DNA of 64,000 nucleotides from a bacterium (lineage in GTDB: Bacteria > UBA8248): contig OZ241326.1 in the NCBI GenBank assembly GCA_965199855.1, positions 960,001-1,024,000 of the forward strand. The letters run 5' to 3'. Each line of letters opens with the position of its first letter. Positions within the stretch are counted from its first letter, which is position 1. The translations under genes and the position numbers were made by a program. Positions 1-64,000 of the stretch are shown one piece after another. The notes beneath the pieces are model-generated. The model was not told the origin of the DNA, searched no databases, and worked only from the letters and a program-made list of their open reading frames with translations.

Positions 1-57
1 CGCAAACGCCCCCGCGCCCGGTTTTTTTATGGAAACCCCCGCCGGTTCGATCTCCAC

Positions 58-445
58 CGTAGGGGCGGTTCGGGAACCGCCCGCGACACAAACGGAAAAC
101 AACGCGGGACGCATATATGCGTCCCCTACGGGTGAATCACGCCCTCCGCCCCCGTAGGGACAACCCCCCGTGGTTGTCCTTCGCCGGGTTTCGCCGCCTC
201 CGATGCGAATCCCTCCCCGAAACGGGCGGTTCACGAACCGCCCCTACGAAGGCGAATCGCGTTTGCCCTCCCCAACGGGCGGCCACAGGGGGCCGCCCCT
301 ACGACCCCCGTCACCCATAGACAACCATCCCGTAGGGGTCGTTCGGGAACGACCCGCAATCACCGCCGAACGACGCGGGACGCATGAATGCGTCCCCTGC
401 GGGCCGGGATTCGGATTCTGCGTAGGGGGCGCAAATTTGCGCCCC
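58..445. repeat. Cluster of GTAG-type REP-like palindromes (BIME-like mosaic)
   Basis: Several GC hairpins preceded by CGTAGGG or followed by CCCTACG, e.g. GTAGGGGCGGTTCGGGAACCGCCC, GGGACGCATATATGCGTCCCCTAC, GTAGGGACAACCCCCCGTGGTTGTCC, GTAGGGGTCGTTCGGGAACGACCC. Confidence 0.75.
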
Positions 446-540
446 GTTTGCGGCGTTGCGGCGCCGCGCCCGATCTCGTATGATGCGCGGAATCACCCGG
501 CGCGGACGCGCGAGCCGGGAATGAGACGGGGAGAGGCGCG

Positions 541-996
541 ATGACGGAGTTTGAACTGGCGACGACGGCTTTCCAGAACGCGACGATTGAGTTTCAGAAC
601 GCGACCCTCGAGTTTCAGAACGCGGCCCTTGAATTTCAGAAATGGGGGGTCGAGTTTCAGAAGTGGGGGGTGGCGGCGCAGTGGGTCGTCGGTCTTCTTC
701 AGGTCGCCCTGATCGCCTACGGCCTTCGCCTCATGGAGCGCGGCGGCGCGCGGCGCGCGGCGCTCTCCGAGCGCCAGCACGAGGAGACGATGGCGGCCCT
801 GAAGCGTCAGCACGAGGAGACGATGGCCGCCCTCGCCGAGGAGCGGGCCGCCTCGGAGCGCAGGCACGAGGAGGCGATGGCGGCTCTGAAGATCCAGCAC
901 GAGGGGACGATGGAAGCCCTGAAGCGTCAGCACGACGAGACGATGACCGCGCTCACGGAGCTCATCAGGCGCACGGGGAGCGGAGAGAACCCCTGA
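541..996 (+). CDS. Hypothetical repeat-rich coiled-coil protein with one hydrophobic segment
   Basis: RBS-like GAGG; 7-aa repeats (EFQNATL/EFQKWGV), hydrophobic stretch VVGLLQVALIAYGL, then ~5 RQHEETMAALK-type repeats. Confidence 0.7.
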   Translation: MTEFELATTAFQNATIEFQNATLEFQNAALEFQKWGVEFQKWGVAAQWVVGLLQVALIAYGLRLMERGGARRAALSERQHEETMAALKRQHEETMAALAEERAASERRHEEAMAALKIQHEGTMEALKRQHDETMTALTELIRRTGSGENP

Positions 997-1029
997 GCGG
1001 GGCGGATCGCAGGGACACCACAAAAAAAC

Positions 1030-1355
1030 CCCCTGTGGATGTCCTTCGCCGCCGCCGATGCGAATCCCTCCCCGAAACGGGCGGTTCCCGAATTGCGGGG
1101 CGGGCCCGAGGAGGGGCCGCCCCTGCGAAAACATGAAACCCTCGCCGCCCCCGCCGCAGGGGGCGTTCGGGAACGCCCCGCCGCCGATGCGAATGTCTCT
1201 TGAACATGGGCGGTGCCATCCCCTGCGGAACCGGCCCCGCGCCCCGGTTCCGGATTCCGGCCTTCGCCGGAATGGCGGGCTTTGCGGCGGCGTTCGCCGG
1301 AGGAGAAATCTCCGCCGAATGAACCGGCGCGGGACGCATATATGCGTCCCCTGCG
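1030..1355. repeat. Degenerate REP-like palindrome cluster
   Basis: Reuses blocks of 170-245 (CGATGCGAATCCCTCCCCGAAACGGGCGGTTC) and the GGGACGCATATATGCGTCCCC hairpin. Confidence 0.6.
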
Positions 1356-1429
1356 GGGGGCGGGGCGGCGTGATTCGATTGCAGGGCGCGCGCCCGCGCG
1401 CTTCCGGCGGGGCTTCGCGGGGCGCGGGG

Positions 1430-2563
1430 TCAGGCCGGGCCCCCGGCGTCGGCGGGAAGCCTGCGGGGATCGGCGAGCTGCCCGCACGCCGCCGAGATGT
1501 CGCCGCCCTTGGCGGCGCGCGCGGTGACGAGGACGCCGGCGGCCGACAGCTTCCGGCGAAACGCCTCGACGCGCCCGTCTTCGGGCCGCTCGAAGGGGGC
1601 GCCCGGAAACGGGTTCCAGGGAATCAGGTTCACCTTGCACCGAAGCCCGCGCAGCAGCCGGGCGAGGCGCGCGGCGTCGCGCTCCGAATCGTTGACGCTC
1701 CGGAGCAGGACGTATTCAAAGGTGACGCGCCGCCGCGCGCCCAGGGGCAGCTCCCGGCACGCGCCGATGAGCGCCTCCAGATTCCACTTGCGGCCGAGCG
1801 GCACGAGCCGCCCGCGCGTCTCGTCGTCCGCCGCGTGAAGCGACACCGCCAGGCCCGCCCCGGGAACGGCGGCGGCGAAGTCGCCCAGCCTGGACGCGAC
1901 GCCCACCGTGGAGACGGTGAGCCTTCGGGGGCTGACGCCCCCGGCCGCCGGATGGGTGAGAACGCGCGCGGCGGCGACGGAGGCGTCGAAATTGTCGAGC
2001 GGCTCCCCCATGCCCATGAACACGACGTTGTGAAAGCGCGCGCCCTCGGGCAGGAGCCTCCTCGCGGCGAGAAGCTGGCCGACGATCTCGCCCGCCGTCA
2101 GGTGCCTCACGAAGCCCATCCTCGCCGTGAGGCAGAACGCGCAGCCCATCGCGCAGCCCGCCTGGGTGGAGACGCAGAGCGACCACCGCCTCGCGCCGGC
2201 GGCGCTCCGCATCGGGACGCGCACGCTCTCCACCCGCGCGCCGTCCCGGAGGCGCCAGGCGTATTTCTCCGTCCCGTCGGCGCTCCTGCTCCGCCGGTCG
2301 AGCTCGAGCGCGCCTACGCGCGCCGCGGCCGAGAGCTTCTCCCGCAGGCTCCCGGGGAGGTTCGTCATCCGCGAGAAGTCCCTCGCGCCGCGCGCGTAGA
2401 GCCATGAGAACAGCTGCCGCCCCCTGTATGCGGCCTCGCCCATCTCCTCGCACAGGGAGACGAGCGCCTCCTCCTCCATGCCGAGGAGGTCGAGGGGTTC
2501 GGCGAGCCCCGTCCGCTCCCCCGCGGCGACTGCCCCCGCGTCCCGCTTCATCGCTTCGCCCAT
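1430..2563 (-). CDS. rlmN: Radical SAM 23S rRNA/tRNA m2A methyltransferase
   Basis: CVSTQAGCAMGCAFC, VFMGMGEPL, SLHA, FEYVLL, VNLIPWN, ISAACGQL motifs. Confidence 0.95.
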   Translation of the reverse strand: MGEAMKRDAGAVAAGERTGLAEPLDLLGMEEEALVSLCEEMGEAAYRGRQLFSWLYARGARDFSRMTNLPGSLREKLSAAARVGALELDRRSRSADGTEKYAWRLRDGARVESVRVPMRSAAGARRWSLCVSTQAGCAMGCAFCLTARMGFVRHLTAGEIVGQLLAARRLLPEGARFHNVVFMGMGEPLDNFDASVAAARVLTHPAAGGVSPRRLTVSTVGVASRLGDFAAAVPGAGLAVSLHAADDETRGRLVPLGRKWNLEALIGACRELPLGARRRVTFEYVLLRSVNDSERDAARLARLLRGLRCKVNLIPWNPFPGAPFERPEDGRVEAFRRKLSAAGVLVTARAAKGGDISAACGQLADPRRLPADAGGPA

Positions 2564-2807
2564 GGCGTCATGGTTCGTCCTCTCTCCTCGCTTCCCGCCC
2601 GCATCATATCACGGCGCGGCGCCCGTCTTCGCGCTTGCGCGCCCCCTCATGGTCGCCTATTCTGGGAAAAAGGCGGGGAGCCGCGTCCCGAGGCGGAGGT
2701 TCCGGCTGAACGGCCGGATTTCCCTTGTCCCTCATCCCCGGCTTCGCCCGAGCCGCAGGGAAGGCGTCCGGGCGCCGCCCTTGAACACGCTCCCGGGAAC
2801 GCGCTCC

Positions 2808-3539
2808 ATGAGCCTTGTCGTCATCGCGCCGCTCGCGATCTATCTCCTGCTTCTCGCGCCCGAAGTGGCCGACCTGCTCCGGGGGCGCGGCGGGCGCGGA
2901 CGGGCCGGATGGCGGCTCCCCTTCGCCGGAATCGCCCTGGCCGGCGCGCTCGCGCTCTGCGCCTACCCCCGGGCGCTTCTCCCGGAGTGGGAGAAGCGAA
3001 AAGCGATTCCGATTCCCGGCAGGAAAGCGGGCATCGACGATTCCATGCCCCCCGGGACGGGGCGCGCCGGCGTATTCTGGCACATCCACTATTTCTCGAA
3101 GCATTACGGGGTGGACCCCCTGCTGGTGCGCGCCCTCATCGAGGTGGAGAGCGAGTTCAACCCGAGGGCGGTCTCGCGCATGGGCGCGAAGGGGCTGATG
3201 CAGATCAACCCGCTCACGGCGAAGCACCTGGGAATCAGCGACGTCTTCGACGTCCGCGAGAACATCGAGGGCGGCGTGCGCTACCTGCGGCACCTGCTGG
3301 AGCTATACGGATGGAATCTGCGCATGGCGCTGGCTTCCTACAACGCCGGCCCCGCCAACGTTCAGCGCTACAAGGGAATTCCCCCCTTCCCGGAGACGCG
3401 CCGGCACGTCGCGCGGGTCATGGCGGCGTATGAGCGCCTCAAGAGAACGGAGCGGGCGTTCGGCGGCAAGGCCCGGCGCGCCCCTGCGCTTCCGCAGTCG
3501 CCCGAAGCCCGGACGAAGGCGGACGAGCGGGCCCGCTAG
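2808..3539 (+). CDS. Lytic transglycosylase (SLT domain) with N-terminal membrane segments
   Basis: LIEVESEFNPRAVSRMGAKGLMQ, ALASYNAG, PPFPET; start chosen at ATG 2808. Confidence 0.88.
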   Translation: MSLVVIAPLAIYLLLLAPEVADLLRGRGGRGRAGWRLPFAGIALAGALALCAYPRALLPEWEKRKAIPIPGRKAGIDDSMPPGTGRAGVFWHIHYFSKHYGVDPLLVRALIEVESEFNPRAVSRMGAKGLMQINPLTAKHLGISDVFDVRENIEGGVRYLRHLLELYGWNLRMALASYNAGPANVQRYKGIPPFPETRRHVARVMAAYERLKRTERAFGGKARRAPALPQSPEARTKADERAR

Positions 3540-3900
3540 GGCGGCCCCGCGCCCCCTACGGGCGAGGCGGCAACGGTTTCGTAGGGGACGCATTCATGCG
3601 TCCCGCCCGCCGATCGGCGGGGATGCTGGTTTCGCGTTTCCGTAGGGGCGGTTCGCGAGCCGCCCGTTTTAGACAGTGGGGGACGACAACTTGGCGATTG
3701 TCCGTTTGGTTGGTGGGGCGGGGCGTTCCCGAACGCCCCCTACGGGATTTTCGCGCGGCGGCGGGAGGTGAACCCGGCGAAGGACAACCACAGGGGGTTG
3801 TCCCTACGATCCGCATTACAACCCGGAACGGGCCGCGAGGATGCGCCCCCTACCGTGAAGGTGTGACGGTTTCGTAGGGGCGCATATATGCGCCGCCGCG
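3540..3900. repeat. Cluster of GTAG-type REP-like palindromes
   Basis: GTAGGGGACGCATTCATGCGTCCC, GTAGGGGCGGTTCGCGAGCCGCCC, GGGGCGTTCCCGAACGCCCCCTAC, GGACAACCACAGGGGGTTGTCCCTAC between convergent genes. Confidence 0.75.
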
Positions 3901-3912
3901 CTTCCCTGCTTC

Positions 3913-5010
3913 TCAGGGAGGCGGGAGGGGCGCGCCGTAGAGCAGGGTCGCGTCGCCGCCCAGGAGCCGGCTCCTCATGGGGCGGAACCTGCGTATCCAG
4001 GGCGCGAGGGCGGGCTCCCGGCGGCGGGCGTAGCGCGCCTCCATCCAGGCGAGCTTCGAGCCGTCGAGGCGCCCCACCCAGTTCTGCCGCTTTCCGGTTT
4101 TGAGGACGAAGAACGCCGGATCCGAAAGCCCCGCCGCCGCGCGGGCGACGAGCCGCGCGAGGGGGGCGTCGTCGAGGGCGTATCCGTTGCGCGCGCCGAG
4201 TTCGGCGATCATCGCCAGCGCCGCCGCCGCGTAGAGGTGATAGTGAAGCGCCTTCGAGCCGCGCGCGAGTTCGAGCGGCAGCGCGCCCTCGGCGGTTATC
4301 TGGCGCATGGCGGCGCGGAAGCGCGACATCGCCCAGTCGAGGAGGCGGCGGTCGCCGACGACGACGGCGGCGAGTCCGACCGACCAGGCGGCCCAGTAGG
4401 CGTGGTTGTTCCTGCGGCTCGTCAGGCGGGCCTTGGCGGGATCCGCGTAGTCCGCGTGGACGAGGCGCGCCCATTCGCCGATCCACCGCTCGACCGCTCC
4501 TTTCCGCGCGGCGTCCAGCCCCCGGGCGCCGCGAATCTTGAGATAGGCCATCGAGATCGCGCCGAGCGCCCATTTGCGCTCGTAGCCCCCCTGCCGGCTG
4601 ACCCGGCCCAGAAAGGCGCCCGCCCGCGCCCAGCGGTCGAGCCACGCCAGCGCGCAGGCGGCGATTCGCGGGCGTCGCGTCTCGAGGTAGCGGTCGGTTC
4701 GCGCGAGGAGGGCGCGCTGAAAGGAGCGGACGGGAGCGCGCGCCGCGCGGTAGCGGCGCATGGCGGCGGGGTCGATGACGGAGGAGCCGCTCCCCTTCGC
4801 GTAGAAGCCCCGGAAGGTCAGGTCGCGCACGGGCGGGGGAGGCGCGCCGCAGGGGGCTTCGCGCCCCTGCTCCCCCTGCGCGCCGCGCGGCTTCGGGAGA
4901 TCGAAGGGCGGCTTCAGGCGGGCGCGGGACGCCGCCGGCGGGACGCCGCGCTCCGCCGCCGCGCACGCGCCCAGGGCGAGGCAGACGATGAGCGGGAGGA
5001 GGCGCTTCAT
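3913..5010 (-). CDS. Alginate lyase family (PL5/AlgL-like) lipoprotein
   Basis: Lipobox LALGAC; NNHAYWAAW and LPLELARGSKALHYHLYA motifs typical of AlgL-type lyases. Confidence 0.8.
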   Translation of the reverse strand: MKRLLPLIVCLALGACAAAERGVPPAASRARLKPPFDLPKPRGAQGEQGREAPCGAPPPPVRDLTFRGFYAKGSGSSVIDPAAMRRYRAARAPVRSFQRALLARTDRYLETRRPRIAACALAWLDRWARAGAFLGRVSRQGGYERKWALGAISMAYLKIRGARGLDAARKGAVERWIGEWARLVHADYADPAKARLTSRRNNHAYWAAWSVGLAAVVVGDRRLLDWAMSRFRAAMRQITAEGALPLELARGSKALHYHLYAAAALAMIAELGARNGYALDDAPLARLVARAAAGLSDPAFFVLKTGKRQNWVGRLDGSKLAWMEARYARRREPALAPWIRRFRPMRSRLLGGDATLLYGAPLPPP

Positions 5011-6227
5011 CCCCGACGGCGTCCCGCCCGCCCGGCGTGGATGAGCCAGGCGAGGCCGGTGGCGACGAGGCAGAGCGCGGCGTAGAAGAGGAACGATTCG
5101 CGCAGACCCGCCGCCTGGGCGATGAGCCCCCCCAGAAAGGGCGACGCGACCGAGGCCGCCTCGTTCGCCGCGTACATGAGGCCGACCGCGCTCGCGCGGT
5201 TTTTCTCCCGCGTCTCGCCCGTGGTCAGCGCGAGCATGAGGCTCTGGGAGGGATTCAGCCCCGCGCCCAGAAGCGCCAGCAGGCCGAAGGAGACGAATAT
5301 CGACTCGGCGCGAGAGAGGAGGGCGAGCGCCAGGGCGCTCGCCGCCATCATGCCGAGGAGAACGCGCGTCTCGCTTCCGCCGTCCGCGCGCTTTCCCCAG
5401 AAGAGGGCGAAGGCGGCGCCGACGAGAAAATAGCCCGTGATCGCCCAGCCGATTTCGATGGTGCCCAGCCCCATCTCCTCCGCCAGCAGCAGGGGCAGGA
5501 AGGTCATGACGCCCCTGAGGCCCATCACCCGGCAGGAGGAGAGCAGCGTCATCAGAATCATGAAGCGATCGCCCAGCAGTTCGCGCGTCGTGGACTTCGC
5601 CGCCTTCGCCATCGAGGCGCCCGCGCCGGGGGCGTCGCGGAACCTGAGCCAGACGACGAGGGCGCAGACGGCCCCCGGCAGGACGAAATACCGCGACGCG
5701 GCGCGCCAGCTCCCCAGATGCGCCGTGAGCCAGCTCATGATCGCGGGCGTCAGGACGCTGCCGAAGTCCCCGCCCGCCTTGAACGCGCCCATGACAAGGC
5801 CCCTGTTTCCGTGATTTTCCCGGGCGAGGAGCGAGACCGCCGCCGGGTGGTAGGCGGAGCAGCCCAGGCCGCTCAGGAATACGAGGGCGAGCAGCCCGGC
5901 GTAGGTGGCCGAATCGCCGTAGAACCAGACGGGCAGGGCGTTCGCGAGCAGGGAGAGCGCCAGAATGAGGCGGGTTTTTCCCGTAAAATCGCCCAGAAAG
6001 GAAATCGGCCACTGGAACAGGCCGCTTGAGAGGGCGTAGATGGAGGCGATGAGCCCCGTCTGCGCGTAGTTCAGGCCGAAGTCGGCCATGATGAGCGGCA
6101 GGACGGGGGTGAGCATCCGGCCATAGACGGAGTTCGCCGCGTGGCTCGCCGAGATGGCGAGGACGCCGCCGCCTGCGTTCATGCGCGCTCCCGGGGCGGG
6201 CGATTCAGCGAGGACGGGAGTCTTCAT
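5007..6227 (-). CDS. MFS transporter
   Basis: ~12 hydrophobic helices, GLGCSAYHP motif; start could be 6182; stop overlaps the lyase start (ATGA). Confidence 0.85.
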   Translation of the reverse strand: MKTPVLAESPAPGARMNAGGGVLAISASHAANSVYGRMLTPVLPLIMADFGLNYAQTGLIASIYALSSGLFQWPISFLGDFTGKTRLILALSLLANALPVWFYGDSATYAGLLALVFLSGLGCSAYHPAAVSLLARENHGNRGLVMGAFKAGGDFGSVLTPAIMSWLTAHLGSWRAASRYFVLPGAVCALVVWLRFRDAPGAGASMAKAAKSTTRELLGDRFMILMTLLSSCRVMGLRGVMTFLPLLLAEEMGLGTIEIGWAITGYFLVGAAFALFWGKRADGGSETRVLLGMMAASALALALLSRAESIFVSFGLLALLGAGLNPSQSLMLALTTGETREKNRASAVGLMYAANEAASVASPFLGGLIAQAAGLRESFLFYAALCLVATGLAWLIHAGRAGRRRG

Positions 6228-6452
6228 ACCACCGATTGCGGCGTCCGGGGAAGGAAGCCGGACGAAAGGTCGGGAGACGGGCGTCCCCGGCGGGGTTTTC
6301 GGGCGGCGCTCCTGTTGACATTTTCGGGCGGCGCGACTACAAGTTGGGTCGGCATCATCGCCGAAAACTGAACCGACGCTCCGAAGCTTCCCGCCGCGGG
6401 GAGCGCGCGTCCGTTCGCGTCGCTTCAACGTCGAAGGAGAGGGAGAAGAAAG

Positions 6453-7469
6453 ATGAAAAGACTGGCTGTTTCGCTCGCGGCTGCGTTCGCGCTCTGCTCG
6501 GCAGGCGCCGCGCTCGCCGCAACGCTGGACGAGGTGAAGAAGAGCGGGGCGCTCAAGTGCGGCGTCTCGACCGGCCTGCCCGGCTTCGCCGCCCCCGACG
6601 ACAAGGGCGTGTGGCGGGGCTTCGACGTGGACGTCTGCCGCGCCGTCGCCGCCGCCGTGCTCGGCGACCCGAAGGCCGTGAAGTTCACGCCCCTCACCAC
6701 GAAGAACCGCTTCCCGGCGCTGGCCGCCGGCGAGATCGACCTGCTCTCGCGCAACACGACCTGGACGTTCTCGCGCGACGTGAACCTCAAGTTCGAGTTC
6801 GTCGGCGTGAACTACTACGACGGACAGGGCTTCATGGTGCGCAAGGCGCTGGGCGTGAAGTCGGCGAAGGAGCTGAACGGCGCCTCGGTCTGCATCCAGA
6901 CGGGGACGACGACCGAGCTGAACCTGGCGGACTTCTTCCGCTCGAACGGCATGAAGTATGAGCCGATCACCATCGAGACGAACGCCGAGGCGCGCGCCGG
7001 CTACGAGGCGGGGCGCTGCGACGTCTATACGACGGACGCCTCCGGGCTGGCCTCGACCCGCGCCGTCCTCAAGGACCCGAAGGCGCACGCCATCCTGCCG
7101 GAAATCATCTCGAAGGAGCCCCTGGGGCCCGTCGTCCGCCACGGCGACAACCAGTGGGGCGACGTCGCGCGCTGGGTGCTGAACGCGCTCATCATCGCGG
7201 AGGAGAAGGGCGTCACCGCGGCGAACGCCGACTCGATGGCGACCGGCTCGAAGGATCCGGAAGTGCGCCGCCTGCTGGGCACCGAGGGCGAATACGGCAA
7301 GATGCTGGGCCTGCCCAAGAACTGGGCGGCGCGCGCCATCAAGGCCGTCGGCAACTACGGCGAGATATTCGAGCGCCACATCGGCCCGAAGACCAAGATC
7401 GGGCTCGAGCGCGGCCTGAACCAGCTGTGGAGCAAGGGCGGCATCCTCTACGCGCCCCCGTTCCGGTAA
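6453..7469 (+). CDS. aapJ: General L-amino acid ABC transporter substrate-binding protein (AapJ/BztA)
   Basis: Signal peptide; LKCGVSTGLPGF, SRNTTWT, GTTTE, ISKEPLGP, GILYAPPFR. Confidence 0.92.
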   Translation: MKRLAVSLAAAFALCSAGAALAATLDEVKKSGALKCGVSTGLPGFAAPDDKGVWRGFDVDVCRAVAAAVLGDPKAVKFTPLTTKNRFPALAAGEIDLLSRNTTWTFSRDVNLKFEFVGVNYYDGQGFMVRKALGVKSAKELNGASVCIQTGTTTELNLADFFRSNGMKYEPITIETNAEARAGYEAGRCDVYTTDASGLASTRAVLKDPKAHAILPEIISKEPLGPVVRHGDNQWGDVARWVLNALIIAEEKGVTAANADSMATGSKDPEVRRLLGTEGEYGKMLGLPKNWAARAIKAVGNYGEIFERHIGPKTKIGLERGLNQLWSKGGILYAPPFR

Positions 7470-7609
7470 GCGCTTCGGAAAAGCCGTGAGCCTCCTTCGC
7501 GGAGCGGGCTTCGAGAGGCGGGGCATGACGACGCGAGCCGGAATGCCCCGCCTCTTTTCGCTTTCGCGGCGCGCGCGGGAGGGGGCTTCCCCGACGGAAG
7601 GCGGGCGCG

Positions 7610-8791
7610 ATGGCGAATGAGGCGGCGGCGCCGGGCGGGCGCGAGTCGATATGGACCGACCTGCGGTTCCGCTCGATCCTGACGCAGACGCTCGCCCTGG
7701 GCGTCGCGGTGCTCGTCCTGTACGGGCTGACCTACAACGCCGCGCGGAACATGGGCAGCCTGGGCAAGGAGATCAGCTTCTGGTTCCTCACCCAGCCGGC
7801 GGGCTTCGACATCCCGCTGACGCTGATTCCCTACTCGCCGACCTCTCCGGTCATCGACGTCTATTTCGTGGGGCTTCTGAACACCCTCCTGCTGTCGAGC
7901 CTGGGCTGCGTCCTAGCGACGGCGCTCGGCTTCGTTCTCGCCCTGATGCGGCTCTCGAAGAACTGGCTGCTCAGCCGAATCGTCTATTGCTACGTCGAGT
8001 TCATGCGGAACATCCCGCTGCTTCTCCAGATCATCTTCTGGTACGCGGTGCTTCTGGGGCTTCCGCGCTGGAGCCGCGCGGACAGGCCCCGGTTCGGCTT
8101 CTATCTGAACAACCGGGGCCTCTTCGGCCCGGCCCCCGATTTTCAGCCGGACTTCTGGTGGGTGGCGCTGGCGTTTCTCGCGGCCGCCGCCGCGTCGATC
8201 GTCCTCCGCAGGCGGGCGCGCGCGCGGCAGGAGGCGACCGGCAGGACGTTTCCCGTCTTCTGGACGTCGGTCGCCCTTCTGGCGGGCCTGCCGCTGGCGG
8301 CCTGGCTTCTGACCGGCGGGCCGGTCGAGCTGCTCCACCCCCGGGCGACGCGCTTCAACCTGCGGGGCGGCATGGTGGTGCGCCCCGAGTTCATCGCCAT
8401 CCTCCTCGCGCTCACGCTCTACACCGGCGCCTTCATCTCCGAGATCGTCCGCGCCGGCGTCCTGGCGGTCCACAGGGGACAGACGGAGGCGGCCCTCGCC
8501 CTGGGACTCAGGCGGAGCCTGAACATGCGGCTCGTCGTCATTCCGCAGGCGATGCGGGTGATCATCCCCCCGCTCACGAGCCAGTATCTCAACCTCACGA
8601 AGAACTCCTCGCTGGCCTACGCGGTCGGCTTCGCCGAGCTGTTCGCCGTCTATGCCGGCATCGCGCTGAACCAGACGGGCAAGGAGATCGAGATCATGGC
8701 GATGACGATGGCGACCTATCTCGTCATCAGCCTGCTCATCTCGGCCTTTATGAACTGGTACAACAGGCGCGTGAAGCTGATGGAGCGATGA
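7610..8791 (+). CDS. aapQ: Amino acid ABC permease (AapQ/BztB)
   Basis: RNIPLLLQ, GQTEAALALG EAA loop, YLNLTKNSSLA. Confidence 0.9.
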   Translation: MANEAAAPGGRESIWTDLRFRSILTQTLALGVAVLVLYGLTYNAARNMGSLGKEISFWFLTQPAGFDIPLTLIPYSPTSPVIDVYFVGLLNTLLLSSLGCVLATALGFVLALMRLSKNWLLSRIVYCYVEFMRNIPLLLQIIFWYAVLLGLPRWSRADRPRFGFYLNNRGLFGPAPDFQPDFWWVALAFLAAAAASIVLRRRARARQEATGRTFPVFWTSVALLAGLPLAAWLLTGGPVELLHPRATRFNLRGGMVVRPEFIAILLALTLYTGAFISEIVRAGVLAVHRGQTEAALALGLRRSLNMRLVVIPQAMRVIIPPLTSQYLNLTKNSSLAYAVGFAELFAVYAGIALNQTGKEIEIMAMTMATYLVISLLISAFMNWYNRRVKLMER

Positions 8792-8795
8792 CGCC

Positions 8796-9923
8796 GTGAG
8801 CGGGACGAACCCGAAGGCCACGGAGAGCGGCGCCGTCTGGCGTCCCCGGCCTGGCCGCCCGCCCCCGCCGACGATGGTGGGCGCGCTGGGCTGGATGCGG
8901 GAGAACCTCTTTTCGAGCTTCTTCAACGGCTGCCTCACCTTCGCCTCGCTCGCGTTCCTCCTCCTCACGGTTCCGCCGCTGCTCGACTGGATGATCTTCG
9001 AGGCCGCCTTCGGCGCGGCGAGGGAGTCGTGCGCGGGCGCCTCCGGCGCCTGCTGGTCGGTCGTCATCGCCCGCTGGGATCAGCTCATGTACGGCTTCTA
9101 CCCCGAAGCCGAGCACTGGCGCCCCAACCTGGCCTTCTGCCTTCTGCTGGCCGCCCTCTACTACGGGCTCTACGACGGGGCGCCGGGCCGCAAATACGGG
9201 CTCATGTTCTGCGCCGCCTTTCCCTTCATCGCCTACTGGCTCCTCTACGGCGGCTTCGGCGGGCTCGCCTTCGTCGAGTCGGCGAAGTGGGGGGGGCTTC
9301 TGCTCACCATCACGATGGGGGTCACGGGCATCTCGGTCTCGATTCCCCTGGGCGTTCTGCTCGCGCTCGGGCGCCGCTCGGAGATGCGCGTCATCAGCGG
9401 GATGTGCGTCGTCTTCATCGAATACATCCGGGGCGTGCCGCTCATCACCATCCTGTTCTTCTCCAACATCGCGCTGCCCCTGTTCCTGCCCGAGGGGGTG
9501 ACCATCGACGGCTATCTGCGGGCGGTGGTGGGCATGTGCCTGTTCGCCTCGGGCTACATGGCGGAGGTCATCCGCGGCGGCCTCCAGGCGATACCGCGGG
9601 GGCAATACGAGGCGGCCGACGCGCTGGGCATGGGATACTGGCGGACGACGGCGCTCATCGTCCTGCCGCAGGCGCTGCGGATATCCATCCCCGGCATCGT
9701 GAACACCTCCATCGCCCTCTACAAGGAGACCACCCTGGTCGCCCTCGTCGGGCTGTTCGACCTGCTGGGCATCTCGCGGGCGATCGTGGCGGATCAGGAA
9801 TGGCTGGGGCTCGACGTCGATCTCTACGTCTTCATCGCCGTCGGGTTCTTCATCTTCTGCTTCTCGATGTCGCGCTACAGCCTGTGGCTGGAGAAGAGGC
9901 TCGCGCGCGGGGAGGATCGATGA
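8796..9923 (+). CDS. aapM: Amino acid ABC permease (AapM/BztC)
   Basis: [26 protein letters not shown]. Confidence 0.9.
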
Positions 9924-9949
9924 GGCGCGAGGGGGAAGGAGGCGGCGGG

Positions 9950-10696
9950 ATGGGCGCGGAGGATTCGGCGGTCGAGATGCGCGGCGTCAACAAGTGGTTC
10001 GGCGCCTTCCACGTCCTGAAGGACATCAACCTGCGGGTCGCGCGCGGCGAGCGCATCGTCATCTGCGGGCCTTCGGGCTCCGGCAAGTCCACCCTGGTGC
10101 GGTGCCTCAACCGGCTGGAGGAGCACCAGGAGGGCGACATCGTCGTCAACGGGGTGCGGCTCACCAACGACCTCAGAAACATCGACGAGGTGCGCTCCGA
10201 GGTCGGCATGGTGTTCCAGAGCTTCAACCTGTTTCCCCACCTGACGGTTCTCGAGAACTGCGCCCTGGCGCCCGTCTGGGTGCGGAAGATTCCCAGGAAG
10301 GACGCCGAGGAGACCGCCATGCGCTACCTGGAGCGCGTCAAGATTCCCGAGCAGGCGGACAAATACCCGGGGCAGCTCTCGGGCGGCCAGCAGCAGCGCG
10401 TCGCCATCGCGCGCGCCCTGTGCATGGACCCGCGCGTCATGCTCTTCGACGAGCCGACCTCCGCGCTCGATCCCGAGATGATCAAGGAGGTGCTCGAGGT
10501 GATGGTGGGCCTCGCTGAATCGGGCATGACGATGCTTTGCGTCACCCACGAGATGGGCTTCGCGCGCGAGGTCGCCAACCGGGTGATCTTCATGGACGAG
10601 GGCGAGATCGTGGAGCAGAACGAGCCCCAGCAGTTCTTCATCAACCCCCGGCACGACCGCACCAAGGCGTTTCTGAACCAGATCCTCAGGCACTGA
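9950..10696 (+). CDS. aapP: Amino acid ABC ATP-binding protein (AapP/BztD)
   Basis: [26 protein letters not shown]; RBS AAGGAGG before 9950 (alternative start 9920). Confidence 0.92.
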
Positions 10697-10755
10697 TCCC
10701 CGCGTCCGCCCGCGCGAATGCGGCGGCGCGGCTCCGATTCCGGGAGGAAATTCCG

Positions 10756-12261
10756 ATGAGCAGACTCACGGCGGCGCTCGCCATGTGCGCCCTCGCGCCG
10801 CGCCCCGCCTTCGCGGGAATCGACGACGCGATCAACGCGGCCACCGCGCCCATAGCCTCCGCCGTCGGCGCGGTCGTGTTCTTCAAGGTTCCCCTCTTCG
10901 GCGCCCAGCTGCCCCTGGTCGTCCTCTGGCTGGTCGCGGGCGCGTTCTTCTTCACCTTCAAAATGGGCTTCGTGAACGTGCGCGGCTTCCGGCACGCCGT
11001 GCGGCTCACGCGCGGCGACTACGCGGACCCGGGCCACGCCGGCGAGGTCTCGCACTTCCAGGCGCTGGCCACGGCGGTTTCGGGCACCGTGGGCATCGGG
11101 AACATCGGCGGGGTGGCGGTGGCGGTTACGGTCGGCGGGCCGGGCGCGACCTTCTGGTTCATCCTGGCCGGCTTTCTGGGCATGTCCACCAAGTTCGTGG
11201 AGTGCGTCCTGGGCGTGAAATACCGCGGCGAGAACCCGGACGGCTCGGTCTCGGGCGGCCCCATGCACTACCTGCGCCGCGGCTTCTCCGAGCGCGGCAT
11301 GGCGGGCTTCGGCAGGTTCCTCGGCGCGTTCTACGCGGTCGGCATCCTCATCGGCGCGATGGGCATCGGCAACATGTTCCAGTCCAACCAGGCCTACGCG
11401 CAGATCAACAACGTGGCGGGCGGTGCGCTCGACGGGCTGGGCTGGCTCGTGGGCCTCGTCATGGCCGGCGTGGTGTTCCTAGTGATCGTGGGCGGCATCA
11501 GGTCCATCGCGGCGACGGCGGAGAAGCTCGTCCCGTTCATGGCGGCGCTCTACTGCTTCTTCGCGCTCGTCGTCATCGCCATGAACGGCGCGGCGGCCTT
11601 CGGGCAGGCGATCGGCAGCATCGTGAGCGGCGCGTTCACGGGCGAGGGCGTGGCGGGCGGCGCGCTCGGGGCGCTCATCATCGGCTTTCAGCGCGCCGTA
11701 TTCTCGAACGAGGCGGGCATCGGCTCGGCCTCCATCGCCCACGCCGCCGTGCGCACCAACGAGCCCGTCACCGAGGGGCTGGTCTCGCTGCTGGAGCCCT
11801 TCATCGACACCATCGTCATCTGCACGATCACCGCCCTCGTCCTCGCCACGACGGCCGCGGCGCATCCGGGCTACGCGGGCGGCGCCACGGGCATTGCCAT
11901 GGCCTCGGCCGCCTTCAAGCTCCAGCTTTCCTGGTTCCCGATTCCGCTCGCCTTCGCAGGGACGCTCTTCGCCTTCTCTACGATGATCGCCTGGTCCTAC
12001 TACGGCCTGAAGGGCTGGACGTATCTGTTCGGCGAGGGGCCGACGGGGCAGACCGTCTACAAGGTCGCGTTCTGCGTCTTCGTCGTCCTGGGCTGCACGG
12101 TGAGCCTGGGGCCCATTCTCGACATCTCGGACGCGCTGGTGTTCCTCATCTGCGTGCCGAACGTTCTGGGGCTCTACTTCCTCGCTCCCGCCGTGAAGCG
12201 GGAGCTGGACGGCTACATGGCGCGCCTCGCGAGCGGCGAAATCAAGAAGACGAGGAGCTAG
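10756..12261 (+). CDS. Alanine/glycine:cation symporter (AGCS family)
   Basis: FQALATAVSGTVGIGNIGGVA, GGPMHY, FSNEAGIGS, EPFIDT. Confidence 0.92.
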   Translation: MSRLTAALAMCALAPRPAFAGIDDAINAATAPIASAVGAVVFFKVPLFGAQLPLVVLWLVAGAFFFTFKMGFVNVRGFRHAVRLTRGDYADPGHAGEVSHFQALATAVSGTVGIGNIGGVAVAVTVGGPGATFWFILAGFLGMSTKFVECVLGVKYRGENPDGSVSGGPMHYLRRGFSERGMAGFGRFLGAFYAVGILIGAMGIGNMFQSNQAYAQINNVAGGALDGLGWLVGLVMAGVVFLVIVGGIRSIAATAEKLVPFMAALYCFFALVVIAMNGAAAFGQAIGSIVSGAFTGEGVAGGALGALIIGFQRAVFSNEAGIGSASIAHAAVRTNEPVTEGLVSLLEPFIDTIVICTITALVLATTAAAHPGYAGGATGIAMASAAFKLQLSWFPIPLAFAGTLFAFSTMIAWSYYGLKGWTYLFGEGPTGQTVYKVAFCVFVVLGCTVSLGPILDISDALVFLICVPNVLGLYFLAPAVKRELDGYMARLASGEIKKTRS

Positions 12262-12351
12262 AAGCGGAGAGGGGCGCCATCGGAGTTTTCACGCGAGCGG
12301 CGGGGCTCCGCGGAGGACGAGACGCCGCGGGGAGTCCGCGCGCCTTCCCGC

Positions 12352-14160
12352 TCAGCGAATCGCCCGCCGGACGGAGGTCATGGCCCCGAAGGGGTCCGGC
12401 CTCCGGAGCCGCTCTCGGGCGTCCGCGTCTCCCTTGAGGTGCCAGTCGAACCACGCCCGCGCGTACCAGTCGCGGATCACGTGGGGCAGATACGCCTCGC
12501 CCGCGCTGGGGACTTCCGCCCAGCCGAGCTGTACGTAGCGCTCCCCGCCGCCTCCCGGCGGAGCGAAGGCGCGCGCGCCCGTGGGCTTGCGCGTCCGCTC
12601 CGGGGTCTGGCCGAAGGGCAGCGCCCCGCGCCGGAACGCCGGCCAGGGGAAGAGGCGCGCGAAGTCCTCCACGAGCGTGCCATGGTCGGTGTCGCGCGCG
12701 ATCACCAGCAGGCGGTCGGAGACCGCTCGCCGCCACCCGCTGAGCGCGACCGGCTGCGGGTTCCTCGCGCGATCGGGCGCGGCGCGCTCGGAGGCGAGCG
12801 GAAAGGCCGCGGCGGGGTCGCCCCCGGCCGCCGCCACCGCCGATTGGAACAGGCCGATGAAGATGCTCTGCACGAAGGCGTCCTCGTCGCCGATCATGAT
12901 CAACAGGGGCTTGCGGTTGCCGACGGGCAGCGTCTCGCCGCCCTCTTTCGTCTCGCCCGCGCCGAACATCTCCTCCGGCGTCCAGCTGAAGGGCGGGGCG
13001 TTGTTGAAGCCGAGCGCCGCGGCCGCGCCCGGCAGGTGGTTCGCCGCGAGCTGCGCCGTCATGGAGCCCAGCGAATGGCCGGCCAGTCCCACGCGCGCGC
13101 CGTCAATGCGCCCCGCCAGCAGGCCGCACAGACCGCGCGCCGCGCTGGTCGCGCCCATGGCGGCGAGCGCGGGGCGGCAGGTCTCCTTCTTCTCGCCGAG
13201 CAGCCGCGCGGTTCGCAGCGTCAGCCTCACGTCGTCCACGCGCCGGCGAAAAAGGTTGCGCATCATCGCCATGGCGCGCTCCACCCCGCCGGGGACGAGC
13301 TTCTCCTTCGGCGGGTCGAAGCCGGCGGGCGGCGCGAACCCCCGTCCCTCGCGCCCGAACGCGAGGCGGTAGAAATAGGGGACGACCTTGGCCTCGCCGA
13401 GCATCAGCGCGTAGGCGCGCTTCACCTCCTCGGGCGAGGCGCGCCTGGCGAAGGGCGAATCCGGGTCGTGGAACGCGAGCGCCAGGCCGCCGTCCGAGAC
13501 GAAGGTGGGCGCCGCCACCACGTAGCCGCGCGAGGCGAGAAACTCGGCGAAGGAGCTCCACATGCCGTGGCTTCCGCCGAGGCCGTGGGCGAGAACCACG
13601 AGGGGAAACCTCCCCTCGGCGGGCCGGGCGCCGATCCACGCTCCGAGCGGGGCGTCGAGGGTGCGCCGGCGAATCTCGCGGAGGGCGTCCCCGCGCGCCG
13701 CCCCCTTCGCTTCGGCGAGGGTTCCGCCGCCGCGAAGGCGGACGTGCCGCGGCGGCGGCCGGGGCGCCGCGGCGATTCGCTCCGCCAGGGAGCGATCCCG
13801 AAAGTAGAGGTCGAAGAACGTAGCTCGCCGCCCGCTCGCTGCGGGGCGGGGGGAGCGCGGCCCGGCGAGGCGCCCGCGCGCGGGGTCCGGCGCCGCCGGA
13901 TACCACAGCTGGAACGGCGCCGTCCGGGTCTGGCCCGCCGCCTCCACCCGGCGCAGGAGGGCGCGGTATTCGGGGCGGCCGTAGGCGGCGTTCCAGGGGT
14001 CGAAGCGCTGATGCCTGTCCACGGCGAAGCCGGTGAGCGTCCCCACGGCGTAGTCGCCGTAAGCCGCCCCCGAGGGCAGGGCGCGCAGCTGCGCCGCCGC
14101 GCCGCCGGGGTTCGCGATAGCGAGGACGAAGGCGAGCGGCAGCGCCGCCAGGAATTTCAT
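12352..14160 (-). CDS. Secreted alpha/beta hydrolase (PAF-acetylhydrolase-like)
   Basis: Signal peptide; FPLVVLAHGLGG, LASRGYVVAAP, nucleophile GHSLG. Confidence 0.75.
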   Translation of the reverse strand: MKFLAALPLAFVLAIANPGGAAAQLRALPSGAAYGDYAVGTLTGFAVDRHQRFDPWNAAYGRPEYRALLRRVEAAGQTRTAPFQLWYPAAPDPARGRLAGPRSPRPAASGRRATFFDLYFRDRSLAERIAAAPRPPPRHVRLRGGGTLAEAKGAARGDALREIRRRTLDAPLGAWIGARPAEGRFPLVVLAHGLGGSHGMWSSFAEFLASRGYVVAAPTFVSDGGLALAFHDPDSPFARRASPEEVKRAYALMLGEAKVVPYFYRLAFGREGRGFAPPAGFDPPKEKLVPGGVERAMAMMRNLFRRRVDDVRLTLRTARLLGEKKETCRPALAAMGATSAARGLCGLLAGRIDGARVGLAGHSLGSMTAQLAANHLPGAAAALGFNNAPPFSWTPEEMFGAGETKEGGETLPVGNRKPLLIMIGDEDAFVQSIFIGLFQSAVAAAGGDPAAAFPLASERAAPDRARNPQPVALSGWRRAVSDRLLVIARDTDHGTLVEDFARLFPWPAFRRGALPFGQTPERTRKPTGARAFAPPGGGGERYVQLGWAEVPSAGEAYLPHVIRDWYARAWFDWHLKGDADARERLRRPDPFGAMTSVRRAIR

Positions 14161-14239
14161 GCTTTTCTCCCGTTCCCTGAAAGCGCGGCGGCGAGAAGGG
14201 CGAAGTCCCGCGGAAGCCGAAGCCTCGCCCGCCTCGTCT

Positions 14240-14740
14240 TTACGGCTTTTTCCAGGAGCAGGTGGATTTGGAGACGAGCCATTTGTCCGGCAGGTAGTCC
14301 GTCCGGTAGGGGCACTCTCCGCTCATCCCGGCGTATTTTCCGGTGCCGCCCATGATGCGCTGGACGCCCCGCCCGCCGCCGCCGACCTGGATGTCGCCCG
14401 CGCTCCTCTCCGCCAGCAGATAGAGCTTGTCGCCCGCCGAGTCGGTGAACGCGCAGGGCGCCTGAAGCTGGACGCCCTTCTTCGTTTTCTTCACATAGAC
14501 GAGGCACGCCGCGCCGAAGTTCGCCCCCGCCGGGAAGGGGCCGCCGCTGCTCCTGACGATGGTGGCCGTTCCGCGCAGGGGACCTACGGTGACGTCGGCG
14601 TCCGCGTGCTTCATGGTCGAGTAGTCGTGGACGGCGCTCTCATAGAACTCGAAGCTGCCGCTCTCGGCGGCTAGGGCTGCGCCTGCCGAGAAGGCGAGGC
14701 CCGCCAGGGCGGCCGCCGCTGCGCCGAAGAATCTCCTCAT
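14240..14740 (-). CDS. Secreted hypothetical beta-rich protein
   Basis: RBS AGGAGG, signal peptide MRRFFGAAAAALAG, GGTGKYAG motif, four Cys. Confidence 0.7.
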   Translation of the reverse strand: MRRFFGAAAAALAGLAFSAGAALAAESGSFEFYESAVHDYSTMKHADADVTVGPLRGTATIVRSSGGPFPAGANFGAACLVYVKKTKKGVQLQAPCAFTDSAGDKLYLLAERSAGDIQVGGGGRGVQRIMGGTGKYAGMSGECPYRTDYLPDKWLVSKSTCSWKKP

Positions 14741-14877
14741 GTTCGCTCCTCCTTTTTCGTCCCTTATGAGCTTCCCGAAAGCCGGGAGGCGGCGCGCCAA
14801 GTGTAGGACGCCGCGCCGTCCGCCTTCAACCGCGCGGGAGAGGCGGGCGCGACCGGCGGGGAGGCTTGGCGTTATCC

Positions 14878-15006
14878 AAAAAATACACCCCCGGAGAGGC
14901 CGGAGGCGTCGCGAGGGTGAGATCGTTTCCCCGTGCCGCGGGGAATTGCCTGCGAAGATTTTCTCCTTGTTGAGAAAAGCGGGGCAGGCATCGATCAGCT
15001 AAAACT
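14878..15006 (-). ncRNA. tracrRNA
   Basis: Anti-repeat 14969-15005 (GUUUUAGCUGAUCGAUGCCUGCCCCGCUUUUCUCAAC) complementary to the crRNA repeat, followed by AAGG/nexus-like stem, hairpin 14927-14945, a terminal hairpin and a U6 tract at 14878-14883. Confidence 0.88.
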
Positions 15007-15012
15007 GATATA

Positions 15013-15041
15013 TTCGTAGGGCATCCCGCGGATTTTGTCAA
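15013..15041 (-). promoter_or_regulatory. Putative tracrRNA promoter
   Basis: Perfect -35 TTGACA (15036-15041), 17 bp, weak -10 TACGAA; predicts a start at ~15006, the anti-repeat 5' end. Confidence 0.5.
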
Positions 15042-15055
15042 GGGGGGATTTGGAC

Positions 15056-18013
15056 ATGCCGCCTCTCACGCTGGGACTCGACCTGGGCCCCAACTCCATC
15101 GGCTGGACGCTCATCGAAGAGAACGAAGCGGGCGACCCCGCGCGCCTGAAGGCCATGGGCGTCCGCGCGTTTCAGGAGATGGTGGACAGGAAGACCAAGA
15201 CGCCGAAGAACCACAAGAGGCGGGACGCGCGGCAGGCGCGCCGCCAGCGCGGAAGGCGAAAGATGCGGCGCGAGACCCTCCGGCGCCAGCTCGTTCGGGC
15301 CGGGCTTCTGCCCGAGGACGCCGGGGCGCTGCGCGGGCTGTTTCACGAGGCCGACCCCTACGAAGTCAGGAAGCGCGGCCTCGACGAGGAGCTGACGCCG
15401 CGCGAGCTGGGCCGCGCCATCTTCCACCTGAACCAGAGGCGGGGGTTTCTGAGCAACCGCAAGGTGCGCGACTCGGGCGAGAAGAAAAAGGAGGACGGCG
15501 TCGCCCTCAAGGAAATCGGGGAGCTGAAAAAGGAAATCAAGGAAGCCGGAAGCCGCACGCTGGGCGAGTTTCTGGCGGGCAAGCCCAAGAAGAGGAGCCG
15601 CCGCACGGAGCGGAGAATGTATGAGGAGGAGTTCGACGTCCTCTGGCGGAAGCAGGCGGAGTTTCACCCCGACTTGCTCACCGACGCCCTTCGCGCCCGC
15701 CTCCGCAAGACCCTGTTCTTCCAGCGGCCCCTGAAGGTTCAGAAGTTTCTCGTCGGGAGATGCACCTTCGAGCCGCACAGGAAGCGATGCCCCTGGCGCC
15801 GGCCGGAGGCGCAATGGTTCCGCGCGCTTCAGGACGTGAACCATCTCGAGATCAAGGACCCGAAAACGCGCCTGTACCGCCCTCTCCGGGAGGAGGAGAG
15901 AGAGGCGATCAAGGGACTGCTCCGGGAGCGGAAAACGCTTTGCTGGAAGAGCATCCGCAGGGCGCTGGGTCTCCACGAGGGCGAGACCTTCAACATCGAG
16001 GACGGCGGCAAGAAGAACCTCATCGGCGCGCGCACGCTCATCGCCGTCCGCAAAATCCTCACGAAGGAGACGTGGGAGGCCATGCCCGAAGCCGACCGCG
16101 CCGCCTTCTTCGAGGACCTGTTCAGCATCGACAAGGAAGAGCTCCTCCTGAAGCGGCTGGAGCGGCGCTGGAATCTCTCGCGCGAGCAGGCGAACGCGCT
16201 GCTGAACACGGAGTTTCAGCCGGGCTACGCCAGCCTCTCTCTGCGCGCGATTCGCAGAATCACGCCGCACCTGGAGCGGGGGCTGAACTATCACGACGCG
16301 TATCAGGAGGAGGGCTATCAGCGCGAGGATCAGAAGAAAGTCGAGGCGGGCGACGCGCTCGCTCCCGCCCCGGCTCTCAGGAATCCCATCGTCCAGAAGG
16401 CGATCAACGAGACGCGCAGGGTGGTGAACGCGATCATCCGGGAATACGGAAAGCCGGACATCATCCGCGTGGAGCTCGCCCGCGACATGAAGCTCAGCCA
16501 GAAGCGCAAGAAGGCGCTCGACCTCCAGAACAGAAAGAACAGGGACATGAACGACGAGGCGCGCAAGCTGATGGCGGAGCTCGGAGTGTTCGACAACGGG
16601 GGCAACCGGCTCAGATACCGCCTGTGGAAGGAGCAGAAGTGCAAGTGCCCCTACACGGGCAGGAGCATCGGGGGGCGCGATATTTTCAGCCCCGAGTTCG
16701 AGATCGATCACATCCTCCCCTACAGCCGGACGCTGGACGACTCCTACATGAACAGAACCCTCTCCCTGGCCTCCGCCAACCGGGCGAAGGGAAACAATAC
16801 CCCCCGGGAGTGGAAGGAGGGCGGCGAGGGGTTCGCCGACATGCTCCAGCGCGTCTCCGCCATGAAGGAGATGCCCTTCTCCAAGAGGCGGCGCTTCGAG
16901 CAGAAGGAGATCGACACGGACGGCTTCATCGACCGCCAGCTCAACGACGCCCGCTACATCAGCCGCGAGGTGAGCCGGTATCTCCAGGCGCTCGGCGCGG
17001 AGGTTCAGGTGACGACGGGGCAGGCCACCGCCGCCCTGCGCCGCTCCTGGCGCCTCGACGGAATTCTCGCCATCGACTCCGACTTGGAGAAAAACCGCGC
17101 CGACCATCGCCACCACGCCATCGACGCGCTGGTCATCGCCCTCACGAGCCGCAAGCTGTTTCTCGCCATCGCGCGCCTCTCCGCCGAGCGGCGCGAGGTT
17201 CTGGGAAAGAAGCGCTTTCCGCTTCCGCCGCCCTGGCCCGGTTTCATGGACGAGGCGCGGGAGAAGGTGGGCGGCATCGTCGTCTCCCACCAGCCGCTCG
17301 GGAAGATCACCGGCGCCTTCCACGAGGAGACCGCCTACGGGCGCATCGAGCATGAGGGGCGCGAGGCTTTCGTCCGCCGGGTTCCGCTGGAGTCGCTCAC
17401 GGCGAAGCAGGTGGAGAAAATCGTGGACGCCCGCGTCCGGGAGCTGGTGAGCGATCGCATGGCCGCCCACGACAACAAGGCCAGGGACGCCTTCGCCAAC
17501 AAGCCCCTGTGGCTGGAGCATTCCCGCAAGCGGACGGGAAGAACGCGAATCAGGACGGTTCGCGTCGCCGAGAATCTCAACCCGGACGGCCTGTTCGGGG
17601 TGAAGCGGCAGGGCGAGGAGACGCCCTTCAAGTATTACGCATACGGGAACAACCACCACGTCGAGATCATCGAGAACGAGAAGACGGGCAGGCGAAAGGG
17701 CGTCGTCGTCACGGCGATGGAGGCCGCCCGGCGCGCCCGCCGGGAAGGAGTCCCTATCGTCCGGCGCAACCATGGCCCGGAATGGCGCTTCGTCATGTCG
17801 CTTTCCATCAACGATATGGTGAGGCTCGACAAGCCCGTGAACGGCTGCGATCTGTATCGGGTTCAAAAACTGTCAGCAACAGGGCAGATGCAAATGATGT
17901 TGCGGGCGCATACGGCCGCTACCCTGGATGACAATGCAACATGTGTAAGGCTAAACCCCAACACGCTCAGGGGACGAAAGATCTCCGTCGATCCTTTGGG
18001 GAACATAATCTGA
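15056..18013 (+). CDS. cas9: Type II-C CRISPR endonuclease Cas9, 985 aa
   Basis: RuvC-I LGLDLGPNSIGW, Arg-rich bridge helix, RuvC-II IRVELARD, HNH EIDHILPYSRTLDDSYMN...NRAKGN, RuvC-III HRHHAIDA, C-terminal VDPLG; catalytic residues intact. Confidence 0.97.
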   Translation: MPPLTLGLDLGPNSIGWTLIEENEAGDPARLKAMGVRAFQEMVDRKTKTPKNHKRRDARQARRQRGRRKMRRETLRRQLVRAGLLPEDAGALRGLFHEADPYEVRKRGLDEELTPRELGRAIFHLNQRRGFLSNRKVRDSGEKKKEDGVALKEIGELKKEIKEAGSRTLGEFLAGKPKKRSRRTERRMYEEEFDVLWRKQAEFHPDLLTDALRARLRKTLFFQRPLKVQKFLVGRCTFEPHRKRCPWRRPEAQWFRALQDVNHLEIKDPKTRLYRPLREEEREAIKGLLRERKTLCWKSIRRALGLHEGETFNIEDGGKKNLIGARTLIAVRKILTKETWEAMPEADRAAFFEDLFSIDKEELLLKRLERRWNLSREQANALLNTEFQPGYASLSLRAIRRITPHLERGLNYHDAYQEEGYQREDQKKVEAGDALAPAPALRNPIVQKAINETRRVVNAIIREYGKPDIIRVELARDMKLSQKRKKALDLQNRKNRDMNDEARKLMAELGVFDNGGNRLRYRLWKEQKCKCPYTGRSIGGRDIFSPEFEIDHILPYSRTLDDSYMNRTLSLASANRAKGNNTPREWKEGGEGFADMLQRVSAMKEMPFSKRRRFEQKEIDTDGFIDRQLNDARYISREVSRYLQALGAEVQVTTGQATAALRRSWRLDGILAIDSDLEKNRADHRHHAIDALVIALTSRKLFLAIARLSAERREVLGKKRFPLPPPWPGFMDEAREKVGGIVVSHQPLGKITGAFHEETAYGRIEHEGREAFVRRVPLESLTAKQVEKIVDARVRELVSDRMAAHDNKARDAFANKPLWLEHSRKRTGRTRIRTVRVAENLNPDGLFGVKRQGEETPFKYYAYGNNHHVEIIENEKTGRRKGVVVTAMEAARRARREGVPIVRRNHGPEWRFVMSLSINDMVRLDKPVNGCDLYRVQKLSATGQMQMMLRAHTAATLDDNATCVRLNPNTLRGRKISVDPLGNII

Positions 18014-18030
18014 AGCCCAGGAGACCGCCC

Positions 18031-18924
18031 ATGATCAAAAGAATCGTAGAGATCGGTAGTCCCGCCCGTCTCTCGCTCAGCAAGAAGCAGCTGAAGGTCG
18101 AGCGGGAGGAGTTCGCCGCCGAGTCGCTCCCCGTGGAGGATCTGGGGGTTCTGATTCTCGACCACCCCGCCATCCGTCCCTCACAGGGGCTGCTATCCGA
18201 GTGCATGAAGAACAACGTGGCCGTCGTCATGTGCGACGAGAAGCACCTGCCCGCCTCCGTCCTGCTTCCCCTGGACGGCCACACCCTGCACAGCAAAATC
18301 GTCAGGGAGCAGGCCGCCGCCACCCCCGGCAGAATGGGCCGCATCTGGCGGGCGATTGTCCGCGCGAAGATTCTCGCCCAGGCGGACGCCCTGGACGCCT
18401 TTGACGAATACGGCGGCCCGCTTCGCGCCATCGCCGGGCGCGCCGGACGGGAGAACCCCGCCCACGCCGAGGCGCGCGCCGCGCGGATGTATTGGCCCAG
18501 AATGTTCGGCGAGGACTTCAGGCGCAACCGCGCCCTTCCCGGCGTGAACCGCCTGCTGAACTACGGCTACTCGCTCGTGCGCGCGGCGACGGCGCGGGCG
18601 GTCGTCGCCGCGGGGCTTCACCCCGCCTTCGGTCTCCACCACCACAACCAGTACGACGGCTTCTGCCTCGCCGACGACCTGATGGAGCCTCTGCGCCCGA
18701 TGGTGGACCGCAGGGTGCGCCTCATGCGCGACGCGCCGGACTTCTGGGGGGAGGAGCCGAAGCTCGGCAGGGAGGAGAAGCGCGAGCTGCTGGGCGCGCT
18801 GGCGGGCGAGGCGCGGCTCGGCGGCAGGACCTACCCCCTTCTCACCGCCCTGCAATACTACGCCGCCGGCGTTCGCCGCGTCCTCTGCGGAGAGGAGAAG
18901 GAGACGGACATCCCCCGGCCATGA
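18031..18924 (+). CDS. cas1: Type II CRISPR-associated Cas1
   Basis: PVEDLG, CDEKHLP, EARAARMYW, NRLLNYGY, GLHH, LADDLMEP; follows cas9. Confidence 0.96.
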   Translation: MIKRIVEIGSPARLSLSKKQLKVEREEFAAESLPVEDLGVLILDHPAIRPSQGLLSECMKNNVAVVMCDEKHLPASVLLPLDGHTLHSKIVREQAAATPGRMGRIWRAIVRAKILAQADALDAFDEYGGPLRAIAGRAGRENPAHAEARAARMYWPRMFGEDFRRNRALPGVNRLLNYGYSLVRAATARAVVAAGLHPAFGLHHHNQYDGFCLADDLMEPLRPMVDRRVRLMRDAPDFWGEEPKLGREEKRELLGALAGEARLGGRTYPLLTALQYYAAGVRRVLCGEEKETDIPRP

Positions 18925-19250
18925 CCTTCGGGGGGCTGCGCTCCATGTGGCTCATGGTGATGTTCGACCTGCCGACCGACACGAAGGCGGCGCGCAAGGC
19001 GTATCAGGCGTTTCGGGGCGCGCTGCTGGAGGACGGCTTCACCATGCTCCAGTATTCGGTCTATGCCCGCCACTGCCCGAGCAGCGAGAACGCCGGGGCG
19101 CACGAGAGGCGGGTGAACGCCGCCCTGCCCCCCGACGGGGAGGTGCGGCTCCTTCTTTTCACCGACGCGCAGTTCTCGCGCATGAAAATTTTTCACGGAA
19201 AGGTTCGGGGGGCGACGGAGAAGGCTCCCGATCAGGTCTCGCTGTTCTGA
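18921..19250 (+). CDS. cas2: CRISPR-associated Cas2
   Basis: MWLMVMFDLPT, FRxxLLEDGFTMLQYSVYAR; ATGA overlap with cas1; no csn2 or cas4 follows, hence II-C. Confidence 0.96.
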   Translation: MTFGGLRSMWLMVMFDLPTDTKAARKAYQAFRGALLEDGFTMLQYSVYARHCPSSENAGAHERRVNAALPPDGEVRLLLFTDAQFSRMKIFHGKVRGATEKAPDQVSLF

Positions 19251-19280
19251 CCCGCTTCGGGAGCCTGAACCCCAACCGGT

Positions 19281-19340
19281 GCTGATCGATGCCTGGCGCA
19301 ATTCACAACTACAAGAAGTGACTGGTTTATTGCGTTTCCC
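19281..19340 (-). ncRNA. Solitary degenerate repeat plus spacer-like sequence; putative regulatory crRNA-like guide (scaRNA/CreA-like)
   Basis: 19281-19309 = GCTGATCGATGCCTGGCGCAATTCACAAC (array repeat minus ATTATA, 1 deletion, 1 substitution); the adjacent 19310-19322 is the exact reverse complement of 19636-19648. Confidence 0.75.
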
Positions 19341-19396
19341 AGCTTCTTGCCCTACTATCAAATGACCCGTGGCGCGGGGAGAAGCCTATGTGCTGA

Positions 19397-19507
19397 CTAG
19401 CGGGATTTTGGCTTCGACCGCTTATGCGGCTTTACTGGTACCGTTTTGGGACCAGGCTTGTTGCCAGGACGAACTTGCCGCACTTTCTTCTGGCAATTAT
19501 TAGCCAT
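19397..19507 (-). CDS. 36-aa basic Lys/Arg/Pro-rich peptide MANNCQKKVRQVRPGNKPGPKTVPVKPHKRSKPKSR (putative Cas9-repressed effector or toxin)
   Basis: Strong RBS AAGGAGG just upstream of ATG; downstream of a canonical sigma70 promoter; function inferred only from context. Confidence 0.65.
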   Translation of the reverse strand: MANNCQKKVRQVRPGNKPGPKTVPVKPHKRSKPKSR

Positions 19508-19628
19508 AGCTCCCTCCTTTCTCCTCTGGTCATCACCCAGAGGTGGAAAAGTCAGGGCGAACGAGCGGATTTCCCCGCGCCACGGGGAACTCAAGTAGAT
19601 TTCATCTCTAACGCCCACCGCGTATATG

Positions 19629-19657
19629 ATACTACGTCACTTCTTGTAAGAAATCAA
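19629..19657 (-). promoter_or_regulatory. Sigma70 promoter of the small peptide, containing the guide target site
   Basis: -35 TTGATT (19652-19657), 17-bp spacer, -10 TAGTAT (19629-19634), AT-rich UP-like tract beyond -35; protospacer seed 19636-19648 lies in the spacer. Confidence 0.7.
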
Positions 19658-19811
19658 TAAAATAATCTGGAAAATAGCATATTTTATTCCCATCCGCCGC
19701 AATCGCTTGGCTTGATGATATTTTCCTTGCGCGCTCCCGGTAGATGAGCCCCGCCAAGATACTCGCCTTTGTCCGTCCTCGGTTGTGTTAATCAATGCGC
19801 CTAGCAGACAG

Positions 19812-19860
19812 AAAAGGCTCCCTAGCGGATCACGTTGTTGTGACCTGCTTCCGGGAGCCT
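19812..19860 (-). terminator. Putative terminator of the array transcript, within the duplicated cas2 3' end/leader
   Basis: AGGCTCCC...GGGAGCCT stem with inner pairing, followed by UUUU on the minus strand. Confidence 0.45.
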
Positions 19861-19894
19861 AAACCTAACCGGTTCAAACCGTTCGAGAGAACAT

Positions 19895-21377
19895 ATTATA
19901 GCTGATCGATGCCTGCCCGCAATTCACAACTGACATACCCAGTGCTCCGCCGCGCGCTTCATTATAGCTGATCGATGCCTGCCCGCAATTCACAACTGAC
20001 GTTTTCGGCGACGTCGTACTCAATCGATTATAGCTGATCGATGCCTGCCCGCAATTCACAACCCAGTCGCTGGCCTTCGCGCTCGGCCACGATTATAGCT
20101 GATCGATGCCTGCCCGCAATTCACAACTCGCGCACGTAACGCTCCGCGTCGTCCTCGATTATAGCTGATCGATGCCTGCCCGCAATTCACAACTCAAGCA
20201 CGCGGGAGAGCCGGACTTCTCCATTATAGCTGATCGATGCCTGCCCGCAATTCACAACGACCTCGCGCTCAGGCTGCGCGCTGAGTTATTATAGCTGATC
20301 GATGCCTGCCCGCAATTCACAACCGTGGGGGGCGAAGGTTCTCACGCGAGGCGATTATAGCTGATCGATGCCTGCCCGCAATTCACAACCCGGCAAACCC
20401 CTTTGAACCGCCTTTTTTCATTATAGCTGATCGATGCCTGCCCGCAATTCACAACTTCGGCAATTTGTCGTTCCGGCAACCGTTGATTATAGCTGATCGA
20501 TGCCTGCCCGCAATTCACAACCGGTGAACATTTCCCATCTGCCTCTCGAAGATTATAGCTGATCGATGCCTGCCCGCAATTCACAACCGCATGCGCTGGG
20601 CGGCGCTCGCGCATCTCATTATAGCTGATCGATGCCTGCCCGCAATTCACAACTGCGCGGGGACATTTGCCGTGGCGTCCCTATTATAGCTGATCGATGC
20701 CTGCCCGCAATTCACAACTCAGGGGCGCATGGATCCACCTGGACGGGGATTATAGCTGATCGATGCCTGCCCGCAATTCACAACCGATCCTGACGCAGCC
20801 GGAGGTCGTCGCGCATTATAGCTGATCGATGCCTGCCCGCAATTCACAACCGCGAGGGGCGGACAGGCCCAGCCCATGCGATTATAGCTGATCGATGCCT
20901 GCCCGCAATTCACAACCCTCCGCGATCATGTCCTCCGTCATCCCCTATTATAGCTGATCGATGCCTGCCCGCAATTCACAACATCCCCGCTCCCGTCCTC
21001 TTTCGAGTTGGCATTATAGCTGATCGATGCCTGCCCGCAATTCACAACGGATATCATTCAATGGATTCTCCCTCAACCATTATAGCTGATCGATGCCTGC
21101 CCGCAATTCACAACATCGGCCGCCGCCCGGGCGCGGACGCCCACATTATAGCTGATCGATGCCTGCCCGCAATTCACAACTGTGCCGCCCGAGGACGAGC
21201 GGCATCGGCATTATAGCTGATCGATGCCTGCCCGCAATTCACAACTGAAGGCGATGACGCCGTTCGCCGTCGGCGATTATAGCTGATCGATGCCTGCCCG
21301 CAATTCACAACTCTCGCCGCGGGTCGATGGCAACGCATTCAATTATAGCTGATCGATGCCTGCCCGCAATTCACAAC
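19895..21377 (-). CRISPR. CRISPR array, 23 identical 36-bp repeats and 22 spacers (17 of 30 nt, 5 of 29 nt)
   Basis: Plus-strand repeat ATTATAGCTGATCGATGCCTGCCCGCAATTCACAAC. Its minus-strand form GTTGTG...CTATAAT has the II-C layout and pairs with the tracrRNA, so the array is transcribed toward cas2. Confidence 0.98.
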
Positions 21378-21714
21378 CGCAGATCAGGAACATCGTCGCG
21401 CTCGGAATCGGCGCCATATTCGCCTTGCGAGCGTTGATCGAGCGGACGGCGAGGAATTGATGGCGGGCTGACAGCTCGCCGAAATTCATAATTTTTTGCG
21501 GTATTTTTATTATTCCAACGGGGTTTGTCCCCCCCCCCGGTCGCCACGAAAAACGAGGTCGAATTTCCCCGGGTTCCAGCCCCCGGGACGGCGCGCGTCA
21601 AAGGCGCGACATCGGGGCGGAACGGCTCGACTGAAAGGGGGCATGAAAAGCAGATTGTATCTAAATTTATGCAAAAGCGCGATCCGCGAGAACGCGCCGG
21701 TCGGGGTCGCCGGC

Positions 21715-23682
21715 TTACCGCGCCGCCTGCGCCAGCGCGGTTGCCGCGTCCGCCTGCGCCCAGGCGGCGCTCATCGCTTCCCAGGTCTCGCCCATGGCGG
21801 CCTTCCCCTTTTCCACCGCCGCCTGCGCCGTCGTAGTTCCCGCGGCCCGCGTCTGCTCCCACGCCGCTTTCGCCGCGCCCAGGGTCGCCGCCGCCTGCGC
21901 CAGCGCGGCGTCCATTTTCGCCCACGCCGCCCGCGCCTTTCCCTTCCCTCTCGCCGCCGCCTTCGCCGCGTCCGCCGCCTTCAGGGCCTTTTCCATGGCC
22001 GCCTTCGCCGCCGCATACCACGTCGTCTGCGCCCTGTTCGTCTCGTTGCGCGCCGCCTTTATCGCCCGCCAGACCGCCAGGGTCGCCGCGTCCGCCCGGT
22101 CGAGCGACGCCTGAGCCTTCTCCTTCCCCCTCGCCGCCGCCCTCAGCGCGGCGTCCGCCTGCGCCAGCGCCGCCCGCGCCTTTCCCTCAGCCGCCTTCGC
22201 CCGCGACGCTCTCGTCCGGGCCGCGGCTCTCTCTCGCGCGGCCTTCGTCAAAGCCGTCCGCGCCTGCGCGGCCTGGGCCTTCTCCCTCGCCGCGTCCGCC
22301 CGGGCGCGCGCCGCCGACTCATGTCTTGACGCCCGGAGGCTCTCCGCATACGCCCGAGCCGCCTGCGCCTTCGCCGCGTCAAAGGCCGCCGCGGCCTGCT
22401 CCCGCGCCGCCTGCGCCCGAGCCATCCTCACCGCCGCCGCCCGATCCCGCGCCGCCGACGCGTGGGCCCTCTCCAGCGCCGCGTGCGCTTTTTTCAGCGC
22501 CGCATCCGCCCGCGCCCACGCCGCCTTCGCTTTTCTCCGGGCCGTCTGAGCCGCCCGCGACGCCTTCACCCGCGCCGCCGCCGCTTTCCACGCCGTCTGC
22601 GCCGCGCGCTCCCGCGCCGTCGCTCTGTTCCTCACCGCCTTCGCATTGGCCGCTCTCGTCTGGGCCGCGGCTCTCTCCCGCGCCGCCTTCTCGTGCGCCA
22701 TCCTCGCCTTCGCCGCCCGCGCATGCGCCGCTCGCGCCTTCGCCGCGGCTCTTTCCCGCGCCGCCTGGGCCTGAGCCATCCGCGCCTTCGCCGCCCGCCC
22801 CGCCGCGTCCGCCTGGGCGCGCGCCGCCTGCGCCCTCGCCGCCTGCGTCCGCGCGGTCTCCCACGCGGCCCGGGCCCTCGCCGCCTGCGCCCGCGCGGCG
22901 CTCCACGCCGTCTGCGCCGCGCGCTCCCGCGCGTCCGCCGCCTGCCACGCCTCATCCGCCGTCCGCAGCCCCGCCTTCACCTGAGCGTTCTGCGCCGCCG
23001 CCATCTTTTCCAGCTTCGCCGCGGTGGCCGCCTGCGCGGCCTTCATCTTCTCCCACGCGGCCTGCGCCGCCGCCTCGTCCCCGTTCCACAGCGCCGCGGC
23101 CCTCTCTCTCGCCGCCGCCCGCACCCGGGCCATGCCCTCCGCGTATATCCCCAGCTCCGGGAGAGCGTCTTCCAGCCCGGCGGGCCCGGGCCTGGTCCCC
23201 CGAAGCAGCCGCGCTTCCCATTCCTCGCGCGCCGCGTGCGCCTTCTCCCACGCCGCGGACGCCCTTTCCCACGCCGCCTTCGCCTTCTCCCACGCGGCCT
23301 GGGCCGCCGCCTCGAGCGCCGCCGCCTCGCGCGCCGCGGCGTCCGCCTTCTCCTGGGCGGCCTGCGCCGCCTTTTCTCTCGCCGCGGCTTTTTTCCACGC
23401 CGCCTGCGCCCGCGCCGCCGGGGTCGCCGCCGCCCTTTCCCACGCCGCGGCGTCCGCCTTCTCCCGCGCCACCGCCGCCAGCGCCGCCTTTTCTCTCGCC
23501 GCCGCCCTTTCCCACGCGGCCTGCGCCGCGCGCGCCCGCGCCGCCGCCCTTTCCCGCGCCGCGAGGGTGGCCCGCGCCCGCGCCGCCAGGGATTTCTCTC
23601 GCGCCGCGCTCGCCCCGAATGACGGGACGGGCGCGGCAAGCGCGATTGCCGCCGCCAGCGCGCAGATCAAAAGCCTCCGCAT
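21715..23682 (-). CDS. Secreted Ala-rich repetitive coiled-coil protein
   Basis: Signal peptide MRRLLICALAAAIALAAP; recurring AQAAWE(R/K)AAARE(K/R) units across 655 aa. Confidence 0.6.
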   Translation of the reverse strand: MRRLLICALAAAIALAAPVPSFGASAAREKSLAARARATLAARERAAARARAAQAAWERAAAREKAALAAVAREKADAAAWERAAATPAARAQAAWKKAAAREKAAQAAQEKADAAAREAAALEAAAQAAWEKAKAAWERASAAWEKAHAAREEWEARLLRGTRPGPAGLEDALPELGIYAEGMARVRAAARERAAALWNGDEAAAQAAWEKMKAAQAATAAKLEKMAAAQNAQVKAGLRTADEAWQAADARERAAQTAWSAARAQAARARAAWETARTQAARAQAARAQADAAGRAAKARMAQAQAARERAAAKARAAHARAAKARMAHEKAARERAAAQTRAANAKAVRNRATARERAAQTAWKAAAARVKASRAAQTARRKAKAAWARADAALKKAHAALERAHASAARDRAAAVRMARAQAAREQAAAAFDAAKAQAARAYAESLRASRHESAARARADAAREKAQAAQARTALTKAARERAAARTRASRAKAAEGKARAALAQADAALRAAARGKEKAQASLDRADAATLAVWRAIKAARNETNRAQTTWYAAAKAAMEKALKAADAAKAAARGKGKARAAWAKMDAALAQAAATLGAAKAAWEQTRAAGTTTAQAAVEKGKAAMGETWEAMSAAWAQADAATALAQAAR

Positions 23683-23963
23683 CGTTTAGAGCCCCCCGTT
23701 GTCCGCCGCCTTCTCTCTCGCCGCCGTCCTGATCGTATGGCGGATCGCCCGCGCCGCATTCATTCCCGCGACCGATCGTCGCCGGACAAAGGCCTGAGCC
23801 TTGCGAACGCGGCGCGCATAGCGATCCTCCATCCGCACCGATGCCGTGATTTCCTTTATATTATATCTGATTGGCGTCTGACCGCAATTCGCGGCGAGCC
23901 GGTATGTAATATACTATATTTCGCAGGCGGAAAGGGCGGTTTTAACGGGATTCGGAGGGGAGC

Positions 23964-24659
23964 ATGGCGCGGCGGGTGATTCTGCTATCGACCCTGGGGC
24001 TGCTGATCGCGCTGGCTGGCGCGCCGGGCTACCGCTGGCTCCGCGCGCGTCTCGCCCGGGATCTCCCGATATACTCGCGGCTGCCCGATTTTGAACTCCG
24101 AGACGCGGCGGGCCGCGCCTTCGCGCGCGAGCGCCTGCGCGGGAAAGTCTGGGTGGCGGACTTCATCTACACGCGCTGCGAGGACGCCTGCCCCCTGCAG
24201 ACGGCCGAGATGCGAAGGCTCCAGCAGGCGTTCTCGGGCGAGGGGGATTTCCGGCAGATTTCCATCACCGTCGACCCCGCCCACGACACGGGGGCGCGTC
24301 TGGCGGCCTACGCGCGCAAATACGGCGCCGAGAGGTCGCGCTGGTTCTTTCTCACCGGCGAGGAGGGGGCGATTCGGGAGCTGGCGCTCAAGGGCTTCCG
24401 CCTGAGCTACGCGACGAAAAAAGCCGCGCTTCCCGATAAATCCCCCGGCGGATGGATTCTCCGGCTCGCGCTTCCCCGCGCCCGCGCCCACCACCCCGGA
24501 CACGGGGAGGGGAAGGACGCGCCCGGCGTCCTGATTTCCCACAGCTCGCGCTTCGTCCTCATCGACAGGCGCTTCAACGTCCGGGGCTATTACCACAGCG
24601 ACGACCCCGCTTCCCTGGAGAAACTGAGGAGGGAGCTGCGGATGGTTCTCGGGGAGTGA
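23964..24659 (+). CDS. SCO1/SenC copper chaperone
   Basis: N-terminal anchor, FIYTRCEDACP, ITVDPAHD, HSSRFVLID. Confidence 0.9.
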   Translation: MARRVILLSTLGLLIALAGAPGYRWLRARLARDLPIYSRLPDFELRDAAGRAFARERLRGKVWVADFIYTRCEDACPLQTAEMRRLQQAFSGEGDFRQISITVDPAHDTGARLAAYARKYGAERSRWFFLTGEEGAIRELALKGFRLSYATKKAALPDKSPGGWILRLALPRARAHHPGHGEGKDAPGVLISHSSRFVLIDRRFNVRGYYHSDDPASLEKLRRELRMVLGE

Positions 24660-25533
24660 GCCTCCCGCCCTTCCGCGCGGCTTTCGCCGCCTCGATCATC
24701 TCCGCGTAGCCCTCCCGGTAGGATGGATAGAGAAATCGGTAGCCGGAGGCTTTGAGCCTGGCGTTCGAGCATCGCCTGTTCGCCGCCGCGCGCCCGGAGA
24801 CGGCCATATCGGCGCAGGTCTCGCGCGGAGGCGGCGCGCCCAGCCGCGCCGCCAGCCAGTTCAGCACCTCGCGGCGATCGGCGGGCTCGTCATCCACGCC
24901 GATATAGACCTCCTCCGGCGCTTCCATCATCATCAGATGCGCGAGGGCGCCCGCGCAGTCGTCGCGGTGGATTCGGTTGGCGAAGCGGGGCGGGCCTTCG
25001 GGGCAGGCCGCCCGGCCCGCGCGGACGGCTTCGAGCAGGCGCGCGCGGCCGGGGCCGTAAATGCCCGCAAGCCGCAGGATTGTGGCGGGATGTCCGCTCT
25101 CCAAAAAGGCGCGCTCCCCCTCCAGCAGAACGCGCCCCGCCCGGCGCGCGGGCTTCGCGGGCGAGCGCTCGTCCACCCGGCCGCCGTCCGTCTGCTCATA
25201 GACGGCCGTGCTCGACGTGAAGAAAACGCGCCGGGGTCTTTCTCCCTTCGCGTCGAGCGCTCTGAGGAGATTCCGGGGGCCTTCCGCGTACGCCGCCCGG
25301 TAGGCGGCCTCGCCGCCTCCGCCGGAGGAAGCCGTATAGAAGATGAAGTCGAGACCTTCGGGGAGGGCGTCGCCCAGCGCTTCCTCCCGGACGTCGGCCC
25401 GTATCGGCACGATCGGCCCGGGCGGAGGCGCGGGGCTTCTGCGCATCCCCCAGACGAAGTGTCCCGCGCGGCCGAGCCTGGCGCCGAGCGCCGTCCCGAC
25501 GTAGCCGCATCCCGTAATGAGGACTCTCGCCAT
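24574..25533 (-). CDS. NAD-dependent epimerase/dehydratase (extended SDR)
   Basis: LITGCGYVG, FTSSTAVY, LRLAGIYGP, NRIHRDD; 3' end overlaps the SCO gene. Confidence 0.88.
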   Translation of the reverse strand: MARVLITGCGYVGTALGARLGRAGHFVWGMRRSPAPPPGPIVPIRADVREEALGDALPEGLDFIFYTASSGGGGEAAYRAAYAEGPRNLLRALDAKGERPRRVFFTSSTAVYEQTDGGRVDERSPAKPARRAGRVLLEGERAFLESGHPATILRLAGIYGPGRARLLEAVRAGRAACPEGPPRFANRIHRDDCAGALAHLMMMEAPEEVYIGVDDEPADRREVLNWLAARLGAPPPRETCADMAVSGRAAANRRCSNARLKASGYRFLYPSYREGYAEMIEAAKAARKGGRLTPREPSAAPSSVSPGKRGRRCGNSPGR

Positions 25534-25556
25534 GAAGCGCCTGTTTTCGGGGCGCC

Positions 25557-26378
25557 CTAGGGCGCTCCCGGCGCGGGGACCTGGCCGTGAAAGAGGCTTT
25601 TCAGGTGATGCGGCCGCATTCGCAGGCCGGCGTAGAAGGGTCCGAACTCTCCATACCAGACGCTGGCCTCGTCGAAGCGCATCTCATAGACGAGGCGCTT
25701 GAACACGAGCGGGTATTCCGAGAACAGATACACCCCCCACTCCCAGTCGTCGAAGCCGATGCTGCCGGTGATGATCTGCTGGACGCGGCCGGCGTATTTC
25801 CTGCCGACGAAGCCGTGCTCGCGCATCATCTTCCGGCGCGTCTCTATCGGCAGGCCATACCAGTTCTTCTCCTCGCCCCTGCGCTTGTTCATCGGGTAGA
25901 AGCACAGATATCTCGCCTCGGGGACGCCCATGTAGAGGCGATCCTTCATGCGCTCGCGCTGACCGGCCATCTCCTCGGCCCATTTCGCCTTCCACTCCTC
26001 GCTTCCCGGCTCCATCCCCTCCTCCTTGAAGCGGGCGTGGAGCTTCACCGTCATTTCATACAGGCCAAGCTCCAGAAACGAAAGATAAGAGGTCGTCTCC
26101 TCCATGTATTCCGCCAGCGCGAGCCGCCGGACGCCCAGCTCGGCCTCGTGGAGGGCGTCCAGCGTGGGCCGGAAGTGGAGAAAGAGGAGATCGCCCTTGT
26201 GCCCCAGCAAACTGAAAAGGGCGCTCTCGCCGGATGCGGGCCGGGCGATGGCCGCGAGGTGTCCGGCCGCCTCGTCCAGGACGCGGCGGCGGCGCGCGCC
26301 GTCGAGCCGTCCCCAGGCGGGCCAGTTCACCCGGAAGACATGGTGCAGAATCGCCCAGCCGTCGAGCGTCTCGGGCAT
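25557..26378 (-). CDS. chdC: Coproheme decarboxylase (HemQ; chlorite-dismutase family)
   Basis: ETLDGW, GHKGDL, CFYPMNKRRG, MREHG, GSIGFDDWEWGV, EMRFDE; start may be slightly upstream. Confidence 0.85.
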   Translation of the reverse strand: MPETLDGWAILHHVFRVNWPAWGRLDGARRRRVLDEAAGHLAAIARPASGESALFSLLGHKGDLLFLHFRPTLDALHEAELGVRRLALAEYMEETTSYLSFLELGLYEMTVKLHARFKEEGMEPGSEEWKAKWAEEMAGQRERMKDRLYMGVPEARYLCFYPMNKRRGEEKNWYGLPIETRRKMMREHGFVGRKYAGRVQQIITGSIGFDDWEWGVYLFSEYPLVFKRLVYEMRFDEASVWYGEFGPFYAGLRMRPHHLKSLFHGQVPAPGAP

Positions 26379-26799
26379 TTTGGCGTCTTCGAGGTTCGGA
26401 TTCACTGGCGGCTCCCGCGGAATCGGCGGCGCGGGCGGCGCAACTCGCGCCACCAAGGGCATTCATCGCCCCCCCTTGATAGCATCCCGCGCCCCGACGG
26501 CGCAACGAATCGCGAAGGGCGTCCGTCGGGCGGACGGACGGGCCGCCGCCGAAGGGCGGGACGGCTTGACTTCGATCGGAAGGTGCATTAGTTGAATGGA
26601 GCCGGGGCTTTGTCTCCGGCGGGCGGCGAGGTGCTGATCCGCAACCATGGATGCGCCTTCTGTCCCGCCTGCGCTGAACGCCGCGGAAGTCGCCCGGCCT
26701 GCGGGGGCGAACCCGCGCCCGGGACGCGGCGTCGGGCGCGGCGCGAGTGATGGAGAACAGAAGACCGCTGACCCGAAACATTCTTCGAGAGGAGCAGGC

Positions 26800-27540
26800 A
26801 TGATTTCCAAACGCTTTTCGCTGTGCTTGACGTTCGCGGCGGCGCTCGGCGTCGCCTTCGCCGGCGCCGCGCACGCCTACAAGGCCGGCAAGGTGAGCGG
26901 CGGCGGCTCCATCGCCGGCGCGATCAAATTCGAGGGCGAAGCGCCGAAGCCCAAAACGCTTTCCGTGAACAAGGACAAGAAGGTTTGCGGCAAGAAGCCG
27001 ATTACCGACGACAGCCTGCTCGTCAAGGACGGCGGCGTGGTCTGGGCCGTCGTGTCCCTCAAGGGCGTGAAGTCCGGCAAGAAGTGGCCGAAGAGCCAGG
27101 CGAAGGCGGTCCTCGATCAGAAGGGATGCGTGTATGTGCCCCGCGTCGTCGTGATGAAGGCAGGAACGAAGCTGCTGGTGAAGAACAGCGACAAGATACT
27201 CCACAACGTCCACACCCACCCGGGCAAGACCGGAAACTCGGTCGCCAACATCGCGCAGCCCAAGTTCAAGAAGAAGCTCAGAATGTCAACCCGCTACTTC
27301 AAGAAGCCCGGCATCGTCAAGGTGACCTGCGACGTGCACGACTGGATGCGGGGCTACGTCGTCGCGGCGGAGAACCCCTACGCCGTCGTCACGGGCGCCG
27401 GGGGCAAATTCGAGATCAAGGACGTTCCGGCGGGCGACTACGAGCTCGAGGTCTGGCACGAGGTTCTGGGCAAGAAGTCCATGAAGGTGTCGGTGAAGAG
27501 CGGCGCCGCCACGGCGGTGGACGTGACGCTGAAGAAATAG
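26800..27540 (+). CDS. Secreted cupredoxin-like / carboxypeptidase-regulatory-like domain protein
   Basis: Signal peptide, LDQKGCVYVP, HNVH, CDVHDWM putative Cu ligands. Confidence 0.8.
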   Translation: MISKRFSLCLTFAAALGVAFAGAAHAYKAGKVSGGGSIAGAIKFEGEAPKPKTLSVNKDKKVCGKKPITDDSLLVKDGGVVWAVVSLKGVKSGKKWPKSQAKAVLDQKGCVYVPRVVVMKAGTKLLVKNSDKILHNVHTHPGKTGNSVANIAQPKFKKKLRMSTRYFKKPGIVKVTCDVHDWMRGYVVAAENPYAVVTGAGGKFEIKDVPAGDYELEVWHEVLGKKSMKVSVKSGAATAVDVTLKK

Positions 27541-27554
27541 ACCGGGCTCGAGCG

Positions 27555-27588
27555 AAAAAGGCGGCGGGCGCGTCTCGCCGCCTTTTTT
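27555..27588. terminator. Bidirectional intrinsic terminator
   Basis: AAAAAGGCGGCG-loop-CGCCGCCTTTTTT between convergent genes. Confidence 0.8.
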
Positions 27589-27589
27589 G

Positions 27590-28789
27590 CTACGGGGTTT
27601 TCCCGCGCTTTCCCGCCCCGGCCGCGATGGCGGCCGCGGCGTCCGCGATGCGGTCGATCTCGCGCTCCGTGTTCAGGTAATGGATGGAGGCTCTGAGGGC
27701 GGGCGGCTCCGTCACCACCGCCCGGAGAATGACGCCGTGCTTCCCGTGGAGCGCGTCCACGGCGCTTTGGGCTTCGACCCCCCGAATCCGGAAGGAGACC
27801 AGGCCGGAGCGCGCCTCTCCCGGCGGGGTGATGACCTCGACGCCCTCCATCGCGCGCATTCGCGCCAGCAGGCGGTTCGCCAGCGCGAGAACCCTCTCCT
27901 CAACGGCCGCGGGGCCCGCTTTCAGAAAGCGCTCGATAGCGGCGCGAAGCCCCACAAAGGCGGGCGTGTGGAGGGTGCCGACCTCGTAGCGCATGGCGCT
28001 CGGCTCCGGCGTGAAGGAGAGGGTCTTCAGCCTCTTCTTTTTCGCCGAGCGGTAGCTGGCGGCGGAGAGGCGAATCTTCCGGCCCGCGCCGCGCCTGACG
28101 AATACGGCGCCCGTTCCGTCCGGCCCCATCAGCCATTTCTGTCCCGAGATGGTATAGACGTCCACGCCCGATCCCTTGACCTTGACCGGCATCTGCCCGA
28201 CGGACTGGGCGCCGTCCACGACGAGGAGCGCACCCGCGCGGCGGCAGATTCGCCCGATTCCCGCCAGGGGAAGCCTGCGGCCCGTCAGCCAGGCGACGTG
28301 GCTCACGCAGACCGCTCGGGTCTTCGGTGTGATGGCGCCTTCCAGATTCCGCAGAAGCTCCGCGTCGCTTCGGCCGGTTCCGAACAGCCCGACCTTGATG
28401 GGGCGCCTCGCGCGCCACGCGAGCCACGGCAGGTAGCCGCCCGGATGCTCCAGGTCGGAGACGAGCGCCTCGTCTCCCGGCGCCCAGTCCAGCCCGGCCG
28501 CCGCGATGCTGACGCCGACCGTCGTGTTGTTCGTCAGAGCGATTTCCGAGGCGTCCGCGCCGATGAGCTCCGCGCAGCTCTCGCGGACGCGCTGGAGGGC
28601 CGCGGTCGTCTCGCTCCTGATTGTCGGATGGAACGAGCCCAGCTCCATGTCCCGCTTCGCGAACTCCTCCATCTCCCGGAGGGTCGATTTCGCGGACGGC
28701 CCCCCGCCGCCCCAGTTGACGTAGATCTGGCCTTTCAGCGCGGGAACGTCCGCGCGCAGCCGCCGGATTCTGCGGGCGTCGAGAGCCAT
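27590..28789 (-). CDS. Class V PLP aminotransferase (cysteine desulfurase/selenocysteine lyase-like)
   Basis: LEHP, VSHV, VDGAQSVG, SGQKWLMGP, RASIHYLN. Confidence 0.85.
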   Translation of the reverse strand: MALDARRIRRLRADVPALKGQIYVNWGGGGPSAKSTLREMEEFAKRDMELGSFHPTIRSETTAALQRVRESCAELIGADASEIALTNNTTVGVSIAAAGLDWAPGDEALVSDLEHPGGYLPWLAWRARRPIKVGLFGTGRSDAELLRNLEGAITPKTRAVCVSHVAWLTGRRLPLAGIGRICRRAGALLVVDGAQSVGQMPVKVKGSGVDVYTISGQKWLMGPDGTGAVFVRRGAGRKIRLSAASYRSAKKKRLKTLSFTPEPSAMRYEVGTLHTPAFVGLRAAIERFLKAGPAAVEERVLALANRLLARMRAMEGVEVITPPGEARSGLVSFRIRGVEAQSAVDALHGKHGVILRAVVTEPPALRASIHYLNTEREIDRIADAAAAIAAGAGKRGKTP

Positions 28790-28810
28790 CCGGTTCCTCT
28801 TGAAAAGCCG

Positions 28811-30721
28811 CTATCCCGCCTCGGAGCGAAGCACCCTCTTGTCTCCGACGCGCAGGGTGATGCGGGCGGTGTCGAAGTATTCAAGCAGGGGAATCGCGTG
28901 CTTTCGCGTAATGCCCAGCAGGTCCCGAAACTCCGCCGCCGTGATTTCGCCGCCGCGAGAGAGGCGCTCCCGCAGGAGACCCTCCGCCTCGGCCAGGGCG
29001 CGTCGATGATAGACGATGCCGTCCTTGAGCCGCAACAGGGCACCCTCGTCGATGAGGATTTGCAGGGCGCTCCGGTTCGCGCCGCCCTCGCCGCCGGCTT
29101 TCCGGAATGCGTCCTCGATGGAGGGCGGCTGAAAGCGGGCGCCCTGAAACGCCGCCTCCAGCCTCGCCTTCACCGCTCCGAGCGCCTCGTCGATTTCCAC
29201 GGCGTGGGAGGCGAGCCGCAGCGCCGCGCCCTCCTCGATGACTTCGCCTGATTCGCGCAGGCGCTCCAGAGCGGCGGCGAAGATTTTCTCGTTGAGGTCG
29301 CCCGCCTTCCCGCGAACCTCCTCCCTCGGCGCGCCCCGACGCAGGGGGTTCTCGCGGTGGTATTTCCCCAGGAAGGAGAGGACGCTTCGCTGGGCGGCCT
29401 CGAAATGCGCCGTCGTCATGGCGAAAAGACCGGCCTGGTCGATGATTTTCACCTGGCCCCGCACAGAGAGCTCCTGAACGGCCCGCTCGATCTCGTCCGG
29501 CCTGAGCGTGAGGCGGCCCGTGAGGCCATCGAGGGCGATCCCCTTCAGCCGCGCGTCCCGAAGCAGGATGAGCAGTCTTTCCGTCTCGTCCGCCTCGTGA
29601 AGCGATTTCAGATGCTTGCGGGAGGAGCTTCGCAGCCGCCTGTGCTTGCGGGGCATGACGTCCAGAATTTCGCCGCCGCCTATCGTGATGATCGGCGAAT
29701 AGCTCCTGATGACGAACCTGTCCCGGGGAAGGACGACGACGGGCGCCTCGAGCCTTATCTGGGCGAAGGCGCTCTCGCCCGGCTCAAGCGCGTCCCGGCC
29801 GATGAGGGAGACCCTGCCCATGACTTCGGCCGTTCCGGCGTGGAAGCGGATGCGGCTGCGCGTTTTGAGGGCGCGGGGGGCGTCGGGCAGGTGCTCGAGG
29901 CGGACGTCGAGCATGTAGGTGGGCTTGAGCTCGCCCCGGCGGCCGATGATGTCTCCCCGTACCACCCCGGCGCGCTCGACGCCCTGAAGGTTGACGGCGG
30001 TTCTGAGGCCGGCGGTCGATTTTTCAACGGATTCCCCGTGCACCTGGAGGCCGCGAACGCGCGCCTGAACGCCCCGGGGCAGGATTTCCACCTGCTCCCC
30101 GGAAGCCACGCTGCCGCTGAACAGGGTTCCGGTTATCACGACGCCGAAGCCCCGCATCGTGAATACGCGATCGACCGGGATGCGAAAGACGCCCGCCTCG
30201 CTCTTCGCGGGCGCGGCGTTGGCGGCTTCCCGCAGGGCATCCTTGAGGCGCTCCAGCCCCTCTCCCGTGTGGGAGGAGACCGGCACGACGGGCGCGCCCT
30301 CCAAGAAGGTGCCTTTTACGAAGTCGCCGATGTCGTCGCGGACGAGCTCGACCCACTCCGGATCGGCCGCGTCCGTCTTGGTGAGCGCGACGAGGCCCGT
30401 CTTCACGCCCAGGAGCCGGCAGATGGACAGATGCTCCCTGGTCTGCGGCATGACGCCCTCGTCGGCGGCGACGATGAGCATCACCGCGTCGATGCCGCCG
30501 ACCCCGGCCAGCATGTTCCTGACGAATCGCTCATGGCCCGGAACGTCCACCACGCCCGCGCGAACGTCCTCGAGAAGGAGCTCGGCGAAGCCCAGCTCGA
30601 TGGTGATGCCGCGCTCCTTCTCTTCCTTGAGGCGGTCGGTGTCCGTGCCGGTCAGCGCCTTGACGAGAGAGGTTTTGCCGTGATCGATGTGGCCGGCGGT
30701 TCCGACGACGACGTGCTTCAT
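28811..30721 (-). CDS. selB: Selenocysteine-specific elongation factor
   Basis: [23 protein letters not shown]-terminal winged helix [15 protein letters not shown]. Confidence 0.96.
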
Positions 30722-30760
30722 CGGGGAGCTTCGCCTTCGCGCGCGGCGTCGGGGCGCGGC

Positions 30761-31564
30761 CTAGTCATGGCGGCGGATGAATTCCAGGACGGCCTCGTTG
30801 AATTCGTCGGGCTTCTCGATATAGACGAAATGACCGCCCTCCTCGAAAATTTTCAATTCGGCGCCGGGAATGGCCTCGCGCAGCTGCTCCGAATAATAGA
30901 GCGGGGTGACGACGTCGTCCCTCGCGACGGCCACCAGCGTCGGCGCGGCGACGCTTCCCAGACGCGCCAGCTGATCGTGCGCGATGATGCAGTCGATTCT
31001 CTCGGCCATGATCTCCGCCGGCGGGACGCCCAGGAGCGTCTCGTCTTCCTGCGCCTCTATCCGCTCGAAATTGTCGGCGAAGAATTTCGGGCTGTGCAGG
31101 GTGAAGGTGGAGAATCGCGTGTAGGTCTCCCATCCCATCTCGAGCAGGACCTGCCTGCGCACGCTGAACTGGCGGGTGAAGTAGGCGTCGCTCCTGGGCC
31201 AGGAGCTGACGATGGAGGCGCTCTGCACGCGCCCGGGATGGTCGATGCACATCACCTGGATGATGGCGCCTCCGGTCGAGCTGCCGACGAGGTGCGCTTT
31301 TTCCGCGCCGATGTCGTCCATGATGGCCGCTACGTCCCGCGCCATGGCGGGGACGCTGTAGACCCCGCCCGGCTTGTCGCTTTTTCCCGTCCCCCTGTGG
31401 TCGTGCAGAACGAGGGGCCTCTCTTTGGAGAAGGCGCCGCGCTGCTTCGTCCAGGAAGCGCGGACGCCGCCCAGTCCGCTGATCAGGAACGCGGGCGTCC
31501 CGGGCAGATGGGAGTTGACGACTTCGTAGTCTATCGAAACGCCTTCGGAATTCACGGTCGGCAT
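30761..31564 (-). CDS. Alpha/beta hydrolase (RutD-like)
   Basis: GLGG, HDHRGTGKS, GSSTG, GGH. Confidence 0.82.
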   Translation of the reverse strand: MPTVNSEGVSIDYEVVNSHLPGTPAFLISGLGGVRASWTKQRGAFSKERPLVLHDHRGTGKSDKPGGVYSVPAMARDVAAIMDDIGAEKAHLVGSSTGGAIIQVMCIDHPGRVQSASIVSSWPRSDAYFTRQFSVRRQVLLEMGWETYTRFSTFTLHSPKFFADNFERIEAQEDETLLGVPPAEIMAERIDCIIAHDQLARLGSVAAPTLVAVARDDVVTPLYYSEQLREAIPGAELKIFEEGGHFVYIEKPDEFNEAVLEFIRRHD

Positions 31565-31628
31565 CGGGGATTCGCCTCCTGGTTTCGCGGCGGCGCGCTC
31601 CGCGCGCGGCGCGAAGAGGGTCGGGGGG

Positions 31629-33053
31629 CTACTTCGCGCATTCCCGCAGAACGGCGGCCAGTTGACGGATTTCGTCTTCTCCCACGCAGCGCAGGTCGAG
31701 CGCCGCCTTGCCCTCGCGCACCCGCGCGATGACGGGCGGGTCGCCGCCCCTGAGCCTGGCTTCCAGCGTCTGCGCGGAGCAATTCCGGGGAGAGAGCGTC
31801 ACGGCGAAGCCCGCAAGCTCCGCCAGAGGCATGGCGCCCCCTCCCACCATGCCGGAAGTCTCCTCCACGTCGGCGCCCAGCGCGGAGCGGGTCTCCTCTC
31901 CCATCGCGTCCATCAGGGTCCCGGCGCGCTCTTTAAGTTCGCCCCGGCCGGCGGACAGCATCCGGAGCGCGGGTATCTCCCTTCGGGCGGCGGCGGGGTC
32001 GAGATGCGCCCTGAGCGTCGCCTCCAGCGCGGCGAGCGTGAGCTTGTCCACCCGGAGAGCGCGCATGAGCGGGTGCTTCCTCATCTTCTCTACCCAGGCC
32101 GCCCTGCCGACGACGATCCCGGCCTGCGGGCCGCCCAGCAGCTTGTCGCCCGAGAACGCGACGACATCAATCCCCGCCCGCACCGACTCCGTCACGGCGG
32201 GCTCGCGCGGAAGGCCCTCGACGTGCAGGAGCGAGCCGCTCCCGAGGTCCTCGAGGGTGGGAACGCCCTTCTCCCGGCCGAGTTCGGCAAGCTCCTCCCG
32301 GGAGGCTTCCTCGGTGAAGCCGACGATCCTGTAGTTGCTCGTGTGCGCCTTGAAGAGCAGCGCCGTCCTCTCGGTGAGGGCGCCTCGGTAGTCGGAGATT
32401 CTCGTCTTGTTCGTCGTCCCGACTTCCACCAGTTTCGCGCCGCTTTGCGCCATGATGTCGGGAATCCGGAAGGAGCCGCCGATTTCGACCAGCTCGCCGC
32501 GGGAGACGATCACCTCTCCGTCGCGCGCCATCGCGTGAATCGCGAACATCACGGCGGCGGCGTTGTTGTTGACGATCAGGGCGGCCTCCGCCCCCGTCAG
32601 CCGGCGGAGGAGGGCTTCCGCGTCCACCCCGCGCCCGCCTCTGCTTCCGAGAGCGAGGTCGAACTCCAGGTTCGAGTATCCTCGCGCGACGTCGTCGATG
32701 GCCGCTCTGGCGGCCGCGCTCAGGGGGGCGCGCCCCAGGTTCGTATGCAGCGCGACCCCCGTGGCGTTGATGACTCTTTTCAGTCCGGGCCGCCTGCTGG
32801 AGGCGAGAATCCGCCTCGCGTCGTCCAGCACCGTCTCCCGAAGCGCCCGCCCGCAGGCATCTGGACTCCCCGCCGCCTCTCCCTCGATGAGGAGCCGCCT
32901 TTTCACTCCGATGGCCTCTCTCGCCGCCCGGGAGAGCGCGGCGTCCGATGAGCCGTTGCCCCCCTCGCCTCTCAGCCGCGTGGCGATCTCGTCCACGGAA
33001 GGCAGCAGGCGCAACAACACGGCGCGGGAGTCGGGGGTTCGTGGAGAAGTCAT
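31629..33053 (-). CDS. selA: L-seryl-tRNA(Sec) selenium transferase
   Basis: INATGVALHTNLGRA, VNNNAAA, EIGGSFRIP, FSGDKLLGGPQAG. Confidence 0.96.
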   Translation of the reverse strand: MTSPRTPDSRAVLLRLLPSVDEIATRLRGEGGNGSSDAALSRAAREAIGVKRRLLIEGEAAGSPDACGRALRETVLDDARRILASSRRPGLKRVINATGVALHTNLGRAPLSAAARAAIDDVARGYSNLEFDLALGSRGGRGVDAEALLRRLTGAEAALIVNNNAAAVMFAIHAMARDGEVIVSRGELVEIGGSFRIPDIMAQSGAKLVEVGTTNKTRISDYRGALTERTALLFKAHTSNYRIVGFTEEASREELAELGREKGVPTLEDLGSGSLLHVEGLPREPAVTESVRAGIDVVAFSGDKLLGGPQAGIVVGRAAWVEKMRKHPLMRALRVDKLTLAALEATLRAHLDPAAARREIPALRMLSAGRGELKERAGTLMDAMGEETRSALGADVEETSGMVGGGAMPLAELAGFAVTLSPRNCSAQTLEARLRGGDPPVIARVREGKAALDLRCVGEDEIRQLAAVLRECAK

Positions 33054-33329
33054 GGCGCGCATCCTCTGCGTTGACCCGAAGGAATGAATATAGGATTGCG
33101 GGTTTCGCGCGGTCAAGTCGCCGAATCCGCGCCGGCGGCCGCCCCGAAGCGGGGACGAGGGAGGCGGGAAGGCCCCGAATTCTCCCGGTCCCGCGCCCGT
33201 CTTGACACCCGCGCCGCGCCCCTGCTAGGTTTCGCCCGCGCAATCCGCGAGGGTCCGCGCGCTCAGATATTTATTCGCATCCGGCTTGCTTCGCCTTCCG
33301 GCTTTCGGCCTTCAGGGGCAGGAGAGCGC

Positions 33330-34154
33330 ATGAATCCGCCTCGCAGCGAATCTTCCGTTTTCGTTCCCGGCAAGGGCAAGGCCGCCGTCCCGTTCATGCG
33401 CGACGTTTTCACGATTCCCACGAACGCCCGGCACAGGCCCAGGCTCATCGGCTCCGTCTGCGAGGAGTGCGAGGAGTATTTTTTCCCGAAGACGGGCGCG
33501 AAGACCACCTGCGACAACCCCGTCTGCCCGCGCAGCACGGGCGAGGTGCTGCTGAGCGGAAAGGGCAGGCTCCTTTCGGCGACGATTACGCATTCCGCCG
33601 CGGGGGGAGAAGGGGAGCGCGTCTCCGCCGTCATCCTCCTGGAAGAGGGGATCAAGATAAACTCCCACCTGCTCGGCTGGGAGGGCTACCGGGACATGCT
33701 GGTTCCGGGCGCTCCCGTCGAGCTCGTCCTTCAGGATCTCGGCGAGAACGAATGGCGCGAAACCCAGGTGGGCTACGCCTTCCGGCTGGTGACCGGCCGC
33801 AAAAAGCCCGTTTTTCCGCCCACGGAAAGCGAGGCGCGCGCCGCGCGCGCGAAGAAGGGGCGAGAACGGCCCGCGCAAAAGAAAGGGCGGGCGCCGGCCG
33901 GCGCCCGGACGCGGAAGAAGCCGGCGACCTCCGCGAAAAAAGCGACTCCCGCGAAAAGGAAAGCGGCGGCCGCTCCGAAGAAGCCCGCTTCGGCGGGCGC
34001 GAAGGCGGCCTCTTCCGCGCGCGGGGCGGCTTCCGCCAAGGCGTCATCCGCCGGAAAAGCGGCGACCGCGAAGAAGGCGGCCGAGAAAAAGCCCCCCGCC
34101 GCCAGCGCCGGCCGGCGAAAGGCGGCCTCCCGAAGCGCTCCCAAGCGCCGCTAG
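33330..34154 (+). CDS. Zn-ribbon/OB-fold (DUF35-like) protein with Lys/Ala-rich tail
   Basis: LIGSVCEEC...FFP...CDNPVC, LSGKG, YAFR; histone-H1-like C-terminus. Confidence 0.75.
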   Translation: MNPPRSESSVFVPGKGKAAVPFMRDVFTIPTNARHRPRLIGSVCEECEEYFFPKTGAKTTCDNPVCPRSTGEVLLSGKGRLLSATITHSAAGGEGERVSAVILLEEGIKINSHLLGWEGYRDMLVPGAPVELVLQDLGENEWRETQVGYAFRLVTGRKKPVFPPTESEARAARAKKGRERPAQKKGRAPAGARTRKKPATSAKKATPAKRKAAAAPKKPASAGAKAASSARGAASAKASSAGKAATAKKAAEKKPPAASAGRRKAASRSAPKRR

Positions 34155-34172
34155 CGGGCCCCGCCGCGACCG

Positions 34173-35339
34173 ATGCCGCTCCTTGCGGGCCTCAGGGTCA
34201 TCGACGCCAGCCAGTTCAACGCAGGACCCATCGTCTCTCTCTATCTGGCGGGCTACGGGGCGGACGTCGTCAAGGTCGAGCGCCCGGGCGGGGAGGACAG
34301 CCGCGCCATCGGGCCCTTCAAGGGCGGCGAGAGCAGCTACTTCATGAGCCTGAACCGGGGAAAGCGCTCCATCACCCTCAATCTCAAAAGCCCCGAGGGC
34401 GTGGAGGTTTTCAAGAAACTTTGCCGCCGGGCGGACGTTCTGGTGGAAAACTTCCTCCCCGGCGTCATGGACAGGCTGGGCGTCGGCTGGAGCGTCCTCA
34501 AGGCCGAGAACCCCAGGCTCATCTACGGCGCGGTGTCGGGCTTCGGGCGGACGGGAAAAAACGCCGCGCGCCCCGCCTTCGACAGCCTGCTCCAGGCGGC
34601 GGGCGGCCTCATCAGCGTCACGGGGCCCGCGGGCGGCGCGCCCGCGCGCGTGGGCGTCTCCATCGTGGACGTGTCGAGCGGCCTCTATCTCCTGTCGGGC
34701 GTCCTGGCCGCGCTCTGGCGCAGGGAGCGCGAGGGGGAGGGAACGCGCGTGGACGCCTCCATGCTGGGCGCCGCCGTCAACGTCATGGAGAATCCCGTGG
34801 CGCGCCACGCCTTCACCGGCGAGATTCCCGGCCCCGAGGGCCTCTCCCATCCGGTGGTCTCGCCCTTCTCGGGCTACCGGACGAGGGACGGCCTCATCTT
34901 CATCGCCATCTCGAACACGAGCCGCTTCCGCGCCCTGGCCCGCGCGCTGGGTCTGAACGCGCTCGCCGAGGACGCGCGCTTCCGCGAGAACCGGGATCGC
35001 GTGGCGAACGACGACGCCCTGCGCGCCATTCTGGAGGGCGCGCTGGCGGAGCGGACGACCGCCGAATGGGAGGCGCTCCTCGTTCCTCAAGGGGTTCCGG
35101 CGAGCGCCATCAACGACGTGGCGCAGGTGAAGGAGCGCTTCCCGGAAGCCTTCGTGGAGGTCGCGCACCCGGCGGCGGGCCCCGGCCTCCTGCCCGCCTC
35201 GCCGCTCGCTTTCGAGGGCGAGGCGCCCGACTTCTCCCGTCCCGCCCCCCGCGCGGGCGAGCACACGGAGGAGGTTCTCGCCGAGCTGGGCTACGGAGCC
35301 GGAGAGGTCGCCCGCCTCCGCGAGGCGGGGGCGATCTGA
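34173..35339 (+). CDS. Family III CoA-transferase (CaiB/BaiF)
   Basis: LAGLRVID, GADVVKVE, NRGKRS, ENFLPG, PRAGEHT. Confidence 0.93.
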   Translation: MPLLAGLRVIDASQFNAGPIVSLYLAGYGADVVKVERPGGEDSRAIGPFKGGESSYFMSLNRGKRSITLNLKSPEGVEVFKKLCRRADVLVENFLPGVMDRLGVGWSVLKAENPRLIYGAVSGFGRTGKNAARPAFDSLLQAAGGLISVTGPAGGAPARVGVSIVDVSSGLYLLSGVLAALWRREREGEGTRVDASMLGAAVNVMENPVARHAFTGEIPGPEGLSHPVVSPFSGYRTRDGLIFIAISNTSRFRALARALGLNALAEDARFRENRDRVANDDALRAILEGALAERTTAEWEALLVPQGVPASAINDVAQVKERFPEAFVEVAHPAAGPGLLPASPLAFEGEAPDFSRPAPRAGEHTEEVLAELGYGAGEVARLREAGAI

Positions 35340-35397
35340 GGGGGGCGATCAAGAAGAATTGAGCGGGGACTTCGGGGCGGCGGCGTCTTTCCCTCCC

Positions 35398-37911
35398 TCA
35401 CCACCTCGCGCGCCATGCGGCGAGGAGTCCGACCTCGCGCTTTTTCGAGACGGCGTGTCCGGGATGCCTCGACCAGACGGCCTCGAGGGAGAGCTCGCCG
35501 CCCAGGGCGTCCGCCCCGCGCCAGCGCGCCGAGAAGTCGATCTGCCGGCCCGAGGGCGCGAGTCCCGCCGAGACCGAGCGGCGAAGAATCTCCCCGCTCC
35601 ACGCCCGCCCGACGGGAAGCGCCAGGCGGACGCGCCCGCCCTCCACGCGCGGCGGCTGGGAGACGGAGAAGACGAGCTCCCGCCCGGGCGTCAGCCGTCT
35701 GCGGGCGGAGAGCGACGCCGCGCTCGTGGTCACGTCCGAGAAGCCGGCTATCATCCCCCCGCCCGCGTGAATCCGCGAGAAGCCGGCCTCGACCTCCGCG
35801 GCCAAGCGCCACCCGCCCAGCTCCGCCTCCGCCTCGACCCCGGCGATGAGGCTGTCGGCGGCCAGGCGGCCGAACGCGCCGCCCGCCTTCGAGCCCAGGG
35901 CGGTCTCCTCCTCCCGGAGCCAGCCCAGACGCGCCCCGAACGGGGAGTCCGGCGGACGCCAGGACAAAGCCAGCCCGGCGTCGGGCGCCTCGCTCGCGTC
36001 ATGGCCCAGGCCGGAGGCCGCGAAGGCCGAGGCTTCCAGCCCCCCCGGCGTCCGATACGCCACGGTCGCGGCGTTCTCCGCGACGTTCAACAGGCTGCTC
36101 TCCGAAGCCACGGGAGACCTGTAGAGACCGAAGCGCCAGCCGGCGCGCTCCACCCGCGCCTCCCTGCGCGGAACGCTGAGACCGTGAAGCCTGCGCTCGT
36201 TCGAGGGCTCTCCCCGCGCGGCGAGGGTGAGGGCCGAGGAATCGAACCAGAAGGGCGCGCCCAGGGCGTCTATCGCCGCGATCTCCACCCCGACCAGGGC
36301 GACCGACAGACCATCGCCCAGAGGCGCGCCCATCGCCAGCCGGGTGTCGGCGAGAGGATGCCCCGCGTCGCCCACGCTCCCGCCGCCCGCGACGACCGCC
36401 AGCCCGCCCACCGGGTTGGTCGCCGCGCCCAGGTCCATCAGCCCCTGACCGTAGATGGCGCGGTCGGCGTATCTGCCGCTCTTGTCGGCCGTGCGGAACA
36501 GGCGGACGAGCAACTCCTCGCTCGAGAGCTGATCGCGGAAAACGTGCCGCATCACCGCCAGACCCCCCGCAACCATCGGCGCCGCAAAAGACGTGCCGGC
36601 CAGCAGGGCCACGTCTCGACCGGGGCGGGGCGGATCGCCCAGGGGTCCGAAATAGGCCGCGCTGACGGCCGCGCCGTCAAAATCGCCGCCCGGCGCCGCG
36701 ACGCACCAGTCCGCCGCGATCCCGCAGCGGTTCGAGAACGAGGAGATGACGCCGCCCGAGCCTACGGAAACCACGGCGACCGAATGGCCCCGCAGCTCCC
36801 GGATGCGCGCGGGCAACCCGGAATAGACGTTCGGCGAGCGGGCGTTGAGCGAGCCCGCCGGCGCGTCCTTCATGCAGGTCGATGGGTCGGTGGTCAGGCA
36901 GTTCGGCGGGTTCTGGTTCCTGGGGTCGATCCCCATGCGGTCGCTGCCCATGCAATGGAGCGAGCCCGGCGCGCACAGGTCGCCGTTGGCGTTGCCGGCG
37001 GACCAGACGAGGATGGTTTTTCGGGCGCGACCGGCCTGCGCCAGCGCCGCGATGGCGCGGCCGTAGTTCGCCCGCAGCTGCGCCTCGTCATAGACGTCAA
37101 TGAGGCCGTCTATCCCGAAACTCAGGTTCAGGACGTCGAGGTTCTCGCTCGGGCGCAGGACGCGGCCGTAAAGCGCCGCGTCGCCGGCGTCGTCGCCGGC
37201 GAGCTCGCCCGGCGTGGTCGCGTGGACGATTCTATCCGGTATCGCGCTTCCCAGCGGAATGGCGAACATCTTGAGGCTCGCCCCCGGCGCGACGCCGCGA
37301 AAATCGACGCAGAAGCCGGCCGTCACATGTCGAAAACTGCATGTCCCGCCCGGCGCCGCGCCGACGATGCTGGCGACCGCGGTGCCGTGGGAGAAGCTCA
37401 ATCCGTCCTCGTTCGCCGCGCCGTCGAGGAACGTCTCGGGAATCGACTTGCCCGCGAAGAAAGGATGCCCCTGGTCTATCCCCGTATCGAGAAAGCCCAC
37501 CGTGACGCCCGACCCCGGGGCGGCGTCCGCCCCGCGCAGGAGCTCCACGTCCGCCCAAGCCTCGTGGGCGTTGACGATCTCCAGCCCCCATAGGTTCCTG
37601 AAGATATCATCGAAGAGGTGGCCGCCGGCTATGACCTCCCGCCTTTGGCGATAAGCCGCGTCCGTGAGGCAGCCGAAAGCGGCGGTCTCGATGCACCCCC
37701 GGGCCGTCATGGAAGGCGGTTCGGGCTGCGGAGCGGGCGCGACCGCGGCCGGCGCGCTACCACCCCCTCCGCCCCCGCATCCGGCGAGGAGCGCGCCCAG
37801 AAGGAGCGGGGCGAGGAGGAGCCTCGCGCCGCGCCGCCGGCGGATCCCGCCCATACCGGACGGAAGGGGCTCGCCCGCGGCTTTCGCCGGAAGATGCAGC
37901 TCTCCCGCCAT
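35398..37911 (-). CDS. S8 subtilisin-like serine protease lipoprotein with beta-barrel-like C-terminus (copy 1)
   Basis: Lipobox LLAGC, FLDTG, HGT, SAGN, GTSFAAP; C-terminal aromatic W. Confidence 0.88.
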   Translation of the reverse strand: MAGELHLPAKAAGEPLPSGMGGIRRRRGARLLLAPLLLGALLAGCGGGGGGSAPAAVAPAPQPEPPSMTARGCIETAAFGCLTDAAYRQRREVIAGGHLFDDIFRNLWGLEIVNAHEAWADVELLRGADAAPGSGVTVGFLDTGIDQGHPFFAGKSIPETFLDGAANEDGLSFSHGTAVASIVGAAPGGTCSFRHVTAGFCVDFRGVAPGASLKMFAIPLGSAIPDRIVHATTPGELAGDDAGDAALYGRVLRPSENLDVLNLSFGIDGLIDVYDEAQLRANYGRAIAALAQAGRARKTILVWSAGNANGDLCAPGSLHCMGSDRMGIDPRNQNPPNCLTTDPSTCMKDAPAGSLNARSPNVYSGLPARIRELRGHSVAVVSVGSGGVISSFSNRCGIAADWCVAAPGGDFDGAAVSAAYFGPLGDPPRPGRDVALLAGTSFAAPMVAGGLAVMRHVFRDQLSSEELLVRLFRTADKSGRYADRAIYGQGLMDLGAATNPVGGLAVVAGGGSVGDAGHPLADTRLAMGAPLGDGLSVALVGVEIAAIDALGAPFWFDSSALTLAARGEPSNERRLHGLSVPRREARVERAGWRFGLYRSPVASESSLLNVAENAATVAYRTPGGLEASAFAASGLGHDASEAPDAGLALSWRPPDSPFGARLGWLREEETALGSKAGGAFGRLAADSLIAGVEAEAELGGWRLAAEVEAGFSRIHAGGGMIAGFSDVTTSAASLSARRRLTPGRELVFSVSQPPRVEGGRVRLALPVGRAWSGEILRRSVSAGLAPSGRQIDFSARWRGADALGGELSLEAVWSRHPGHAVSKKREVGLLAAWRARW

Positions 37912-37979
37912 TCTCGTTCGACCTTCCAGAGCGTGGAGCGTGAGACGACTTGTCAGGGAGCCTTGACGCGCGCGCGTCC

Positions 37980-40595
37980 TCACCACCTCTTGCGCCATGC
38001 GGCGAGGAGTCCGACCTCGCGCTTTTTCGAGACGGCGTGTCCGGGATGCCTCGACCAGACGGCCTCGAGGGAGAGCTCGCCGCCCAGGGCGTCCGCCCCG
38101 CGCCAGCGCGCCGAGAAGTCGATCTGCCGGCCCGAGGGCGCGAGTCCCGCCGAGACCGAGCGGCGAAGAATCTCCCCGCTCCACGCCCGCCCGACGGGAA
38201 GCGCCAGGCGGACGCGCCCGCCCTCCACGCGCGGCGGCTGGGAGACGGAGAAGACGAGCTCCCGCCCGGGCGTCAGCCGTCTGCGGGCGGAGAGCGACGC
38301 CGCGCTCGTGGTCACGTCCGAGAAGCCGGCTATCATCCCCCCGCCCGCGTGAATCCGCGAGAAGCCGGCCTCGACCTCCGCGGCCAAGCGCCACCCGCCC
38401 AGCTCCGCCTCCGCCTCGACCCCGGCGATGAGGCTGTCGGCGGCCAGGCGGCCGAACGCGCCGCCCGCCTTCGAGCCCAGGGCGGTCTCCTCCTCCCGGA
38501 GCCAGCCCAGACGCGCCCCGAACGCGGAGTCCGGCGGACGCCAGGCGAGAGCCAGCCCGGCGTCGGGCGCGTCATTCGCGCCGCGGCCGAGGCCGGAGGC
38601 CGCGAAGGCCGAGGCTTCCAGCCCCCCCGGCGTTCGATACGCCACGGTCGCGGCGTTCTCCGCGACGTTCAACAGGCTGCTCTCCGAAGCCACGGGAGAC
38701 CTGTAGAGACCGAAGCGCCAGCCGGCGCGCTCCACCCGCGCCTCCCTGCGGGGGACGCTCAGACCGTGGAGCCTCCGCTCGTTCGAGGGCTCCCCCCGCG
38801 CGGCGAGGGTGAGGGCCGAGGAATCGAACCAGAAGGGCGCGCCCAGGGCGTCTATCGCCGCGATCTCCACCCCGACCAGGGCGACCGACAGACCATCGCC
38901 CAGAGGCGCGCCCATCGCCAGCCGGGTGTCGGCGAGAGGATGCCCCGCGTCGCCCACGCTCCCGCCGCCCGCGACGACCGACAGCCCGCCCACCGGGCTG
39001 GTCGCCGCGCCCAGGTCCATCAGCCCCTGGCCGTAAATCTCGCGGTCGGCGTATCTGCCGCTCTTGTCGGCCGTGCGGAACAGGCGGACAAGCAACTCCT
39101 CGCTCGAGAGCTGATCGCGGAAAACCTGCCGCATCACCGCCAGACCCCCCGCAACCATCGGCGCCGCAAAAGACGTGCCGCTTCCCGACGCCACGGCCCT
39201 CGCCGCGCGGGTCTGGCCGCCCGCGTCAATCTGAGCGGAGTTGCAGTTTCCCAGAAAGGTACTGCCGCCAACGAAGCAGACGGGGCCGAAATAGGCTCTC
39301 CGAACCCCGCCGCCCGGCGCCGCGACGCACCAGTCCGCCGCGATCCCGCAGCGGTTGGAGAACGAGGAGATGACGCCGCCCGAGCCTACGGAAACCACGG
39401 CGACCGAATGGCCCCGCAGCTCCCGGATGCGCGCGGCCATCCCGGCAAGGATGTTCGGCGAGCGGGCGTCGAGCGAGCCCGCCGGCGCGTCCTTCATGCA
39501 GGTCGATGGGTCGGTGGTCAGGCAGTTCGGCGGGTTCTGGTTCCTGGGGTCGATCCCCATGCGGCCGCTGCCCACGCAATGGAGCGAGCCCGGCGAGCAC
39601 AGGTCGCCGTTGGCGTTGCCGGCGGACCAGACGAGGATGGTTTTTCGCTCGGCGTCCGCCTGCGCCAGCGCCGCGATGGGCTGGGCGAAGTTGGCGCGCA
39701 GCTGCGCCTCGGTATAGCCGTCAATGAGGCCGTATATGCTGAAGCTCAGGTTCAGGACGTCGAGGTTCTCGCTCGGGCGCAGGACGCGGTTGTAAAGCGC
39801 CGCCCAGTAAGAATTGGCATCGTTGAGCGCGCTTGGCGTGGTCGGGTAGTAGATTCTGCCCGATACCCCGCTTCCCAGCCGGATGGGGAACATCTTGAGG
39901 CTCGCGCCCCAGGCGACGCCCCGGAAGTCGGCGCAGTCGCTCGCCGTTCTGAACCGGCACGCGCCCGATGGCCGCGCGCCGACGATGCTGGCGACCGACG
40001 TGCCGTGGGAGGACGACGAGCCGTCCTCGTTCGCCGCGCGGGTGACGCCGGGGGAGGGGTCGAGGTCGATGAACGTCTCGGTAATCGACCCGCTCGAGAA
40101 GAGAGGATGCTCCTGATCTATCCCCGTGTCGAGAAAGCCCACCGTGACGCCCGACCCCGGGGCGGCGCCCGCTCCGCGCAGGAGCTCCACGTCCGCCCAG
40201 GCCTCGTCGGCGTTGATGGTCTCCAGCCCCCATTGCGCCGTGAAGTTCGTCCGGGCGCGGTGGCGGGCGGCGATGATGTTCCGTCTTTCCGTGTAGTCCG
40301 CGTTCGAGAGGCAGCCGAGGTCCTCCGTCTCGACGCCCGCGCACCGCTGGACCATCACGGGAGGCGGGGGAGGCGGTTCGGGCTGCGGTTGCGGCTGTCG
40401 CGGCTGCGGAGCGGGCGCGACCGCGGCCGGCGCGCCGCCGTCGCCACCTCCTCCGCCCCCGCATCCGGCGAGGAGCGCGCCCAGAAGGAGCGGGGCGAGG
40501 AGGAGCCTCGCGCCACCCCGCCCGCGGCTTCTTCCGTCCGCATCCGAAAGAGCCTCGCTCCCGGCTTGCGCCGGAAGAGACAGCGTCCGCCTCAT
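37980..40595 (-). CDS. S8 subtilisin-like serine protease lipoprotein (copy 2, tandem paralog)
   Basis: Same catalytic motifs; 3' ~1.2 kb near-identical to copy 1. Confidence 0.88.
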   Translation of the reverse strand: MRRTLSLPAQAGSEALSDADGRSRGRGGARLLLAPLLLGALLAGCGGGGGGDGGAPAAVAPAPQPRQPQPQPEPPPPPPVMVQRCAGVETEDLGCLSNADYTERRNIIAARHRARTNFTAQWGLETINADEAWADVELLRGAGAAPGSGVTVGFLDTGIDQEHPLFSSGSITETFIDLDPSPGVTRAANEDGSSSSHGTSVASIVGARPSGACRFRTASDCADFRGVAWGASLKMFPIRLGSGVSGRIYYPTTPSALNDANSYWAALYNRVLRPSENLDVLNLSFSIYGLIDGYTEAQLRANFAQPIAALAQADAERKTILVWSAGNANGDLCSPGSLHCVGSGRMGIDPRNQNPPNCLTTDPSTCMKDAPAGSLDARSPNILAGMAARIRELRGHSVAVVSVGSGGVISSFSNRCGIAADWCVAAPGGGVRRAYFGPVCFVGGSTFLGNCNSAQIDAGGQTRAARAVASGSGTSFAAPMVAGGLAVMRQVFRDQLSSEELLVRLFRTADKSGRYADREIYGQGLMDLGAATSPVGGLSVVAGGGSVGDAGHPLADTRLAMGAPLGDGLSVALVGVEIAAIDALGAPFWFDSSALTLAARGEPSNERRLHGLSVPRREARVERAGWRFGLYRSPVASESSLLNVAENAATVAYRTPGGLEASAFAASGLGRGANDAPDAGLALAWRPPDSAFGARLGWLREEETALGSKAGGAFGRLAADSLIAGVEAEAELGGWRLAAEVEAGFSRIHAGGGMIAGFSDVTTSAASLSARRRLTPGRELVFSVSQPPRVEGGRVRLALPVGRAWSGEILRRSVSAGLAPSGRQIDFSARWRGADALGGELSLEAVWSRHPGHAVSKKREVGLLAAWRKRW

Positions 40596-40930
40596 TCCCG
40601 TTCGCCCCCCGGTTTGGATGCGCCCGCGCGCGGCTTTTCGTCTGGTTCCAAAAGGCGACTTTACCCGATGCGGGCGGTTTTTGGTAGGCCGGCCCGCGCT
40701 TCCGCCCGCGGGTTTTGGGAGTTTTCCGCCGCGCCATTCAAAGTTATTCATATTTATGCCTGAAATCTTCATAACAAAATTCCTTATTCAGCTTTGCGGG
40801 ATAAGGAATGAACGAAAAGAGACTTTCGGGGAGGTGATTCTTGCAGGTCGACGTCGTTTTATTTATATTTGACGCGCGATTCTTAACAAGAAAATGCTTT
40901 ATTAAGTTTTCAGCAACAAGGATTTTGCGC

Positions 40931-42091
40931 ATGAAACGGGGCGAGACCGGGAAATACGAAACGACGATCGTCGGCGGCGAGTCCGAGCGCGCCTTCGTGC
41001 CCTCTCGCCTGCCGCCTGCGCCCGCGCTGGACTTGACGGAGCTCCACGCGCCTCTGGAGAAGGCGTCGCTGGCGCTGGGCCGTCTGGACGGTTTGTCCAC
41101 TTTGCTCCCCGAGACGCATTTATTCCTCTACACCTATGTTCGCAAGGAGGCCGTGCTCTCCTCGCAGATTGAGGGGACCCAGTCCTCGCTCTCCGATCTG
41201 CTGCTGTTCGAGCTGGAGCAGTGGCCGGGCGCGCCCTTCGACGACGTAGTCGAGGTCTCCAACTACGTGGCCGCGCTGGAGCACGGCCTGGAGCGGATGC
41301 GCGAGGGGTTTCCGCTCTGCGGCCGCCTCATGCGCGAGATTCACGCCAAACTGCTCGCGCGCGGCCGGGGCGTCAACAAGGCGCCGGGCCAGTTCAGACG
41401 CTCGCAGAACTGGATCGGCGGCGCGCGGCCCGGGACGGCGCATTTCGTGCCCCCTCCGCCGCATCGCGTCGCCGAGTGCATGGCGGATCTGGAGCGCTTC
41501 TTCCATGCGGAGGAGCCGGCTTTGTCCGCGCTGCTGCGGGCGGGCCTCGCCCACGTCCAGTTCGAGACGATTCACCCTTTTCTGGACGGCAACGGCCGCG
41601 TGGGCCGCCTGCTGATCACGCTCATGCTGTGGAGCGACGGCGCGCTGCGCGCTCCGCTGCTGTATCTGAGCCTCTATTTCAAGCAGCGCCGGGCGGACTA
41701 TTACGCGCTCCTCGACGAGGTGCGGCGAACAGGCGACTGGGAGGCGTGGCTCGCGTTCTTTCTGGAGGGCGTGGCGCAGACGGCGGAGGGCGCCGCCTCG
41801 ACCGCGCAGCGGCTGATGGACCTGTTTGAGGCAGATCGGACGCGAATGGGAGGAACGGGCCGCGCCGCGAATTCGGCGATGCGCGTCCACCGGGTGATGC
41901 AGGAGCGTCCGATCATCTCGCTTCAGGAGCTCGCAAAGCGCACGGGACTTTCCTATCCCGGGGCGTCCGGCGGGATAGGGACGCTTGAGAGGCTGGGGGT
42001 GGTCCGCGAACTGACGGGCAAGAGGCGCAACCGCCTGTTCGGATACAAGGACTACCTCTCCATTCTCGAAGAGGGAACCGAGGCGCTCTGA
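40931..42091 (+). CDS. Fic family protein with C-terminal HTH
   Basis: HPFLDGNGRVGR active site; N-terminal SSQIEG inhibitory motif. Confidence 0.93.
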   Translation: MKRGETGKYETTIVGGESERAFVPSRLPPAPALDLTELHAPLEKASLALGRLDGLSTLLPETHLFLYTYVRKEAVLSSQIEGTQSSLSDLLLFELEQWPGAPFDDVVEVSNYVAALEHGLERMREGFPLCGRLMREIHAKLLARGRGVNKAPGQFRRSQNWIGGARPGTAHFVPPPPHRVAECMADLERFFHAEEPALSALLRAGLAHVQFETIHPFLDGNGRVGRLLITLMLWSDGALRAPLLYLSLYFKQRRADYYALLDEVRRTGDWEAWLAFFLEGVAQTAEGAASTAQRLMDLFEADRTRMGGTGRAANSAMRVHRVMQERPIISLQELAKRTGLSYPGASGGIGTLERLGVVRELTGKRRNRLFGYKDYLSILEEGTEAL

Positions 42092-42232
42092 GCCGTCCCC
42101 GCGCGCATCCTTGAAGTCTCCCCTGCCGGCTTGTTCGCATTTAAGCCTGAAAGTTCAATAGTGAAATTCCTTATTGAACTTTCGCGCAATCAGGGGAGCT
42201 TGCGAGGCGGGAAGCGTCCGCCCGCGCCTGCG

Positions 42233-43066
42233 TCAATACTTCTCGGGCACGAAATTCTGCTCGCTCATGGGCGGCCGCTCAAGGGCCTGCGCCGGCGGGC
42301 GCGGAGGGAGCGGGGCGGGGGCGGGCGTCAGGTCCCGATAGGGGATGAGGCCGAGCAGATGGCTGATGCAGTTGAGGCGGGCGCGCCGCTTGTCGTCGGC
42401 GTCCACCACGAACCAGGGCGCCTGCGGTATGTCGGTATGCGCGAACATTTCGTCCTTCGCTCTGGAATACGCGACCCATCGGTTGCGCGATTCCACATCC
42501 ATCGGGGAGAGCTTCCACCGCTTCGTCGGGTCGCGGAGGCGCGCCTGAAAGCGGCGCTCCTGCTCCTCGTCGCTGACCGAGAACCAGTATTTGATCAGCG
42601 TGATTCCCGAGCGGACGAGCATTCGCTCGAACGTCGGGCAGGAGCGCAGAAACTCGCGGTATTCCGCCTCCGAGCAGAAGTCCATGACCCGCTCGACGCC
42701 CGCGCGGTTGTACCAGGAGCGGTCGAACAGCGTCATCTCGCCGGCGGCGGGCAGATGCCCGGCGTAGCGCTGGAAATACCACTGGGCGCGCTCGCGCTCC
42801 GTCGGCGCCCCCAGCGCGACGACGCGGCAGACGCGCGGGTTCAGGCTCTGCGTGATGCGCTTGATGACGCCGCCCTTGCCGGCCGCGTCGCGTCCCTCGA
42901 AGAGGACGACGACCTTGAGTCCTTCCCGCCGTATCCACTCCTGGAGCTTGACCAGCTCGATCTGAAGCCTCGCCAGCTCGGCCTCGTAGGCTTTCTTCCG
43001 CACCTTTTTCCCGGGCGCTTTCGGGGCGGCGGGGCCGGCCCCCTCGCGCCCGTCTCTCTTCGCCAT
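42233..43066 (-). CDS. ppk2: Polyphosphate kinase 2
   Basis: FEGRDAAGKGG, FDRSWYNRAGVE, WKLSPMD. Confidence 0.96.
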   Translation of the reverse strand: MAKRDGREGAGPAAPKAPGKKVRKKAYEAELARLQIELVKLQEWIRREGLKVVVLFEGRDAAGKGGVIKRITQSLNPRVCRVVALGAPTERERAQWYFQRYAGHLPAAGEMTLFDRSWYNRAGVERVMDFCSEAEYREFLRSCPTFERMLVRSGITLIKYWFSVSDEEQERRFQARLRDPTKRWKLSPMDVESRNRWVAYSRAKDEMFAHTDIPQAPWFVVDADDKRRARLNCISHLLGLIPYRDLTPAPAPLPPRPPAQALERPPMSEQNFVPEKY

Positions 43067-43258
43067 CGCCGCCTCCCCTCAAGCCTCTAAGCCTGTCCGC
43101 CTCCGCGCGCGCGCCGGATGATAGCAACGGCGCGGGAGCCGCGCCAGACCGCCCCCGGACGGCGGAAAATCCGGCTCCGGGCGCCCCGGATGCGCGCGGG
43201 GTCTCTTTCCGCTATATTGCGTCTGAAATTTTCCGTCCCCGCCTCATGAAGGCGCCCG

Positions 43259-44794
43259 TTGGAATACCTCTCGTTCTCGTGGAAAAACCGCAGGTTTCTC
43301 GCCTTCGGATTCCTGCTCTCGTTTTTTTCGTGCTTTGGCCAGTCCTACTTCATCGCCGTGTTCAACGCCGACATCCGGCGCGCCTTCTCGCTCTCCCACG
43401 GCGCGTTCGGCCTGGCCTACGGCGTCGCCACCGTCTCGAGCGCGCTGTGCCTGATATGGCTCGGGCGGATGATCGACGGGACGAGGCTCCGGCGCTTCGC
43501 CCTGGGCGCGTGCCTGGGCCTGGCCGCCGCCTGCGCGGCGATGGCCTCGGCCCCCGCCTTCTGGGCGCTCCTCCTCGCGCTGTTCGCCCTGCGGCTCACG
43601 GGACAGGGGCTGATGGTTCACGCGGCGGTGACGAGCGTCGCCCGGCGCTTCTCCGCCGAGCGCGGCCGCGCCGTCAGCGTCGTCTCAATGGGCGCGCCGG
43701 CGGGCCAGGCGATCATGGCGCTCGTCGCGGTGGCCTTGAGCGCGTGGCTCGGCTGGCGGCATATCTGGCTCGTCATGGCCCTCTGCGTCCTCTTCCTCGT
43801 CATGCCGTCGGTCGCCTGGCTGCTTCAGGGGCATGAGGATGAACACCTAAGGCCCGGCGCGCGGGGGGCGGCGGCTCCTGAGCGGACGCGCGGAGGATGG
43901 TCGAGGGCAGACGTGCTGCGCGACGCGCGCTTCTACTTCATCCTGCCCGTCTTTCTGGCGCCCTCGTTCATCGTCACCGGCTTTTTCTTTCACATGGCGC
44001 ATCTGGCGGAGGCAAAGGGCTGGAGCCTCGCCTTTTTCGCGGGCGCCTACGCGCTCTACACTCTGACCTCGATCGCCTGCGCCCTGCTGACGGGGCCGCT
44101 CATCGACCGGATCGGCGCGGTGCGGGTTCTCCCCTGGCATCTCGCGCCCATGTGCCTGGGACTCCTCGCGCTGGCGGTCTCGAACCGCCCGGCCGCCGCG
44201 ATGATCTACCTCTCCCTGGCGGGCGTCAGCGTGGGGGCGCGCGTCACGGTCGGCGGCGCCGTCTGGGCGGAAATCTACGGGGTGGAGAATCTGGGGGCGA
44301 TTCGCTCCCTGGCGACCTCGTTCATGGTGGTCTCGACGGCGCTCTCGCCCGTCCTCATGGGCTGGATGATCGACCTGCGCTTCAGCGTGGAGACGCTCGC
44401 CCTCATGTGCCTGGCCTATGGGGCGGCGTCATCGCTCCTGAGCGGGATTTCCCTGGGTCTCCGCGCGCGCCTCGCGCTGAGAGGATCGCCGCCTCGGGGG
44501 GCTTTTGCCGACGCGCTATCGGGACGGAGTATTCTCTCGCATACGCGGTTACTCGAACAAGTCCGAGTGCGTGCCGGTGCGGATGAAGGTAACCGCGCTC
44601 TCGTCCTCTTCCCAGATGAGAAGCCAGTCGGGTTCAATGTGGCACTCATGGCAAGAGAACCATGCGCCGGAGAGGCGGTGGGGCCTGTTACGCGGGTCAA
44701 GCGGCTCGCCGGCGGCCAGTTTCTCGGCGACTTCGGCGAATTTATCGAGGTCTTTGTTGAATTGCGTGGTCGCGCGGACTTCACGCATCGTTGA
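43259..44794 (+). CDS. MFS transporter; frame runs ~100 codons beyond the fold, antisense through yafQ
   Basis: FGQSYFI, 12-TM pattern ending near 44460; no stop until 44794; TTG start. Confidence 0.75.
   Translation: MEYLSFSWKNRRFLAFGFLLSFFSCFGQSYFIAVFNADIRRAFSLSHGAFGLAYGVATVSSALCLIWLGRMIDGTRLRRFALGACLGLAAACAAMASAPAFWALLLALFALRLTGQGLMVHAAVTSVARRFSAERGRAVSVVSMGAPAGQAIMALVAVALSAWLGWRHIWLVMALCVLFLVMPSVAWLLQGHEDEHLRPGARGAAAPERTRGGWSRADVLRDARFYFILPVFLAPSFIVTGFFFHMAHLAEAKGWSLAFFAGAYALYTLTSIACALLTGPLIDRIGAVRVLPWHLAPMCLGLLALAVSNRPAAAMIYLSLAGVSVGARVTVGGAVWAEIYGVENLGAIRSLATSFMVVSTALSPVLMGWMIDLRFSVETLALMCLAYGAASSLLSGISLGLRARLALRGSPPRGAFADALSGRSILSHTRLLEQVRVRAGADEGNRALVLFPDEKPVGFNVALMAREPCAGEAVGPVTRVKRLAGGQFLGDFGEFIEVFVELRGRADFTHR
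44549..44788 (-). CDS. yafQ: YafQ-family (RelE superfamily) toxin, 79 aa
   Basis: HRLSG, ECHIEPDWLL, RTGTHSDLF. Confidence 0.85.
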   Translation of the reverse strand: MREVRATTQFNKDLDKFAEVAEKLAAGEPLDPRNRPHRLSGAWFSCHECHIEPDWLLIWEEDESAVTFIRTGTHSDLFE

Positions 44795-45065
44795 GGCGAG
44801 CGATCAACTCGTTGACGCCGCCGTATCTGCTCAATCCTTCCCCGCCGCGCGCTTGGCGGATGGCCTCGCGGGTCTCCACGTTGGGGGCGCCTGGCTCCGG
44901 CGAAAGGCCGCGATGCGCTTCGAGCATTTCATAGAACAACGGGATCGCCTTGTAGAACAGCCTGATCGCCTCGGTCGGCGACAGGCCGAGAGCGGAAAAA
45001 ATTCTCTCGGCCTCTTGCTTGAGTTCGGTGTCCACGTGAGCGCGGACGATTTCAGTTTTGGCCAT
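44781..45065 (-). CDS. dinJ: RelB/DinJ-family antitoxin
   Basis: VRAHVDTELKQEAERIFSALGLSPTEAIRLF, PNVETREAI; overlaps the toxin start. Confidence 0.85.
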   Translation of the reverse strand: MAKTEIVRAHVDTELKQEAERIFSALGLSPTEAIRLFYKAIPLFYEMLEAHRGLSPEPGAPNVETREAIRQARGGEGLSRYGGVNELIARLNDA

Positions 45066-45084
45066 GGCGCACCTCCATTCCTCA

Positions 45085-45113
45085 AAGATAATCCTGCTCA
45101 ATGCCTAAGTCAA
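45085..45113 (-). promoter_or_regulatory. Sigma70 promoter of dinJ-yafQ
   Basis: TTGACT-17bp-TATCTT upstream of RBS GGAGG. Confidence 0.6.
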
Positions 45114-45161
45114 CGGATGGCTTCGCGCTTAGAAACCCGCCGCCTCGGGGGGCGCTCCGCC

Positions 45162-45545
45162 TCAGCGGCTCCGCCGTCTGGAGGGGGCGAAGCGCCGTCG
45201 CCAGCTCGCCGTCTGCGAGCGGGTGATGCGATAGAGCATCCAGCCGCCTGCGGTCACCGAAACGAGGATGAGCGCGAAGCCGAGCGTCATCACCCTCTGA
45301 AACGGGGTGGCGCGCCCGGACGCGCCGCGTTCGCCCGCGCGGGGAGCGCCTCCGGCGGAGGGTTTGAGGGGCGGCGGCGCGGGGTCGGGCAACCAGACGA
45401 AGGGCGCCGCCACCATCGCCGCGACCAGGAGGACGGGCAACGCCAGGCGCGTGAGATAAAGACGAAGCAAAGAGAACCACCTCCCGCCTCCGACTATAAA
45501 GGCTTCGCCGGGCGGGGAAAAGGCCGCCCGCGCCGCCCGGCGCAT
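45162..45545 (-). CDS. Small hypothetical membrane protein
   Basis: Two hydrophobic stretches; start uncertain. Confidence 0.35.
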   Translation of the reverse strand: MRRAARAAFSPPGEAFIVGGGRWFSLLRLYLTRLALPVLLVAAMVAAPFVWLPDPAPPPLKPSAGGAPRAGERGASGRATPFQRVMTLGFALILVSVTAGGWMLYRITRSQTASWRRRFAPSRRRSR

Positions 45546-45708
45546 GATCGCCCATGGGGAGACGCGAGGCGTCCCCGCGTCGGGAAAGCCGCGCTTGGCG
45601 CGCGAGAGCGTGATTCCCCCCGTTTTTTTCCGTATGATGCGCGCGGGAGGAACTCGCCCGGGTTTTTCGCCGGCTTTCAGACGTCATCCCGGCGAGGGAG
45701 GGAAGCGG

Positions 45709-46476
45709 ATGTTGCGGCCGAGAATCGGAATCACCTGCGACCTGGGCGCGCGGAACTTTCCCGAGGCGCCCCGGCAGCGTCCCCGCCACCTGCTGATGGA
45801 CGCCTACGTGGAGGCCGTGCTCAAGGCGGGCGGCGCGCCCCTGCTTCTGCCCGCGGTGGAGGACGAGCGCGCGGGCGCGGCCGCCCTCGAGGGAGTGGAC
45901 GGGCTGATCATATCGGGCAACGCCTGCGACATCGACCCCGCGCTCTACGGGGAGGATCGGCTGCCCGCGTGCAACCCGCCGAATCCCAGGCGCGAGGCGG
46001 CGGAGATGGCCTCGTGCCGGGCGGCGATGGCGCGCGACATGCCTGTGCTCGGCATCTGCGGGGGGATGCAGGTGCTGAACGTGGCGGCGGGCGGCGCGCT
46101 CTGGCAGGACATTCCCTCGCAGATAGAGGGCGCGCTGCCGCACGCGCCGAAGAACCCCGGGAAAAGCACCTATGTCTTTCACGAGGTGGAGGTCGAGGAC
46201 TCCATCCTGCGGGAAATCCTCGGGAGCGCCTCCGAGGTGAACAGCCATCACCACCAGAGCGCGCGCGAGGCGGGGCCCGGCGTGCGCGTTTCGGCGCGGA
46301 CGGCGGACGGCGTGGTCGAGGCCATCGAGTGCCCCTCGCACCGCTTCGTCGTGGGCGTGCAGTGGCATCCCGAATCCATGTCGGCCTACGGCTCCGCCGA
46401 CGGCGAGGGGGCGGGGCGCCTCTTCGCGCGCTTCGTGGACGAGGCCCGCGCCTTCGCCGAGGAGAACGGGGGGTGA
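45709..46476 (+). CDS. Peptidase C26 / gamma-glutamyl-gamma-aminobutyrate hydrolase family
   Basis: PVLGICGGMQ, VNSHHHQ, GVQWHPE; RBS GGAGG. Confidence 0.9.
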   Translation: MLRPRIGITCDLGARNFPEAPRQRPRHLLMDAYVEAVLKAGGAPLLLPAVEDERAGAAALEGVDGLIISGNACDIDPALYGEDRLPACNPPNPRREAAEMASCRAAMARDMPVLGICGGMQVLNVAAGGALWQDIPSQIEGALPHAPKNPGKSTYVFHEVEVEDSILREILGSASEVNSHHHQSAREAGPGVRVSARTADGVVEAIECPSHRFVVGVQWHPESMSAYGSADGEGAGRLFARFVDEARAFAEENGG

Positions 46477-48668
46477 AGCCGCTCTCGTCTTCCGGCGGCC
46501 GGCTCGCCGCTTTCCTCGCCGCGGGAGCGCTGGCGGCGGGCGTTTGGACGCAGGCCGGCGCGTCTTCCGCCCCGGCAGCTCGCGCCGCCGAGAAGCCGGC
46601 GCTTCAGAAAACCGGCCCGGCGAAGGTGGAGAGGCTACCGGGCGACGACGGAGCCAGGGCGGCTATCCCGCCCGCTATCGAAATCGAAATCCAGCGCCGC
46701 TTCAACGAGATCGAGAAAGAGCGGCTGGATGATCGGGCGGACACCATTGACTGGTGGCTGGCCGTAGTCGCCATCGTCCTGACGTTCTTCGGCATCGTGG
46801 TCGCCATCGCCGGGCTCATTGGCTTCAAGAAATTTCAACAAATCGAAAAAGAGGTGCTAGGAAGCGCTGAGGATGGGAAGAGACATGTAGAGGAAGCCGG
46901 GAAACTCGTGGAGGAAATTAAGGGGCATCGGGATGAATCCCAGACCATCCTCCAGAATATGACCGCCGAAAACTTTGCCGAGATGTCCAAAGACGATCCC
47001 GAAAAAGCGAGGCGAGCCGCCGAGGAAGTCCGTGAAAATCCCCGGGCCTCCCTGACGGACAGGGCGGTCGCCGCGGCGCTTTCCTTCCAGAGGGAAGGCA
47101 GGAAGGACGAAGCCGTCGAGAAATGGCGGGGAATCGCGAAGGTCGCGGAAGGGGATGACGATGATCTCGCCGCCCGCGCCTGGTTTTCCATCGGTTATCT
47201 TTTTCAGGCAAAAGGAAAACCTGGAGAAGCGATTGCCGCCTATGACGAGTCCATTCGCCTGAATCCGAACTTGGCTGAGGCCTACCTCAACCGGGGCAAT
47301 GCGAAGAACAATTTGGGTCAACACCAAGCCGCCATGGCGGATTACGATGAAGCGATCCGCCTGAAACCGGACTACGCCGAAGCCTACTCCAACCGGGGCA
47401 TTACGAAGAACAATTTGGGTCAACACCAAGCCGCCATAGCGGATTCCGATGAGGCGATCCGCCTGAAACCGGACTACGCCGAAGCCTACCTCAACCGGGG
47501 CAATGCGAAGAACAATTTGGGTCAACACCAAGCCGCCATGGCGGATTACGACGAGGCGATCCGCCTGAAACCGGACTACGCCGAAGCCTACTACAACCGG
47601 GGCAACACGAAGAAGGGTTTGGGACAATACGAAGCGGCCATGGCGGATTACGACGAGGCGATCCGCCTGAAACCGGACTACGCCGAAGCCTACCTCAACC
47701 GGGGCAATGCGAAGAACAATTTGGGTCAACACCAAGCCGCCATGGCGGATTACGACGAGGCGATCCGCCTGAAACCGGACTACGCCGAAGCCTACTACAA
47801 CCGGGGCAACACGAAGAAGGGTTTGGGACAATACGAAGCGGCCATGGCGGATTACGACGAGGCGATCCGCCTGAAACCGAACGATGCGGAAGCCTACCTC
47901 AACCGGGGCAATGCGAAGAACAATTTGGGTCAACACCAAGCCGCCATGGCGGATTACGATGAGGCGATCCGCCTGAAACCGAACGATGCGGAAGCCTATA
48001 ACAACCGGGGCAACGCGAAGGATGATCTGGGCCAGCACGAAGCGGCCATGGCGGATTACGACGAGGCGATCCGCCTGAAACCGAACGATGCGGAAGCCTA
48101 TAACAACCGGGGCAACGCGAAGGATGATCTGGGCCAGCACGAAGCGGCCATGGCGGATTACGACGAGGCGATCCGCCTGAAACCGAACGATGCGGAAGCC
48201 TATAACAACCGGGGCGTTGCGAAGAAGGGTTTGGGACAATACGAAGCCGCCATGGCGGATTACGATGAGGCGATCCGCCTGAAACCGGACTACGTGGAAG
48301 CCTATAACAACCGGGGCAACGCGAAGGATGATCTGGGCCAGCACGAAGCGGCCATAGCGGATTACGACGAATCGCTCCGCCTGAATCCGAACTTGGCTGA
48401 GGTCTACAGCAACCGGGGCAATGCGAAGAACAATTTGGGTCAACACAAAGCCGCCATGGCGGATTACGATGAGGCGATCCGCCTGAAACCGGACTACGCC
48501 ACTGCCTACTACAACCGGGGCGTTGCGTCCGTTGTTTTGGACAACAAAGACGCGGCGCGGCGGGATTTCGGGAAAGCGCGAGACTTGGCGCGAAAGGCGG
48601 GCGAGGGTGAGCTCGCAACCCGTGCTGAGTCGGCGTTGAAAGAACTGGATGATCCGCGAGGCGCATAA
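46473..48668 (+). CDS. Membrane-anchored TPR-repeat protein (~14 TPRs)
   Basis: GTG overlapping the upstream stop; signal-like N-terminus, TM helix WWLAVVAIVLTFFGIVVAIAGLIGF, 34-aa AEAYxNRGxxKxxLGQxxAAMADYDEAIRLKP repeats. Confidence 0.88.
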   Translation: MKPLSSSGGRLAAFLAAGALAAGVWTQAGASSAPAARAAEKPALQKTGPAKVERLPGDDGARAAIPPAIEIEIQRRFNEIEKERLDDRADTIDWWLAVVAIVLTFFGIVVAIAGLIGFKKFQQIEKEVLGSAEDGKRHVEEAGKLVEEIKGHRDESQTILQNMTAENFAEMSKDDPEKARRAAEEVRENPRASLTDRAVAAALSFQREGRKDEAVEKWRGIAKVAEGDDDDLAARAWFSIGYLFQAKGKPGEAIAAYDESIRLNPNLAEAYLNRGNAKNNLGQHQAAMADYDEAIRLKPDYAEAYSNRGITKNNLGQHQAAIADSDEAIRLKPDYAEAYLNRGNAKNNLGQHQAAMADYDEAIRLKPDYAEAYYNRGNTKKGLGQYEAAMADYDEAIRLKPDYAEAYLNRGNAKNNLGQHQAAMADYDEAIRLKPDYAEAYYNRGNTKKGLGQYEAAMADYDEAIRLKPNDAEAYLNRGNAKNNLGQHQAAMADYDEAIRLKPNDAEAYNNRGNAKDDLGQHEAAMADYDEAIRLKPNDAEAYNNRGNAKDDLGQHEAAMADYDEAIRLKPNDAEAYNNRGVAKKGLGQYEAAMADYDEAIRLKPDYVEAYNNRGNAKDDLGQHEAAIADYDESLRLNPNLAEVYSNRGNAKNNLGQHKAAMADYDEAIRLKPDYATAYYNRGVASVVLDNKDAARRDFGKARDLARKAGEGELATRAESALKELDDPRGA
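47274..48500 (+). repeat. 12 near-identical 102-bp tandem repeats (TPR-coding)
   Basis: GCCATGGCGGATTACGACGAGGCGATCCGCCTGAAACCG recurs every 102 bp. Confidence 0.92.
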
Positions 48669-48760
48669 CCCCGCTTGACGGAAGGGGGACGGGAGAGAGT
48701 ATGATGTTTGCCGTCCTTTCGCCCGCTTTGACTCTCAAAAGACAAAAGGGTTGATTCGGC

Positions 48761-49849
48761 ATGTCGGCTCCGAAAACGGAGACTGAACCGCAAGGAGGCG
48801 AGAGCGCGGAAGGGACGCCTCCCGGAGCGAACGGGGCGGCCCATCGCTCCCGGGCGCGCGTCGAAGCGGCCGGGGAGACGGCGGCGTTCAACCGCATTTC
48901 GACAGGCGACGCCAGGGAGCTGCTCGCCTCGTTGCCGGACGCCTGCGTCGATCTCAGCTTCTGGTCGCCGCCCTACTGGGTCGGCAAGGCGTATGAGACC
49001 CACCTCACTTTCGAGGACTGGAAGCGGCTGCTGGCGGAGGTGATTCGCGCCCATCGGCGGGTCGTGAAGCCCGGCGCCTTTCTCGCCGTGAACATCGGCG
49101 ACATTCTCTGCTTCCCGGACGCTTCGATGCCGCGCATCCAGGCCGACAGCGTGCGAGGCAAGAAGGCGGCGGTCACCCGGGAGGACGCGCTGGCGGCCCA
49201 AGCGCGGCATCCGGATGCCAGCCGGCATGAACTCGCCGCGTTGCTCGGGTGCAGCGAGCAGACCGTGCAGCGCCGAATCGAGGGCAACAACGTCCGCGGC
49301 GGCAAGCGCGCCGTATCCACCAGGGTCATGCTGACCTGGTGCCTGCTGGCGCAATGGGCCGAGGAGGCGGGTTTCTACCTCTACGACCGGCGCGTCTGGC
49401 ACAAGGACCCCTGCTGGGCGAACAGCCGCTGGCACTCGAACTCCTATCGCGCGGTTGACGAATTCGAGCACGTCTATGTGTTCTGGAACCCGGGCGCCAC
49501 CGCATACGACAGAGGCCGCCTGAGCGCCGAGGAGTGGTCGGCATGGGGGTCGCGCGGGGTGTGGCGCATCCGCTCCGTGCAGCGAAACGATCGGCACGAG
49601 GCGGAGTTTCCCGAAGAGCTGGCCGAGCGCGTCATCCGCCTGTTCTCCCCCGTCGGCGGGGTCGTGCTGGACCCCTTCGTCGGCAGCGGCACCACGACGG
49701 CGGCGGCGAACCGCCTGGGCCGGAGGTGGATCGGGTTCGACTCCGACCCGGCCTACGCCGGGATGGCGCGAAAGCGGACGCATGACGCGCGGGCGGCGGG
49801 CCCGAACGCCATGGCGCTCCTTGACGGCGCGCGCCGCGCGCGTTCCTGA
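48761..49849 (+). CDS. Beta-class N4-C/N6-A DNA methyltransferase with inserted HTH
   Basis: Motif IV SPPY, HEAEFPEEL, motif I VLDPFVGSGTT; no adjacent endonuclease. Confidence 0.88.
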   Translation: MSAPKTETEPQGGESAEGTPPGANGAAHRSRARVEAAGETAAFNRISTGDARELLASLPDACVDLSFWSPPYWVGKAYETHLTFEDWKRLLAEVIRAHRRVVKPGAFLAVNIGDILCFPDASMPRIQADSVRGKKAAVTREDALAAQARHPDASRHELAALLGCSEQTVQRRIEGNNVRGGKRAVSTRVMLTWCLLAQWAEEAGFYLYDRRVWHKDPCWANSRWHSNSYRAVDEFEHVYVFWNPGATAYDRGRLSAEEWSAWGSRGVWRIRSVQRNDRHEAEFPEELAERVIRLFSPVGGVVLDPFVGSGTTTAAANRLGRRWIGFDSDPAYAGMARKRTHDARAAGPNAMALLDGARRARS

Positions 49850-49946
49850 AAGAAATCTTCTCTGAAATTTCCCCATCTTTTTTGACGCGGCGCCCGCGCG
49901 CTCTATACGATTGCGCCCCGGCTTCATCCCCGGAGGGAGGGCGAAG

Positions 49947-51011
49947 GTGAAAATCGGCATCATCGGCCTGGCCGCCTGCGGCAAGACGACGCTGTTCAAC
50001 GCCCTGACGGGCGGCGGGGCGACGACGGGAGGCTACGGGGCGTCGCGCGCGAACGTCGGCGCGGCGCCGGTGGCGGACGCGCGCGTGGACGCGCTGAGCG
50101 CGATTTTCAGGCCGCGGAAGACCGTCCGCGCCGCGGTGAACTTCGTGGACGCGCCGGGCGTGGGCGACGCGGACGCGGCCGGGCGCGCCGAGGCGATTCC
50201 CCAGGCGCTTGAAGGGGCGGACGCTCTGCTGGCTCTCGTCCGCGCGTTCGAGGACGCGGGCGTCCCGCACCCGAAGGAGAGCGTCGATCCGGCGCGCGAC
50301 CTCGCCGACGTCCGCCTCGACCTGATCCTGCGCGATCTCTCGGTGGTCGAGCGGCGGCTGGAGCGTCTGGCGAGGCTGGCGCGGGTGAAGAAGGATCCCG
50401 CCGAGGAGGCCGAGCGGGCGTTGCTGCGGCGCATCCGGGCGGGGCTGGAGGAGGGGCGCCCCATCCTCTCGATGGGTCTCGACGAGGAAGAGTCCCGGTC
50501 CGTCAAGGGGTTCGGCTTTCTCTCCGCCAAGCCGCTCCTGGCGGTGGCGAACGTGGGCGAGGATCAGCTGGAGGCGGGCGCGGAGGTTTTTTCCGACGCT
50601 ATGGAAGGTTTCGCCCCGATGGCGCTCGCCGCGCGGCTGGAGGAGGAACTCGCGCAACTTACGGACCAGGAGCGGGCGGCGTTTCTCGCGGATTACGCCC
50701 TGGAATCCTCCGCGCTCGACAGGGTGGTTCAGGCGTCCTTCGCCCTGCTGAACCTGCGCTGCTTCTTCACCGTGGGCGAGGATGAGGTGCGCGCCTGGCC
50801 GATTCCCGCGGGAACCGTCGCCCTTCACGCGGCGGGGACGATTCACTCGGATCTCGAGCGCGGCTTCATCCGCGCCGAGGTGGTCTCCTACGCGGACTTC
50901 ATGGAGGCGGGTTCGCTCGCCGCCGCGAGGAGCCGGGGAACGCTCAGACTCGAGGGAAAGGACTACGAGGTTCAGGACGGGGACATCATGCACGTGCGCT
51001 TCAACGTGTGA
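49947..51011 (+). CDS. ychF: Redox-regulated ATPase YchF-like
   Basis: GIIGLAACGKTTLFNALT, FFTVGEDEVRAW, IHSDLERGFIRAE, EGKDYEVQDGD. Confidence 0.88.
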   Translation: MKIGIIGLAACGKTTLFNALTGGGATTGGYGASRANVGAAPVADARVDALSAIFRPRKTVRAAVNFVDAPGVGDADAAGRAEAIPQALEGADALLALVRAFEDAGVPHPKESVDPARDLADVRLDLILRDLSVVERRLERLARLARVKKDPAEEAERALLRRIRAGLEEGRPILSMGLDEEESRSVKGFGFLSAKPLLAVANVGEDQLEAGAEVFSDAMEGFAPMALAARLEEELAQLTDQERAAFLADYALESSALDRVVQASFALLNLRCFFTVGEDEVRAWPIPAGTVALHAAGTIHSDLERGFIRAEVVSYADFMEAGSLAAARSRGTLRLEGKDYEVQDGDIMHVRFNV

Positions 51012-51033
51012 GGACGCGCCGAAGGAGGCGGCC

Positions 51034-52161
51034 CTACGGACGCTCTGGGACGGCGGGGGCGCGCTCCAGGGCGGCGAGGATTCTCTCTCGCGCCCGCCGG
51101 TGGGCCGCGCAGCCGACGATTTTCAAAGCTTTCTCTCTCTCGCCGGCCTCTTCCAGACCGGGAGGCCGGCGGGCTTGCTCCAGGCTTCGCAGCCGCGCCG
51201 CGGAGGCCGCCGCCTGCGCCTCGGGGAGATCGCCCTCCCGCAGGGCGCGCGCGATGGCGGCGAGCGCTTCTTCCTGTGCTTTTTCCGAATGGCAGATGAG
51301 CGCCATGTCCGCCCCCGCGCGGATGGCCCGCAGGGCGGCCTCGGCAGGGTTCGCTATCGCGCCCATGTCCAGGTCGTCGGTGAAGGCCGCGCCGCCGAAG
51401 CCGAATTCCCCGCGCAGAAGCTCCCGCATGAACCTGGGCGAGAGGCTGGCCGGCGCAGAGGCGTCGATTTCCTCATAGAGGGCGTGGGCGGCCATGACGC
51501 AGGCGGGAGGGCGGCGGCCGATGACGCGCCGGAAGGGCTCCAGTTCGCGCGCCCTCAAGTCGTCGAGCGGGACGCGGCTGGTCGGCAGGACTTCATGCGG
51601 GTCGGGCGCCATGCCGCCGATGCCCGGAAAGTGCTTGGCGCAGGCGGCCACGCCCGCCTCTTGGAGGCCCTCGACGACGGCCGCGCCCATGCGCCCGACG
51701 AGCGCGGGCGAGGCGCCGAAGGCGCGATCCCCGATGACGGCGCAGGCGGGGTTCGAGAGCGCGTCCAGCACGGGGGCGAAATTCAGGTTCACGCCGACGG
51801 CGGCGAGCTCCGCCCCGGTGATGCGGGCGGCCTCGCGCGCGAGGGCGGTGTCGCCCGCGTCGCCAAAGGCCCGCGCCGCCGGGAAGGTGGTGAAGTCGGC
51901 GGAGAGGCGGTTCACGCGCCCGCCTTCCTGGTCGATGCCGACCAGGAGCGGAAGCCCCTCGGGCGAGGCGCGGGCGGCCTCCTGGAGGGAGGCGATGAGC
52001 GCGGCCGTCTGCGGGGCGGATTCGATGTTTCTGGCAAAGAGAATGACGCCGCCGATTCTCCCCTCTCGCGCGCGCTCGATGAGCGCGGCCGGCGCCTCCG
52101 CGCCCTCGAAGCCGACCATGAGAAGACGCCCGGCGCGGACCTCGGGAGAGAGGGGCGTCAT
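51034..52161 (-). CDS. nagZ: GH3 beta-N-acetylhexosaminidase
   Basis: GGVILFARN, DQEGGRVNR, NFAPVLD, KHFPG, TDDLDM. Confidence 0.88.
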   Translation of the reverse strand: MTPLSPEVRAGRLLMVGFEGAEAPAALIERAREGRIGGVILFARNIESAPQTAALIASLQEAARASPEGLPLLVGIDQEGGRVNRLSADFTTFPAARAFGDAGDTALAREAARITGAELAAVGVNLNFAPVLDALSNPACAVIGDRAFGASPALVGRMGAAVVEGLQEAGVAACAKHFPGIGGMAPDPHEVLPTSRVPLDDLRARELEPFRRVIGRRPPACVMAAHALYEEIDASAPASLSPRFMRELLRGEFGFGGAAFTDDLDMGAIANPAEAALRAIRAGADMALICHSEKAQEEALAAIARALREGDLPEAQAAASAARLRSLEQARRPPGLEEAGEREKALKIVGCAAHRRARERILAALERAPAVPERP

Positions 52162-52170
52162 CCGCGCGCC

Positions 52171-52863
52171 TCAGCCCTTTCGCATCCGCGCGATGACGAA
52201 AGGCTCGGCCATCGGCAGGCCCGCCAGGCGGCCCGCGTCCTCCAGGCGCTGGCGCATCCGCTTTCGCATGGCTTCGGGATCCTTGATCTGGCACTTGTGC
52301 GCGCAGATCGCGCGCATTTTCGTCTCGAAGGTCTCCGAGATGTCCACGAAGAAGTTGGGGTTCAGCGCGTTGAGATACAGCAGGCTGTCCGTGTGGTGCG
52401 CCTCGATGCCCGCGCAGGCGAGCTCAGGCAGAAAGTGGTGATCCCGCGCGTAGATCACCGCCTTGAACGCGGCGTGGCCGATCGCCTGGTGGTCGGGGTG
52501 CTGATAGTGGGTTCGCCACGGGTCGTGGGTAAGGACTGCGTCCGGCCGGAAGTGGCGGATGAGGAAGGCGAGCTGGTTCCTGAACGCGCGGTCATCCTCG
52601 AGCTCGCCGTCTCGGTGCCGGAGAAACACGGTTTCCCTGACCCCCAGGATTCTCGACGCCTCGAGCTGCTCCGCCTCGCGCGTCTTGGCGAGGTCGAAGG
52701 GGCTTACGTCCTCCTTCGTGCCCTTGTCGCCGTTCGTGCAGACGACGGTGCGCACGGCGGCGCCTTCCCCCGTCCAGCGGGCGATGCTCCCGCCGGCGGA
52801 GAGCTCCGCGTCGTCGGGGTGGGCGACGATGACGAGCACTTCCTGAAATTCCGCGCGATTCAA
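52171..52863 (-). CDS. PIG-L family GlcNAc deacetylase (MshB/BshB-like)
   Basis: AHPDDAE, TNGDKG, HPDH. Confidence 0.9.
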   Translation of the reverse strand: MNRAEFQEVLVIVAHPDDAELSAGGSIARWTGEGAAVRTVVCTNGDKGTKEDVSPFDLAKTREAEQLEASRILGVRETVFLRHRDGELEDDRAFRNQLAFLIRHFRPDAVLTHDPWRTHYQHPDHQAIGHAAFKAVIYARDHHFLPELACAGIEAHHTDSLLYLNALNPNFFVDISETFETKMRAICAHKCQIKDPEAMRKRMRQRLEDAGRLAGLPMAEPFVIARMRKG

Positions 52864-52881
52864 TGCCGTTTTCCTTGTCGT

Positions 52882-54189
52882 TCAAGAAGCATGATGGGAG
52901 GAGAGCGCGGCCCCGGGCGCGCCGGCGCGTTCGCCCGCCAGACCCGTCCAGACCTCGAGCTCCGCCTCCGCGGCGCGCGTCCAGGCGAACGACCCCGCCC
53001 AGGCCACGACCTCCCGCCGGGGGCGCTCTCGCCGGCTTTCCAGCATCCCGAGCATCTCGCGGGCGAAGGCGGCGACGTCGCCCTCGGGGACGAGGCGGCC
53101 GCTTTCGCCCTCCGAGACGGCCTGCGAGAGGCCGCCCACGTCGAAGGCGATCGTCGGCAGTCCGCAGGCGGCCGCCTCGAGGGCGGCGATGCCGAAACTC
53201 TCGTAGCGCGAGGGCAGCGCGAATACGTCGGCGGCGGAGTAGAAAAGCGGAAGCGCCTCCTGCGGCCTGGCGCCCAGAAAGAAGGCGCGCCCGGCCACGC
53301 CGCGCCGCTCGGCGAGCGCCTCCAGGCGGGAGATTTCCGCCGCTTGGGCGGGCGAGGCGAAATCCTGCGCGCGATAGGCGTTTCCTGTTTTTTCCGCGCT
53401 GTTTTTGATCTCGCCGCCGATGTGCAGAAAGCGCGCATCTAGCCCCGGGCGTTCGCGCGCGAGGATGGCGAGGGCCTCTATCAGGCAATCCAGCCCCTTG
53501 ACGCGCTCGATTCTTCCCACGCCGAGAATATAGACGCCCTCCGGGGCGAGTCCCAGCCGCTCGCGCGCCTCGCGCTTCGGATGCGGGCGGAATTTCTCCA
53601 GATCCACGCCGCAGGGGATGACGCGGATATCCGCCGCGCCGGCCATCGCGCGCAGGGCGCGCGCCTCTGCGGGGGAGGAGGCGAGAAGCGCGTCCGCCAG
53701 CCGAGCCAAGGCGGGCTCGGCCGCCAGCCGCGCCGCCGATTCACGCGCGCCGGCGGGGGACAGGGCGTCGTTCTTGAGCGCGGCCAGAGTGTGAAAGCGA
53801 ATGGCGAGGGGGACGCCCCACCTCCCGGCCAGCGTCTGGCCCGCGAGGCCCGATAGCCAGTAGTGCGCGGAAATCCCATCGTAGCGAATCCGGCGCTCCT
53901 CCGCGAACGCCAGAATCCCCCGGGCGAATTCCTCGACCCATGCGCGCTGGGCGTCCTTGCCCAGCTTCTCCCGGGGCCCCGCCTCGATGCGGATGAGGCG
54001 GCTTCCGGGGGCGAGCGGAACCAGCGCGTCGGCTTCGTCCGAATCGAGACGGGTGAAGACGTCCGTCCGCGCGCCCAGGGCCGCGAGCGCCCTGGCGGTT
54101 TCGCGCGCGTAGACGTTCATGCCGCCCGCCAGGTCGCCGCCCAGGGGGGCGAGCGGGTCGGTGTGCATCGAGAGCATCGCCAGGCGCAT
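52882..54189 (-). CDS. GT4 glycosyltransferase, MshA-like
   Basis: SMHTDPLAPLGGDLAGGMNVY, AHYWLSG, FHTL, PSRYESFG. Confidence 0.88.
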   Translation of the reverse strand: MRLAMLSMHTDPLAPLGGDLAGGMNVYARETARALAALGARTDVFTRLDSDEADALVPLAPGSRLIRIEAGPREKLGKDAQRAWVEEFARGILAFAEERRIRYDGISAHYWLSGLAGQTLAGRWGVPLAIRFHTLAALKNDALSPAGARESAARLAAEPALARLADALLASSPAEARALRAMAGAADIRVIPCGVDLEKFRPHPKREARERLGLAPEGVYILGVGRIERVKGLDCLIEALAILARERPGLDARFLHIGGEIKNSAEKTGNAYRAQDFASPAQAAEISRLEALAERRGVAGRAFFLGARPQEALPLFYSAADVFALPSRYESFGIAALEAAACGLPTIAFDVGGLSQAVSEGESGRLVPEGDVAAFAREMLGMLESRRERPRREVVAWAGSFAWTRAAEAELEVWTGLAGERAGAPGAALSSHHAS

Positions 54190-54203
54190 CGCCTCCTCCT
54201 TCG

Positions 54204-55217
54204 TCAGGCGCTCCTTGCGAGCCGCGCGCGCATCACGCGCTCGTCGCGCGCCCCGAAGCGGTATTTGTAGCCCTCGTCGCCCCGCAGCAGGTCGAAGGCG
54301 GCGCGCCCCGCGCGAATCGCCTCCTCCACCTTGTGGGCGAGCAGCACCACGCCCGCGCTCAACTCGCGCTCCACGGGGTCGAAGCCCGAGTTGTAGAGGT
54401 ACACCCTGTCGCGGTAGTCGAAGGCGAGGTGGGCAGCGACGGGGTGGTCGTCCACCCGCATGATCGTCAGGTCCAGATAGCCCAGCGCGAGCATCTCCCG
54501 GCTCGCGTCCTCGAAGAAGGCTTTTCTCGCGGGGTTCCAGAAATCGGACTTCTCCGGCTGACTGAGCGCGTGGAGGGCGATGAAGTCGCGCAAGTCGGCC
54601 TCGAGCGCCTCCGCCGAGGCCGTTCGCTCGTAGGCCAGCCCCTCCTCCATGTTGGCTTTTCGCGCCTTGCGCCGCAGGTCGCGCTCGTCCCTGGGATGAA
54701 GGGTTCTGGCGAACTCCGCCCAGGAGCCGGGCAGAGTGATGACGGGGCAGACCTCCTCCTGGGAGATCGAGACGGCGTCTCCCGTCAGATCCACAAGAGC
54801 GGATAGGGTGGGGGACGCCTCGGGAATTCCCCGAAGGGAGAGCTCCCGCCACGCGGGGGCGTCCGGCTCGAGCAGGGCGGAGAGAATCACCCGCCAGACC
54901 GCCAAGTGCGCCCCGTCGGCGGCCACGATGTCGAGGTAGTCGGAGAGGTCGTCTCCTCCCGTGAGCCGCAGCCGCCCATCCTCGTTCAGGAGTAGGGGCG
55001 CGACGCCCAGGAGCGCGCCGTCCTCCCCGCGCGCGGCGTAGATGCGCAGCTCGCCCGCTCCGAAATTCTTCCACCAGCAGGCGTGCCACGCGGGGTCGTA
55101 GAAGGGGTGCGCGTGGCGCGAGCGCGCCATGAGCGCGCGCCATTCGGCCGCGAGCACGGCGAACGCCGCCGCCGATGAGAAGACCTCTGTTCGCAAGGAG
55201 CAACAGCTTCGCGGCAT
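54204..55217 (-). CDS. GNAT acetyltransferase, CelD/BcsL family
   Basis: LSDYLD, YLYNSGFDP, FDLLRGDEGYKYRFG. Confidence 0.85.
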   Translation of the reverse strand: MPRSCCSLRTEVFSSAAAFAVLAAEWRALMARSRHAHPFYDPAWHACWWKNFGAGELRIYAARGEDGALLGVAPLLLNEDGRLRLTGGDDLSDYLDIVAADGAHLAVWRVILSALLEPDAPAWRELSLRGIPEASPTLSALVDLTGDAVSISQEEVCPVITLPGSWAEFARTLHPRDERDLRRKARKANMEEGLAYERTASAEALEADLRDFIALHALSQPEKSDFWNPARKAFFEDASREMLALGYLDLTIMRVDDHPVAAHLAFDYRDRVYLYNSGFDPVERELSAGVVLLAHKVEEAIRAGRAAFDLLRGDEGYKYRFGARDERVMRARLARSA

Positions 55218-55243
55218 CGGGATTCCTTCGCGTCCCTGCGGCC

Positions 55244-55840
55244 TCAGCCGGACTGGCTCAGCGCGACGAAGCTGACCGGAGGGTGGCCCGCCAGCGGCTC
55301 CGAGAGGCGCGAGCGGCCGAAGACGAAAAAGCGGTCGTGGTAGAGCGTCTGAAACTGGGTGAAGCCCGCCTTGCTCACCCCGCGCCTCGAGGCCCGGTTG
55401 CCCGATTCCACGAAGATGAGGGAGCGCTTGAGCCTCAGGCCTTCCCCGTATTTCAGCGCGCGCCTCAGCACGGAGGGGTAGAGGTTCTTCCCCCGCCAGG
55501 GTTCGAGGGTGAAGGCGTCATAGAGATAGATTTCCGCCGCTTCGGGCTTCACGGCGCGGTCGATTTCCTCCACGCCCACGACGCCGCGCGCCCCCCAGAT
55601 GTAGCTCACCGCCTTGCCCTCCTCGAGGGCGGCGAAGCATTTCTCGCCGCGCTCGAAGCGCTTCGACGTCAGATTCTCGCCCTGCACGTCGGAGATCAGG
55701 CGGCGGTTGGGGGAGGCGCGGTCGAGGATGACGTGCTCCACCTTGATTCTCGCCTCGCCGGGCGGTATCTCGGCCGGATGCTGAAAGTCGTAGAGACACA
55801 GCTCCACCGAAGTGAGAAGCGTCGCCCTCAGAAAATTCAA
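55244..55840 (-). CDS. GNAT family acetyltransferase
   Basis: YDAFTLEPWRGKNL acetyl-CoA loop, NRASRR...KAGF. Confidence 0.75.
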   Translation of the reverse strand: MNFLRATLLTSVELCLYDFQHPAEIPPGEARIKVEHVILDRASPNRRLISDVQGENLTSKRFERGEKCFAALEEGKAVSYIWGARGVVGVEEIDRAVKPEAAEIYLYDAFTLEPWRGKNLYPSVLRRALKYGEGLRLKRSLIFVESGNRASRRGVSKAGFTQFQTLYHDRFFVFGRSRLSEPLAGHPPVSFVALSQSG

Positions 55841-56874
55841 GCGGGGTTGCTCCTTCCCTTCAAGAGCGCTTCAAGAAAGTCCCCGAGCGCGTCGTGGAGT
55901 CGGGCGAGATCCCTCCGCTTTTCAAAATGCTCCTGAAGCATCCTCGCCGCGCGCGGAATGTTCACGAGATAGCGCTCCGCCCCCCGCGCGGCCTTCTGGT
56001 AGGCGAAGGTGCCGATGGCCTTGAGGTTGCGCTGAATGGCCGTGGCGCGCAGGGCGCGTTCGTACCCTTCTTTATCCGAGAAATGACGGTGGCCGCAAGT
56101 CTCCCAGCAGCGGCGGACGAGGCTTTCTCTCGCGTTCTCGTCGAGGGCCGCGTAGCTGTCAAAGGCGAGAGACGCCAAATCATACAGGACGGGGCCCATG
56201 CGCGCGTCCTGAAAGTCAAGAACGAACACCTTGCCGTCGGCGACCATCAGGTTCCTGCTGTGGTAGTCGCGGTGGACGAGGCGGAAGGGCTGCCGGCAGA
56301 TTTCCTCGCACAATTCGCGGAACAATCCGTCCAGGGCGCGCGCGTCGGTTTTCATCCCCAGGAGACTCTCGAAGGCGTATTTGCGCGCGTGATGAAGCTC
56401 GTTCGTGAAAAAGGCGGGGTCGAAGCGGCGCGCGAGGGAGACTCCGCCGCCCGCGGGCGCGCGGGGCGCCTCCTGGATGGCCGCCATCATGTCAAGGGCG
56501 GCGGCGTAGGCGGGCTGCGCGCGCGCCCATCCGCCGCGATTCCATACGTCCTCCAGCGAATCGTCGCCGCAGTCTTCGAGGAGGATGACGCCGGCCTCCT
56601 CGTCCATAGTAAAAATTTCGGGGACGCGGACGCCGAGCTCGCAGAAGCGCGCCCGCGCCTCGACGAAGGGGAGCGTCTCCTTCCTGAAAGGCTCTTGCAG
56701 AATCATGCCGACCGAGCTGGCGCGCGCCCCGCCCGGATGCGCGAGGCGAACGTAGGCGCGATCCGAGGCGTCGCCCCGAAGCGGCGCGAGGGAGCGGACG
56801 GCGACGCCGAAACGCTCGCGCGCCAGGGCCTTCAGGCGCTCATGCGCGAGAACGCTCGCGGCGTTCGCCTTCAT
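55837..56874 (-). CDS. amgK: Anomeric MurNAc/GlcNAc kinase (APH fold)
   Basis: GDASDRAY, HRDYHSRNLM, LDFQDARMGP, QRNLKAIGTF. Confidence 0.75.
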   Translation of the reverse strand: MKANAASVLAHERLKALARERFGVAVRSLAPLRGDASDRAYVRLAHPGGARASSVGMILQEPFRKETLPFVEARARFCELGVRVPEIFTMDEEAGVILLEDCGDDSLEDVWNRGGWARAQPAYAAALDMMAAIQEAPRAPAGGGVSLARRFDPAFFTNELHHARKYAFESLLGMKTDARALDGLFRELCEEICRQPFRLVHRDYHSRNLMVADGKVFVLDFQDARMGPVLYDLASLAFDSYAALDENARESLVRRCWETCGHRHFSDKEGYERALRATAIQRNLKAIGTFAYQKAARGAERYLVNIPRAARMLQEHFEKRRDLARLHDALGDFLEALLKGRSNPA

Positions 56875-57728
56875 GCGGGGAGCGGCTCGTCCCGAAGGGA
56901 GAGCGCGGAGACGGCGCGCGCCAGAGCCGCCAGCGTCTCGCGGTGGGATTCCTCCCTGCTCTTGAGCTCGAAGGCGAGCGGCCCGCGGTAGCCCCGCGCG
57001 TCGAGAGCGGCGAAGAAGGGGCGCCACGCGAGCGCTCCTTCGCCCGGAATGAGGTGGGCGTCGCTTCGTCCGTCGTTGTCGTGGAGGTGGACCGCCGCGC
57101 ACAGGGGCGCGAGACGCTCGACGGCCTGCCGGACGCGCTCTCCCTCGGTGATGAGGGCGTGGCCCGCGTCGATGCAGATTTTCAGCCGTGGATGATCGAT
57201 GCCCTCCACGAAGCGGGCGAGCGGCTCCGCGCGGCCCAGGGCGGCGGGGATGTTCTCGAGGGCCAGGACGGCGTCCAGCGCCTCCGCCGCCGGCAGGAGG
57301 CGCGCCAGACTCTCCTCCAGCGCCTCGCGGCTGTCTTTCTCCCCCGCTTTTCCGGGCGCGCCCGGATGGAGGACGGCGACCCGCGCCCCCAGAGGGCGCA
57401 GGGCGCGCATGGAGGCGAGAGTCTTCTGGATGGCCGCCGCGCGCGCCCCCGCGTCGGGCGAGGAGAGGGAGAGCCAGCGTCCCTTCTTCGCCTCGCTCAA
57501 ATCCGCGTAGAAAGGGGCGTGAAGCGAGGAGGCCGACAGCGAGAGGTCGTCCAGCCAGCGTTCGAGCGTCCGGATCGCGGAGGGATCGCTCACGTCGAGA
57601 TGAGGCGTCATCGCCCAGAGCTCGATTCGCCGAAAGCCGGCCTCCGCCGCGTCTTTCAGATGATCGAAGCGGAGCGGCTCCCGGGCGAAAAGGTGGGCCG
57701 ACAGGGCGAGGCTGGCTCTCAATGCCAT
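56871..57728 (-). CDS. Sugar phosphate isomerase/epimerase (xylose-isomerase-like TIM barrel)
   Basis: LHAP, LALEN, CIDAGH, HLHDNDG, HLIPGEG, FE. Confidence 0.85.
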   Translation of the reverse strand: MALRASLALSAHLFAREPLRFDHLKDAAEAGFRRIELWAMTPHLDVSDPSAIRTLERWLDDLSLSASSLHAPFYADLSEAKKGRWLSLSSPDAGARAAAIQKTLASMRALRPLGARVAVLHPGAPGKAGEKDSREALEESLARLLPAAEALDAVLALENIPAALGRAEPLARFVEGIDHPRLKICIDAGHALITEGERVRQAVERLAPLCAAVHLHDNDGRSDAHLIPGEGALAWRPFFAALDARGYRGPLAFELKSREESHRETLAALARAVSALSLRDEPLPA

Positions 57729-57918
57729 TCCTTCGGCGGGCGGAGCGACGTGCGTTGCGCGGGAGGGGATTATACGCCGCCGAATGAGGAGCCGGCAATG
57801 CGCGGGCGCGAATCCCCGGATTGCCCGGAGGAGGCTTGCCGCGCCGCCCGCCAGGCGTTCGACATGGAGCGGGAACCATGACCGCGCCGGTTGACAGATG
57901 CGCGCCCGGCACCCATGA

Positions 57919-58773
57919 TTGGTCTTACCATCCGACCAGAAAATTTCGGATACCGATTCGGGCTCAGGAGAAACAGGGGCGTTTCCCCCCTCGCGTTCGA
58001 GACGCCGGGAGGGGGACGCGCCCCCCGGAGGCGGCGCCTTGCTTCGGCCGGTGAGAAAGACGAGGCTCTACGAAGGCGTGGTGGAGCAGATACAGAGCCT
58101 CATCCGCAAGCGGAAGTTCGTCCCCGGCGACCGGCTGCCCTCCGAGCGCGAACTCGCGGCGGCGCTCGGCATCGGCCGCCCCTCGGTGAGAGAGGCCCTG
58201 CGCGCCCTCGACGCCACGGGACTCATCGAGGTGCGGAGCGGCCGGGGCGCGTTTTTGCGCAACCTCTCGGGCGATCCCTACCTCGCCACGGTGCGCGAGA
58301 GCCTGGCGTTTCTGCTTGACGTGCGGGGGGACACCCTGCTCGAGCTCTGGGAGGTGCGTCGGGGACTGGAGGAGCAGATCGCGCGCCTGGCCGCCGCGCG
58401 CGGGACGCCGGCGCAGCTCGCCTTCCTGAGAAGCCGCACGGAGGAGATGCGAAGACGCATCGGAGCGCCCGAAGCCTTCGTGCGCGCGGGGGTGGCCTGC
58501 CACCGCGCGCTGTGCGAGGCGGCGGGAAACGCCGTTCTGCGGACAGTGTGGGAGGCCATCGCGGGCCTGATCGAGAAGAGCCAGCGCAGAATCATCGGCG
58601 TTCCCGGCCAGCCGGACGAGGCGCTCCGCCAGCACGAGAGGCTGCTCGCCGCCGTTGCGGCGGGCGACGCGGAGGCGGCCGCCTTCGCCATGCGCGAGCA
58701 CATGGAGGCGGAGGGCGCGCTGTTGCGGGAGGCGCTCGCCGCGTCCCGAAATGGGGAGCGGGTCGGCGTCTGA
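57919..58773 (+). CDS. GntR/FadR family transcriptional regulator
   Basis: PGDRLPSERELA...GRPSVREAL, FCD domain; true start may be ~120 nt downstream. Confidence 0.88.
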   Translation: MVLPSDQKISDTDSGSGETGAFPPSRSRRREGDAPPGGGALLRPVRKTRLYEGVVEQIQSLIRKRKFVPGDRLPSERELAAALGIGRPSVREALRALDATGLIEVRSGRGAFLRNLSGDPYLATVRESLAFLLDVRGDTLLELWEVRRGLEEQIARLAAARGTPAQLAFLRSRTEEMRRRIGAPEAFVRAGVACHRALCEAAGNAVLRTVWEAIAGLIEKSQRRIIGVPGQPDEALRQHERLLAAVAAGDAEAAAFAMREHMEAEGALLREALAASRNGERVGV

Positions 58774-58878
58774 AGGCTCGCCGCTCGGGCGCTCCCGCTT
58801 TTCGGACGCTTTTGTCGGAGGATTTTTCAGCTCTTTGGATGAACGCTTCACCCCCATTTCCGCACAGGAGGAATCTTC

Positions 58879-60228
58879 ATGGTGGAAACGAGCAAGCAGG
58901 GAATGCCGATGGACTTCTTGCAGAAGGAGCACTACCAGTCCCCCCGGCGCGTCTACAGCCAGACGGGCAGCGACTGGCAGCGCCGCGTGGACTTCGACCG
59001 GATGCGCAAGGACAGGCTCGCCCGCGCCAAGGCGATGATGGAAAAGCACGACATGGACGCCATCATCATGTACAAGGGCGAAAACATCCGCTACACCGCG
59101 TCGGTCTTCCAGGGCAACTGGAAGAACAACATCTTCATCCGCTACGCCGTGCTCTGCCGGGGCGCGGAGACGCCGGTGCTCTTCGAGACGGCGGGTTCCG
59201 ACTACGAATGCGCCCGCATCGACGCGCCCTGGCTCGAGGGCAACATCCGCCCCGCCATCACGTGGAAATGGTCCGAAACCGCCGAGCAGATGATGGTGAA
59301 CCGCATGGCGGATTCCGTCATCGACGTTCTCAAGGAGAACAACGTTCCGCTCAACGGCAGAATCGGCATCGACATCATGGACATGCAGGCCTACAGCGCC
59401 TTCACCGAGAAGGGCGTGAACCTGGTGAACGCATGGCCGGCGATGAGCGAGGCGCGCGTCATCAAGACGCCCGAGGAGATCGAGTGCCTCAAGATCAGCT
59501 CGACCATCGGCGACACCTGCATGTGGAAGATCCGCAACGAGTGGCTCAAGCCCGGCATCCGCGAGTGCGACCTCACCGCGTGGGTCAACAACCTGCTCTA
59601 CGAGGAGGGCTTCGACTTCGTCTATGACATCATCGTCGCCTCGGGCGGGAACACCAGCCCCTACCGCCGCTGGCACACCGACAAGATGATCCGCGACGGA
59701 GACCTCGTCGTCGTGGACATCAACGCCATCGGCCCGGGCGGCTACTTCGTGGACTACGTGCGCTGCTTCAAGTGCGGCGGCGGCTGGACGAAGAAGGAGA
59801 GGCAGCTCTACCGCGAGGTCTATGACACGATGTACGCGGGCATGTCCCAGCTCGCGCCGGGCAAGACCTCCAAGGACGTCGCTTCGCAGTTCCCCGTCTA
59901 TGCCGACGACAAATACGGCACGGTGACGCTCCAGCAGTTCGCGCACTCCATCGGCCTCGACCTCTACGAGGGCATGTGGATCAGCCGCGCCTACAGCCTC
60001 GACTATCCGGTGGAGATCAAGGAGAACATGTATTTCGCCATCGAGACCTTCGCCGGCCATCCCGGGCTTCCGCAGACGGTGCGCCTGGAGGAGAACGTGC
60101 TCGTCGGCCCCGACGGCCCCGTCGTCTTCACCGGCTCCTCGCACTACGACGAGTGCATCGAAGATTCGCCCTACTACGACTTCTCGGCGAAGTCCCGGGG
60201 CGAGCCGCGCTTCGAGCTGCCCGAGTAG
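58879..60228 (+). CDS. M24 (Xaa-Pro peptidase/creatinase-like) family protein
   Basis: ENIRY, ARVIKTPEEI, DI...GYFVD, HSIG, FAIE, RLEE. Confidence 0.88.
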   Translation: MVETSKQGMPMDFLQKEHYQSPRRVYSQTGSDWQRRVDFDRMRKDRLARAKAMMEKHDMDAIIMYKGENIRYTASVFQGNWKNNIFIRYAVLCRGAETPVLFETAGSDYECARIDAPWLEGNIRPAITWKWSETAEQMMVNRMADSVIDVLKENNVPLNGRIGIDIMDMQAYSAFTEKGVNLVNAWPAMSEARVIKTPEEIECLKISSTIGDTCMWKIRNEWLKPGIRECDLTAWVNNLLYEEGFDFVYDIIVASGGNTSPYRRWHTDKMIRDGDLVVVDINAIGPGGYFVDYVRCFKCGGGWTKKERQLYREVYDTMYAGMSQLAPGKTSKDVASQFPVYADDKYGTVTLQQFAHSIGLDLYEGMWISRAYSLDYPVEIKENMYFAIETFAGHPGLPQTVRLEENVLVGPDGPVVFTGSSHYDECIEDSPYYDFSAKSRGEPRFELPE

Positions 60229-60339
60229 AGAGCGCCTCTCCCGTCCGCTCCGCCTTCGGCGCGGACGGGAGGCGTCCTTCATCTTTCGCGCGAGGGGGGA
60301 GAATCGCCTCCCGAAAAAGACGCATAGGAGAATCACGCG

Positions 60340-61560
60340 ATGAGCGAGCCCTGGAACACCGAAATGTGGTTCACCAGCCCGTGGAATTTCGAGGGCGAGG
60401 TGACCGCCGGCATCAAGTTCGACCCCAGCCCCAGAATTCACGACGTGACGCTCAGGGACGGGGAGCAGCAGGCGGGCGTCATGTTCAACAAGGACGAGAA
60501 GATACGCATCGCCGAGGCGCTCGCCGAGGTCGGCGTCCACCGCATCGAGGCCGGGATGCCGGTGGTCTCGCCCTCGGACGAGGCGGCGATCCGCGAGATC
60601 GTCAAGCGGCTCGAGGGCGCGGACACCGAAGTGTTCAGCTTCGCGCGCTGCATGGCCGACGACGTGAAGCGCTCCGCCGACACCGGCGTCAAGGGCGTCG
60701 TCATGGAAGTGCCCAGCTCCACGCACATGATCGAACGCGCCTACAAGTGGGAGCTCGACAAGGCCATCGACACCTCCGTGAAGGCCACCCAGGTGGCGAA
60801 GGAGTGCGGCCTCTACACCGTGTTCTTCCCCATCGACTTCTCCCGCGCTCCGCTCGACTGGGTGCTGGGACTGCTGAAGAAGGTGGCCACCGAGGGCCAC
60901 ATGGACGCGCTGGCGATTGTGGACACCTTCGGCGTGCTGAGTCCGCACACGGTGCCCTACGTCATCCGCAAGATGCGCGAGGTGTTCCCGAACGAGCCGT
61001 TCGAGCCGCATTTCCACGACGACTACGGCATGGGCGTGGCCAACACGCTCATGGCGATGGCCGAGGGCTGCCAGGTGGCGCAGACCTCCGTGAGCGGCGT
61101 CGGCGAGCGCGCGGGAAACGCCGCCTACGAGGAGCTGGCCCTCGCCATGCTGACCATGTATGGCGTGGACATGGGGCTGAAGACGGAGAAGTTCACCGAG
61201 ATGTCGAGGCTCGTCCAGGAGTGCGGGCGCATCAGCCTGGCGCCGAACCGCTGCGTCGTGGGCGACAACCTCTACGACATCGAGAGCGGCATCATCGTCA
61301 GCTGGCTCAAGAACTGCGAGAAGGATTTTCCGACCGAGCTCGTCCCCTTCCGCGCCGGCCTCGTCGGCCAGAAGGAGCCCGCGCCGGTCATCGGCAAGGG
61401 GAGCGGCATCGACTCCATCAACCTCTTCCTGGAGCAGCTGGGCATCCGGGCGTCCGAGGAGGAGAAGATGGCGCTCCTGATGGACGTCAAGGAAAAGTCC
61501 CTGAGCCTGCACCGCCTGCTCACGATGGATGAATTCAAGGAGCTGGCCGGGGGAGAATGA
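60340..61560 (+). CDS. DRE-TIM metallolyase (homocitrate/isopropylmalate synthase-like, no regulatory domain)
   Basis: DVTLRDGEQ, HFHDDYG, GVGERAGNA, IESGI. Confidence 0.85.
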   Translation: MSEPWNTEMWFTSPWNFEGEVTAGIKFDPSPRIHDVTLRDGEQQAGVMFNKDEKIRIAEALAEVGVHRIEAGMPVVSPSDEAAIREIVKRLEGADTEVFSFARCMADDVKRSADTGVKGVVMEVPSSTHMIERAYKWELDKAIDTSVKATQVAKECGLYTVFFPIDFSRAPLDWVLGLLKKVATEGHMDALAIVDTFGVLSPHTVPYVIRKMREVFPNEPFEPHFHDDYGMGVANTLMAMAEGCQVAQTSVSGVGERAGNAAYEELALAMLTMYGVDMGLKTEKFTEMSRLVQECGRISLAPNRCVVGDNLYDIESGIIVSWLKNCEKDFPTELVPFRAGLVGQKEPAPVIGKGSGIDSINLFLEQLGIRASEEEKMALLMDVKEKSLSLHRLLTMDEFKELAGGE

Positions 61561-61652
61561 GCGCGAAACGCGCGACCGGGGGGGGACGCCGGGCGCGTAG
61601 CACTTTGTGCTACGCTATCGAGGGCCTAGCGCGCGGACGTGGAGAAGAGAAA

Positions 61653-61916
61653 ATGAAGGGAATCATCATGACGGTCGCAATCGCGGCGGGAATGGCGCTC
61701 GGCGGAGCGGCGAGCGGCCAGACCCAGGAAAAAGTGAACGAAATCATCCGGAAGTTAAAACAAAGCGGAGTCTTCGACGAAAATCGATGCCTGAAAAACG
61801 CAAGCAAAAAAATGCAAAGAGCCTACGACCTGATCTCACAAGAAATCACCGGCAAAGAAGAAGGCGACCTCCAAATAATGGAATCCTTCTGCCGATACAT
61901 GAACGACATGAAGTAG
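61653..61916 (+). CDS. Small secreted hypothetical protein (paralog A)
   Basis: Signal MKGIIMTVAIAAGMALGGAASGQT, two Cys. Confidence 0.6.
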   Translation: MKGIIMTVAIAAGMALGGAASGQTQEKVNEIIRKLKQSGVFDENRCLKNASKKMQRAYDLISQEITGKEEGDLQIMESFCRYMNDMK

Positions 61917-61925
61917 AGGAGAATC

Positions 61926-62213
61926 ATGGACGCGCATACGCTCTACAGCGGCTACAAGGAGCGAAATATCTCGGTGAGGCTGAACGAAGCCGAATACCAG
62001 CAACTGCTGGGCATTCGGGAGCAGATGCGAAGAAACTCAAGGGCGAGCAACTCGGACGCGATACGGTATGCGCTCCGGGCCATCTACGAAACCGAGGCGG
62101 AGCCGGCGGCGCAGGAAGGCGTGAAACCGAAGCGGAAACGGGGGCGAGGCGTCCAAACGGACGCGCGGACGGGGTTAGCCGGGGCGAAAAACACCGTGGA
62201 GGGAGCGGAATGA
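61926..62213 (+). CDS. Ribbon-helix-helix (CopG-like) DNA-binding protein
   Basis: NISVRLNEAEYQQL...SNSDAIRYAL pattern; RBS GAGGAG. Confidence 0.6.
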   Translation: MDAHTLYSGYKERNISVRLNEAEYQQLLGIREQMRRNSRASNSDAIRYALRAIYETEAEPAAQEGVKPKRKRGRGVQTDARTGLAGAKNTVEGAE

Positions 62214-62698
62214 AAGGAATCATCGTGACGGTCGCGATCGCGCTGGCGGCGGCGAGCGGCGGCGCGGCGAGCGGCCAGACGAAAGCGGAGGTGGAAGAAA
62301 TCATAGAGGATGCAAAAGAAATGGGAGTCAACAACATAGGCTGGTGCGGAGCAAACACGAAACATGAAAAGCTAGCGCGGGAAATCCGGGCCCTGTATCC
62401 CGCACTGACGGAAAGCGCGAAAATCACCAACTCGCAGCTGGAAGAAGCCACATGCCGACTAGAAAGAGCGCGAGAAATCGCCCAGATGGCAGAAGGCATC
62501 GAAGCCGCCAACATCAAATGCCTGAACAGCCTCACGGAAAAAGGACTGGCGCGCATAAGGCGATACGCAGACGTCACCCGAAAGCAAAATCTCATAGCGT
62601 TCTTAAACGCAAAAATCAGCGATCAGCAACTGGAAGAAGCCACATGCCAATGGGAGGATGAAAACAGACGCATAAGACCTAACGAAAAGAGAAAGTGA
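62210..62698 (+). CDS. Small secreted hypothetical protein (paralog B) with internal duplication
   Basis: Signal MKGIIVTVAIALAAASGGAASGQT; AKITNSQLEEATC / AKISDQQLEEATC. Confidence 0.65.
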   Translation: MKGIIVTVAIALAAASGGAASGQTKAEVEEIIEDAKEMGVNNIGWCGANTKHEKLAREIRALYPALTESAKITNSQLEEATCRLERAREIAQMAEGIEAANIKCLNSLTEKGLARIRRYADVTRKQNLIAFLNAKISDQQLEEATCQWEDENRRIRPNEKRK

Positions 62699-62849
62699 GC
62701 AGGTAATCCGGGGGCTGAAGCCGCCCGCACCGGCGAAAACGCCCGATCGCCGAAAAAACGGGGCGCAGGGATGCGCTGTAACGAACGAACGCGGCCGTTC
62801 GTGATGGACGGGTCGGGCGAAACCGGGCATGATGCGGGGCGCAGGTCGA

Positions 62850-62916
62850 GGCGGGGCGGGGCGCGGCAAGGCGTGGCTCGGCTTGGCGAGGCTCGGCACG
62901 GCAGGGCGTGGCGAGG
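62850..62916. repeat. (GGCNN)13 pentamer-period tract
   Basis: GGCGG GGCGG GGCGC GGCAA GGCGT GGCTC GGCTT GGCGA GGCTC GGCAC GGCAG GGCGT GGCGA GG. Confidence 0.8.
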
Positions 62917-63271
62917 AAGGGGCGCGGGGGCCCGAACATGAGACCCTCGCACGGATGAAAGGGGGGGGGGGCGGCTTCCGTGGGCGAGGGGGCCGCCCCC
63001 TTGCGCTGGAGGGCGCAGGGGCGCATAGGAGAAGGGAAATACGCAGAAGGTGAGAAAGGGGTTGCAGCGCTGCCCCATGGCGGACCAGGTTTTCTTCCGC
63101 CGCGGGGGCGAATGGGAGCAGGGGCTGTTTTCGCGTCCGTCTCCGCTTGGGGCTTCCTCCCCCGCCTTGGCCTCGAGGTGACATGAATAGCGCGAGGGGG
63201 CGGCTCGTTCGGTCGTTCGCGCCGCCCCTTCCGTGTGGGCAGGGGCGCTTCATCCCAGGAGGAGGTGACCG

Positions 63272-63992
63272 ATGAAGCGGCTATCCAACGTGGTGGAATG
63301 CCGCGCGTTTGACTTCAGCGTGTTGTTCTTGATCATCCTGTCAAGCGTTGCTCTGGCCGTCGAGACGTTGCCGGGCTTGCCGCCTTTTGCGAAGCGGGCG
63401 CTTCGTGTTTTCGATGCGGCTGTAGTCGTAATCTTCACCATCGAATACGGCATTCGCTTGGCGCGTTGGAAGATGCGCTACGTTCGGAGTTTTTACGGCG
63501 TCATCGATTTGGCCGCTATTCTCCCCTTCTATCTGTTACACGTGATTGGTCTATCGCTCGGCATTGATCTCCGAGCCATCCGCGTTTTTCGCTTGTTCCG
63601 TGTTTTTCGCATCCTGAAACTCGCGCGATACAACAGCGCAATGACGCGATTGGGGAAAGCCGTATCGGACGCTTAAAGAAGAATTCATGGTCGTCCTTTT
63701 CGCCGCAATCATGCTTCTCTATCTTGCGGCGATAGGCATCTATTATTTTGAACATGACGCTCAGCCGGAGAACTTTCGATCCGTTTTCCATAGCTTGTGG
63801 TGGGCCGTCGCGACTCTCACCACGGTAGGCTACGGCGATGTGTATCCCATTACGGCGGGAGGCAAGATATTTACATTCGGCGTTTTGATGTGCGGTTTGG
63901 GCGTCGTGTCGGCGCCTGCGGGGCTTCTCGCGGCGGCGCTGTCAAAATCCGCGAAGGACAATAGCGATGAAAAGTCGGGGGGGGGGCTCTGA
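63272..63992 (+). pseudogene. Voltage-gated potassium channel split by a +1 frameshift near 63673
   Basis: S4 RAIRVFRLFRVFRILKLAR in the first ORF; WWAVATLTTVGYGD pore in the second; the span is 721 nt, and removing one T (GCT-T-AAA-GAA-GAA-TTC) fuses them. Confidence 0.8.
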
Positions 63993-64000
63993 CGCTTCTC

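Follow-up and report, generated by a model that had tools for sequence, protein, structure and literature searches.

Does the Cas9 of a type II-C CRISPR locus silence a gene that is embedded in the locus itself? The question is raised by a solitary repeat between cas2 and the array, whose flanking 13 nt recur in the promoter of a gene for a very small peptide. The locus was analysed in the genome under study (G000) and in a congener with the same module (G012). All coordinates refer to the window, i.e. the whole 64-kb stretch of G000 DNA that was analysed.

The split II-C locus and its solitary repeat

The locus contains cas9 (15056..18013, plus strand; the ORF is open from 15035, with an ATG at 15056), cas1 (17941..18924, plus strand; Cas_Cas1, E 2.2e-25) and cas2 (18921..19250, plus strand; CRISPR_Cas2, E 1.1e-15), and an array on the minus strand (19895..21377) with 23 repeats of 36 nt and 22 spacers of 29–30 nt. 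In crRNA sense (minus strand) the array repeat reads GTTGTG...TATAAT, and every repeat ends in TATAAT. The cas9 product, of type II-C, matches RuvC_III, HNH_4 and Cas9_a; among solved structures it is closest to those of II-C Cas9s of about 1080 aa, although its PI domain lacks a close counterpart there, and its identity to the Cas9s of relatives is 70–73%. Upstream of cas9, and divergent from it, lies a tracrRNA gene (about 15006–14878, minus strand; read from the sequence, with the ends set by eye). It has a TTGACA promoter at 15041–15036 and contains, in this order, an anti-repeat (about 15003–14968), an AAGG nexus, a GC hairpin and a terminator with a T-run; the element is kept in all five relatives examined and in G001. 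A search of 13500–22000 against Rfam yielded no match above chance. The original prediction had missed this tracrRNA gene, together with a duplicated cas2 3' end plus leader (19807–19894) and a nested 15-nt inverted repeat (19366–19380/19572–19586).

The duplicated stretch precedes the array on the plus strand and consists of a remnant of the cas2 3' end (19807–19843) and a full leader (19844–19894). Comparison with canonical relatives revealed a truncated leader copy (19251..19280) that adjoins the solitary repeat and lacks 27 nt, including the leader-repeat junction and the first bases of the repeat, which in crRNA sense hold the −10 box; one contig of run X10 has these 27 nt after 19280. 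The solitary repeat itself is degenerate and occupies 19281..19309 on the minus strand (GCTGATCGATGCCTGGCGCAATTCACAAC on the plus strand). It had been described as a lone truncated repeat in array orientation at about 590 bp from the array, and the array indeed starts 586 bp away, at 19895. Its position corresponds to that of the cas2-proximal first repeat in four out of four canonical relatives, and the array starts 44–50 nt after cas2 in 60 of the 64 metagenomic II-C loci that have one. The −10 box of the array repeats is missing from the solitary repeats of both G000 and G012, and a promoter scan found no consensus promoter for a guide RNA in either genome. The window holds a second degenerate solitary repeat (23860–23895), which has no local match of at least 11 nt.

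The claim that the lone repeat keeps the blocks that pair with the tracrRNA agrees with predicted duplex energies. The duplex of the solitary repeat with its own tracrRNA was −42.2 kcal/mol in G000 and −47.7 kcal/mol in G012 (mean of shuffles, −15), and that of the array repeat with tracrRNA −50.7 and −51.4 kcal/mol, respectively. The diverged repeat of G012 is predicted to pair better with its own tracrRNA (−47.7 kcal/mol) than with that of G000 (−36.9 kcal/mol). The locus contains, as scaRNA loci do, a repeat-like sequence outside the array that is able to pair with the tracrRNA anti-repeat, and we propose that the solitary repeat forms the repeat part of a scaRNA-like RNA.

The guide, its match and the peptide gene

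The 13 nt located 5' of the solitary repeat in crRNA sense (19310..19322, minus strand) read GTCACTTCTTGTA and would form the guide, or psi-spacer. An exact recurrence of this flank at 19636..19648 had been reported and was found, with GTCACTTCTTGTA present there on the plus strand; the match ends at nt 14, as stated, with C at 19635 versus A in the guide. Paired with this site, the guide would contact the minus (non-template) strand. The 13-mer does lie within the spacer of a TTGATT-N17-TAGTAT promoter, with TTGATT at 19657–19652 and the putative −10 box TAGTAT, read from the sequence, at 19634–19629 on the minus strand (TATATT at the same place in G012). The PAM-side flank AGAAATCAA (19649..19657, plus strand; identical in G012) ends in six bases that, read on the opposite strand, form the −35 box TTGATT. 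The promoter agrees with the consensus at 8 of 12 positions, and that of G012 (TTGATT-17-TATATT) at 9 of 12; since the threshold of the promoter scan was 9, the former is absent from its list and the latter is included.

The relation between the two sites was assessed against several controls. Within the window the 13-mer had two matches with at most one mismatch versus 0.01 expected, and none of 100 shuffles reached two. PAM-proximal seeds of 13, 12, 11 and 10 nt retrieved only the guide and the promoter site from the genome of 3,043,534 bp. The distance between guide and target is 313 bp, and both are located between cas2 and the array, so the gene that would be repressed adjoins the repeat inside the locus, as in CreTA and CreAP. 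The PAM-proximal complementarity to an endogenous promoter (13 nt in G000, 12 nt in G012) is within the ∼11–15 nt of scaRNAs, which is too short to cleave. By comparison, none of 409 ordinary array spacers from 87 related loci had a PAM-proximal match of at least 12 nt to non-array DNA of its own locus, and three had one of 11 nt. Among strain variants, some of which come from runs labelled sponge metagenome, the guide was unchanged in the contigs of all three covering runs and the target in both of two. The 21-nt promoter block that contains the target has no exact match in viral contigs. In the search for the PAM, no match of at least 22 nt was found for 206 spacers (this array and five relatives) in the own genome. 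The 22 spacers of this array had no match in phages and, in plasmids, only weak 34-nt matches at 88% to Sinorhizobium genes; together with 77 spacers of a relative (G008) they gave only repeat-like matches, and no protospacer, in 24 array-less relatives. The flank AGAAATCAA may thus be one that this Cas9 does not accept.

The gene behind the promoter encodes a 36-aa basic, proline-rich peptide (MANNCQKKVRQVRPGNKPGPKTVPVKPHKRSKPKSR; 19507..19397, minus strand) that is conserved as a protein across phyla; the ORF and its AAGGAGG ribosome-binding site (19519–19513) are as originally described. A hairpin with arms at 19518–19529 and 19537–19548 precedes the Shine-Dalgarno sequence (together 19513..19548, minus strand) and is present in G012 with other stem letters, as judged by eye. 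The nested inverted repeat would form a fold-back helix of the mRNA, with the 5' arm at 19572..19586 and the complementary 3' arm at 19366..19380 (both minus strand). In 17 of 50 peptide loci the 5'/3' complement of the mRNA is longer than in all 50 shuffles, with sequences that vary between loci; on the basis of these predictions, the nested 15-nt inverted repeat represents a 5'–3' mRNA fold-back that is common to the family. The minimum free energy folds of the peptide mRNA had z scores of −4.8 and −6.2. Type I toxin mRNAs of the hok type fold back from 5' to 3' end. The peptide mRNA resembles these in its predicted long-range 5'–3' helix and partly sequestered ribosome-binding site, but the peptide differs from the small hydrophobic membrane peptides of such systems in being strongly basic and rich in Lys, Arg and Pro, without a hydrophobic stretch.

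The peptide belongs to a widespread, uncharacterised family of small basic proteins that stands alone, without a CRISPR link, in 78 of 79 other loci. Searches of Pfam, NCBIfam, PADLOC and PHROGs gave no family match (toxin, defence and phage families included), tblastn against plasmids and phages gave none at E 1e-3, a protein atlas contained only unnamed clusters below 0.9, and a literature search on the peptide motif retrieved no match. None of the 47 peptide genes found outside CRISPR loci has the 21-nt target-bearing block (up to 4 substitutions allowed); only the two CRISPR-linked copies have it. The GC content of the cargo is 50% versus 67% for the genome, and no recombinase or regulator gene was found in it. 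A tRNA 3' remnant seen by eye in G000 (about 19746–19768) was unsupported by global alignment and was discarded.

The module in a congener and competing explanations

Among 23 genomes of the genus, G012 is the only other one with the peptide gene, and the carriers of the module are these two species and close strains only. In G012, cas2 is followed by the solitary repeat, the identical 13-mer, and then the promoter and peptide gene in the opposite orientation. The two modules are 67% identical (228 of 342 positions). The guides are the same at 13 of 13 positions, no stretch of identity is longer than the 21-nt TTGATTTCTTACAAGAAGTGA, which comprises the −35 box and the target, and the sequence on the far side of the guide is unrelated. 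Within G012, guide and target match at 12 of 13 positions, with the mismatch at the PAM-distal end. TTGATT and TAnnnT keep the 17-nt spacing in both species, and upstream of the −35 box there is no conservation. In G000 the 13-mers enclose the peptide gene as a perfect inverted repeat, whereas in G012 they are direct repeats, 72 nt apart, that do not flank it; because the promoter-peptide unit is inverted with the match kept, the 13-mers can be neither a cis RNA stem nor transposon ends nor an inversion site. G012 further contains an allo-tRNA-like gene with a proline anticodon, 77 nt downstream of the peptide gene and on the same strand, and a possible degenerate second repeat (psi-repeat) of which only the ends GTTG...TACAAT are kept; among 2000 shuffled versions of the cargo, 50 had such a frame somewhere.

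Guide-target pairing, which scaRNAs keep in related loci, is retained in the one other module-bearing species despite the inversion. Seed and target had been expected to covary among homologous loci. The pairing part of this expectation held, but since neither guide nor target differs between the species the pattern is co-conservation without covariation. None of 80 metagenomic II-C loci found via Cas2 had the layout of solitary repeat, cargo and array, and these loci thus offer no further case for covariation. A guide-to-promoter relation that goes beyond single-genome coincidence is supported by the comparison of the two sequences. We estimate at roughly 50% the probability that the solitary repeat and its 13-nt flank constitute a regulatory crRNA-like gene (scaRNA/crlRNA), a candidate Cas9 repressor of the cargo gene.

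A functionless relic is possible, albeit doubtful. A cas operon with its first repeat and the cargo would have recombined into a resident II-C locus, which would account for the split array, the solitary repeat and the cas2 stub, with the 13-mer pair as a leftover, for instance of a short duplication. Such a history is consistent with the duplication of the cas2 3' end and leader: 19807–19894 is 73% identical to 19214–19280, and the stub shows a higher identity, 79–83%, to the cas2 ends found in relatives. The breakpoint of the stub is common to G012 and G000, and a single ancestral event is likely for that reason. Single-repeat loci without any guide role do exist (L108 and L109), and the missing covariation between the two species would also fit a relic. 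The pattern of conservation does not. At a module identity of 67%, it is unlikely that two 13-mers both stay identical (0.67^13, or about 0.005 each, by our own arithmetic); the target belongs to the longest conserved block even though it is situated in a promoter spacer, where constraint is normally lowest; and the match outlasted the inversion of the target unit. A decaying full-length spacer was rejected as its source because the PAM-distal 17 nt match at only 2 of 17 positions (by eye).

The flank RNA might also act independently of Cas9, which we consider unlikely. The peptide mRNA would then start upstream of the 13-mer, and a minus-strand flank RNA would pair with its leader over 13 bp and control how stable the mRNA is or how well it is translated, much as trans-acting small RNAs and type I antitoxins do. 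A precedent is the scaRNA of Neisseria meningitidis, a regulatory RNA linked to a II-C locus that, in the accessible portion of that report, acts post-transcriptionally on an mRNA leader with an undetectable contribution of Cas9 in vivo (PMC13431127). Extensive structure is predicted for the peptide mRNA, whose 5' and 3' parts fold back on each other as in mRNAs under RNA control; the promoter call is based on the consensus only, and pairing in trans is possible in either orientation. The two boxes and their spacing are nevertheless what the species have in common, in contrast to the DNA upstream of them, and the conserved block spans the −35 box and stops just before the −10 box, as for a DNA operator. 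An antisense RNA would, moreover, leave unexplained why the 13-mer lies next to a repeat that pairs with tracrRNA.

On the plus strand, the solitary repeat plus flank resembles the 5' part of tracrRNA genes, and could be a partial copy thereof (anti-repeat and nexus start) in the sense of the cas operon, serving as a decoy or alternative crRNA partner, with a 13-mer that derives from the nexus; this we regard as very improbable. All six tracrRNAs have AAC-AAGAAG (AAGGAG in G000) right after the anti-repeat, and in G008 the 11 bases ACAAGAAGTGA are identical to the flank (by eye). By eye as well, GTAACGA is common to the flank and the tracrRNA of G012, and the middle of the G012 solitary repeat (CGTTAC) is nearer to CGTTGC of the tracrRNA than the array repeat is. 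The guide flank could in this way stem from a tracrRNA-like copy instead of selection as a guide. As a paralogue, however, the element lacks the remainder of a tracrRNA: 3' of the 13-mer G000 and G012 differ in both sequence and hairpin design, with no conserved tracrRNA 3' modules and no terminator, whereas the element upstream of cas9 has the anti-repeat, the nexus and the terminator hairpins and already provides a complete tracrRNA. Neither would a paralogue explain the same 13-mer in the peptide promoter of both species.

Finally, sites for a DNA-binding protein (repressor or recombinase) or ends of a mobile element, to which the perfect inverted repeat in G000, a short palindrome TTCTT-AC-AAGAA in the promoter block (by eye) and the GC content of the cargo might point, have a slight probability at best, as the module is single-copy in the genome, the cargo holds no recombinase or regulator gene, and the direct repeats of G012, which do not bound the gene, led us to reject MITE or transposon ends, an invertible switch and a cis RNA stem.

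Proposed regulation and comparison with known systems

If the solitary-repeat RNA does guide Cas9 to the peptide promoter, it would be transcribed on the minus strand, in G000 most simply by read-through of the peptide transcript, which ends just upstream, and in G012 possibly from the degenerate second repeat, with its TACAAT box 26 nt upstream. The repeat part of the RNA would pair with the tracrRNA encoded upstream of cas9, and the loaded Cas9 would bind the 13-bp seed match that fills the −35/−10 spacer, with the −35 box in the PAM-side flank. The AGAAATCA-type flank beside the target would serve as the PAM of this Cas9; we infer this compatibility, as well as guide transcription, Cas9 loading and repression. 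Because 13 matched bases are too few for cleavage, Cas9 would not cut the DNA but stay bound and block RNA polymerase. The location of the guide downstream of the repressed gene in G000 would create a negative feedback loop, and the loss or inhibition of Cas9, tracrRNA or guide would increase peptide expression. A point against this mechanism is that, in the structure predicted for the extended G000 transcript, a local hairpin takes up the bases of the seed.

The original prediction held that Cas9, tracrRNA and guide silence the peptide, whose release upon Cas9 loss or anti-CRISPR inhibition would give addiction or abortive defence. The guide-promoter relation is upheld by the co-conservation in G012, the pairing with tracrRNA and the 21-nt block. 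A toxin that gives addiction or abortive defence finds no such backing: the peptide is hydrophilic, in contrast to typical small toxins, it matches no toxin, defence or phage family, and the toxin reading is speculative since the family is otherwise found without a CRISPR link. A Cas9-type CRISPR-repressed toxin-antitoxin that guards the locus, with the solitary-repeat RNA as antitoxin and the cargo unit as toxin, is in our judgement rather unlikely. [quoted passage not shown] Were the peptide or the odd tRNA of G012 toxic, no earlier addiction module guarded by Cas9 would be known to us; none was found in the literature, though supplementary lists of scaRNAs and of predicted type II mini-arrays (Shmakov et al.) could contain this or a similar locus. 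The statement that no such module had been described for II-C agrees with our literature searches, but Cas9 scaRNAs in general have been published, as has the II-C scaRNA of Neisseria.

Repression by Cas9 with a short guide has precedents. According to the accessible text of a recent preprint, a scaRNA with an 11-nt guide, or tracr-L, makes Cas9 repress promoters that it does not cut (bioRxiv 10.64898/2026.06.01.729453). In Francisella novicida (II-B), as summarized in the sources at hand, the scaRNA is a repeat-like RNA from outside the array that has a short guide and pairs with tracrRNA, and active Cas9 binds DNA beside a PAM and represses without cutting (Ratner et al. 2019, as cited). The present element shares the short guide and the tracrRNA-pairing repeat outside the array, features that are here known from the sequence alone. 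It differs in that the Francisella scaRNA controls, in those sources, a chromosomal virulence regulon, whereas the II-C candidate would control one cargo gene inside the CRISPR locus from a guide at the first-repeat position of a split array. The II-A scaRNAs and tracr-L that regulate cas9, as far as the same preprint text describes them, have guides of ∼11 nt for the −35 region or start site, are encoded within the locus or next to it and form a feedback loop (bioRxiv 10.64898/2026.06.01.729453; Workman et al. 2021 as cited there). The short promoter-aimed guide encoded within the locus is alike; those guides target the cas9 promoter, whereas the sole genomic match here is the promoter of a non-cas peptide gene, with none near cas9. 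Like the scaRNA of Neisseria meningitidis, in the portion of the report referred to above, the candidate small RNA is linked to a II-C locus with a proposed role in regulation, not defence, but it fits targeting of promoter DNA better than that of an mRNA leader.

In architecture, the locus is similar to CreTA/CreAP (I-B, I-F) and the crlRNA-supervised cargo of I-C ('CRISIS'), where, in the accessible descriptions, a solitary repeat is located beside a cargo gene in the cas locus and a psi-spacer partly matches the cargo promoter near the −35 box, with the target beside the PAM and that box. The effector in those descriptions is Cascade (Cas12a for CreR), whereas here it would be the II-C Cas9 with tracrRNA; because of this effector, the present locus is an analogue and not a CreTA/CreAP member. 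Toxicity or defence was demonstrated for the cargo in the described systems, whereas the peptide is known as a sequence, and the CreT RNA toxins described there act via codon runs, whereas the present ORF is conserved as a protein.

If the proposed regulation is correct, it would provide a repressor design from nature, with a guide of 13 nt, that suits compact II-C Cas9s, and a handle on a widespread family of very small basic proteins with self-folding mRNAs. In the sources at hand, natural transcriptional control by Cas9 so far comprises the virulence regulon of Francisella and the autoregulation of cas9 in II-A, and CRISPR-repressed cargo (toxins and defence systems) belongs so far to Cascade systems. 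A II-C Cas9 that silences cargo within the locus that encodes it would connect the two, and Cas9 loci would also supervise embedded genes.

The proposed guide and its match in the peptide promoter

The CRISPR system of the window is of type II-C, with cas9 (15056-18013; the reading frame is open from 15035), cas1, cas2 (18921-19250) and an array with 23 copies of a 36-nt repeat (19895 to 21377). On the minus strand the array repeat reads GTTGTG...TATAAT, which we take to be the usual II-C crRNA sense, a -10 box closing every repeat. The tracrRNA gene, upstream of and divergent from cas9, is complete: a TTGACA promoter (15041-15036), the anti-repeat, an AAGG nexus, a GC hairpin and a terminator whose T-run ends near 14878. 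The same element precedes cas9 in five relatives and in G001, a 3.1-Mb congener in which (L191 / L189) only the tracrRNA and the first ~55 cas9 codons are left, the remainder of the locus, including the module described below, being gone.

The original prediction was that a 13-nt guide (19310-19322) beside a solo repeat (19281-19309) directs Cas9 and tracrRNA to a 13-mer (19636-19648) in the promoter of a 36-aa peptide; its coordinates and sequence letters were all correct when the window was re-read. At ≤1 mismatch, the window contains two occurrences of the 13-mer GTCACTTCTTGTA (expected 0.01), a number reached in 0 of 100 shuffles. Over the whole genome (G000; 3,043,534 bp, 67.3% GC), PAM-proximal seeds of 13, 12, 11 and 10 nt were found only beside the solo repeat and in the promoter, and a 9-mer seed was found 19 times. 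As a control, 409 ordinary array spacers from 87 related loci were compared with the non-array DNA of their own locus: none had a PAM-proximal match of at least 12 nt, and three had an 11-nt match. The match between guide and promoter is real and far beyond chance. The promoter, TTGATT-N17-TAGTAT, agrees with the consensus at 8 of 12 positions and is not listed by a consensus scan; the peptide ORF (19507..19397, minus strand; MANNCQKKVRQVRPGNKPGPKTVPVKPHKRSKPKSR) is preceded by AAGGAGG.

The window contains one more degenerate repeat (23860-23895), for which no local match of at least 11 nt was found. In the region 21715-23895, between the array end and this repeat, whose TATAAT end faces the gene, a 655-aa Ala/Arg/Glu-rich repeat protein with a signal-like start is encoded on the minus strand; no family match was found for it.

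The expectation that the lone repeat can still pair with tracrRNA was borne out in both genomes that carry the module, that of the window and that of the congener G012. The predicted duplexes with their own tracrRNA (-42.2 kcal/mol in G000 and -47.7 kcal/mol in G012) were far stronger than those of shuffled solo repeats (~-15); equally long array repeats gave -50.7 and -51.4 kcal/mol. The G012 solo repeat has several central differences from the G012 array repeat, yet its pairing with its own tracrRNA is nearly uninterrupted; with that of G000 it is weaker (-36.9).

No consensus promoter was found ahead of the guide in either genome. In G000, homology to the G012 module extends to ~13 nt from the guide and no terminator-like site was found between the peptide ORF and the guide; the guide would therefore most simply be produced by transcription continuing from the peptide gene, and an RNA made in this way would close a feedback loop. 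G012 has a 35-nt frame, GTTG...TACAAT, 26 nt upstream of its solo repeat, which could be a degenerate second repeat supplying a -10 box. Its resemblance to the repeat is confined to the two ends, and shuffling the cargo (the DNA between solo repeat and cas2 stub) produced a frame of this kind at some position in 50 of 2000 trials.

Conservation of the module in a second species

A DNA search recovered the module from 1 of 60 other genomes, and a peptide-profile search of the genus was positive for 2 of 23 genomes, G000 and G012. Read in the cas2 direction, G012 has cas2, a full-length diverged leader and the solo repeat AGCTGATCGACGCCTCGTTACAATTCACAAC, adjoined by the same TACAAGAAGTGAC and then 72 nt; these are followed by TTGATTTCTTACAAGAAGTGATATATATT, a leader, AAGGAG and a 36-aa ORF (77% protein identity to the G000 peptide), past which lie a tRNA-like gene, the same cas2 stub, leader and array. 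The aligned modules are 67% identical (228/342). The longest identical run, 21 nt, spans the -35 box and the target; further runs comprise the two arms of an mRNA helix (16 nt and 13 nt) and the ribosome-binding site (12 nt). The guides are identical at 13 of 13 positions, with unrelated sequence on the far side, and the PAM-side flank AGAAATCAA is the same in both genomes. The G012 guide matches its own target at 12 of 13 positions, the mismatch being at the PAM-distal end; this 12-mer has one extra genomic match, in a coding region with a different flank, which is about chance level (a reversed control pattern also gave one). In 47 of 47 peptide loci elsewhere the 21-nt block was not found at ≤4 substitutions. 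Contigs from other sequencing runs had the guide unchanged in all three runs covering it and the target unchanged in both; in one strain variant 45 nt are deleted (19329-19373) and position 19635, adjoining the target, is changed. Covariation of guide and target was not seen between the two species, the only ones from which the module is known.

The plus strand of the solo repeat and its flank resembles the start of tracrRNA. All six tracrRNAs examined have AAC-AAGAAG directly past the anti-repeat (AAGGAG in G000); that of the relative G008 reads ACAAGAAGTGA, with 11 bases the same as in the solo-repeat flank, and the G012 flank has, by eye, an additional GTAACGA in common with its own tracrRNA. 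As a result, guide and solo repeat together are predicted to pair further into the G012 tracrRNA (-61.4 vs -47.7 kcal/mol). The resemblance may be due to chance, or the unit may descend from a tracrRNA-like copy; this does not account for the promoter copy of the 13-mer. In the window (14961-14975) and in the relatives' tracrRNAs, the segment past the anti-repeat is nearly the plus strand of the guide 13-mer, so that the guide seed could pair with the tracrRNA nexus stem as well. The promoter-peptide unit of G012 is inverted relative to G000, and the two 13-mers are thus direct repeats there. With this arrangement the pair can be explained neither by a cis RNA stem nor by the ends of an element nor by an invertible switch. 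Co-conservation across the inversion points to a trans-acting relation between guide and promoter as the best reading of the module, to which we assign a probability of about one half from sequence comparison.

Position of the solo repeat and history of the locus

A stretch made up of the final 37 nt of cas2 and the 30 nt behind it (19214-19280) is repeated at 19807-19873 with 73% identity, and a full leader and the array come after the second copy. This copy is the nearer to the cas2 ends of relatives (79-83%). In four canonical relatives the first repeat starts ~47-50 nt past the cas2 stop, and a similar distance was seen in 60 of the 64 metagenomic II-C loci (80 fetched) whose array could be detected; the solo repeat therefore occupies the first-repeat position. 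The 27 nt missing from it in G000, among them its own -10 box and the junction of leader and repeat, are present in a contig of sequencing run X10. The ~500 bp from the solo repeat to the cas2 stub are 50% GC and single-copy in the genome. In the simplest history, one recombination event placed the cas operon, first repeat and cargo before an older array. The stub (last 37 nt) and full leader, 19807-19894, have an identical breakpoint in G012, which suggests past replacement of the cas operon through recombination.

Two metagenomic II-C loci (L108, L109) have one repeat after cas2 and then unrelated genes that differ per contig; they are loci reduced to a single repeat. In a third (L107, 2902-3568), a FitA-like RHH antitoxin and PIN toxin pair lies between cas2 and an array beginning 843 nt past cas2, so that in this related locus the cas2-array junction is a cargo site for addiction modules. 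A second locus of G012 (L105, contig 1) has cas1 and cas2 85-90% identical to those of the window; here a distant cas9 (32% identity) comes after these genes instead of before them, and the 1.4 kb inspected on the downstream side of cas2 yielded no array. Orphan truncated repeats outside any CRISPR context occur in G011 (L187) and G010 (L188), with a flank resembling part of one window-array spacer (51 nt, 85%, spacer plus repeat).

The peptide family and known systems

The peptide is a member of a genuine, widely distributed family whose consensus is MxCKKxxRxVRxGKKPGPKTVPVKPHKRSKPKPC. Among 1.84 billion proteins, 57 cluster representatives were found at E ≤0.001; genome records yielded 79 loci (L021-L099) from many phyla, with 49 ORFs delimited. 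The homologues are 33-45 aa, basic and proline-rich, with the motif KPGPKTVPVKPHKRSKP, doubled at times. Only one of the 79 loci, a record matching G012, has cas genes within 4 kb. No shared neighbour gene was found (largest neighbour cluster, 4 of 47 loci), nor any match to the peptide in Pfam, NCBIfam, PADLOC and PHROGs or to its motif in the literature. A further nested inverted repeat, at 19366-19380 / 19572-19586 in the window, is characteristic of the family: the mRNAs have locus-specific complementary 5' and 3' arms. Complementarity was sought between the 150 nt ahead of the ORF and the 120 nt behind it, and its longest stretch exceeded that of all 50 shuffles at 17 of 50 loci. In the predicted folds (z scores -4.8 and -6.2) this helix closes the mRNA, and the ribosome-binding site is partly covered. 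The fold resembles those of type I toxin mRNAs, but the peptide of the window is basic and hydrophilic, and the toxin or addiction role proposed for it is speculative and, in our judgment, improbable.

Co-oriented tRNA genes lie within 250 nt of the peptide gene in 7 of 79 loci; odd ones among them are those of L058 (89 nt, anticodon UAU), L055 (79 nt) and L030 (four-base anticodon call). The tRNA-like gene of G012 (L010, 1366-1455, minus strand; 90 nt) follows the peptide gene on its strand at a distance of 77 nt and could be co-transcribed from the guide-targeted promoter. It has a UGG anticodon (ARAGORN, Pro; Rfam tRNA, 52.8 bits) and, by eye, a long variable arm, an 8-bp acceptor stem and a U discriminator, which are traits of allo-tRNAs; these put serine at non-serine codons and are often near toxin-antitoxin genes (Mukai et al., PMC5389517). 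G012 has another gene of this type at a different place (92 nt, anticodon GCG).

The original prediction knew of no such module for type II-C, and the literature searches, which covered texts without their supplementary tables, indeed returned no cargo gene under Cas9 repression within a II-C locus. A 2025 review of toxin-antitoxin/CRISPR coupling mentions no Cas9 example. According to the reports, mini-arrays distinct from tracrRNA are present in ~6% of type II loci, the analysis itself being limited to types I and V-A (Shmakov et al., 10.1101/2023.03.03.530964); II-A scaRNAs with ~11-nt guides repress the cas9 promoter, in a 2026 preprint (10.64898/2026.06.01.729453) that also refers back to the Francisella scaRNA; and a II-C scaRNA of N. 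meningitidis acts on the leader of an mRNA, a contribution of Cas9 not being detectable in vivo (2026, PMC13431127). The CreTA, CreAP and I-C supervised systems, as described, have the logic proposed here for the module, with Cascade as the effector.

Follow-up and report, generated by a model that had tools for sequence, protein, structure and literature searches.

The CRISPR-Cas9 locus in the window, the whole 64,000-nucleotide stretch analysed here from the 3.04-Mb genome G000, carries a small peptide gene between cas2 and the array, and 13 nucleotides beside a lone degenerate repeat match the promoter of this gene. Repression of the peptide gene through this guide-target match is probably real, to judge from the sequence. 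The wider reading, in which a captured cargo gene is repressed by Cas9 through a guide of the scaRNA or CreA kind, rather than the unit serving immunity, is the best explanation of the locus as a whole and is given slightly more credence than doubt.

According to this reading, a foreign cassette comprising a basic peptide of 36 residues and a structured mRNA would have been taken up by the locus between cas2 and its array. This insertion would have cut the old cas2-proximal terminal repeat off the array, and that repeat would survive as the degenerate lone repeat behind a spacer-like stretch. The lone unit would be transcribed on the crRNA strand, and its RNA would pair with the canonical tracrRNA and load into Cas9. 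With just 13 PAM-proximal nucleotides matching DNA, Cas9 would bind without cutting, as with the scaRNA, tracr-L and CreA guides; for the window Cas9 this behaviour of a 13-nt match is expected by analogy. Bound at the sole matching site in the genome, between the -35 and -10 elements of the peptide promoter, Cas9 would block transcription, and the peptide gene would be freed if Cas9 or tracrRNA were lost or inhibited, which would make the module a CreTA-like sensor of Cas9 activity or an addiction module. In G000 the peptide mRNA may include the guide as its 3' part, and the result would be a negative feedback loop.

The window contains a complete type II-C-like locus in the order tracrRNA, cas9, cas1, cas2 and array (Table 1). 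Besides its anti-repeat, the tracrRNA has a short stem (AAGGAG..CUUC), a hairpin of the form CCCCG..CGGGG and, ahead of a U6 run, a terminator hairpin; it can be aligned with the tracrRNAs of six related loci and scores 135 bits with a covariance model (R1) built from seven tracrRNAs. The best solved relatives of the Cas9, which we take to be type II-C enzymes (the PDB table gives no subtype), are about 1,050-1,150 residues long and match it only up to about residue 738, so that its PAM-interacting domain has no template. Each array repeat contains TTGCGG-16-TATAAT on the minus strand, with TATAAT at its end; repeat-borne promoters are the arrangement of type II-C systems in Neisseria and Campylobacter. 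A scan of positions 13000-26000 against Rfam matched zero families.

Table 1. Features of the CRISPR-Cas9 locus and the inserted module, in window coordinates.
Feature	Position	Strand	Description
tracrRNA, canonical	14878-15005	-	from sequence reading; divergent from cas9
cas9	15056-18013	+	985 aa, type II-C-like; Pfam RuvC_III, HNH_4, Cas9_a
cas1	17941-18924	+	Pfam Cas_Cas1, E 2.2e-25
cas2	18921-19250	+	109 aa; Pfam CRISPR_Cas2, E 1.1e-15
Hairpin overlapping cas2 3' end	19214-19280	-	one copy of the 67-nt duplication; 3' of the degenerate repeat in minus-strand RNA
Degenerate, 3'-truncated repeat (psi-repeat)	19281-19309	-	at the site of the cas2-proximal terminal repeat in related arrays
Putative guide seed, 13 nt	19310-19322	-	GTCACTTCTTGTA; abuts the degenerate repeat directly
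Fold-back hairpin	19312-19349	-	seed with upstream CAAGAAG
3' clamp of peptide mRNA	19366-19380	-	pairs with 19573-19587 in the full-transcript fold; family-wide
Peptide gene	19397-19507	-	36 aa, basic, proline-rich; 111 nt including stop; TAG at 19397-19399
5' clamp in 5' UTR	19573-19587	-	CCCCGTGGCGCGGGG; from sequence and full-transcript fold; family-wide
Peptide promoter	19629-19657	-	TTGATT-17-TAGTAT; 8/12 in our own lax scan
Remnant copy of cas2 3' end	19807-19873	-	hairpin followed by UUUUCUGUCU
CRISPR array	19895-21379	-	23 identical 36-nt repeats

Reading of the sequence confirms the minus-strand order given in the preliminary description, namely promoter, 5' UTR, peptide, gap, spacer and repeat. 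The gap of about 75 nt holds as the untranslated distance from stop codon to seed, which is 74 nt, and does not hold as the gap before a 30-nt spacer, which is about 57 nt. The 5' UTR is structured and about 115 nt long, and the gene starts with an ATG at 19507 behind a strong Shine-Dalgarno sequence, AAAGGAGG.

In type II systems the seed lies at the 3' end of the spacer, where a seed match abuts the repeat. The 13-mer beside the degenerate repeat is the reverse complement of positions 19636-19648 (TACAAGAAGTGAC), and this target fills the 17-nt spacer of the peptide promoter, between the -35 element at 19652-19657 and the -10 element at 19629-19634. With up to one mismatch allowed, the 13-mer occurs twice in the 64-kb window against 0.01 expected, and none of 100 shuffles reaches two. 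Its 11-nt core has just two sites in the whole genome, the seed and the promoter target. The 13/13 match is unchanged in all runs with contigs over the sites (X6, X7, X8 and X9 for the seed; X6, X7 and X8 for the target, the X9 contig ending at 19562), which suggests that the guide still works in this species. The 13-mer also resembles the start of the tracrRNA stem, the tracrRNA of the related locus L015 containing ACAAGAAGTGA, so that the two copies may share a common descent.

The RNA of the degenerate repeat is predicted to pair with the tracrRNA of its own locus. The duplex with the anti-repeat has an energy of -40.5 kcal/mol, compared with -14.4 +/- 3.4 for shuffles, and the corresponding value in the second species that bears the module (genome G017, locus L018) is -46.0 kcal/mol; shuffles in both species lie at about -15 +/- 3.5. 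Full repeats pair with their own tracrRNAs at -52.5 (G000) and -51.4 kcal/mol (G017). It is the minus-strand RNA of the array repeat that pairs in this way, which indicates that crRNAs are made from the minus strand, towards cas2. No anti-repeat accompanies the lone repeat in cis: none was found on the minus strand downstream of 19281, this stretch being the cas2-end hairpin.

The same segment can be read on the plus strand as a second tracrRNA, with an anti-repeat (19281-19309), a CAAGAAG..CTTCTTG stem like that of the tracrRNA and the CCCGTGGCGCGGGG hairpin, and by eye positions 19281-19380 do show the element order of a tracrRNA. The covariance model, however, gives no match at E<=10 in this stretch of the window, while true tracrRNAs score 135 and 139 bits, and the counterpart in G017 reaches 13.6 bits compared with 13.8-24.9 for ordinary array repeats on that strand. 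The GC hairpin is the cassette's own clamp, a feature of the whole peptide family, the arrangement is absent in G017, and the plus strand has no terminator there. On the covariance scores, the clamp and the comparison with G017, the second-tracrRNA reading was rejected as highly implausible.

An argument for repression of the peptide gene by a guide comes from the comparison of the two species. A DNA search and a profile of the peptide, run on 41 other genomes of the family, find the module only in G017, and among 51 genomes of the phylum it occurs only in G000 and G017, each time as a single copy in the CRISPR locus between cas2 and the array. The lone repeat of G017 and its 13-mer have the same place and orientation beside cas2, and the promoter-peptide cassette is inverted. 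The seed is identical at 13/13 positions, and the 21-nt promoter core at 19637-19657, made of TTGATT and the target, at 21/21. The cassette is 71% identical between the two genomes, and the rest of the spacer-like stretch and the flank of the -10 element cannot be aligned. Of the 35 codons compared, 13 are unchanged, with 14 synonymous and 8 non-synonymous differences; the excess of synonymous changes (14 of the 22 changed codons) indicates that the peptide is under purifying selection.

By this comparison the conservation of both 13-mers far exceeds that of neutral sequence. The spacer between the two promoter elements is normally the least constrained part of a promoter, and its conservation here points to a factor that reads the sequence of the 13-mer. 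RNA-guided binding by Cas9 would be the simplest such reader, since the 13-mer adjoins the repeat on the strand and the side where a type II seed lies and the repeats pair with the tracrRNA. The guide and its target, which lies between the -35 and -10 elements, are complementary at 13/13 positions in G000 and 12/13 in G017. That the match was held despite the inverted cassette is as expected for a trans-acting pairing. As the seeds are identical in just two module-bearing species, the evidence is one of conservation without compensatory covariation. The earlier claim that the guide silences the neighbouring peptide gene is supported by the identity of seed and promoter target in G017, the position of the target and the pairing of the repeat with tracrRNA.

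The guide of G017 has a promoter-like sequence of its own, TTGCAA-17-TAGATT, the -10 element of which ends 31 nt before the repeat. Its geometry is that of the repeat-borne TTGCGG-16-TATAAT and predicts a spacer of 24 nt, and the 46 nt that precede the spacer bear a weak likeness to a repeat, equalled in score by 48 of 2000 shuffles. Because of this promoter at the geometry of an array unit and the weak upstream repeat, the G017 unit reads from its sequence as a CreA-like degenerate mini-array that is divergent from the peptide gene. Upstream of the G000 guide there is no trace of a second repeat, 1222 of 2000 shuffles scoring as well.

The origin of the module can be traced by comparison with six other loci of 86-92% Cas1 identity (L015, L016, L017, L019, L020 and L021). 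Five of them (L015, L016, L017, L020 and L021) have the array directly 3' of cas2, where the lone repeat stands in G000; in L019, which is the G017 assembly's second cas locus, a repeat scan shows no array after cas2. The peptide gene is absent from all six. Its confinement to G000 and G017, together with the position of the array in five of the six relatives, identifies it as imported cargo. In G000 a 67-nt copy of the cas2 3' end, the linker and a repeat comes after the insert (repeat family D17), positions 19214-19280 being 73% identical to 19807-19873. The duplicated cas2 end, linker and repeat that flank the insert, and the place of the array in the relatives, show that the lone repeat is the former terminal repeat, which an insert of about 520 bp has parted from the array. 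Such a flanking duplication would fit integration, by a single crossover, of a circle carrying a cas2-end segment.

Both copies of the cas2 end form hairpins on the minus strand. The one 3' of the array (19800-19870) folds at -30 kcal/mol (z -3.3, none of 200 shuffles as good) and is followed by UUUUCUGUCU, and in the relatives the terminal repeat is followed by a matching cas2-end hairpin plus UUUU. The hairpin at 19807-19873 is likely the terminator of the array transcripts, in agreement with the earlier proposal that it stops read-through from the array. The copy at 19214-19280 folds at -38.2 kcal/mol and has a weakened U-tract (UUCUCC).

This history also allows the unit to be seen as a relic without guide function, a stranded terminal repeat, with the 13-mers being copies of a recombination site or the operator of a DNA-binding protein, possibly the basic peptide. 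Such a relic would account for the repeat standing at the position of the relatives' terminal repeat, for the duplicated cas2-end, linker and repeat segment around the insert, as is left by single-crossover integration, for the inversion of the cassette between G000 and G017, and for the company of the peptide family, which travels with IS1595 transposases (8 of 45 loci), toxin-antitoxin and restriction-modification genes. It does not explain why one 13-mer abuts the repeat on the strand and side needed for a type II seed in both species, nor why the other fills the promoter spacer and both resist change while the neighbouring sequence is saturated. In G017, moreover, the cassette is not flanked by the two copies, which are separated by 86 bp, and the module is single-copy and devoid of transposase remnants (a search at E<=10 gave noise only). 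A relic of this kind is considered improbable. A repeated mobile element (MITE) is ruled out by the single copy of the module in the genome, and no tRNA remnant was found in G000.

Repression by Cas9 thus remains the preferred reading, and the source of the guide RNA is a separate question. According to the preliminary description, one mRNA may yield both the peptide and the guide that represses it, there being no convincing separate promoter or terminator between the two. This absence is borne out. A strict scan of 19000-20100 gave no promoter-like and no terminator-like sites, a weak result since the peptide promoter was missed too, and a lax scan between the ORF and the guide returned one 7/12 candidate only, TTCTCC-18-GATAGT at 19354-19383. 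The local hairpin 3' of the stop codon (-7.5 kcal/mol, z -0.4, with a UCAUUU tail) is no better than shuffles, and neither the scan nor the local fold gave the stable GC-rich hairpin with a U-tract of an intrinsic terminator between ORF and guide. In G000 the 3' end of the cassette runs directly into the guide.

A natural variant, seen in the contig of run X8, bears on the same point. It has a deletion of 45 nt (19329-19373), which takes out the 5' arm of the fold-back hairpin, half of the 3' clamp and the sole promoter-like hexamer, and retains the seed and six more bases (19323-19328). In this variant the seed lies 29 nt and the repeat 42 nt after the stop codon.

The same repression could be exerted by a separate guide transcript in G000, initiated at a weak promoter such as TTCTCC-18-GATAGT or within the ORF, with the peptide mRNA ending at the 3' clamp. 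The separate promoter of the G017 guide is in line with this, as are the weak 7/12 candidate 32 nt upstream of the seed and the clamp helix with UCAUUU that lies just before it. The clamp helix of 15 bp forms immediately ahead of the guide in the full-transcript fold, and it could end or process the peptide mRNA at that point. The candidate promoter is weak, however, with 3/6 matches in its -35 element and GATAGT as its -10, and it is deleted in the X8 variant, which retains seed and repeat, while the local hairpin, at z -0.4, does not stand out from shuffles. A separate transcript is therefore regarded as rather unlikely.

If the guide still works, the peptide promoter would be its most economical source in G000, and the lack of a guide promoter, terminator and upstream repeat, together with the X8 deletion, speaks for one mRNA carrying both. 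Against it stand the inverted cassette of G017 and the guide promoter there, which show that co-transcription is not the conserved design. The proposal of a single transcript is thus upheld for G000 in part: that the guide is mainly co-transcribed with the peptide is a tentative view, somewhat on the doubtful side, and the co-transcribed wiring would be a lineage-specific rewiring.

The seed was also described earlier as being folded back in the precursor, and the predicted hairpin with the upstream CAAGAAG is indeed more stable than expected (-13.6 kcal/mol, z -2.2; 2 of 200 shuffles as good). Its arm is, however, lost in the X8 variant, so that the fold-back is dispensable in G000. The seed of G017 is partly paired too, with another partner (UUACAAGG:UCUUGUAG; -18.9 kcal/mol over a 71-nt stretch, 5 of 200 shuffles as good), and its pairing in both species means that sequestration of the seed may be selected.

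No protospacer that would give the PAM was found in searches of 42 genomes of the family with the 22 spacers of the G000 array, nor with the 77 spacers of the L015 array; the extra matches were solitary repeats only. Three spacer scans of viral contigs gave 0 matches each, a phage collection gave no spacer match, and a plasmid collection gave chance matches only (E 0.4). The flank AGAAATCAA of the guide target is kept in G017; it overlaps the -35 box and is consequently not independent evidence for a PAM.

The module resembles several known systems, which are described here from the available parts of the cited sources. In CreTA of type I systems, a degenerate repeat unit within a CRISPR-cas locus carries a spacer with a seed-only match to the neighbouring cargo's promoter, and the effector acts as the repressor (10.1101/2023.03.03.530964, 10.1101/2024.01.05.574328, PMC9458426, PMC8501985); a version with a protein toxin is known (10.1101/2024.01.05.574328). 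The present module likewise lies in such a locus, between cas2 (18921-19250) and the array (19895-21379), in the same place in G017, and both species have one clear degenerate repeat beside a spacer-like stretch, with a weak second one upstream in G017 only. Unlike in CreTA, the effector would be Cas9 with tracrRNA and not Cascade, one recognisable repeat is present in G000, where the cargo mRNA may include the guide, and the cargo comes from a widespread peptide family that is otherwise not linked to CRISPR and is only a putative toxin. The module would work like CreTA without being a strict member.

The scaRNA of Francisella novicida (type II-B) is a lone repeat-derived RNA which, together with tracrRNA, guides catalytically active Cas9 to endogenous DNA with a short match and causes repression (10.1101/2023.03.03.530964, 10.1101/2024.01.05.574328). 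The likeness consists in a lone repeat beside a type II locus and in the predicted pairing with tracrRNA (-40.5 and -46.0 kcal/mol, with shuffles at about -15 +/- 3.5); the subtype and the sequence differ, and the target here is an adjoining imported gene rather than a chromosomal regulon, so that strict membership does not apply. In type II-A, tracr-L uses an 11-bp seed match with which Cas9 represses a promoter in its own locus, that of cas9, with release upon Cas9 inhibition (10.1101/2023.03.03.530964, 10.1101/2024.01.05.574328, 10.1101/2024.10.29.618823). The tracr-L RNA contains repeat and anti-repeat in one molecule, whereas the window guide has no anti-repeat in cis and targets a cargo gene. 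It is through scaRNA and tracr-L that binding of Cas9 without cleavage at short matches is established (10.1101/2023.03.03.530964, 10.1101/2024.01.05.574328). CreR of types I-B, I-E and V-A is a degenerate mini-CRISPR RNA that directs the effector to a promoter and represses cas genes (10.1101/2023.03.10.532045). It shares with the module a degenerate repeat unit whose RNA targets a promoter and differs in having cas genes as the target; a CreR for Cas9 was not found in the available text of the literature searched.

As far as these sources extend, seed-only repressor guides are described for Cascade (CreTA and CreR), for Cas12a (CreR) and for Cas9, the last only as tracr-L self-regulation or scaRNA control of a virulence regulon. 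Mini-arrays distinct from tracrRNA are mentioned by Shmakov et al. in about 6% of type II loci and left unanalysed (10.1101/2023.03.03.530964, in the part available), and the accessible text of a 2025 review treats Cas9 in general terms only (PMC12737573). A cargo or toxin module repressed by Cas9 was not found in the accessible portions of the CreTA, CreR and Cas9 literature; the type II mini-array tables of 10.1101/2023.03.03.530964 may list such loci.

A cargo gene beside the array that is repressed by Cas9 would extend to type II systems the logic by which a CRISPR system guards itself with a toxin. If real, the module would be a compact natural circuit of one promoter, one small ORF and one guide that reports Cas9 activity and could serve in designs for anti-CRISPR sensing and biocontainment. 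The two species would then offer a natural comparison of wirings, a guide with its own promoter in G017 and a guide in the 3' UTR of its target gene in G000. The most far-reaching form of the proposal is that a seed-only guide silencing an imported toxic peptide ensures that Cas9 and tracrRNA are kept, or watches for inhibition by anti-CRISPRs, that in G000 the mRNA under repression itself supplies the guide, released from its 3' end, with output set by the amount of active Cas9, and that the peptide is the first characterised member of a widespread family of mobile-element peptides encoded on 'panhandle' mRNAs. Taken together, this combination is fairly unlikely.

The peptide itself, MANNCQKKVRQVRPGNKPGPKTVPVKPHKRSKPKSR, has no match in Pfam, NCBIfam, PHROG or PADLOC, and the ESM Atlas returns unnamed clusters only, at 0.83 or below. 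Relatives are encoded at 68 metagenome loci and one viral locus, and the family profile matches 375 protein clusters at E<=1e-3; among the 120 matches listed, the source name is always 'hypothetical protein', with the exception of one metaclust entry that is uninformative. Longer fusions (28 proteins, mostly singletons) include no informative one. None of the 69 loci has Cas1, Cas2, Cas9 or an array.

The neighbours of the peptide gene were examined at 45 loci (80 ORFs). An IS1595-type transposase is present in 8 of these, on the same strand and just upstream in the five loci scanned singly, a Panacea/MqsA-type antitoxin lies upstream in three, HigB is found in two, and MmeI/Eco57I-type restriction-modification genes in two. 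The mobile and toxin-antitoxin neighbours make a toxin plausible, and by this analogy it is quite possible, though short of probable, that the peptide is one. A search of the literature on IS1595 passenger genes yielded nothing relevant. A C-terminal cysteine is present in 36 of 38 aligned members and missing from the G000 peptide, which may thus be attenuated.

The mRNAs of the family share a covarying clamp between the 5' UTR and the 3' UTR, with a perfect run of at least 9 nt in 17 of 34 own pairs compared with 30 of 1122 cross-locus pairs. The longest Watson-Crick run was used as the statistic because duplex energy was too noisy, with 11 of the 34 own pairs falling under the 5th percentile for cross pairs; 14 cassette loci scanned against Rfam matched no family. 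In type I toxin mRNAs of the hok kind, a small ORF is enclosed by long-range pairing between the 5' and 3' transcript ends. The clamp around the small ORF is similar, whereas the window peptide is basic and proline-rich and not hydrophobic; we know of no antisense RNA gene for it. As an observation in its own right, this widespread and uncharacterised peptide family combines a covarying mRNA clamp with a frequent position beside IS1595 transposases.

The peptide gene between cas2 and the CRISPR array belongs to an undescribed structured small-ORF cassette. In the peptide family, represented by the copy in the window and the relatives at loci L026–L094, the mRNA contains two covarying elements: a clamp between the 5'UTR and the 3'UTR, and a hairpin immediately 5' of the Shine-Dalgarno sequence. 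The structured mRNA of the family has no match in Rfam. Upstream of the cassette, an IS1595-type transposase is found in 8 of 45 loci and a Panacea/MqsA antitoxin in 3 of 45.

The 5' clamp of the peptide mRNA is complementary at 14 of 15 positions to a hairpin of the window tracrRNA, CCCCGCGGCACGGGG, the loop of which is larger than that in CCCCGAACGGGG of most relatives. This complementarity may be a coincidence or may represent a contact between the tracrRNA and the mRNA.

An open frame on the strand opposite the peptide gene probably represents a mirror-frame artefact. In G017, a related species that carries the same guide-peptide module, the corresponding frame is open for about 64 codons, and neither a matching start nor a conserved protein was found.

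Features of the window discussed in this part
Feature	Position	Strand	Remarks
Hairpin of tracrRNA	14930-14944	-	
Structured peptide mRNA	19366-19587	-	
5' clamp of peptide mRNA	19573-19587	-	
78-aa ORF antisense to peptide gene	19424-19660	+	open frame
Putative 655-aa ORF	21715-23682	-	alanine-rich, internally repetitive; lies between array and solitary anti-repeat-like stretch
Solitary anti-repeat-like stretch	23860-23945	+	76% identity to plus strand of repeat

The solitary anti-repeat-like stretch is probably a decayed second copy of the tracrRNA, lying beyond the array. Of its seven transitions, six maintain G-U pairs with the crRNA repeat in a plus-strand RNA reading only. About 25 nt further along lies TTCGCAGGC, a sequence also present in the tracrRNA. 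The covariance model built from seven tracrRNAs scores the stretch at only 8.2 bits (E 1.6). Pfam gave no match for the putative 655-aa ORF, nor for the plus-strand ORFs overlapping it.

The G017 module contains a 90-nt tRNA-Pro(TGG), predicted by ARAGORN between the cassette and a remnant of the cas2 end (L014, the G017 locus, 8352–8441, minus strand); no such tRNA is present in the window. Solitary repeat-like sequences distant from any array, in some cases in genomes with no detectable array of the window's type, occur among the relatives in G008, G022, G025, G038, G016 and G017 (loci L103–L109).

Follow-up and report, generated by a model that had tools for sequence, protein, structure and literature searches.

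A small basic peptide gene between cas2 and the array of a type II-C CRISPR locus: a candidate Cas9-repressed toxin

The window analyzed here, a 64,000-nucleotide stretch of a bacterial contig, carries a type II-C CRISPR locus in which a gene for a 36-residue basic peptide lies between cas2 (end, 19250) and the CRISPR array (start, 19895). The gene is real and conserved, an RNA with the geometry of a Cas9 guide is laid out beside it, the only other genomic match of that RNA's pseudo-spacer falls inside the candidate promoter of the peptide gene, and all of these features are kept in a second genome. Our tentative reading, to which we give somewhat less than an even chance and which draws on analogy with CreTA and CrePA, is that the module is a Cas9-repressed toxin, i.e., a captured mobile gene placed under Cas9 control between cas2 and the array.

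The CRISPR locus and its insert

The elements of the locus and of the inserted cassette that frame the peptide gene are as follows.

14878..15004, minus strand: tracrRNA gene (anti-repeat at about 15001-14969, then hairpins, with a T-run at about 14883-14878)
15035..18013, plus strand: cas9, 992 aa (Pfam RuvC_III, HNH_4, and Cas9_a)
17941-18924, plus strand: cas1 (Pfam Cas_Cas1)
18921-19250, plus strand: cas2 (Pfam CRISPR_Cas2)
19658..19806, no strand: unassigned insert filler, with a 13-nt trace (about 19746-19758) of a tRNA-Leu-like relic present in G017, the sister genome
19807..19894, plus strand: duplicate of the cas2 3' end and leader (D1, 19214-19280 against 19807-19873, 73%)
19895..21377, minus strand: CRISPR array of 23 identical 36-nt repeats (orientation from the tracrRNA)

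With a tracrRNA gene upstream of an intact cas9, the gene order cas9-cas1-cas2, and the array, the locus is of type II-C. Positions 14982-15001 form a 20-nt exact complement of repeat positions 13-32, and the repeat:tracrRNA duplex has a calculated energy of -54.5 kcal/mol. The insert has a GC content of 50 to 51%, against 67% for the genome. In five relatives with the same system (G011, G012, G015, G016, and G019), the array follows cas2 within 27 to 42 nt and the insert is absent; the cassette is present in 2 of 42 family-level genomes. A search of positions 14000 to 24000 against Rfam returned just two subthreshold matches, both elsewhere. A 90-nt "tRNA-Pro(UGG)" beside the peptide gene of G017 was considered as a mistranslating tRNA toxin and rejected: the closest tRNA is tRNA-Leu(GAG) (62/87), the acceptor stem is decayed, and what the window holds of it is the 13-nt trace.

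The peptide gene, its family, and its mRNA

The gene under study is the following.

19397..19507, minus strand: gene for a 36-aa basic peptide (minus-strand translation, with conservation in the sister genome and across a family)

Translation of 19507-19397 on the minus strand gives MANNCQKKVRQVRPGNKPGPKTVPVKPHKRSKPKSR, followed by a stop. The reading frame is open further, to a GTG at 19618 (73 aa in the ORF listing), and we place the start at the ATG at 19507 because both the Shine-Dalgarno (SD) sequence and the family alignment put it there; the SD, AAGGAGG at 19519-19513, ends 5 nt ahead of that ATG. The peptide contains 8 Lys and 4 Arg residues (12/36), no Asp or Glu, no hydrophobic stretch, and 6 Pro residues out of 36 with no PRP repeats. 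The ORF has a GC content of 51% and a GC3 of 54%, compared with a GC3 of 88% for cas9 and the genomic GC of 67%. The translation and codon counts bear out what a sequence-only reading had described, namely a peptide with 12 K/R residues, no acidic residues, and no hydrophobic helix, preceded by a near-perfect SD, with codon usage foreign to a GC-rich host and a character unlike that of membrane-inserting type I toxins.

An ORF of 36 codons at 51% GC is not improbable by itself, so it is conservation that makes this one more than chance. The sister genome has a 36-aa ORF with 77% protein identity, against 71% DNA identity. Differences between the two ORFs number 5/3/17 at codon positions 1/2/3, and pN/pS is 0.23 in the peptide frame as against 0.39 to 2.4 in the other five frames. 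Among eight family genes, pN/pS ranges from 0.19 to 0.50 with pS from 0.58 to 1.14, synonymous sites being near saturation in distant relatives, and serine codons switch between TCN and AGC. From this pattern of substitution, the ORF is a real protein-coding gene under purifying selection.

The gene belongs to a family with the consensus M..C.K..R.VR..KKPGPKTVPVKPHKRSKPK..C, in which the conserved motif KPGPKTVxVKPHKRSKP is flanked by Cys residues. We tallied 9 species-genome loci, 37 metagenome loci, and 14 viral contigs, and a profile search recovered 54 cluster representatives at E<=1e-3. Members occur in Alphaproteobacteria, in a MAG as distant as Parcubacteria (of the candidate phyla radiation), and in phages. 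Most members sit outside CRISPR loci, in phage structural or replication modules, as passengers of IS1595, or downstream of TIR or WYL genes. The window peptide ends in Arg at the position where at least 90% of 35 aligned members have Cys, a loss that may have weakened it. Searches with six members found no Pfam or NCBIfam family at E<=10; of nine members compared with PHROGs, seven were unmatched and two had one weak match each (E values of 0.86 and 0.16), in both cases to families whose function is unknown; the best three ESM Atlas clusters (0.81 to 0.83) were unnamed and fell below evidence level. Source annotations name family members only "hypothetical protein," and a literature search for the motif strings of the family found them in no paper. 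On these comparisons, the family is unnamed, widespread, and carried by phages and mobile elements.

One member, on metagenome contig L051, lies directly upstream of csy1/csy2, in the cas3-csy1 region that is, in the accessible text of the CrePA report, the site of CrePA and type I-F CreTA modules (10.1101/2024.01.05.574328). The family gene travels alone, a conserved partner being absent among the loci viewed. The ORFs downstream of the members at L004 and L006 were considered as a partner gene and rejected, as they are not homologous.

Three further elements describe the predicted fold of the peptide mRNA.

19366..19380, minus strand: 3'-UTR arm of the closing helix (I1, 15/15 complementary; MFE and centroid folds)
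19572..19586, minus strand: 5'-UTR arm of the closing helix (I1; fold)
19513..19548, minus strand: SD together with a hairpin immediately before it (I7, arms at 19518-19529 and 19537-19548)

The 15-bp closing helix would join the 5' and 3' ends around the ORF, and its score was reached by 0 of 200 shuffles in the window. In the MFE fold the bases of the SD are paired, and the stem of the SD hairpin reads CCTCTGG/CCAGAGG in the window and CCTTCGG/CCGAAGG in G017, so that two pairs carry compensatory changes. The predicted folds have z scores of -4.4 (window) and -6.4 (G017). A closing helix, counted when no more than 2 of 200 shuffles reached its ungapped-helix score, is found in 22 of 29 family loci tested (5/8 plus 17/21), with differing arm sequences; the ungapped-helix score was used in place of RNA duplex folding between UTR windows, which failed to separate real sequences from shuffles. 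Toxic small ORFs are known to have this layout, in which the mRNA is locked and a near-perfect SD is hidden within it. The resemblance of the tracrRNA hairpin TCCCCGCGGCACGGGG to the 3' arm of the cassette was taken as coincidence, the tracrRNA loop being different in G017 and the cassette arm there unchanged.

A guide-like RNA and its match in the peptide promoter

Between cas2 and the peptide gene lies a unit resembling a crRNA, whose pseudo-spacer recurs upstream of the peptide ORF.

19273..19309, minus strand: degenerate repeat psiR of the crRNA-like RNA (28/30 aligned columns equal to the repeat, one gap)
19310..19322, minus strand: 13-nt pseudo-spacer psiS, abutting psiR on its 5' side in the RNA (inverted repeat I2, 13/13)
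19629..19657, minus strand: candidate promoter TTGATT (19657-19652)-17 nt-TAGTAT (19634-19629), read from the sequence

The degenerate repeat adjoins cas2 and retains 12 nt of the repeat 5' end together with a 15-nt perfect pairing block. Its calculated duplex with the tracrRNA anti-repeat has an energy of -43.5 kcal/mol, against -18.4 ± 3.6 for shuffled psiR (best, -38.3), and the pairing is kept in both genomes, in G017 by way of a G-U pair. The pseudo-spacer lies where a Cas9 guide has its seed, with a single repeat on its 3' side, the arrangement that Cas9 crRNAs need. In the 3.04-Mb genome, the psiS 13-mer occurs at two sites, psiS itself and the target, where 0.013 would be expected, and its 10-mer core occurs at the same two sites and no others.

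That target, 19636-19648, lies between the -35 and -10 elements and fills the 17-nt spacer upstream of the ORF. The PAM-side flank, AGAAATCAA (plus strand from 19649), extends across the -35 element and is common to both genomes. The promoter scan does not call the window promoter, whose score is 8/12. Its G017 orthologue, TTGATT-17-TATATT, is the only promoter-like site called in the sister cassette, a call of which only the position is informative because shuffles give 1.0 ± 1.1 sites against the one found. The 21 nt that cover the target and the -35 element (19637-19657) are identical at 21/21 positions in G017, against 71% for the cassette. The guide-target match in G017 is 12 nt long. As guide and target are identical in both genomes, there is no covariation between them, and the two supporting genomes belong to one genus and are not independent.

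In G017 the module is inverted relative to cas2-psiR-psiS, so that guide and target form a direct repeat there and an inverted repeat in the window. A match kept in both orientations fits DNA targeting by Cas9 in trans and does not fit transposon ends or antisense pairing; the 13-nt pair was considered as terminal inverted repeats or as a target-site duplication, and both were rejected because neither fits both orientations. In G017, a TACAAT box resembling those at array-repeat ends stands 26 nt ahead of the crRNA-like unit, and psiR ends in a terminator-like hairpin. The window unit has no convincing promoter of its own, and its RNA may depend on read-through from the very promoter it would repress.

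Protospacer searches bear on the PAM. The window array compared with 42 family-level genomes, and 197 spacers of related arrays compared with the window's own genome, gave only partial GC-rich matches; a 5.2-kb related array compared with 44 order-level genomes, plasmids, and phages gave partial GC-rich matches plus one 28/30 match (phages); and four more arrays together with the window array gave, against phages, partial GC-rich matches. No PAM was derivable from the matches of these searches taken together. One protospacer is plausible, that of a G015 spacer in a T4-like capsid gene (28/30), which belongs to a different Cas9 orthologue. Its flank, TACACCTG, is unlike AGAAATCA at the peptide promoter, with the G015 Cas9 being that other orthologue.

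The sequence-only reading had singled out the peptide as a candidate effector tied to the CRISPR locus. The analysis supports this, in that the gene is real and of foreign composition and its promoter carries the sole genomic match of a crRNA-like pseudo-spacer.

Proposed circuit, alternative readings, and known systems

In the circuit we propose, a small basic protein gene from a family borne by phages and mobile elements would have been captured between cas2 and the array in this genus. Provided that both RNAs are transcribed, the crRNA-like RNA (13-nt pseudo-spacer plus degenerate repeat) would pair with the tracrRNA and load Cas9, and the 12- to 13-nt seed match, given a suitable PAM, would let Cas9 bind its single genomic site without cutting. 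Bound between the -35 and -10 elements of the peptide promoter, Cas9 would block transcription. Upon loss or mutation of Cas9 or the tracrRNA, or when an anti-CRISPR blocked either of them, the promoter would fire, the self-locked mRNA (5'-3' closing helix and buried strong SD) would be opened, and the peptide would be made. By analogy with CreTA and CrePA, the peptide would be toxic and arrest growth, and its likeliest route would be for an extended cationic peptide to bind a nucleic-acid machine (ribosome, RNA, or DNA).

Four other readings have to be weighed. It is possible, though we consider it unlikely, that the Cas9 circuit is real and that the cargo is no toxin at all, the peptide being a small benign or defensive nucleic-acid-binding factor, such as one that regulates or assists antiphage defense, that comes on when Cas9 is inhibited. 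The locked mRNA with its buried SD, a layout associated with toxic small ORFs, argues against this, as does a gene that travels without a conserved partner. The neighborhoods of the relatives argue for it, since two-motif relatives stand right after TIR-domain genes (L063, L071, and L072) and WYL regulator genes (L065 and L066) in defense islands, and others have terminase, portal, and head genes as neighbors on viral contigs. For the peptide, no secondary structure is predicted by AF2 from an alignment of 35 sequences, and an extended chain lacking a predicted fold would also suit such a factor. Type I crRNA-like RNAs offer a precedent, as they repress the promoters of immune systems, which the accessible text of the source calls "CRISPR-supervised" (10.1101/2024.12.27.630466).

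A second reading, which we likewise hold to be improbable, sees a relic: a mobile small-ORF module would have landed at the leader-proximal end of the array, psiR would be a decayed former first repeat, and the 13-nt match would be a remnant with no present function, such as the trace of a spacer that the array had taken up from the module. Several observations are consistent with it, namely the duplicated cas2 end and leader, the tRNA-Leu-like relic in G017, the lost C-terminal Cys, the absence of the module from five relatives, and a strain variant with a 45-nt deletion, 19329-19373, that takes away half of the 3' helix arm. Against a relic, however, stand the complete conservation of the target and -35 element over the 71% background, the survival of the match through inversion, the psiR-tracrRNA pairing retained in both genomes, and purifying selection on the ORF between them, to which can be added that the ORF showed no changes across four public sequencing runs.

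The sequence-only reading had also allowed that the strongly ribosome-recruiting transcript, rather than the peptide, might be the active agent, as with CreT, and this now appears very improbable. The layout, a short ORF that has a strong SD before it and a GC-rich 3' hairpin after it, is shared with CreT RNAs as the accessible text describes them (10.64898/2026.06.02.729485), and the SD is unusually long family-wide, with AAGGAGGTGAT in many members. Yet amino acids are conserved across phyla where synonymous sites are saturated, consecutive Pro codons are absent from the ORF, and the rare Arg and Ile codons AGA, AGG, and ATA were not seen in its codon table. Least probable of all is its further suggestion that the peptide modulates Cas9 or Cas1-Cas2: the gene does sit inside the cas-array junction and one relative lies beside csy1, but Cas9, Cas1, or Cas2 homologues are near only 1 of the 46 family loci checked (the sister-genome locus), and members often turn up in phages, IS elements such as IS1595, defense islands, and genomes with no CRISPR locus nearby.

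Cas9-repressed toxicity of captured cargo is the reading we prefer. A broader claim, which we regard as possible but doubtful, is that this would be the first guard of the CreTA/CrePA type in type II (Cas9) systems, in which Cas9 sits on the promoter of a captured toxin, kept there by a scaRNA-like guide and the tracrRNA; that the toxin would come from an unrecognized, widespread phage and mobile-element family of approximately 35-aa cationic peptides, often Cys-flanked, on self-locking mRNAs; that the same family would have been recruited independently by type I-F at cas3-csy1; and that it might serve as a general "plug-in" growth-arrest effector for defense and addiction circuits. Toxins repressed by CRISPR account for the resistance of CRISPR loci to loss and for the penalty that these loci impose on anti-CRISPR elements. 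If our reading is true, tracrRNA-dependent systems would have evolved the same safeguard as type I, the module would be a compact natural Cas9-dependent kill switch, and elements carrying AcrIIC would be predicted to be aborted in such hosts. The cellular target of the peptide family could also uncover a novel mechanism of bacterial growth arrest.

Type I toxin mRNAs of the hok/Sok kind are inhibited by folding back, encode mostly hydrophobic membrane peptides, and are countered by an antisense RNA antitoxin; the window module resembles them, in its predicted folds, in having a small ORF on an mRNA whose 5' and 3' parts pair to close it and whose SD is sequestered, and differs in that its peptide has no hydrophobic segment. 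Proline-rich cationic antimicrobial peptides are short, cationic, Pro-containing, and unstructured, as the window peptide is, and they carry PRP repeats. The window peptide departs from them in having no such repeats and a Pro content of 6/36, in its Cys-flanked motif, and in being made inside the cell from a gene on mobile elements. The sequence-only reading had conjectured, on the model of such peptides, that this one may bind nucleic acid or the ribosome; its sequence gives neither a predicted fold nor a match to a known family.

Among RNAs of type II loci, the scaRNAs of Francisella novicida (II-B) and Neisseria meningitidis (II-C) are, in the accessible text, likewise degenerate-repeat RNAs that pair with the tracrRNA (PMC13431127), and in scaRNA and tracr-L systems Cas9 guided by a short match (11 bp for the tracr-L of II-A) represses without cutting. 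Both traits have counterparts in the window, in the tracrRNA-pairing degenerate repeat and the short match at a candidate promoter. The targets differ, however, being lipoprotein genes in Francisella, the cas9 promoter for tracr-L, and efeO mRNA, largely without Cas9, in N. meningitidis, and none described in that text is captured toxin-like cargo adjoining its guide. Mini-arrays occur in approximately 6% of type II loci, according to the accessible part of the survey (10.1101/2023.03.03.530964). A full-text literature search did not find a Cas9 CRISPR-repressed toxin module, although the supplementary locus tables of that survey could already contain such loci.

CRISPR-repressed toxins have been described for type I (I-B and I-F), and type V-A figures only for crRNA-like and Cas-regulating RNAs, in the accessible text of the CrePA report (10.1101/2024.01.05.574328). 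With CreTA (I-B and I-F), the module would share the addiction logic, a promoter-targeting pseudo-spacer, and a strong-SD, short-ORF transcript with a GC hairpin (10.64898/2026.06.02.729485; 10.1101/2024.01.05.574328). CreTA differs in being a class 1 system and, as far as those accounts go, in that CreT acts as an RNA through mini-ORFs of rare codons or Pro-Pro, whereas the window peptide sequence is under selection. A close parallel is CrePA, a CRISPR-repressed proteinic toxin with its CreA in the type I-F system of Acinetobacter baylyi (10.1101/2024.01.05.574328). In both, a foreign, phage-related protein gene sits in the CRISPR-cas locus and a crRNA-like RNA partly matches its promoter, points that in our case are read from the DNA sequence; repression of the toxin by the Cas effector, with firing when the effector is inhibited, is proposed or shown for CrePA in the accessible text. 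There, the effector is Csy (Cascade), two pseudo-repeats flank a 19-nt match with a CC PAM, and the toxin is a 103-aa KilAC-domain protein. The window module instead has Cas9 and a tracrRNA as the would-be effector, one pseudo-repeat, a match of 12 to 13 nt, and an unrelated, unstructured basic peptide of 36 aa.

The peptide gene and its family

The minus-strand ORF at 19507-19397 encodes MANNCQKKVRQVRPGNKPGPKTVPVKPHKRSKPKSR. The sequence-only reading had singled it out for a cationic composition, a near-perfect Shine-Dalgarno (SD) sequence and codon usage unlike that of the GC-rich host genes, and all three are borne out: translation of 19397-19507 gives a peptide with 12 K/R that lacks acidic residues and any hydrophobic segment; AAGGAGG stands 5 nt ahead of the ATG; and GC3 is 54%, against 88% in cas9 (overall GC is 51% in the ORF and 67% genome-wide). 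In the ORF listing the frame extends open to a GTG at 19618, and we take the ATG as the start because the SD position and the relatives fix it there. Between the window and G017, a sister genome of the same genus, differences fall 5/3/17 on codon positions 1/2/3; the ORF frame gives a pN/pS of 0.23, the antisense frame that is likewise open gives 1.26, and the remaining frames range over 0.39-2.4. Eight family genes, taken from Alpha-, Gamma- and Zetaproteobacteria and one Parcubacteria MAG, have pN/pS ratios of 0.19-0.50, with pN at 0.15-0.38 and pS close to saturation at 0.58-1.14; for the conserved Ser they use TCN as well as AGC codons. Judged from sequence, the ORF is very probably a real gene.

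The small-ORF homology and neighborhood search that the same reading had proposed found the ORF conserved. Back-translated pattern scans, confirmed by tblastn, gave 9 family loci from 93 pattern matches in species genomes, 37 from 99 in metagenome contigs and 14 from 30 in IMG/VR, and 54 proteins among 1.84 billion representatives scored E ≤ 1e-3 in a profile search; that no hit fell below 1e-10 is what a profile of 35 positions would lead one to expect. Most members have 33-60 aa, and many carry the motif KTVxVKPH(K/R)RS(K/T)P doubled. In an alignment of 35 sequences, R13, V25 and R30 are invariant; R10, K17, P18, G19, K21, V23, H28, S31, P33 and a C-terminal Cys occur in at least 90%, and an N-terminal Cys in 34. 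The C-terminal Cys is replaced by Arg in the window's peptide and by Phe in the relative L043. Pfam and NCBIfam returned no family match, and PHROGs returned two weak ones (E = 0.86 and 0.16), both to families of unknown function; members are named nothing beyond "hypothetical protein," the window's exact peptide is absent from a 15-billion-protein collection, and the motif strings had no match in the literature searched. With the alignment, AF2 predicts an extended chain lacking secondary structure (pLDDT 75, pTM 0.18).

A candidate guide RNA and its target

The ORF lies inside a ~500-nt stretch of ~50% GC between cas2 and the array of a CRISPR locus with these features:

cas9, upstream of the ORF: 992 aa, domains RuvC_III, HNH_4 and Cas9_a
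cas1 and cas2, upstream of the ORF, after cas9
14982-15001: exact 20-nt complement of the repeat, which on the minus strand runs into hairpins and then a T-run (the tracrRNA)
19273-19309: degenerate repeat directly after the first leader copy; aligned to the repeat with one gap, it agrees at 28 of 30 columns
19310-19322: 13-nt pseudo-spacer
19636-19648: target copy, in the candidate promoter
19895-21377, downstream of the ORF: CRISPR array, 23 identical repeats of 36 nt

We assign the tracrRNA because of that succession of elements on the minus strand; its orientation therefore implies crRNAs read from the minus strand as spacer-GTTGTGAATTGCGGG..., the arrangement of type II-C, which is the subtype indicated by gene content and crRNA geometry. 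None of the other neighboring ORFs scanned is a cas gene. Every window repeat (e.g., 19895-19930) terminates in TATAAT in the RNA sense, and those of G017 terminate in TACAAT, which is consistent with repeat-internal promoters; Neisseria type II-C arrays have promoters inside their repeats. Just beyond the array, a 655-aa minus-strand ORF (21715-23682) has no Pfam match and consists of GC-rich repeats whose periods are multiples of 21 nt (repeat families D3-D7).

The degenerate repeat would pair with the tracrRNA anti-repeat at -43.5 kcal/mol; the true repeat gives -54.5, and 500 shuffles give -18.4 ± 3.6, with -38.3 the best among them. Ahead of it in the RNA sense stands GTCACTTCTTGTA, in the place of the PAM-proximal seed of a Cas9 guide. 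The pseudo-spacer is a perfect inverted repeat of 19636-19648; its 10-nt core has no further occurrence in the 3,043,534-bp genome, where the expectation for the 13-mer is 0.013. TTGATT (19657-19652) and TAGTAT (19634-19629), set 17 nt apart with the target copy filling the interval, form a candidate promoter ~120 nt ahead of the ORF and on its strand; it scores 8/12 and was not called by the consensus scan. In the window, ORF and guide share a strand, with the guide downstream; the guide lacks a convincing promoter of its own and may arise by read-through, so that the circuit would be self-limiting.

The cassette (ORF, promoter and flanking low-GC DNA) is single-copy in the window's genome and present in 2 of 42 genomes of the bacterial family, the window's and G017. 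The G017 peptide, MADCQKKPRQVRSGKKPGPKTVQVDPHKRSKPKPCK, has 77% protein identity on 71% DNA identity. Its upstream promoter-like site, TTGATT-17-TATATT, is the sole site reported in 650 nt (shuffles give 1.0 ± 1.1), and target plus -35 form 21 nt identical to the window. There the degenerate repeat adjoins cas2, with TCACTTCTTGTA ahead of it, and, with cas2 and the pseudo-repeat as reference, the promoter-ORF module points the opposite way from that of the window: the short sequence and its second copy are inverted repeats in the window, direct repeats in G017; the target-promoter relation and the 3' flank AGAAATCAA are common to both. Transposon ends, a target-site duplication and RNA-RNA antisense pairing are all orientation-dependent and were rejected on that ground. 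A guide targeting DNA in trans is independent of copy orientation and therefore fits both arrangements. The G017 guide unit looks self-contained: a TACAAT box, the hexamer that ends its array repeats, lies 26 nt upstream, and a hairpin resembling a terminator sits at the end of the pseudo-repeat.

Arrays of the same repeat family occur in six other genomes of the genus. In five (G011, G012, G015, G016 and G019) the first repeat lies within 27-42 nt of the cas2 end; G017 alone among the six has the cassette and the duplicated leader, which in the window is a 67-nt copy of cas2 end plus leader flanking the ORF (19214-19280 and 19807-19873, 73% identical). On this sequence comparison the cassette is an insert. 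Just downstream of the G017 peptide ORF is a 90-nt tRNA-like gene (L002 1366-1455, about 6181-6270 in L005) with a long variable arm, called tRNA-Pro(UGG) by ARAGORN, closest to tRNA-Leu(GAG) (62/87) and with a poor acceptor stem. This is probably what remains, after decay, of a tRNA-Leu at an integration site; the window has a 12/13-nt trace of it at about 19746-19758. In the public metagenome run X8, the cassette carries a 45-nt deletion (19329-19373) between pseudo-spacer and ORF that takes out half of a 3' helix arm, single-base differences at 19232, 19530 and 19635 (cassette and cas2 end), two more at 19893-19894 just ahead of the first array repeat, and none in the ORF or the 13-nt target.

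Two observations concern spacers of G015. One (L080 1193-1222) matches phage record MZ577096.1 (L103 61-90) at 28/30; the match falls within the gene for the major capsid protein in Methylophilales phage Melnitz-type myoviruses, and no other plausible protospacer turned up for the window's repeat family. A single 17-18-nt stretch of the window's genome (G000:C1:799479-799496, outside the window) is matched by two different spacers, one on each strand, which hints at a shared, diverged mobile-element target.

Transcript folding and genomic contexts

The predicted window transcript is closed by a 15-bp helix between 5' UTR (19572-19586) and 3' UTR (19366-19380) that encloses the ORF, and its SD is paired (-108.7 kcal/mol, z = -4.4); the G017 transcript likewise has an ORF-closing helix and paired SD (z = -6.4), and the hairpin just 5' of the SD shows two compensatory pair changes between them. 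At each locus, the strongest ungapped helix joining the 120 nt 5' of the ORF to the 90 nt 3' of it was scored against 200 dinucleotide shuffles; L051 and L058 were left out (short flank, uncertain start). The closing helix was reached by none of the shuffles at 5 of 8 loci and by at most 2 at 17 of 21 further loci; these 22 of 29 are not independent, close relatives among them sharing arms. L007, L010, L011, L053, L106, L109 and L116 have no such helix. The arms span 13-30 nt, end 48-100 nt ahead of the ATG and vary in sequence by lineage, and the long SD AAGGAGGTGAT occurs in many members. Translationally locked type I toxin mRNAs show 5'-3' closure of a small ORF with an occluded SD, a layout that the predicted family mRNA would resemble.

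We scanned the neighbor ORFs nearest to the peptide gene, leaving out duplicate contigs (38 of 75, 64 of 127 and 41 of 97 ORFs in three sets of family loci), and found no recurring partner gene among them; the downstream ORFs of L004 and L006, considered as a shared partner, are unrelated to each other. At L006, L047, L048 and L049 an IS1595-family transposase gene stands directly upstream of the peptide gene, within ~100-200 nt and on the same strand, as if the IS carried the peptide gene as a passenger. Two-motif peptides without Cys lie within defense islands, directly after a TIR-domain gene (gap ~20 nt in L071 and L072, ~200 nt in L063) near an Eco57I-type enzyme and GmrSD, or ~100 nt after a WYL regulator gene and followed by HNH and PycTM genes (L065, L066). 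Other neighbors are AbiE, MazF/Panacea, RHS, RadC and Gp49 and, on viral contigs, terminase, portal, major head, RecT/RecE and primase-helicase genes. On a 1.4-kb Mariprofundus contig (L007), two copies of the peptide gene (212-317 and 1247-1352, 95% identical) flank a DUF2335 gene.

Homologs of Cas9, Cas1 or Cas2 occur near 1 of 46 loci, that of G017. On the 2.9-kb metagenome contig L051, the member MSTKTKCRPVRTGGKPGPKTVTVKPHKRSKPKALPKCK (115-228) precedes csy1 and csy2 (262-2525), ending ~30-75 nt ahead of csy1 in the cas3-csy1 gap of a type I-F system, which the available text of one study gives as the site of CrePA and I-F CreTA modules (10.1101/2024.01.05.574328). The contig begins 114 nt upstream of the ATG, and its first 23 nt fold into a small hairpin with CTTA after it, a feature that may belong to a pseudo-repeat.

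Candidate mechanism and known CRISPR-repressed modules

The most economical reading is that Cas9, tracrRNA and the crRNA-like RNA would occupy the peptide promoter through a 12-13-nt guide match too short for cleavage; loss or inhibition of Cas9 would release transcription, the locked mRNA would be a second control layer and the peptide would be the effector. For tracr-L, 11 bp is described as enough for repression (10.1101/2023.03.03.530964, in the text available). We hold this mechanism as a whole tentatively, at a little below an even chance. Its parts differ: Cas9-guide repression of the candidate promoter is fairly probable, and a toxic role for the peptide, argued by analogy, is nearly evenly balanced. 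Our guess is that the peptide binds a nucleic-acid machine, a partner suggested because the chain is unstructured and strongly cationic and has a conserved linear motif. Weak points are that the supporting genomes, the window's and G017, are two and non-independent, that the C-terminal Cys is missing from the window's peptide, and that the family contexts would also fit a nontoxic role.

Repression by crRNA-like RNAs is described in I-B, I-F1, II-A (tracr-L) and II-B (scaRNA) systems (10.1101/2023.03.03.530964, PMC12737573, 10.1101/2024.10.29.618823, 10.1101/2024.01.05.574328, 10.64898/2026.06.02.729485, PMC13431127, 10.1101/2024.12.27.630466), and the available text of the same literature describes toxin cargos for type I (e.g., 10.1101/2024.01.05.574328). 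Mini-arrays distinct from tracrRNA are reported at ~6% of type II loci, without further analysis in the portion available (10.1101/2023.03.03.530964). Because this literature, supplements aside, holds crRNA-like repression and type I toxin cargos and yielded no Cas9-repressed toxin, we place the locus as a variant of these systems: it would be a CRISPR-repressed module of known kind whose cargo is an uncharacterized peptide family.
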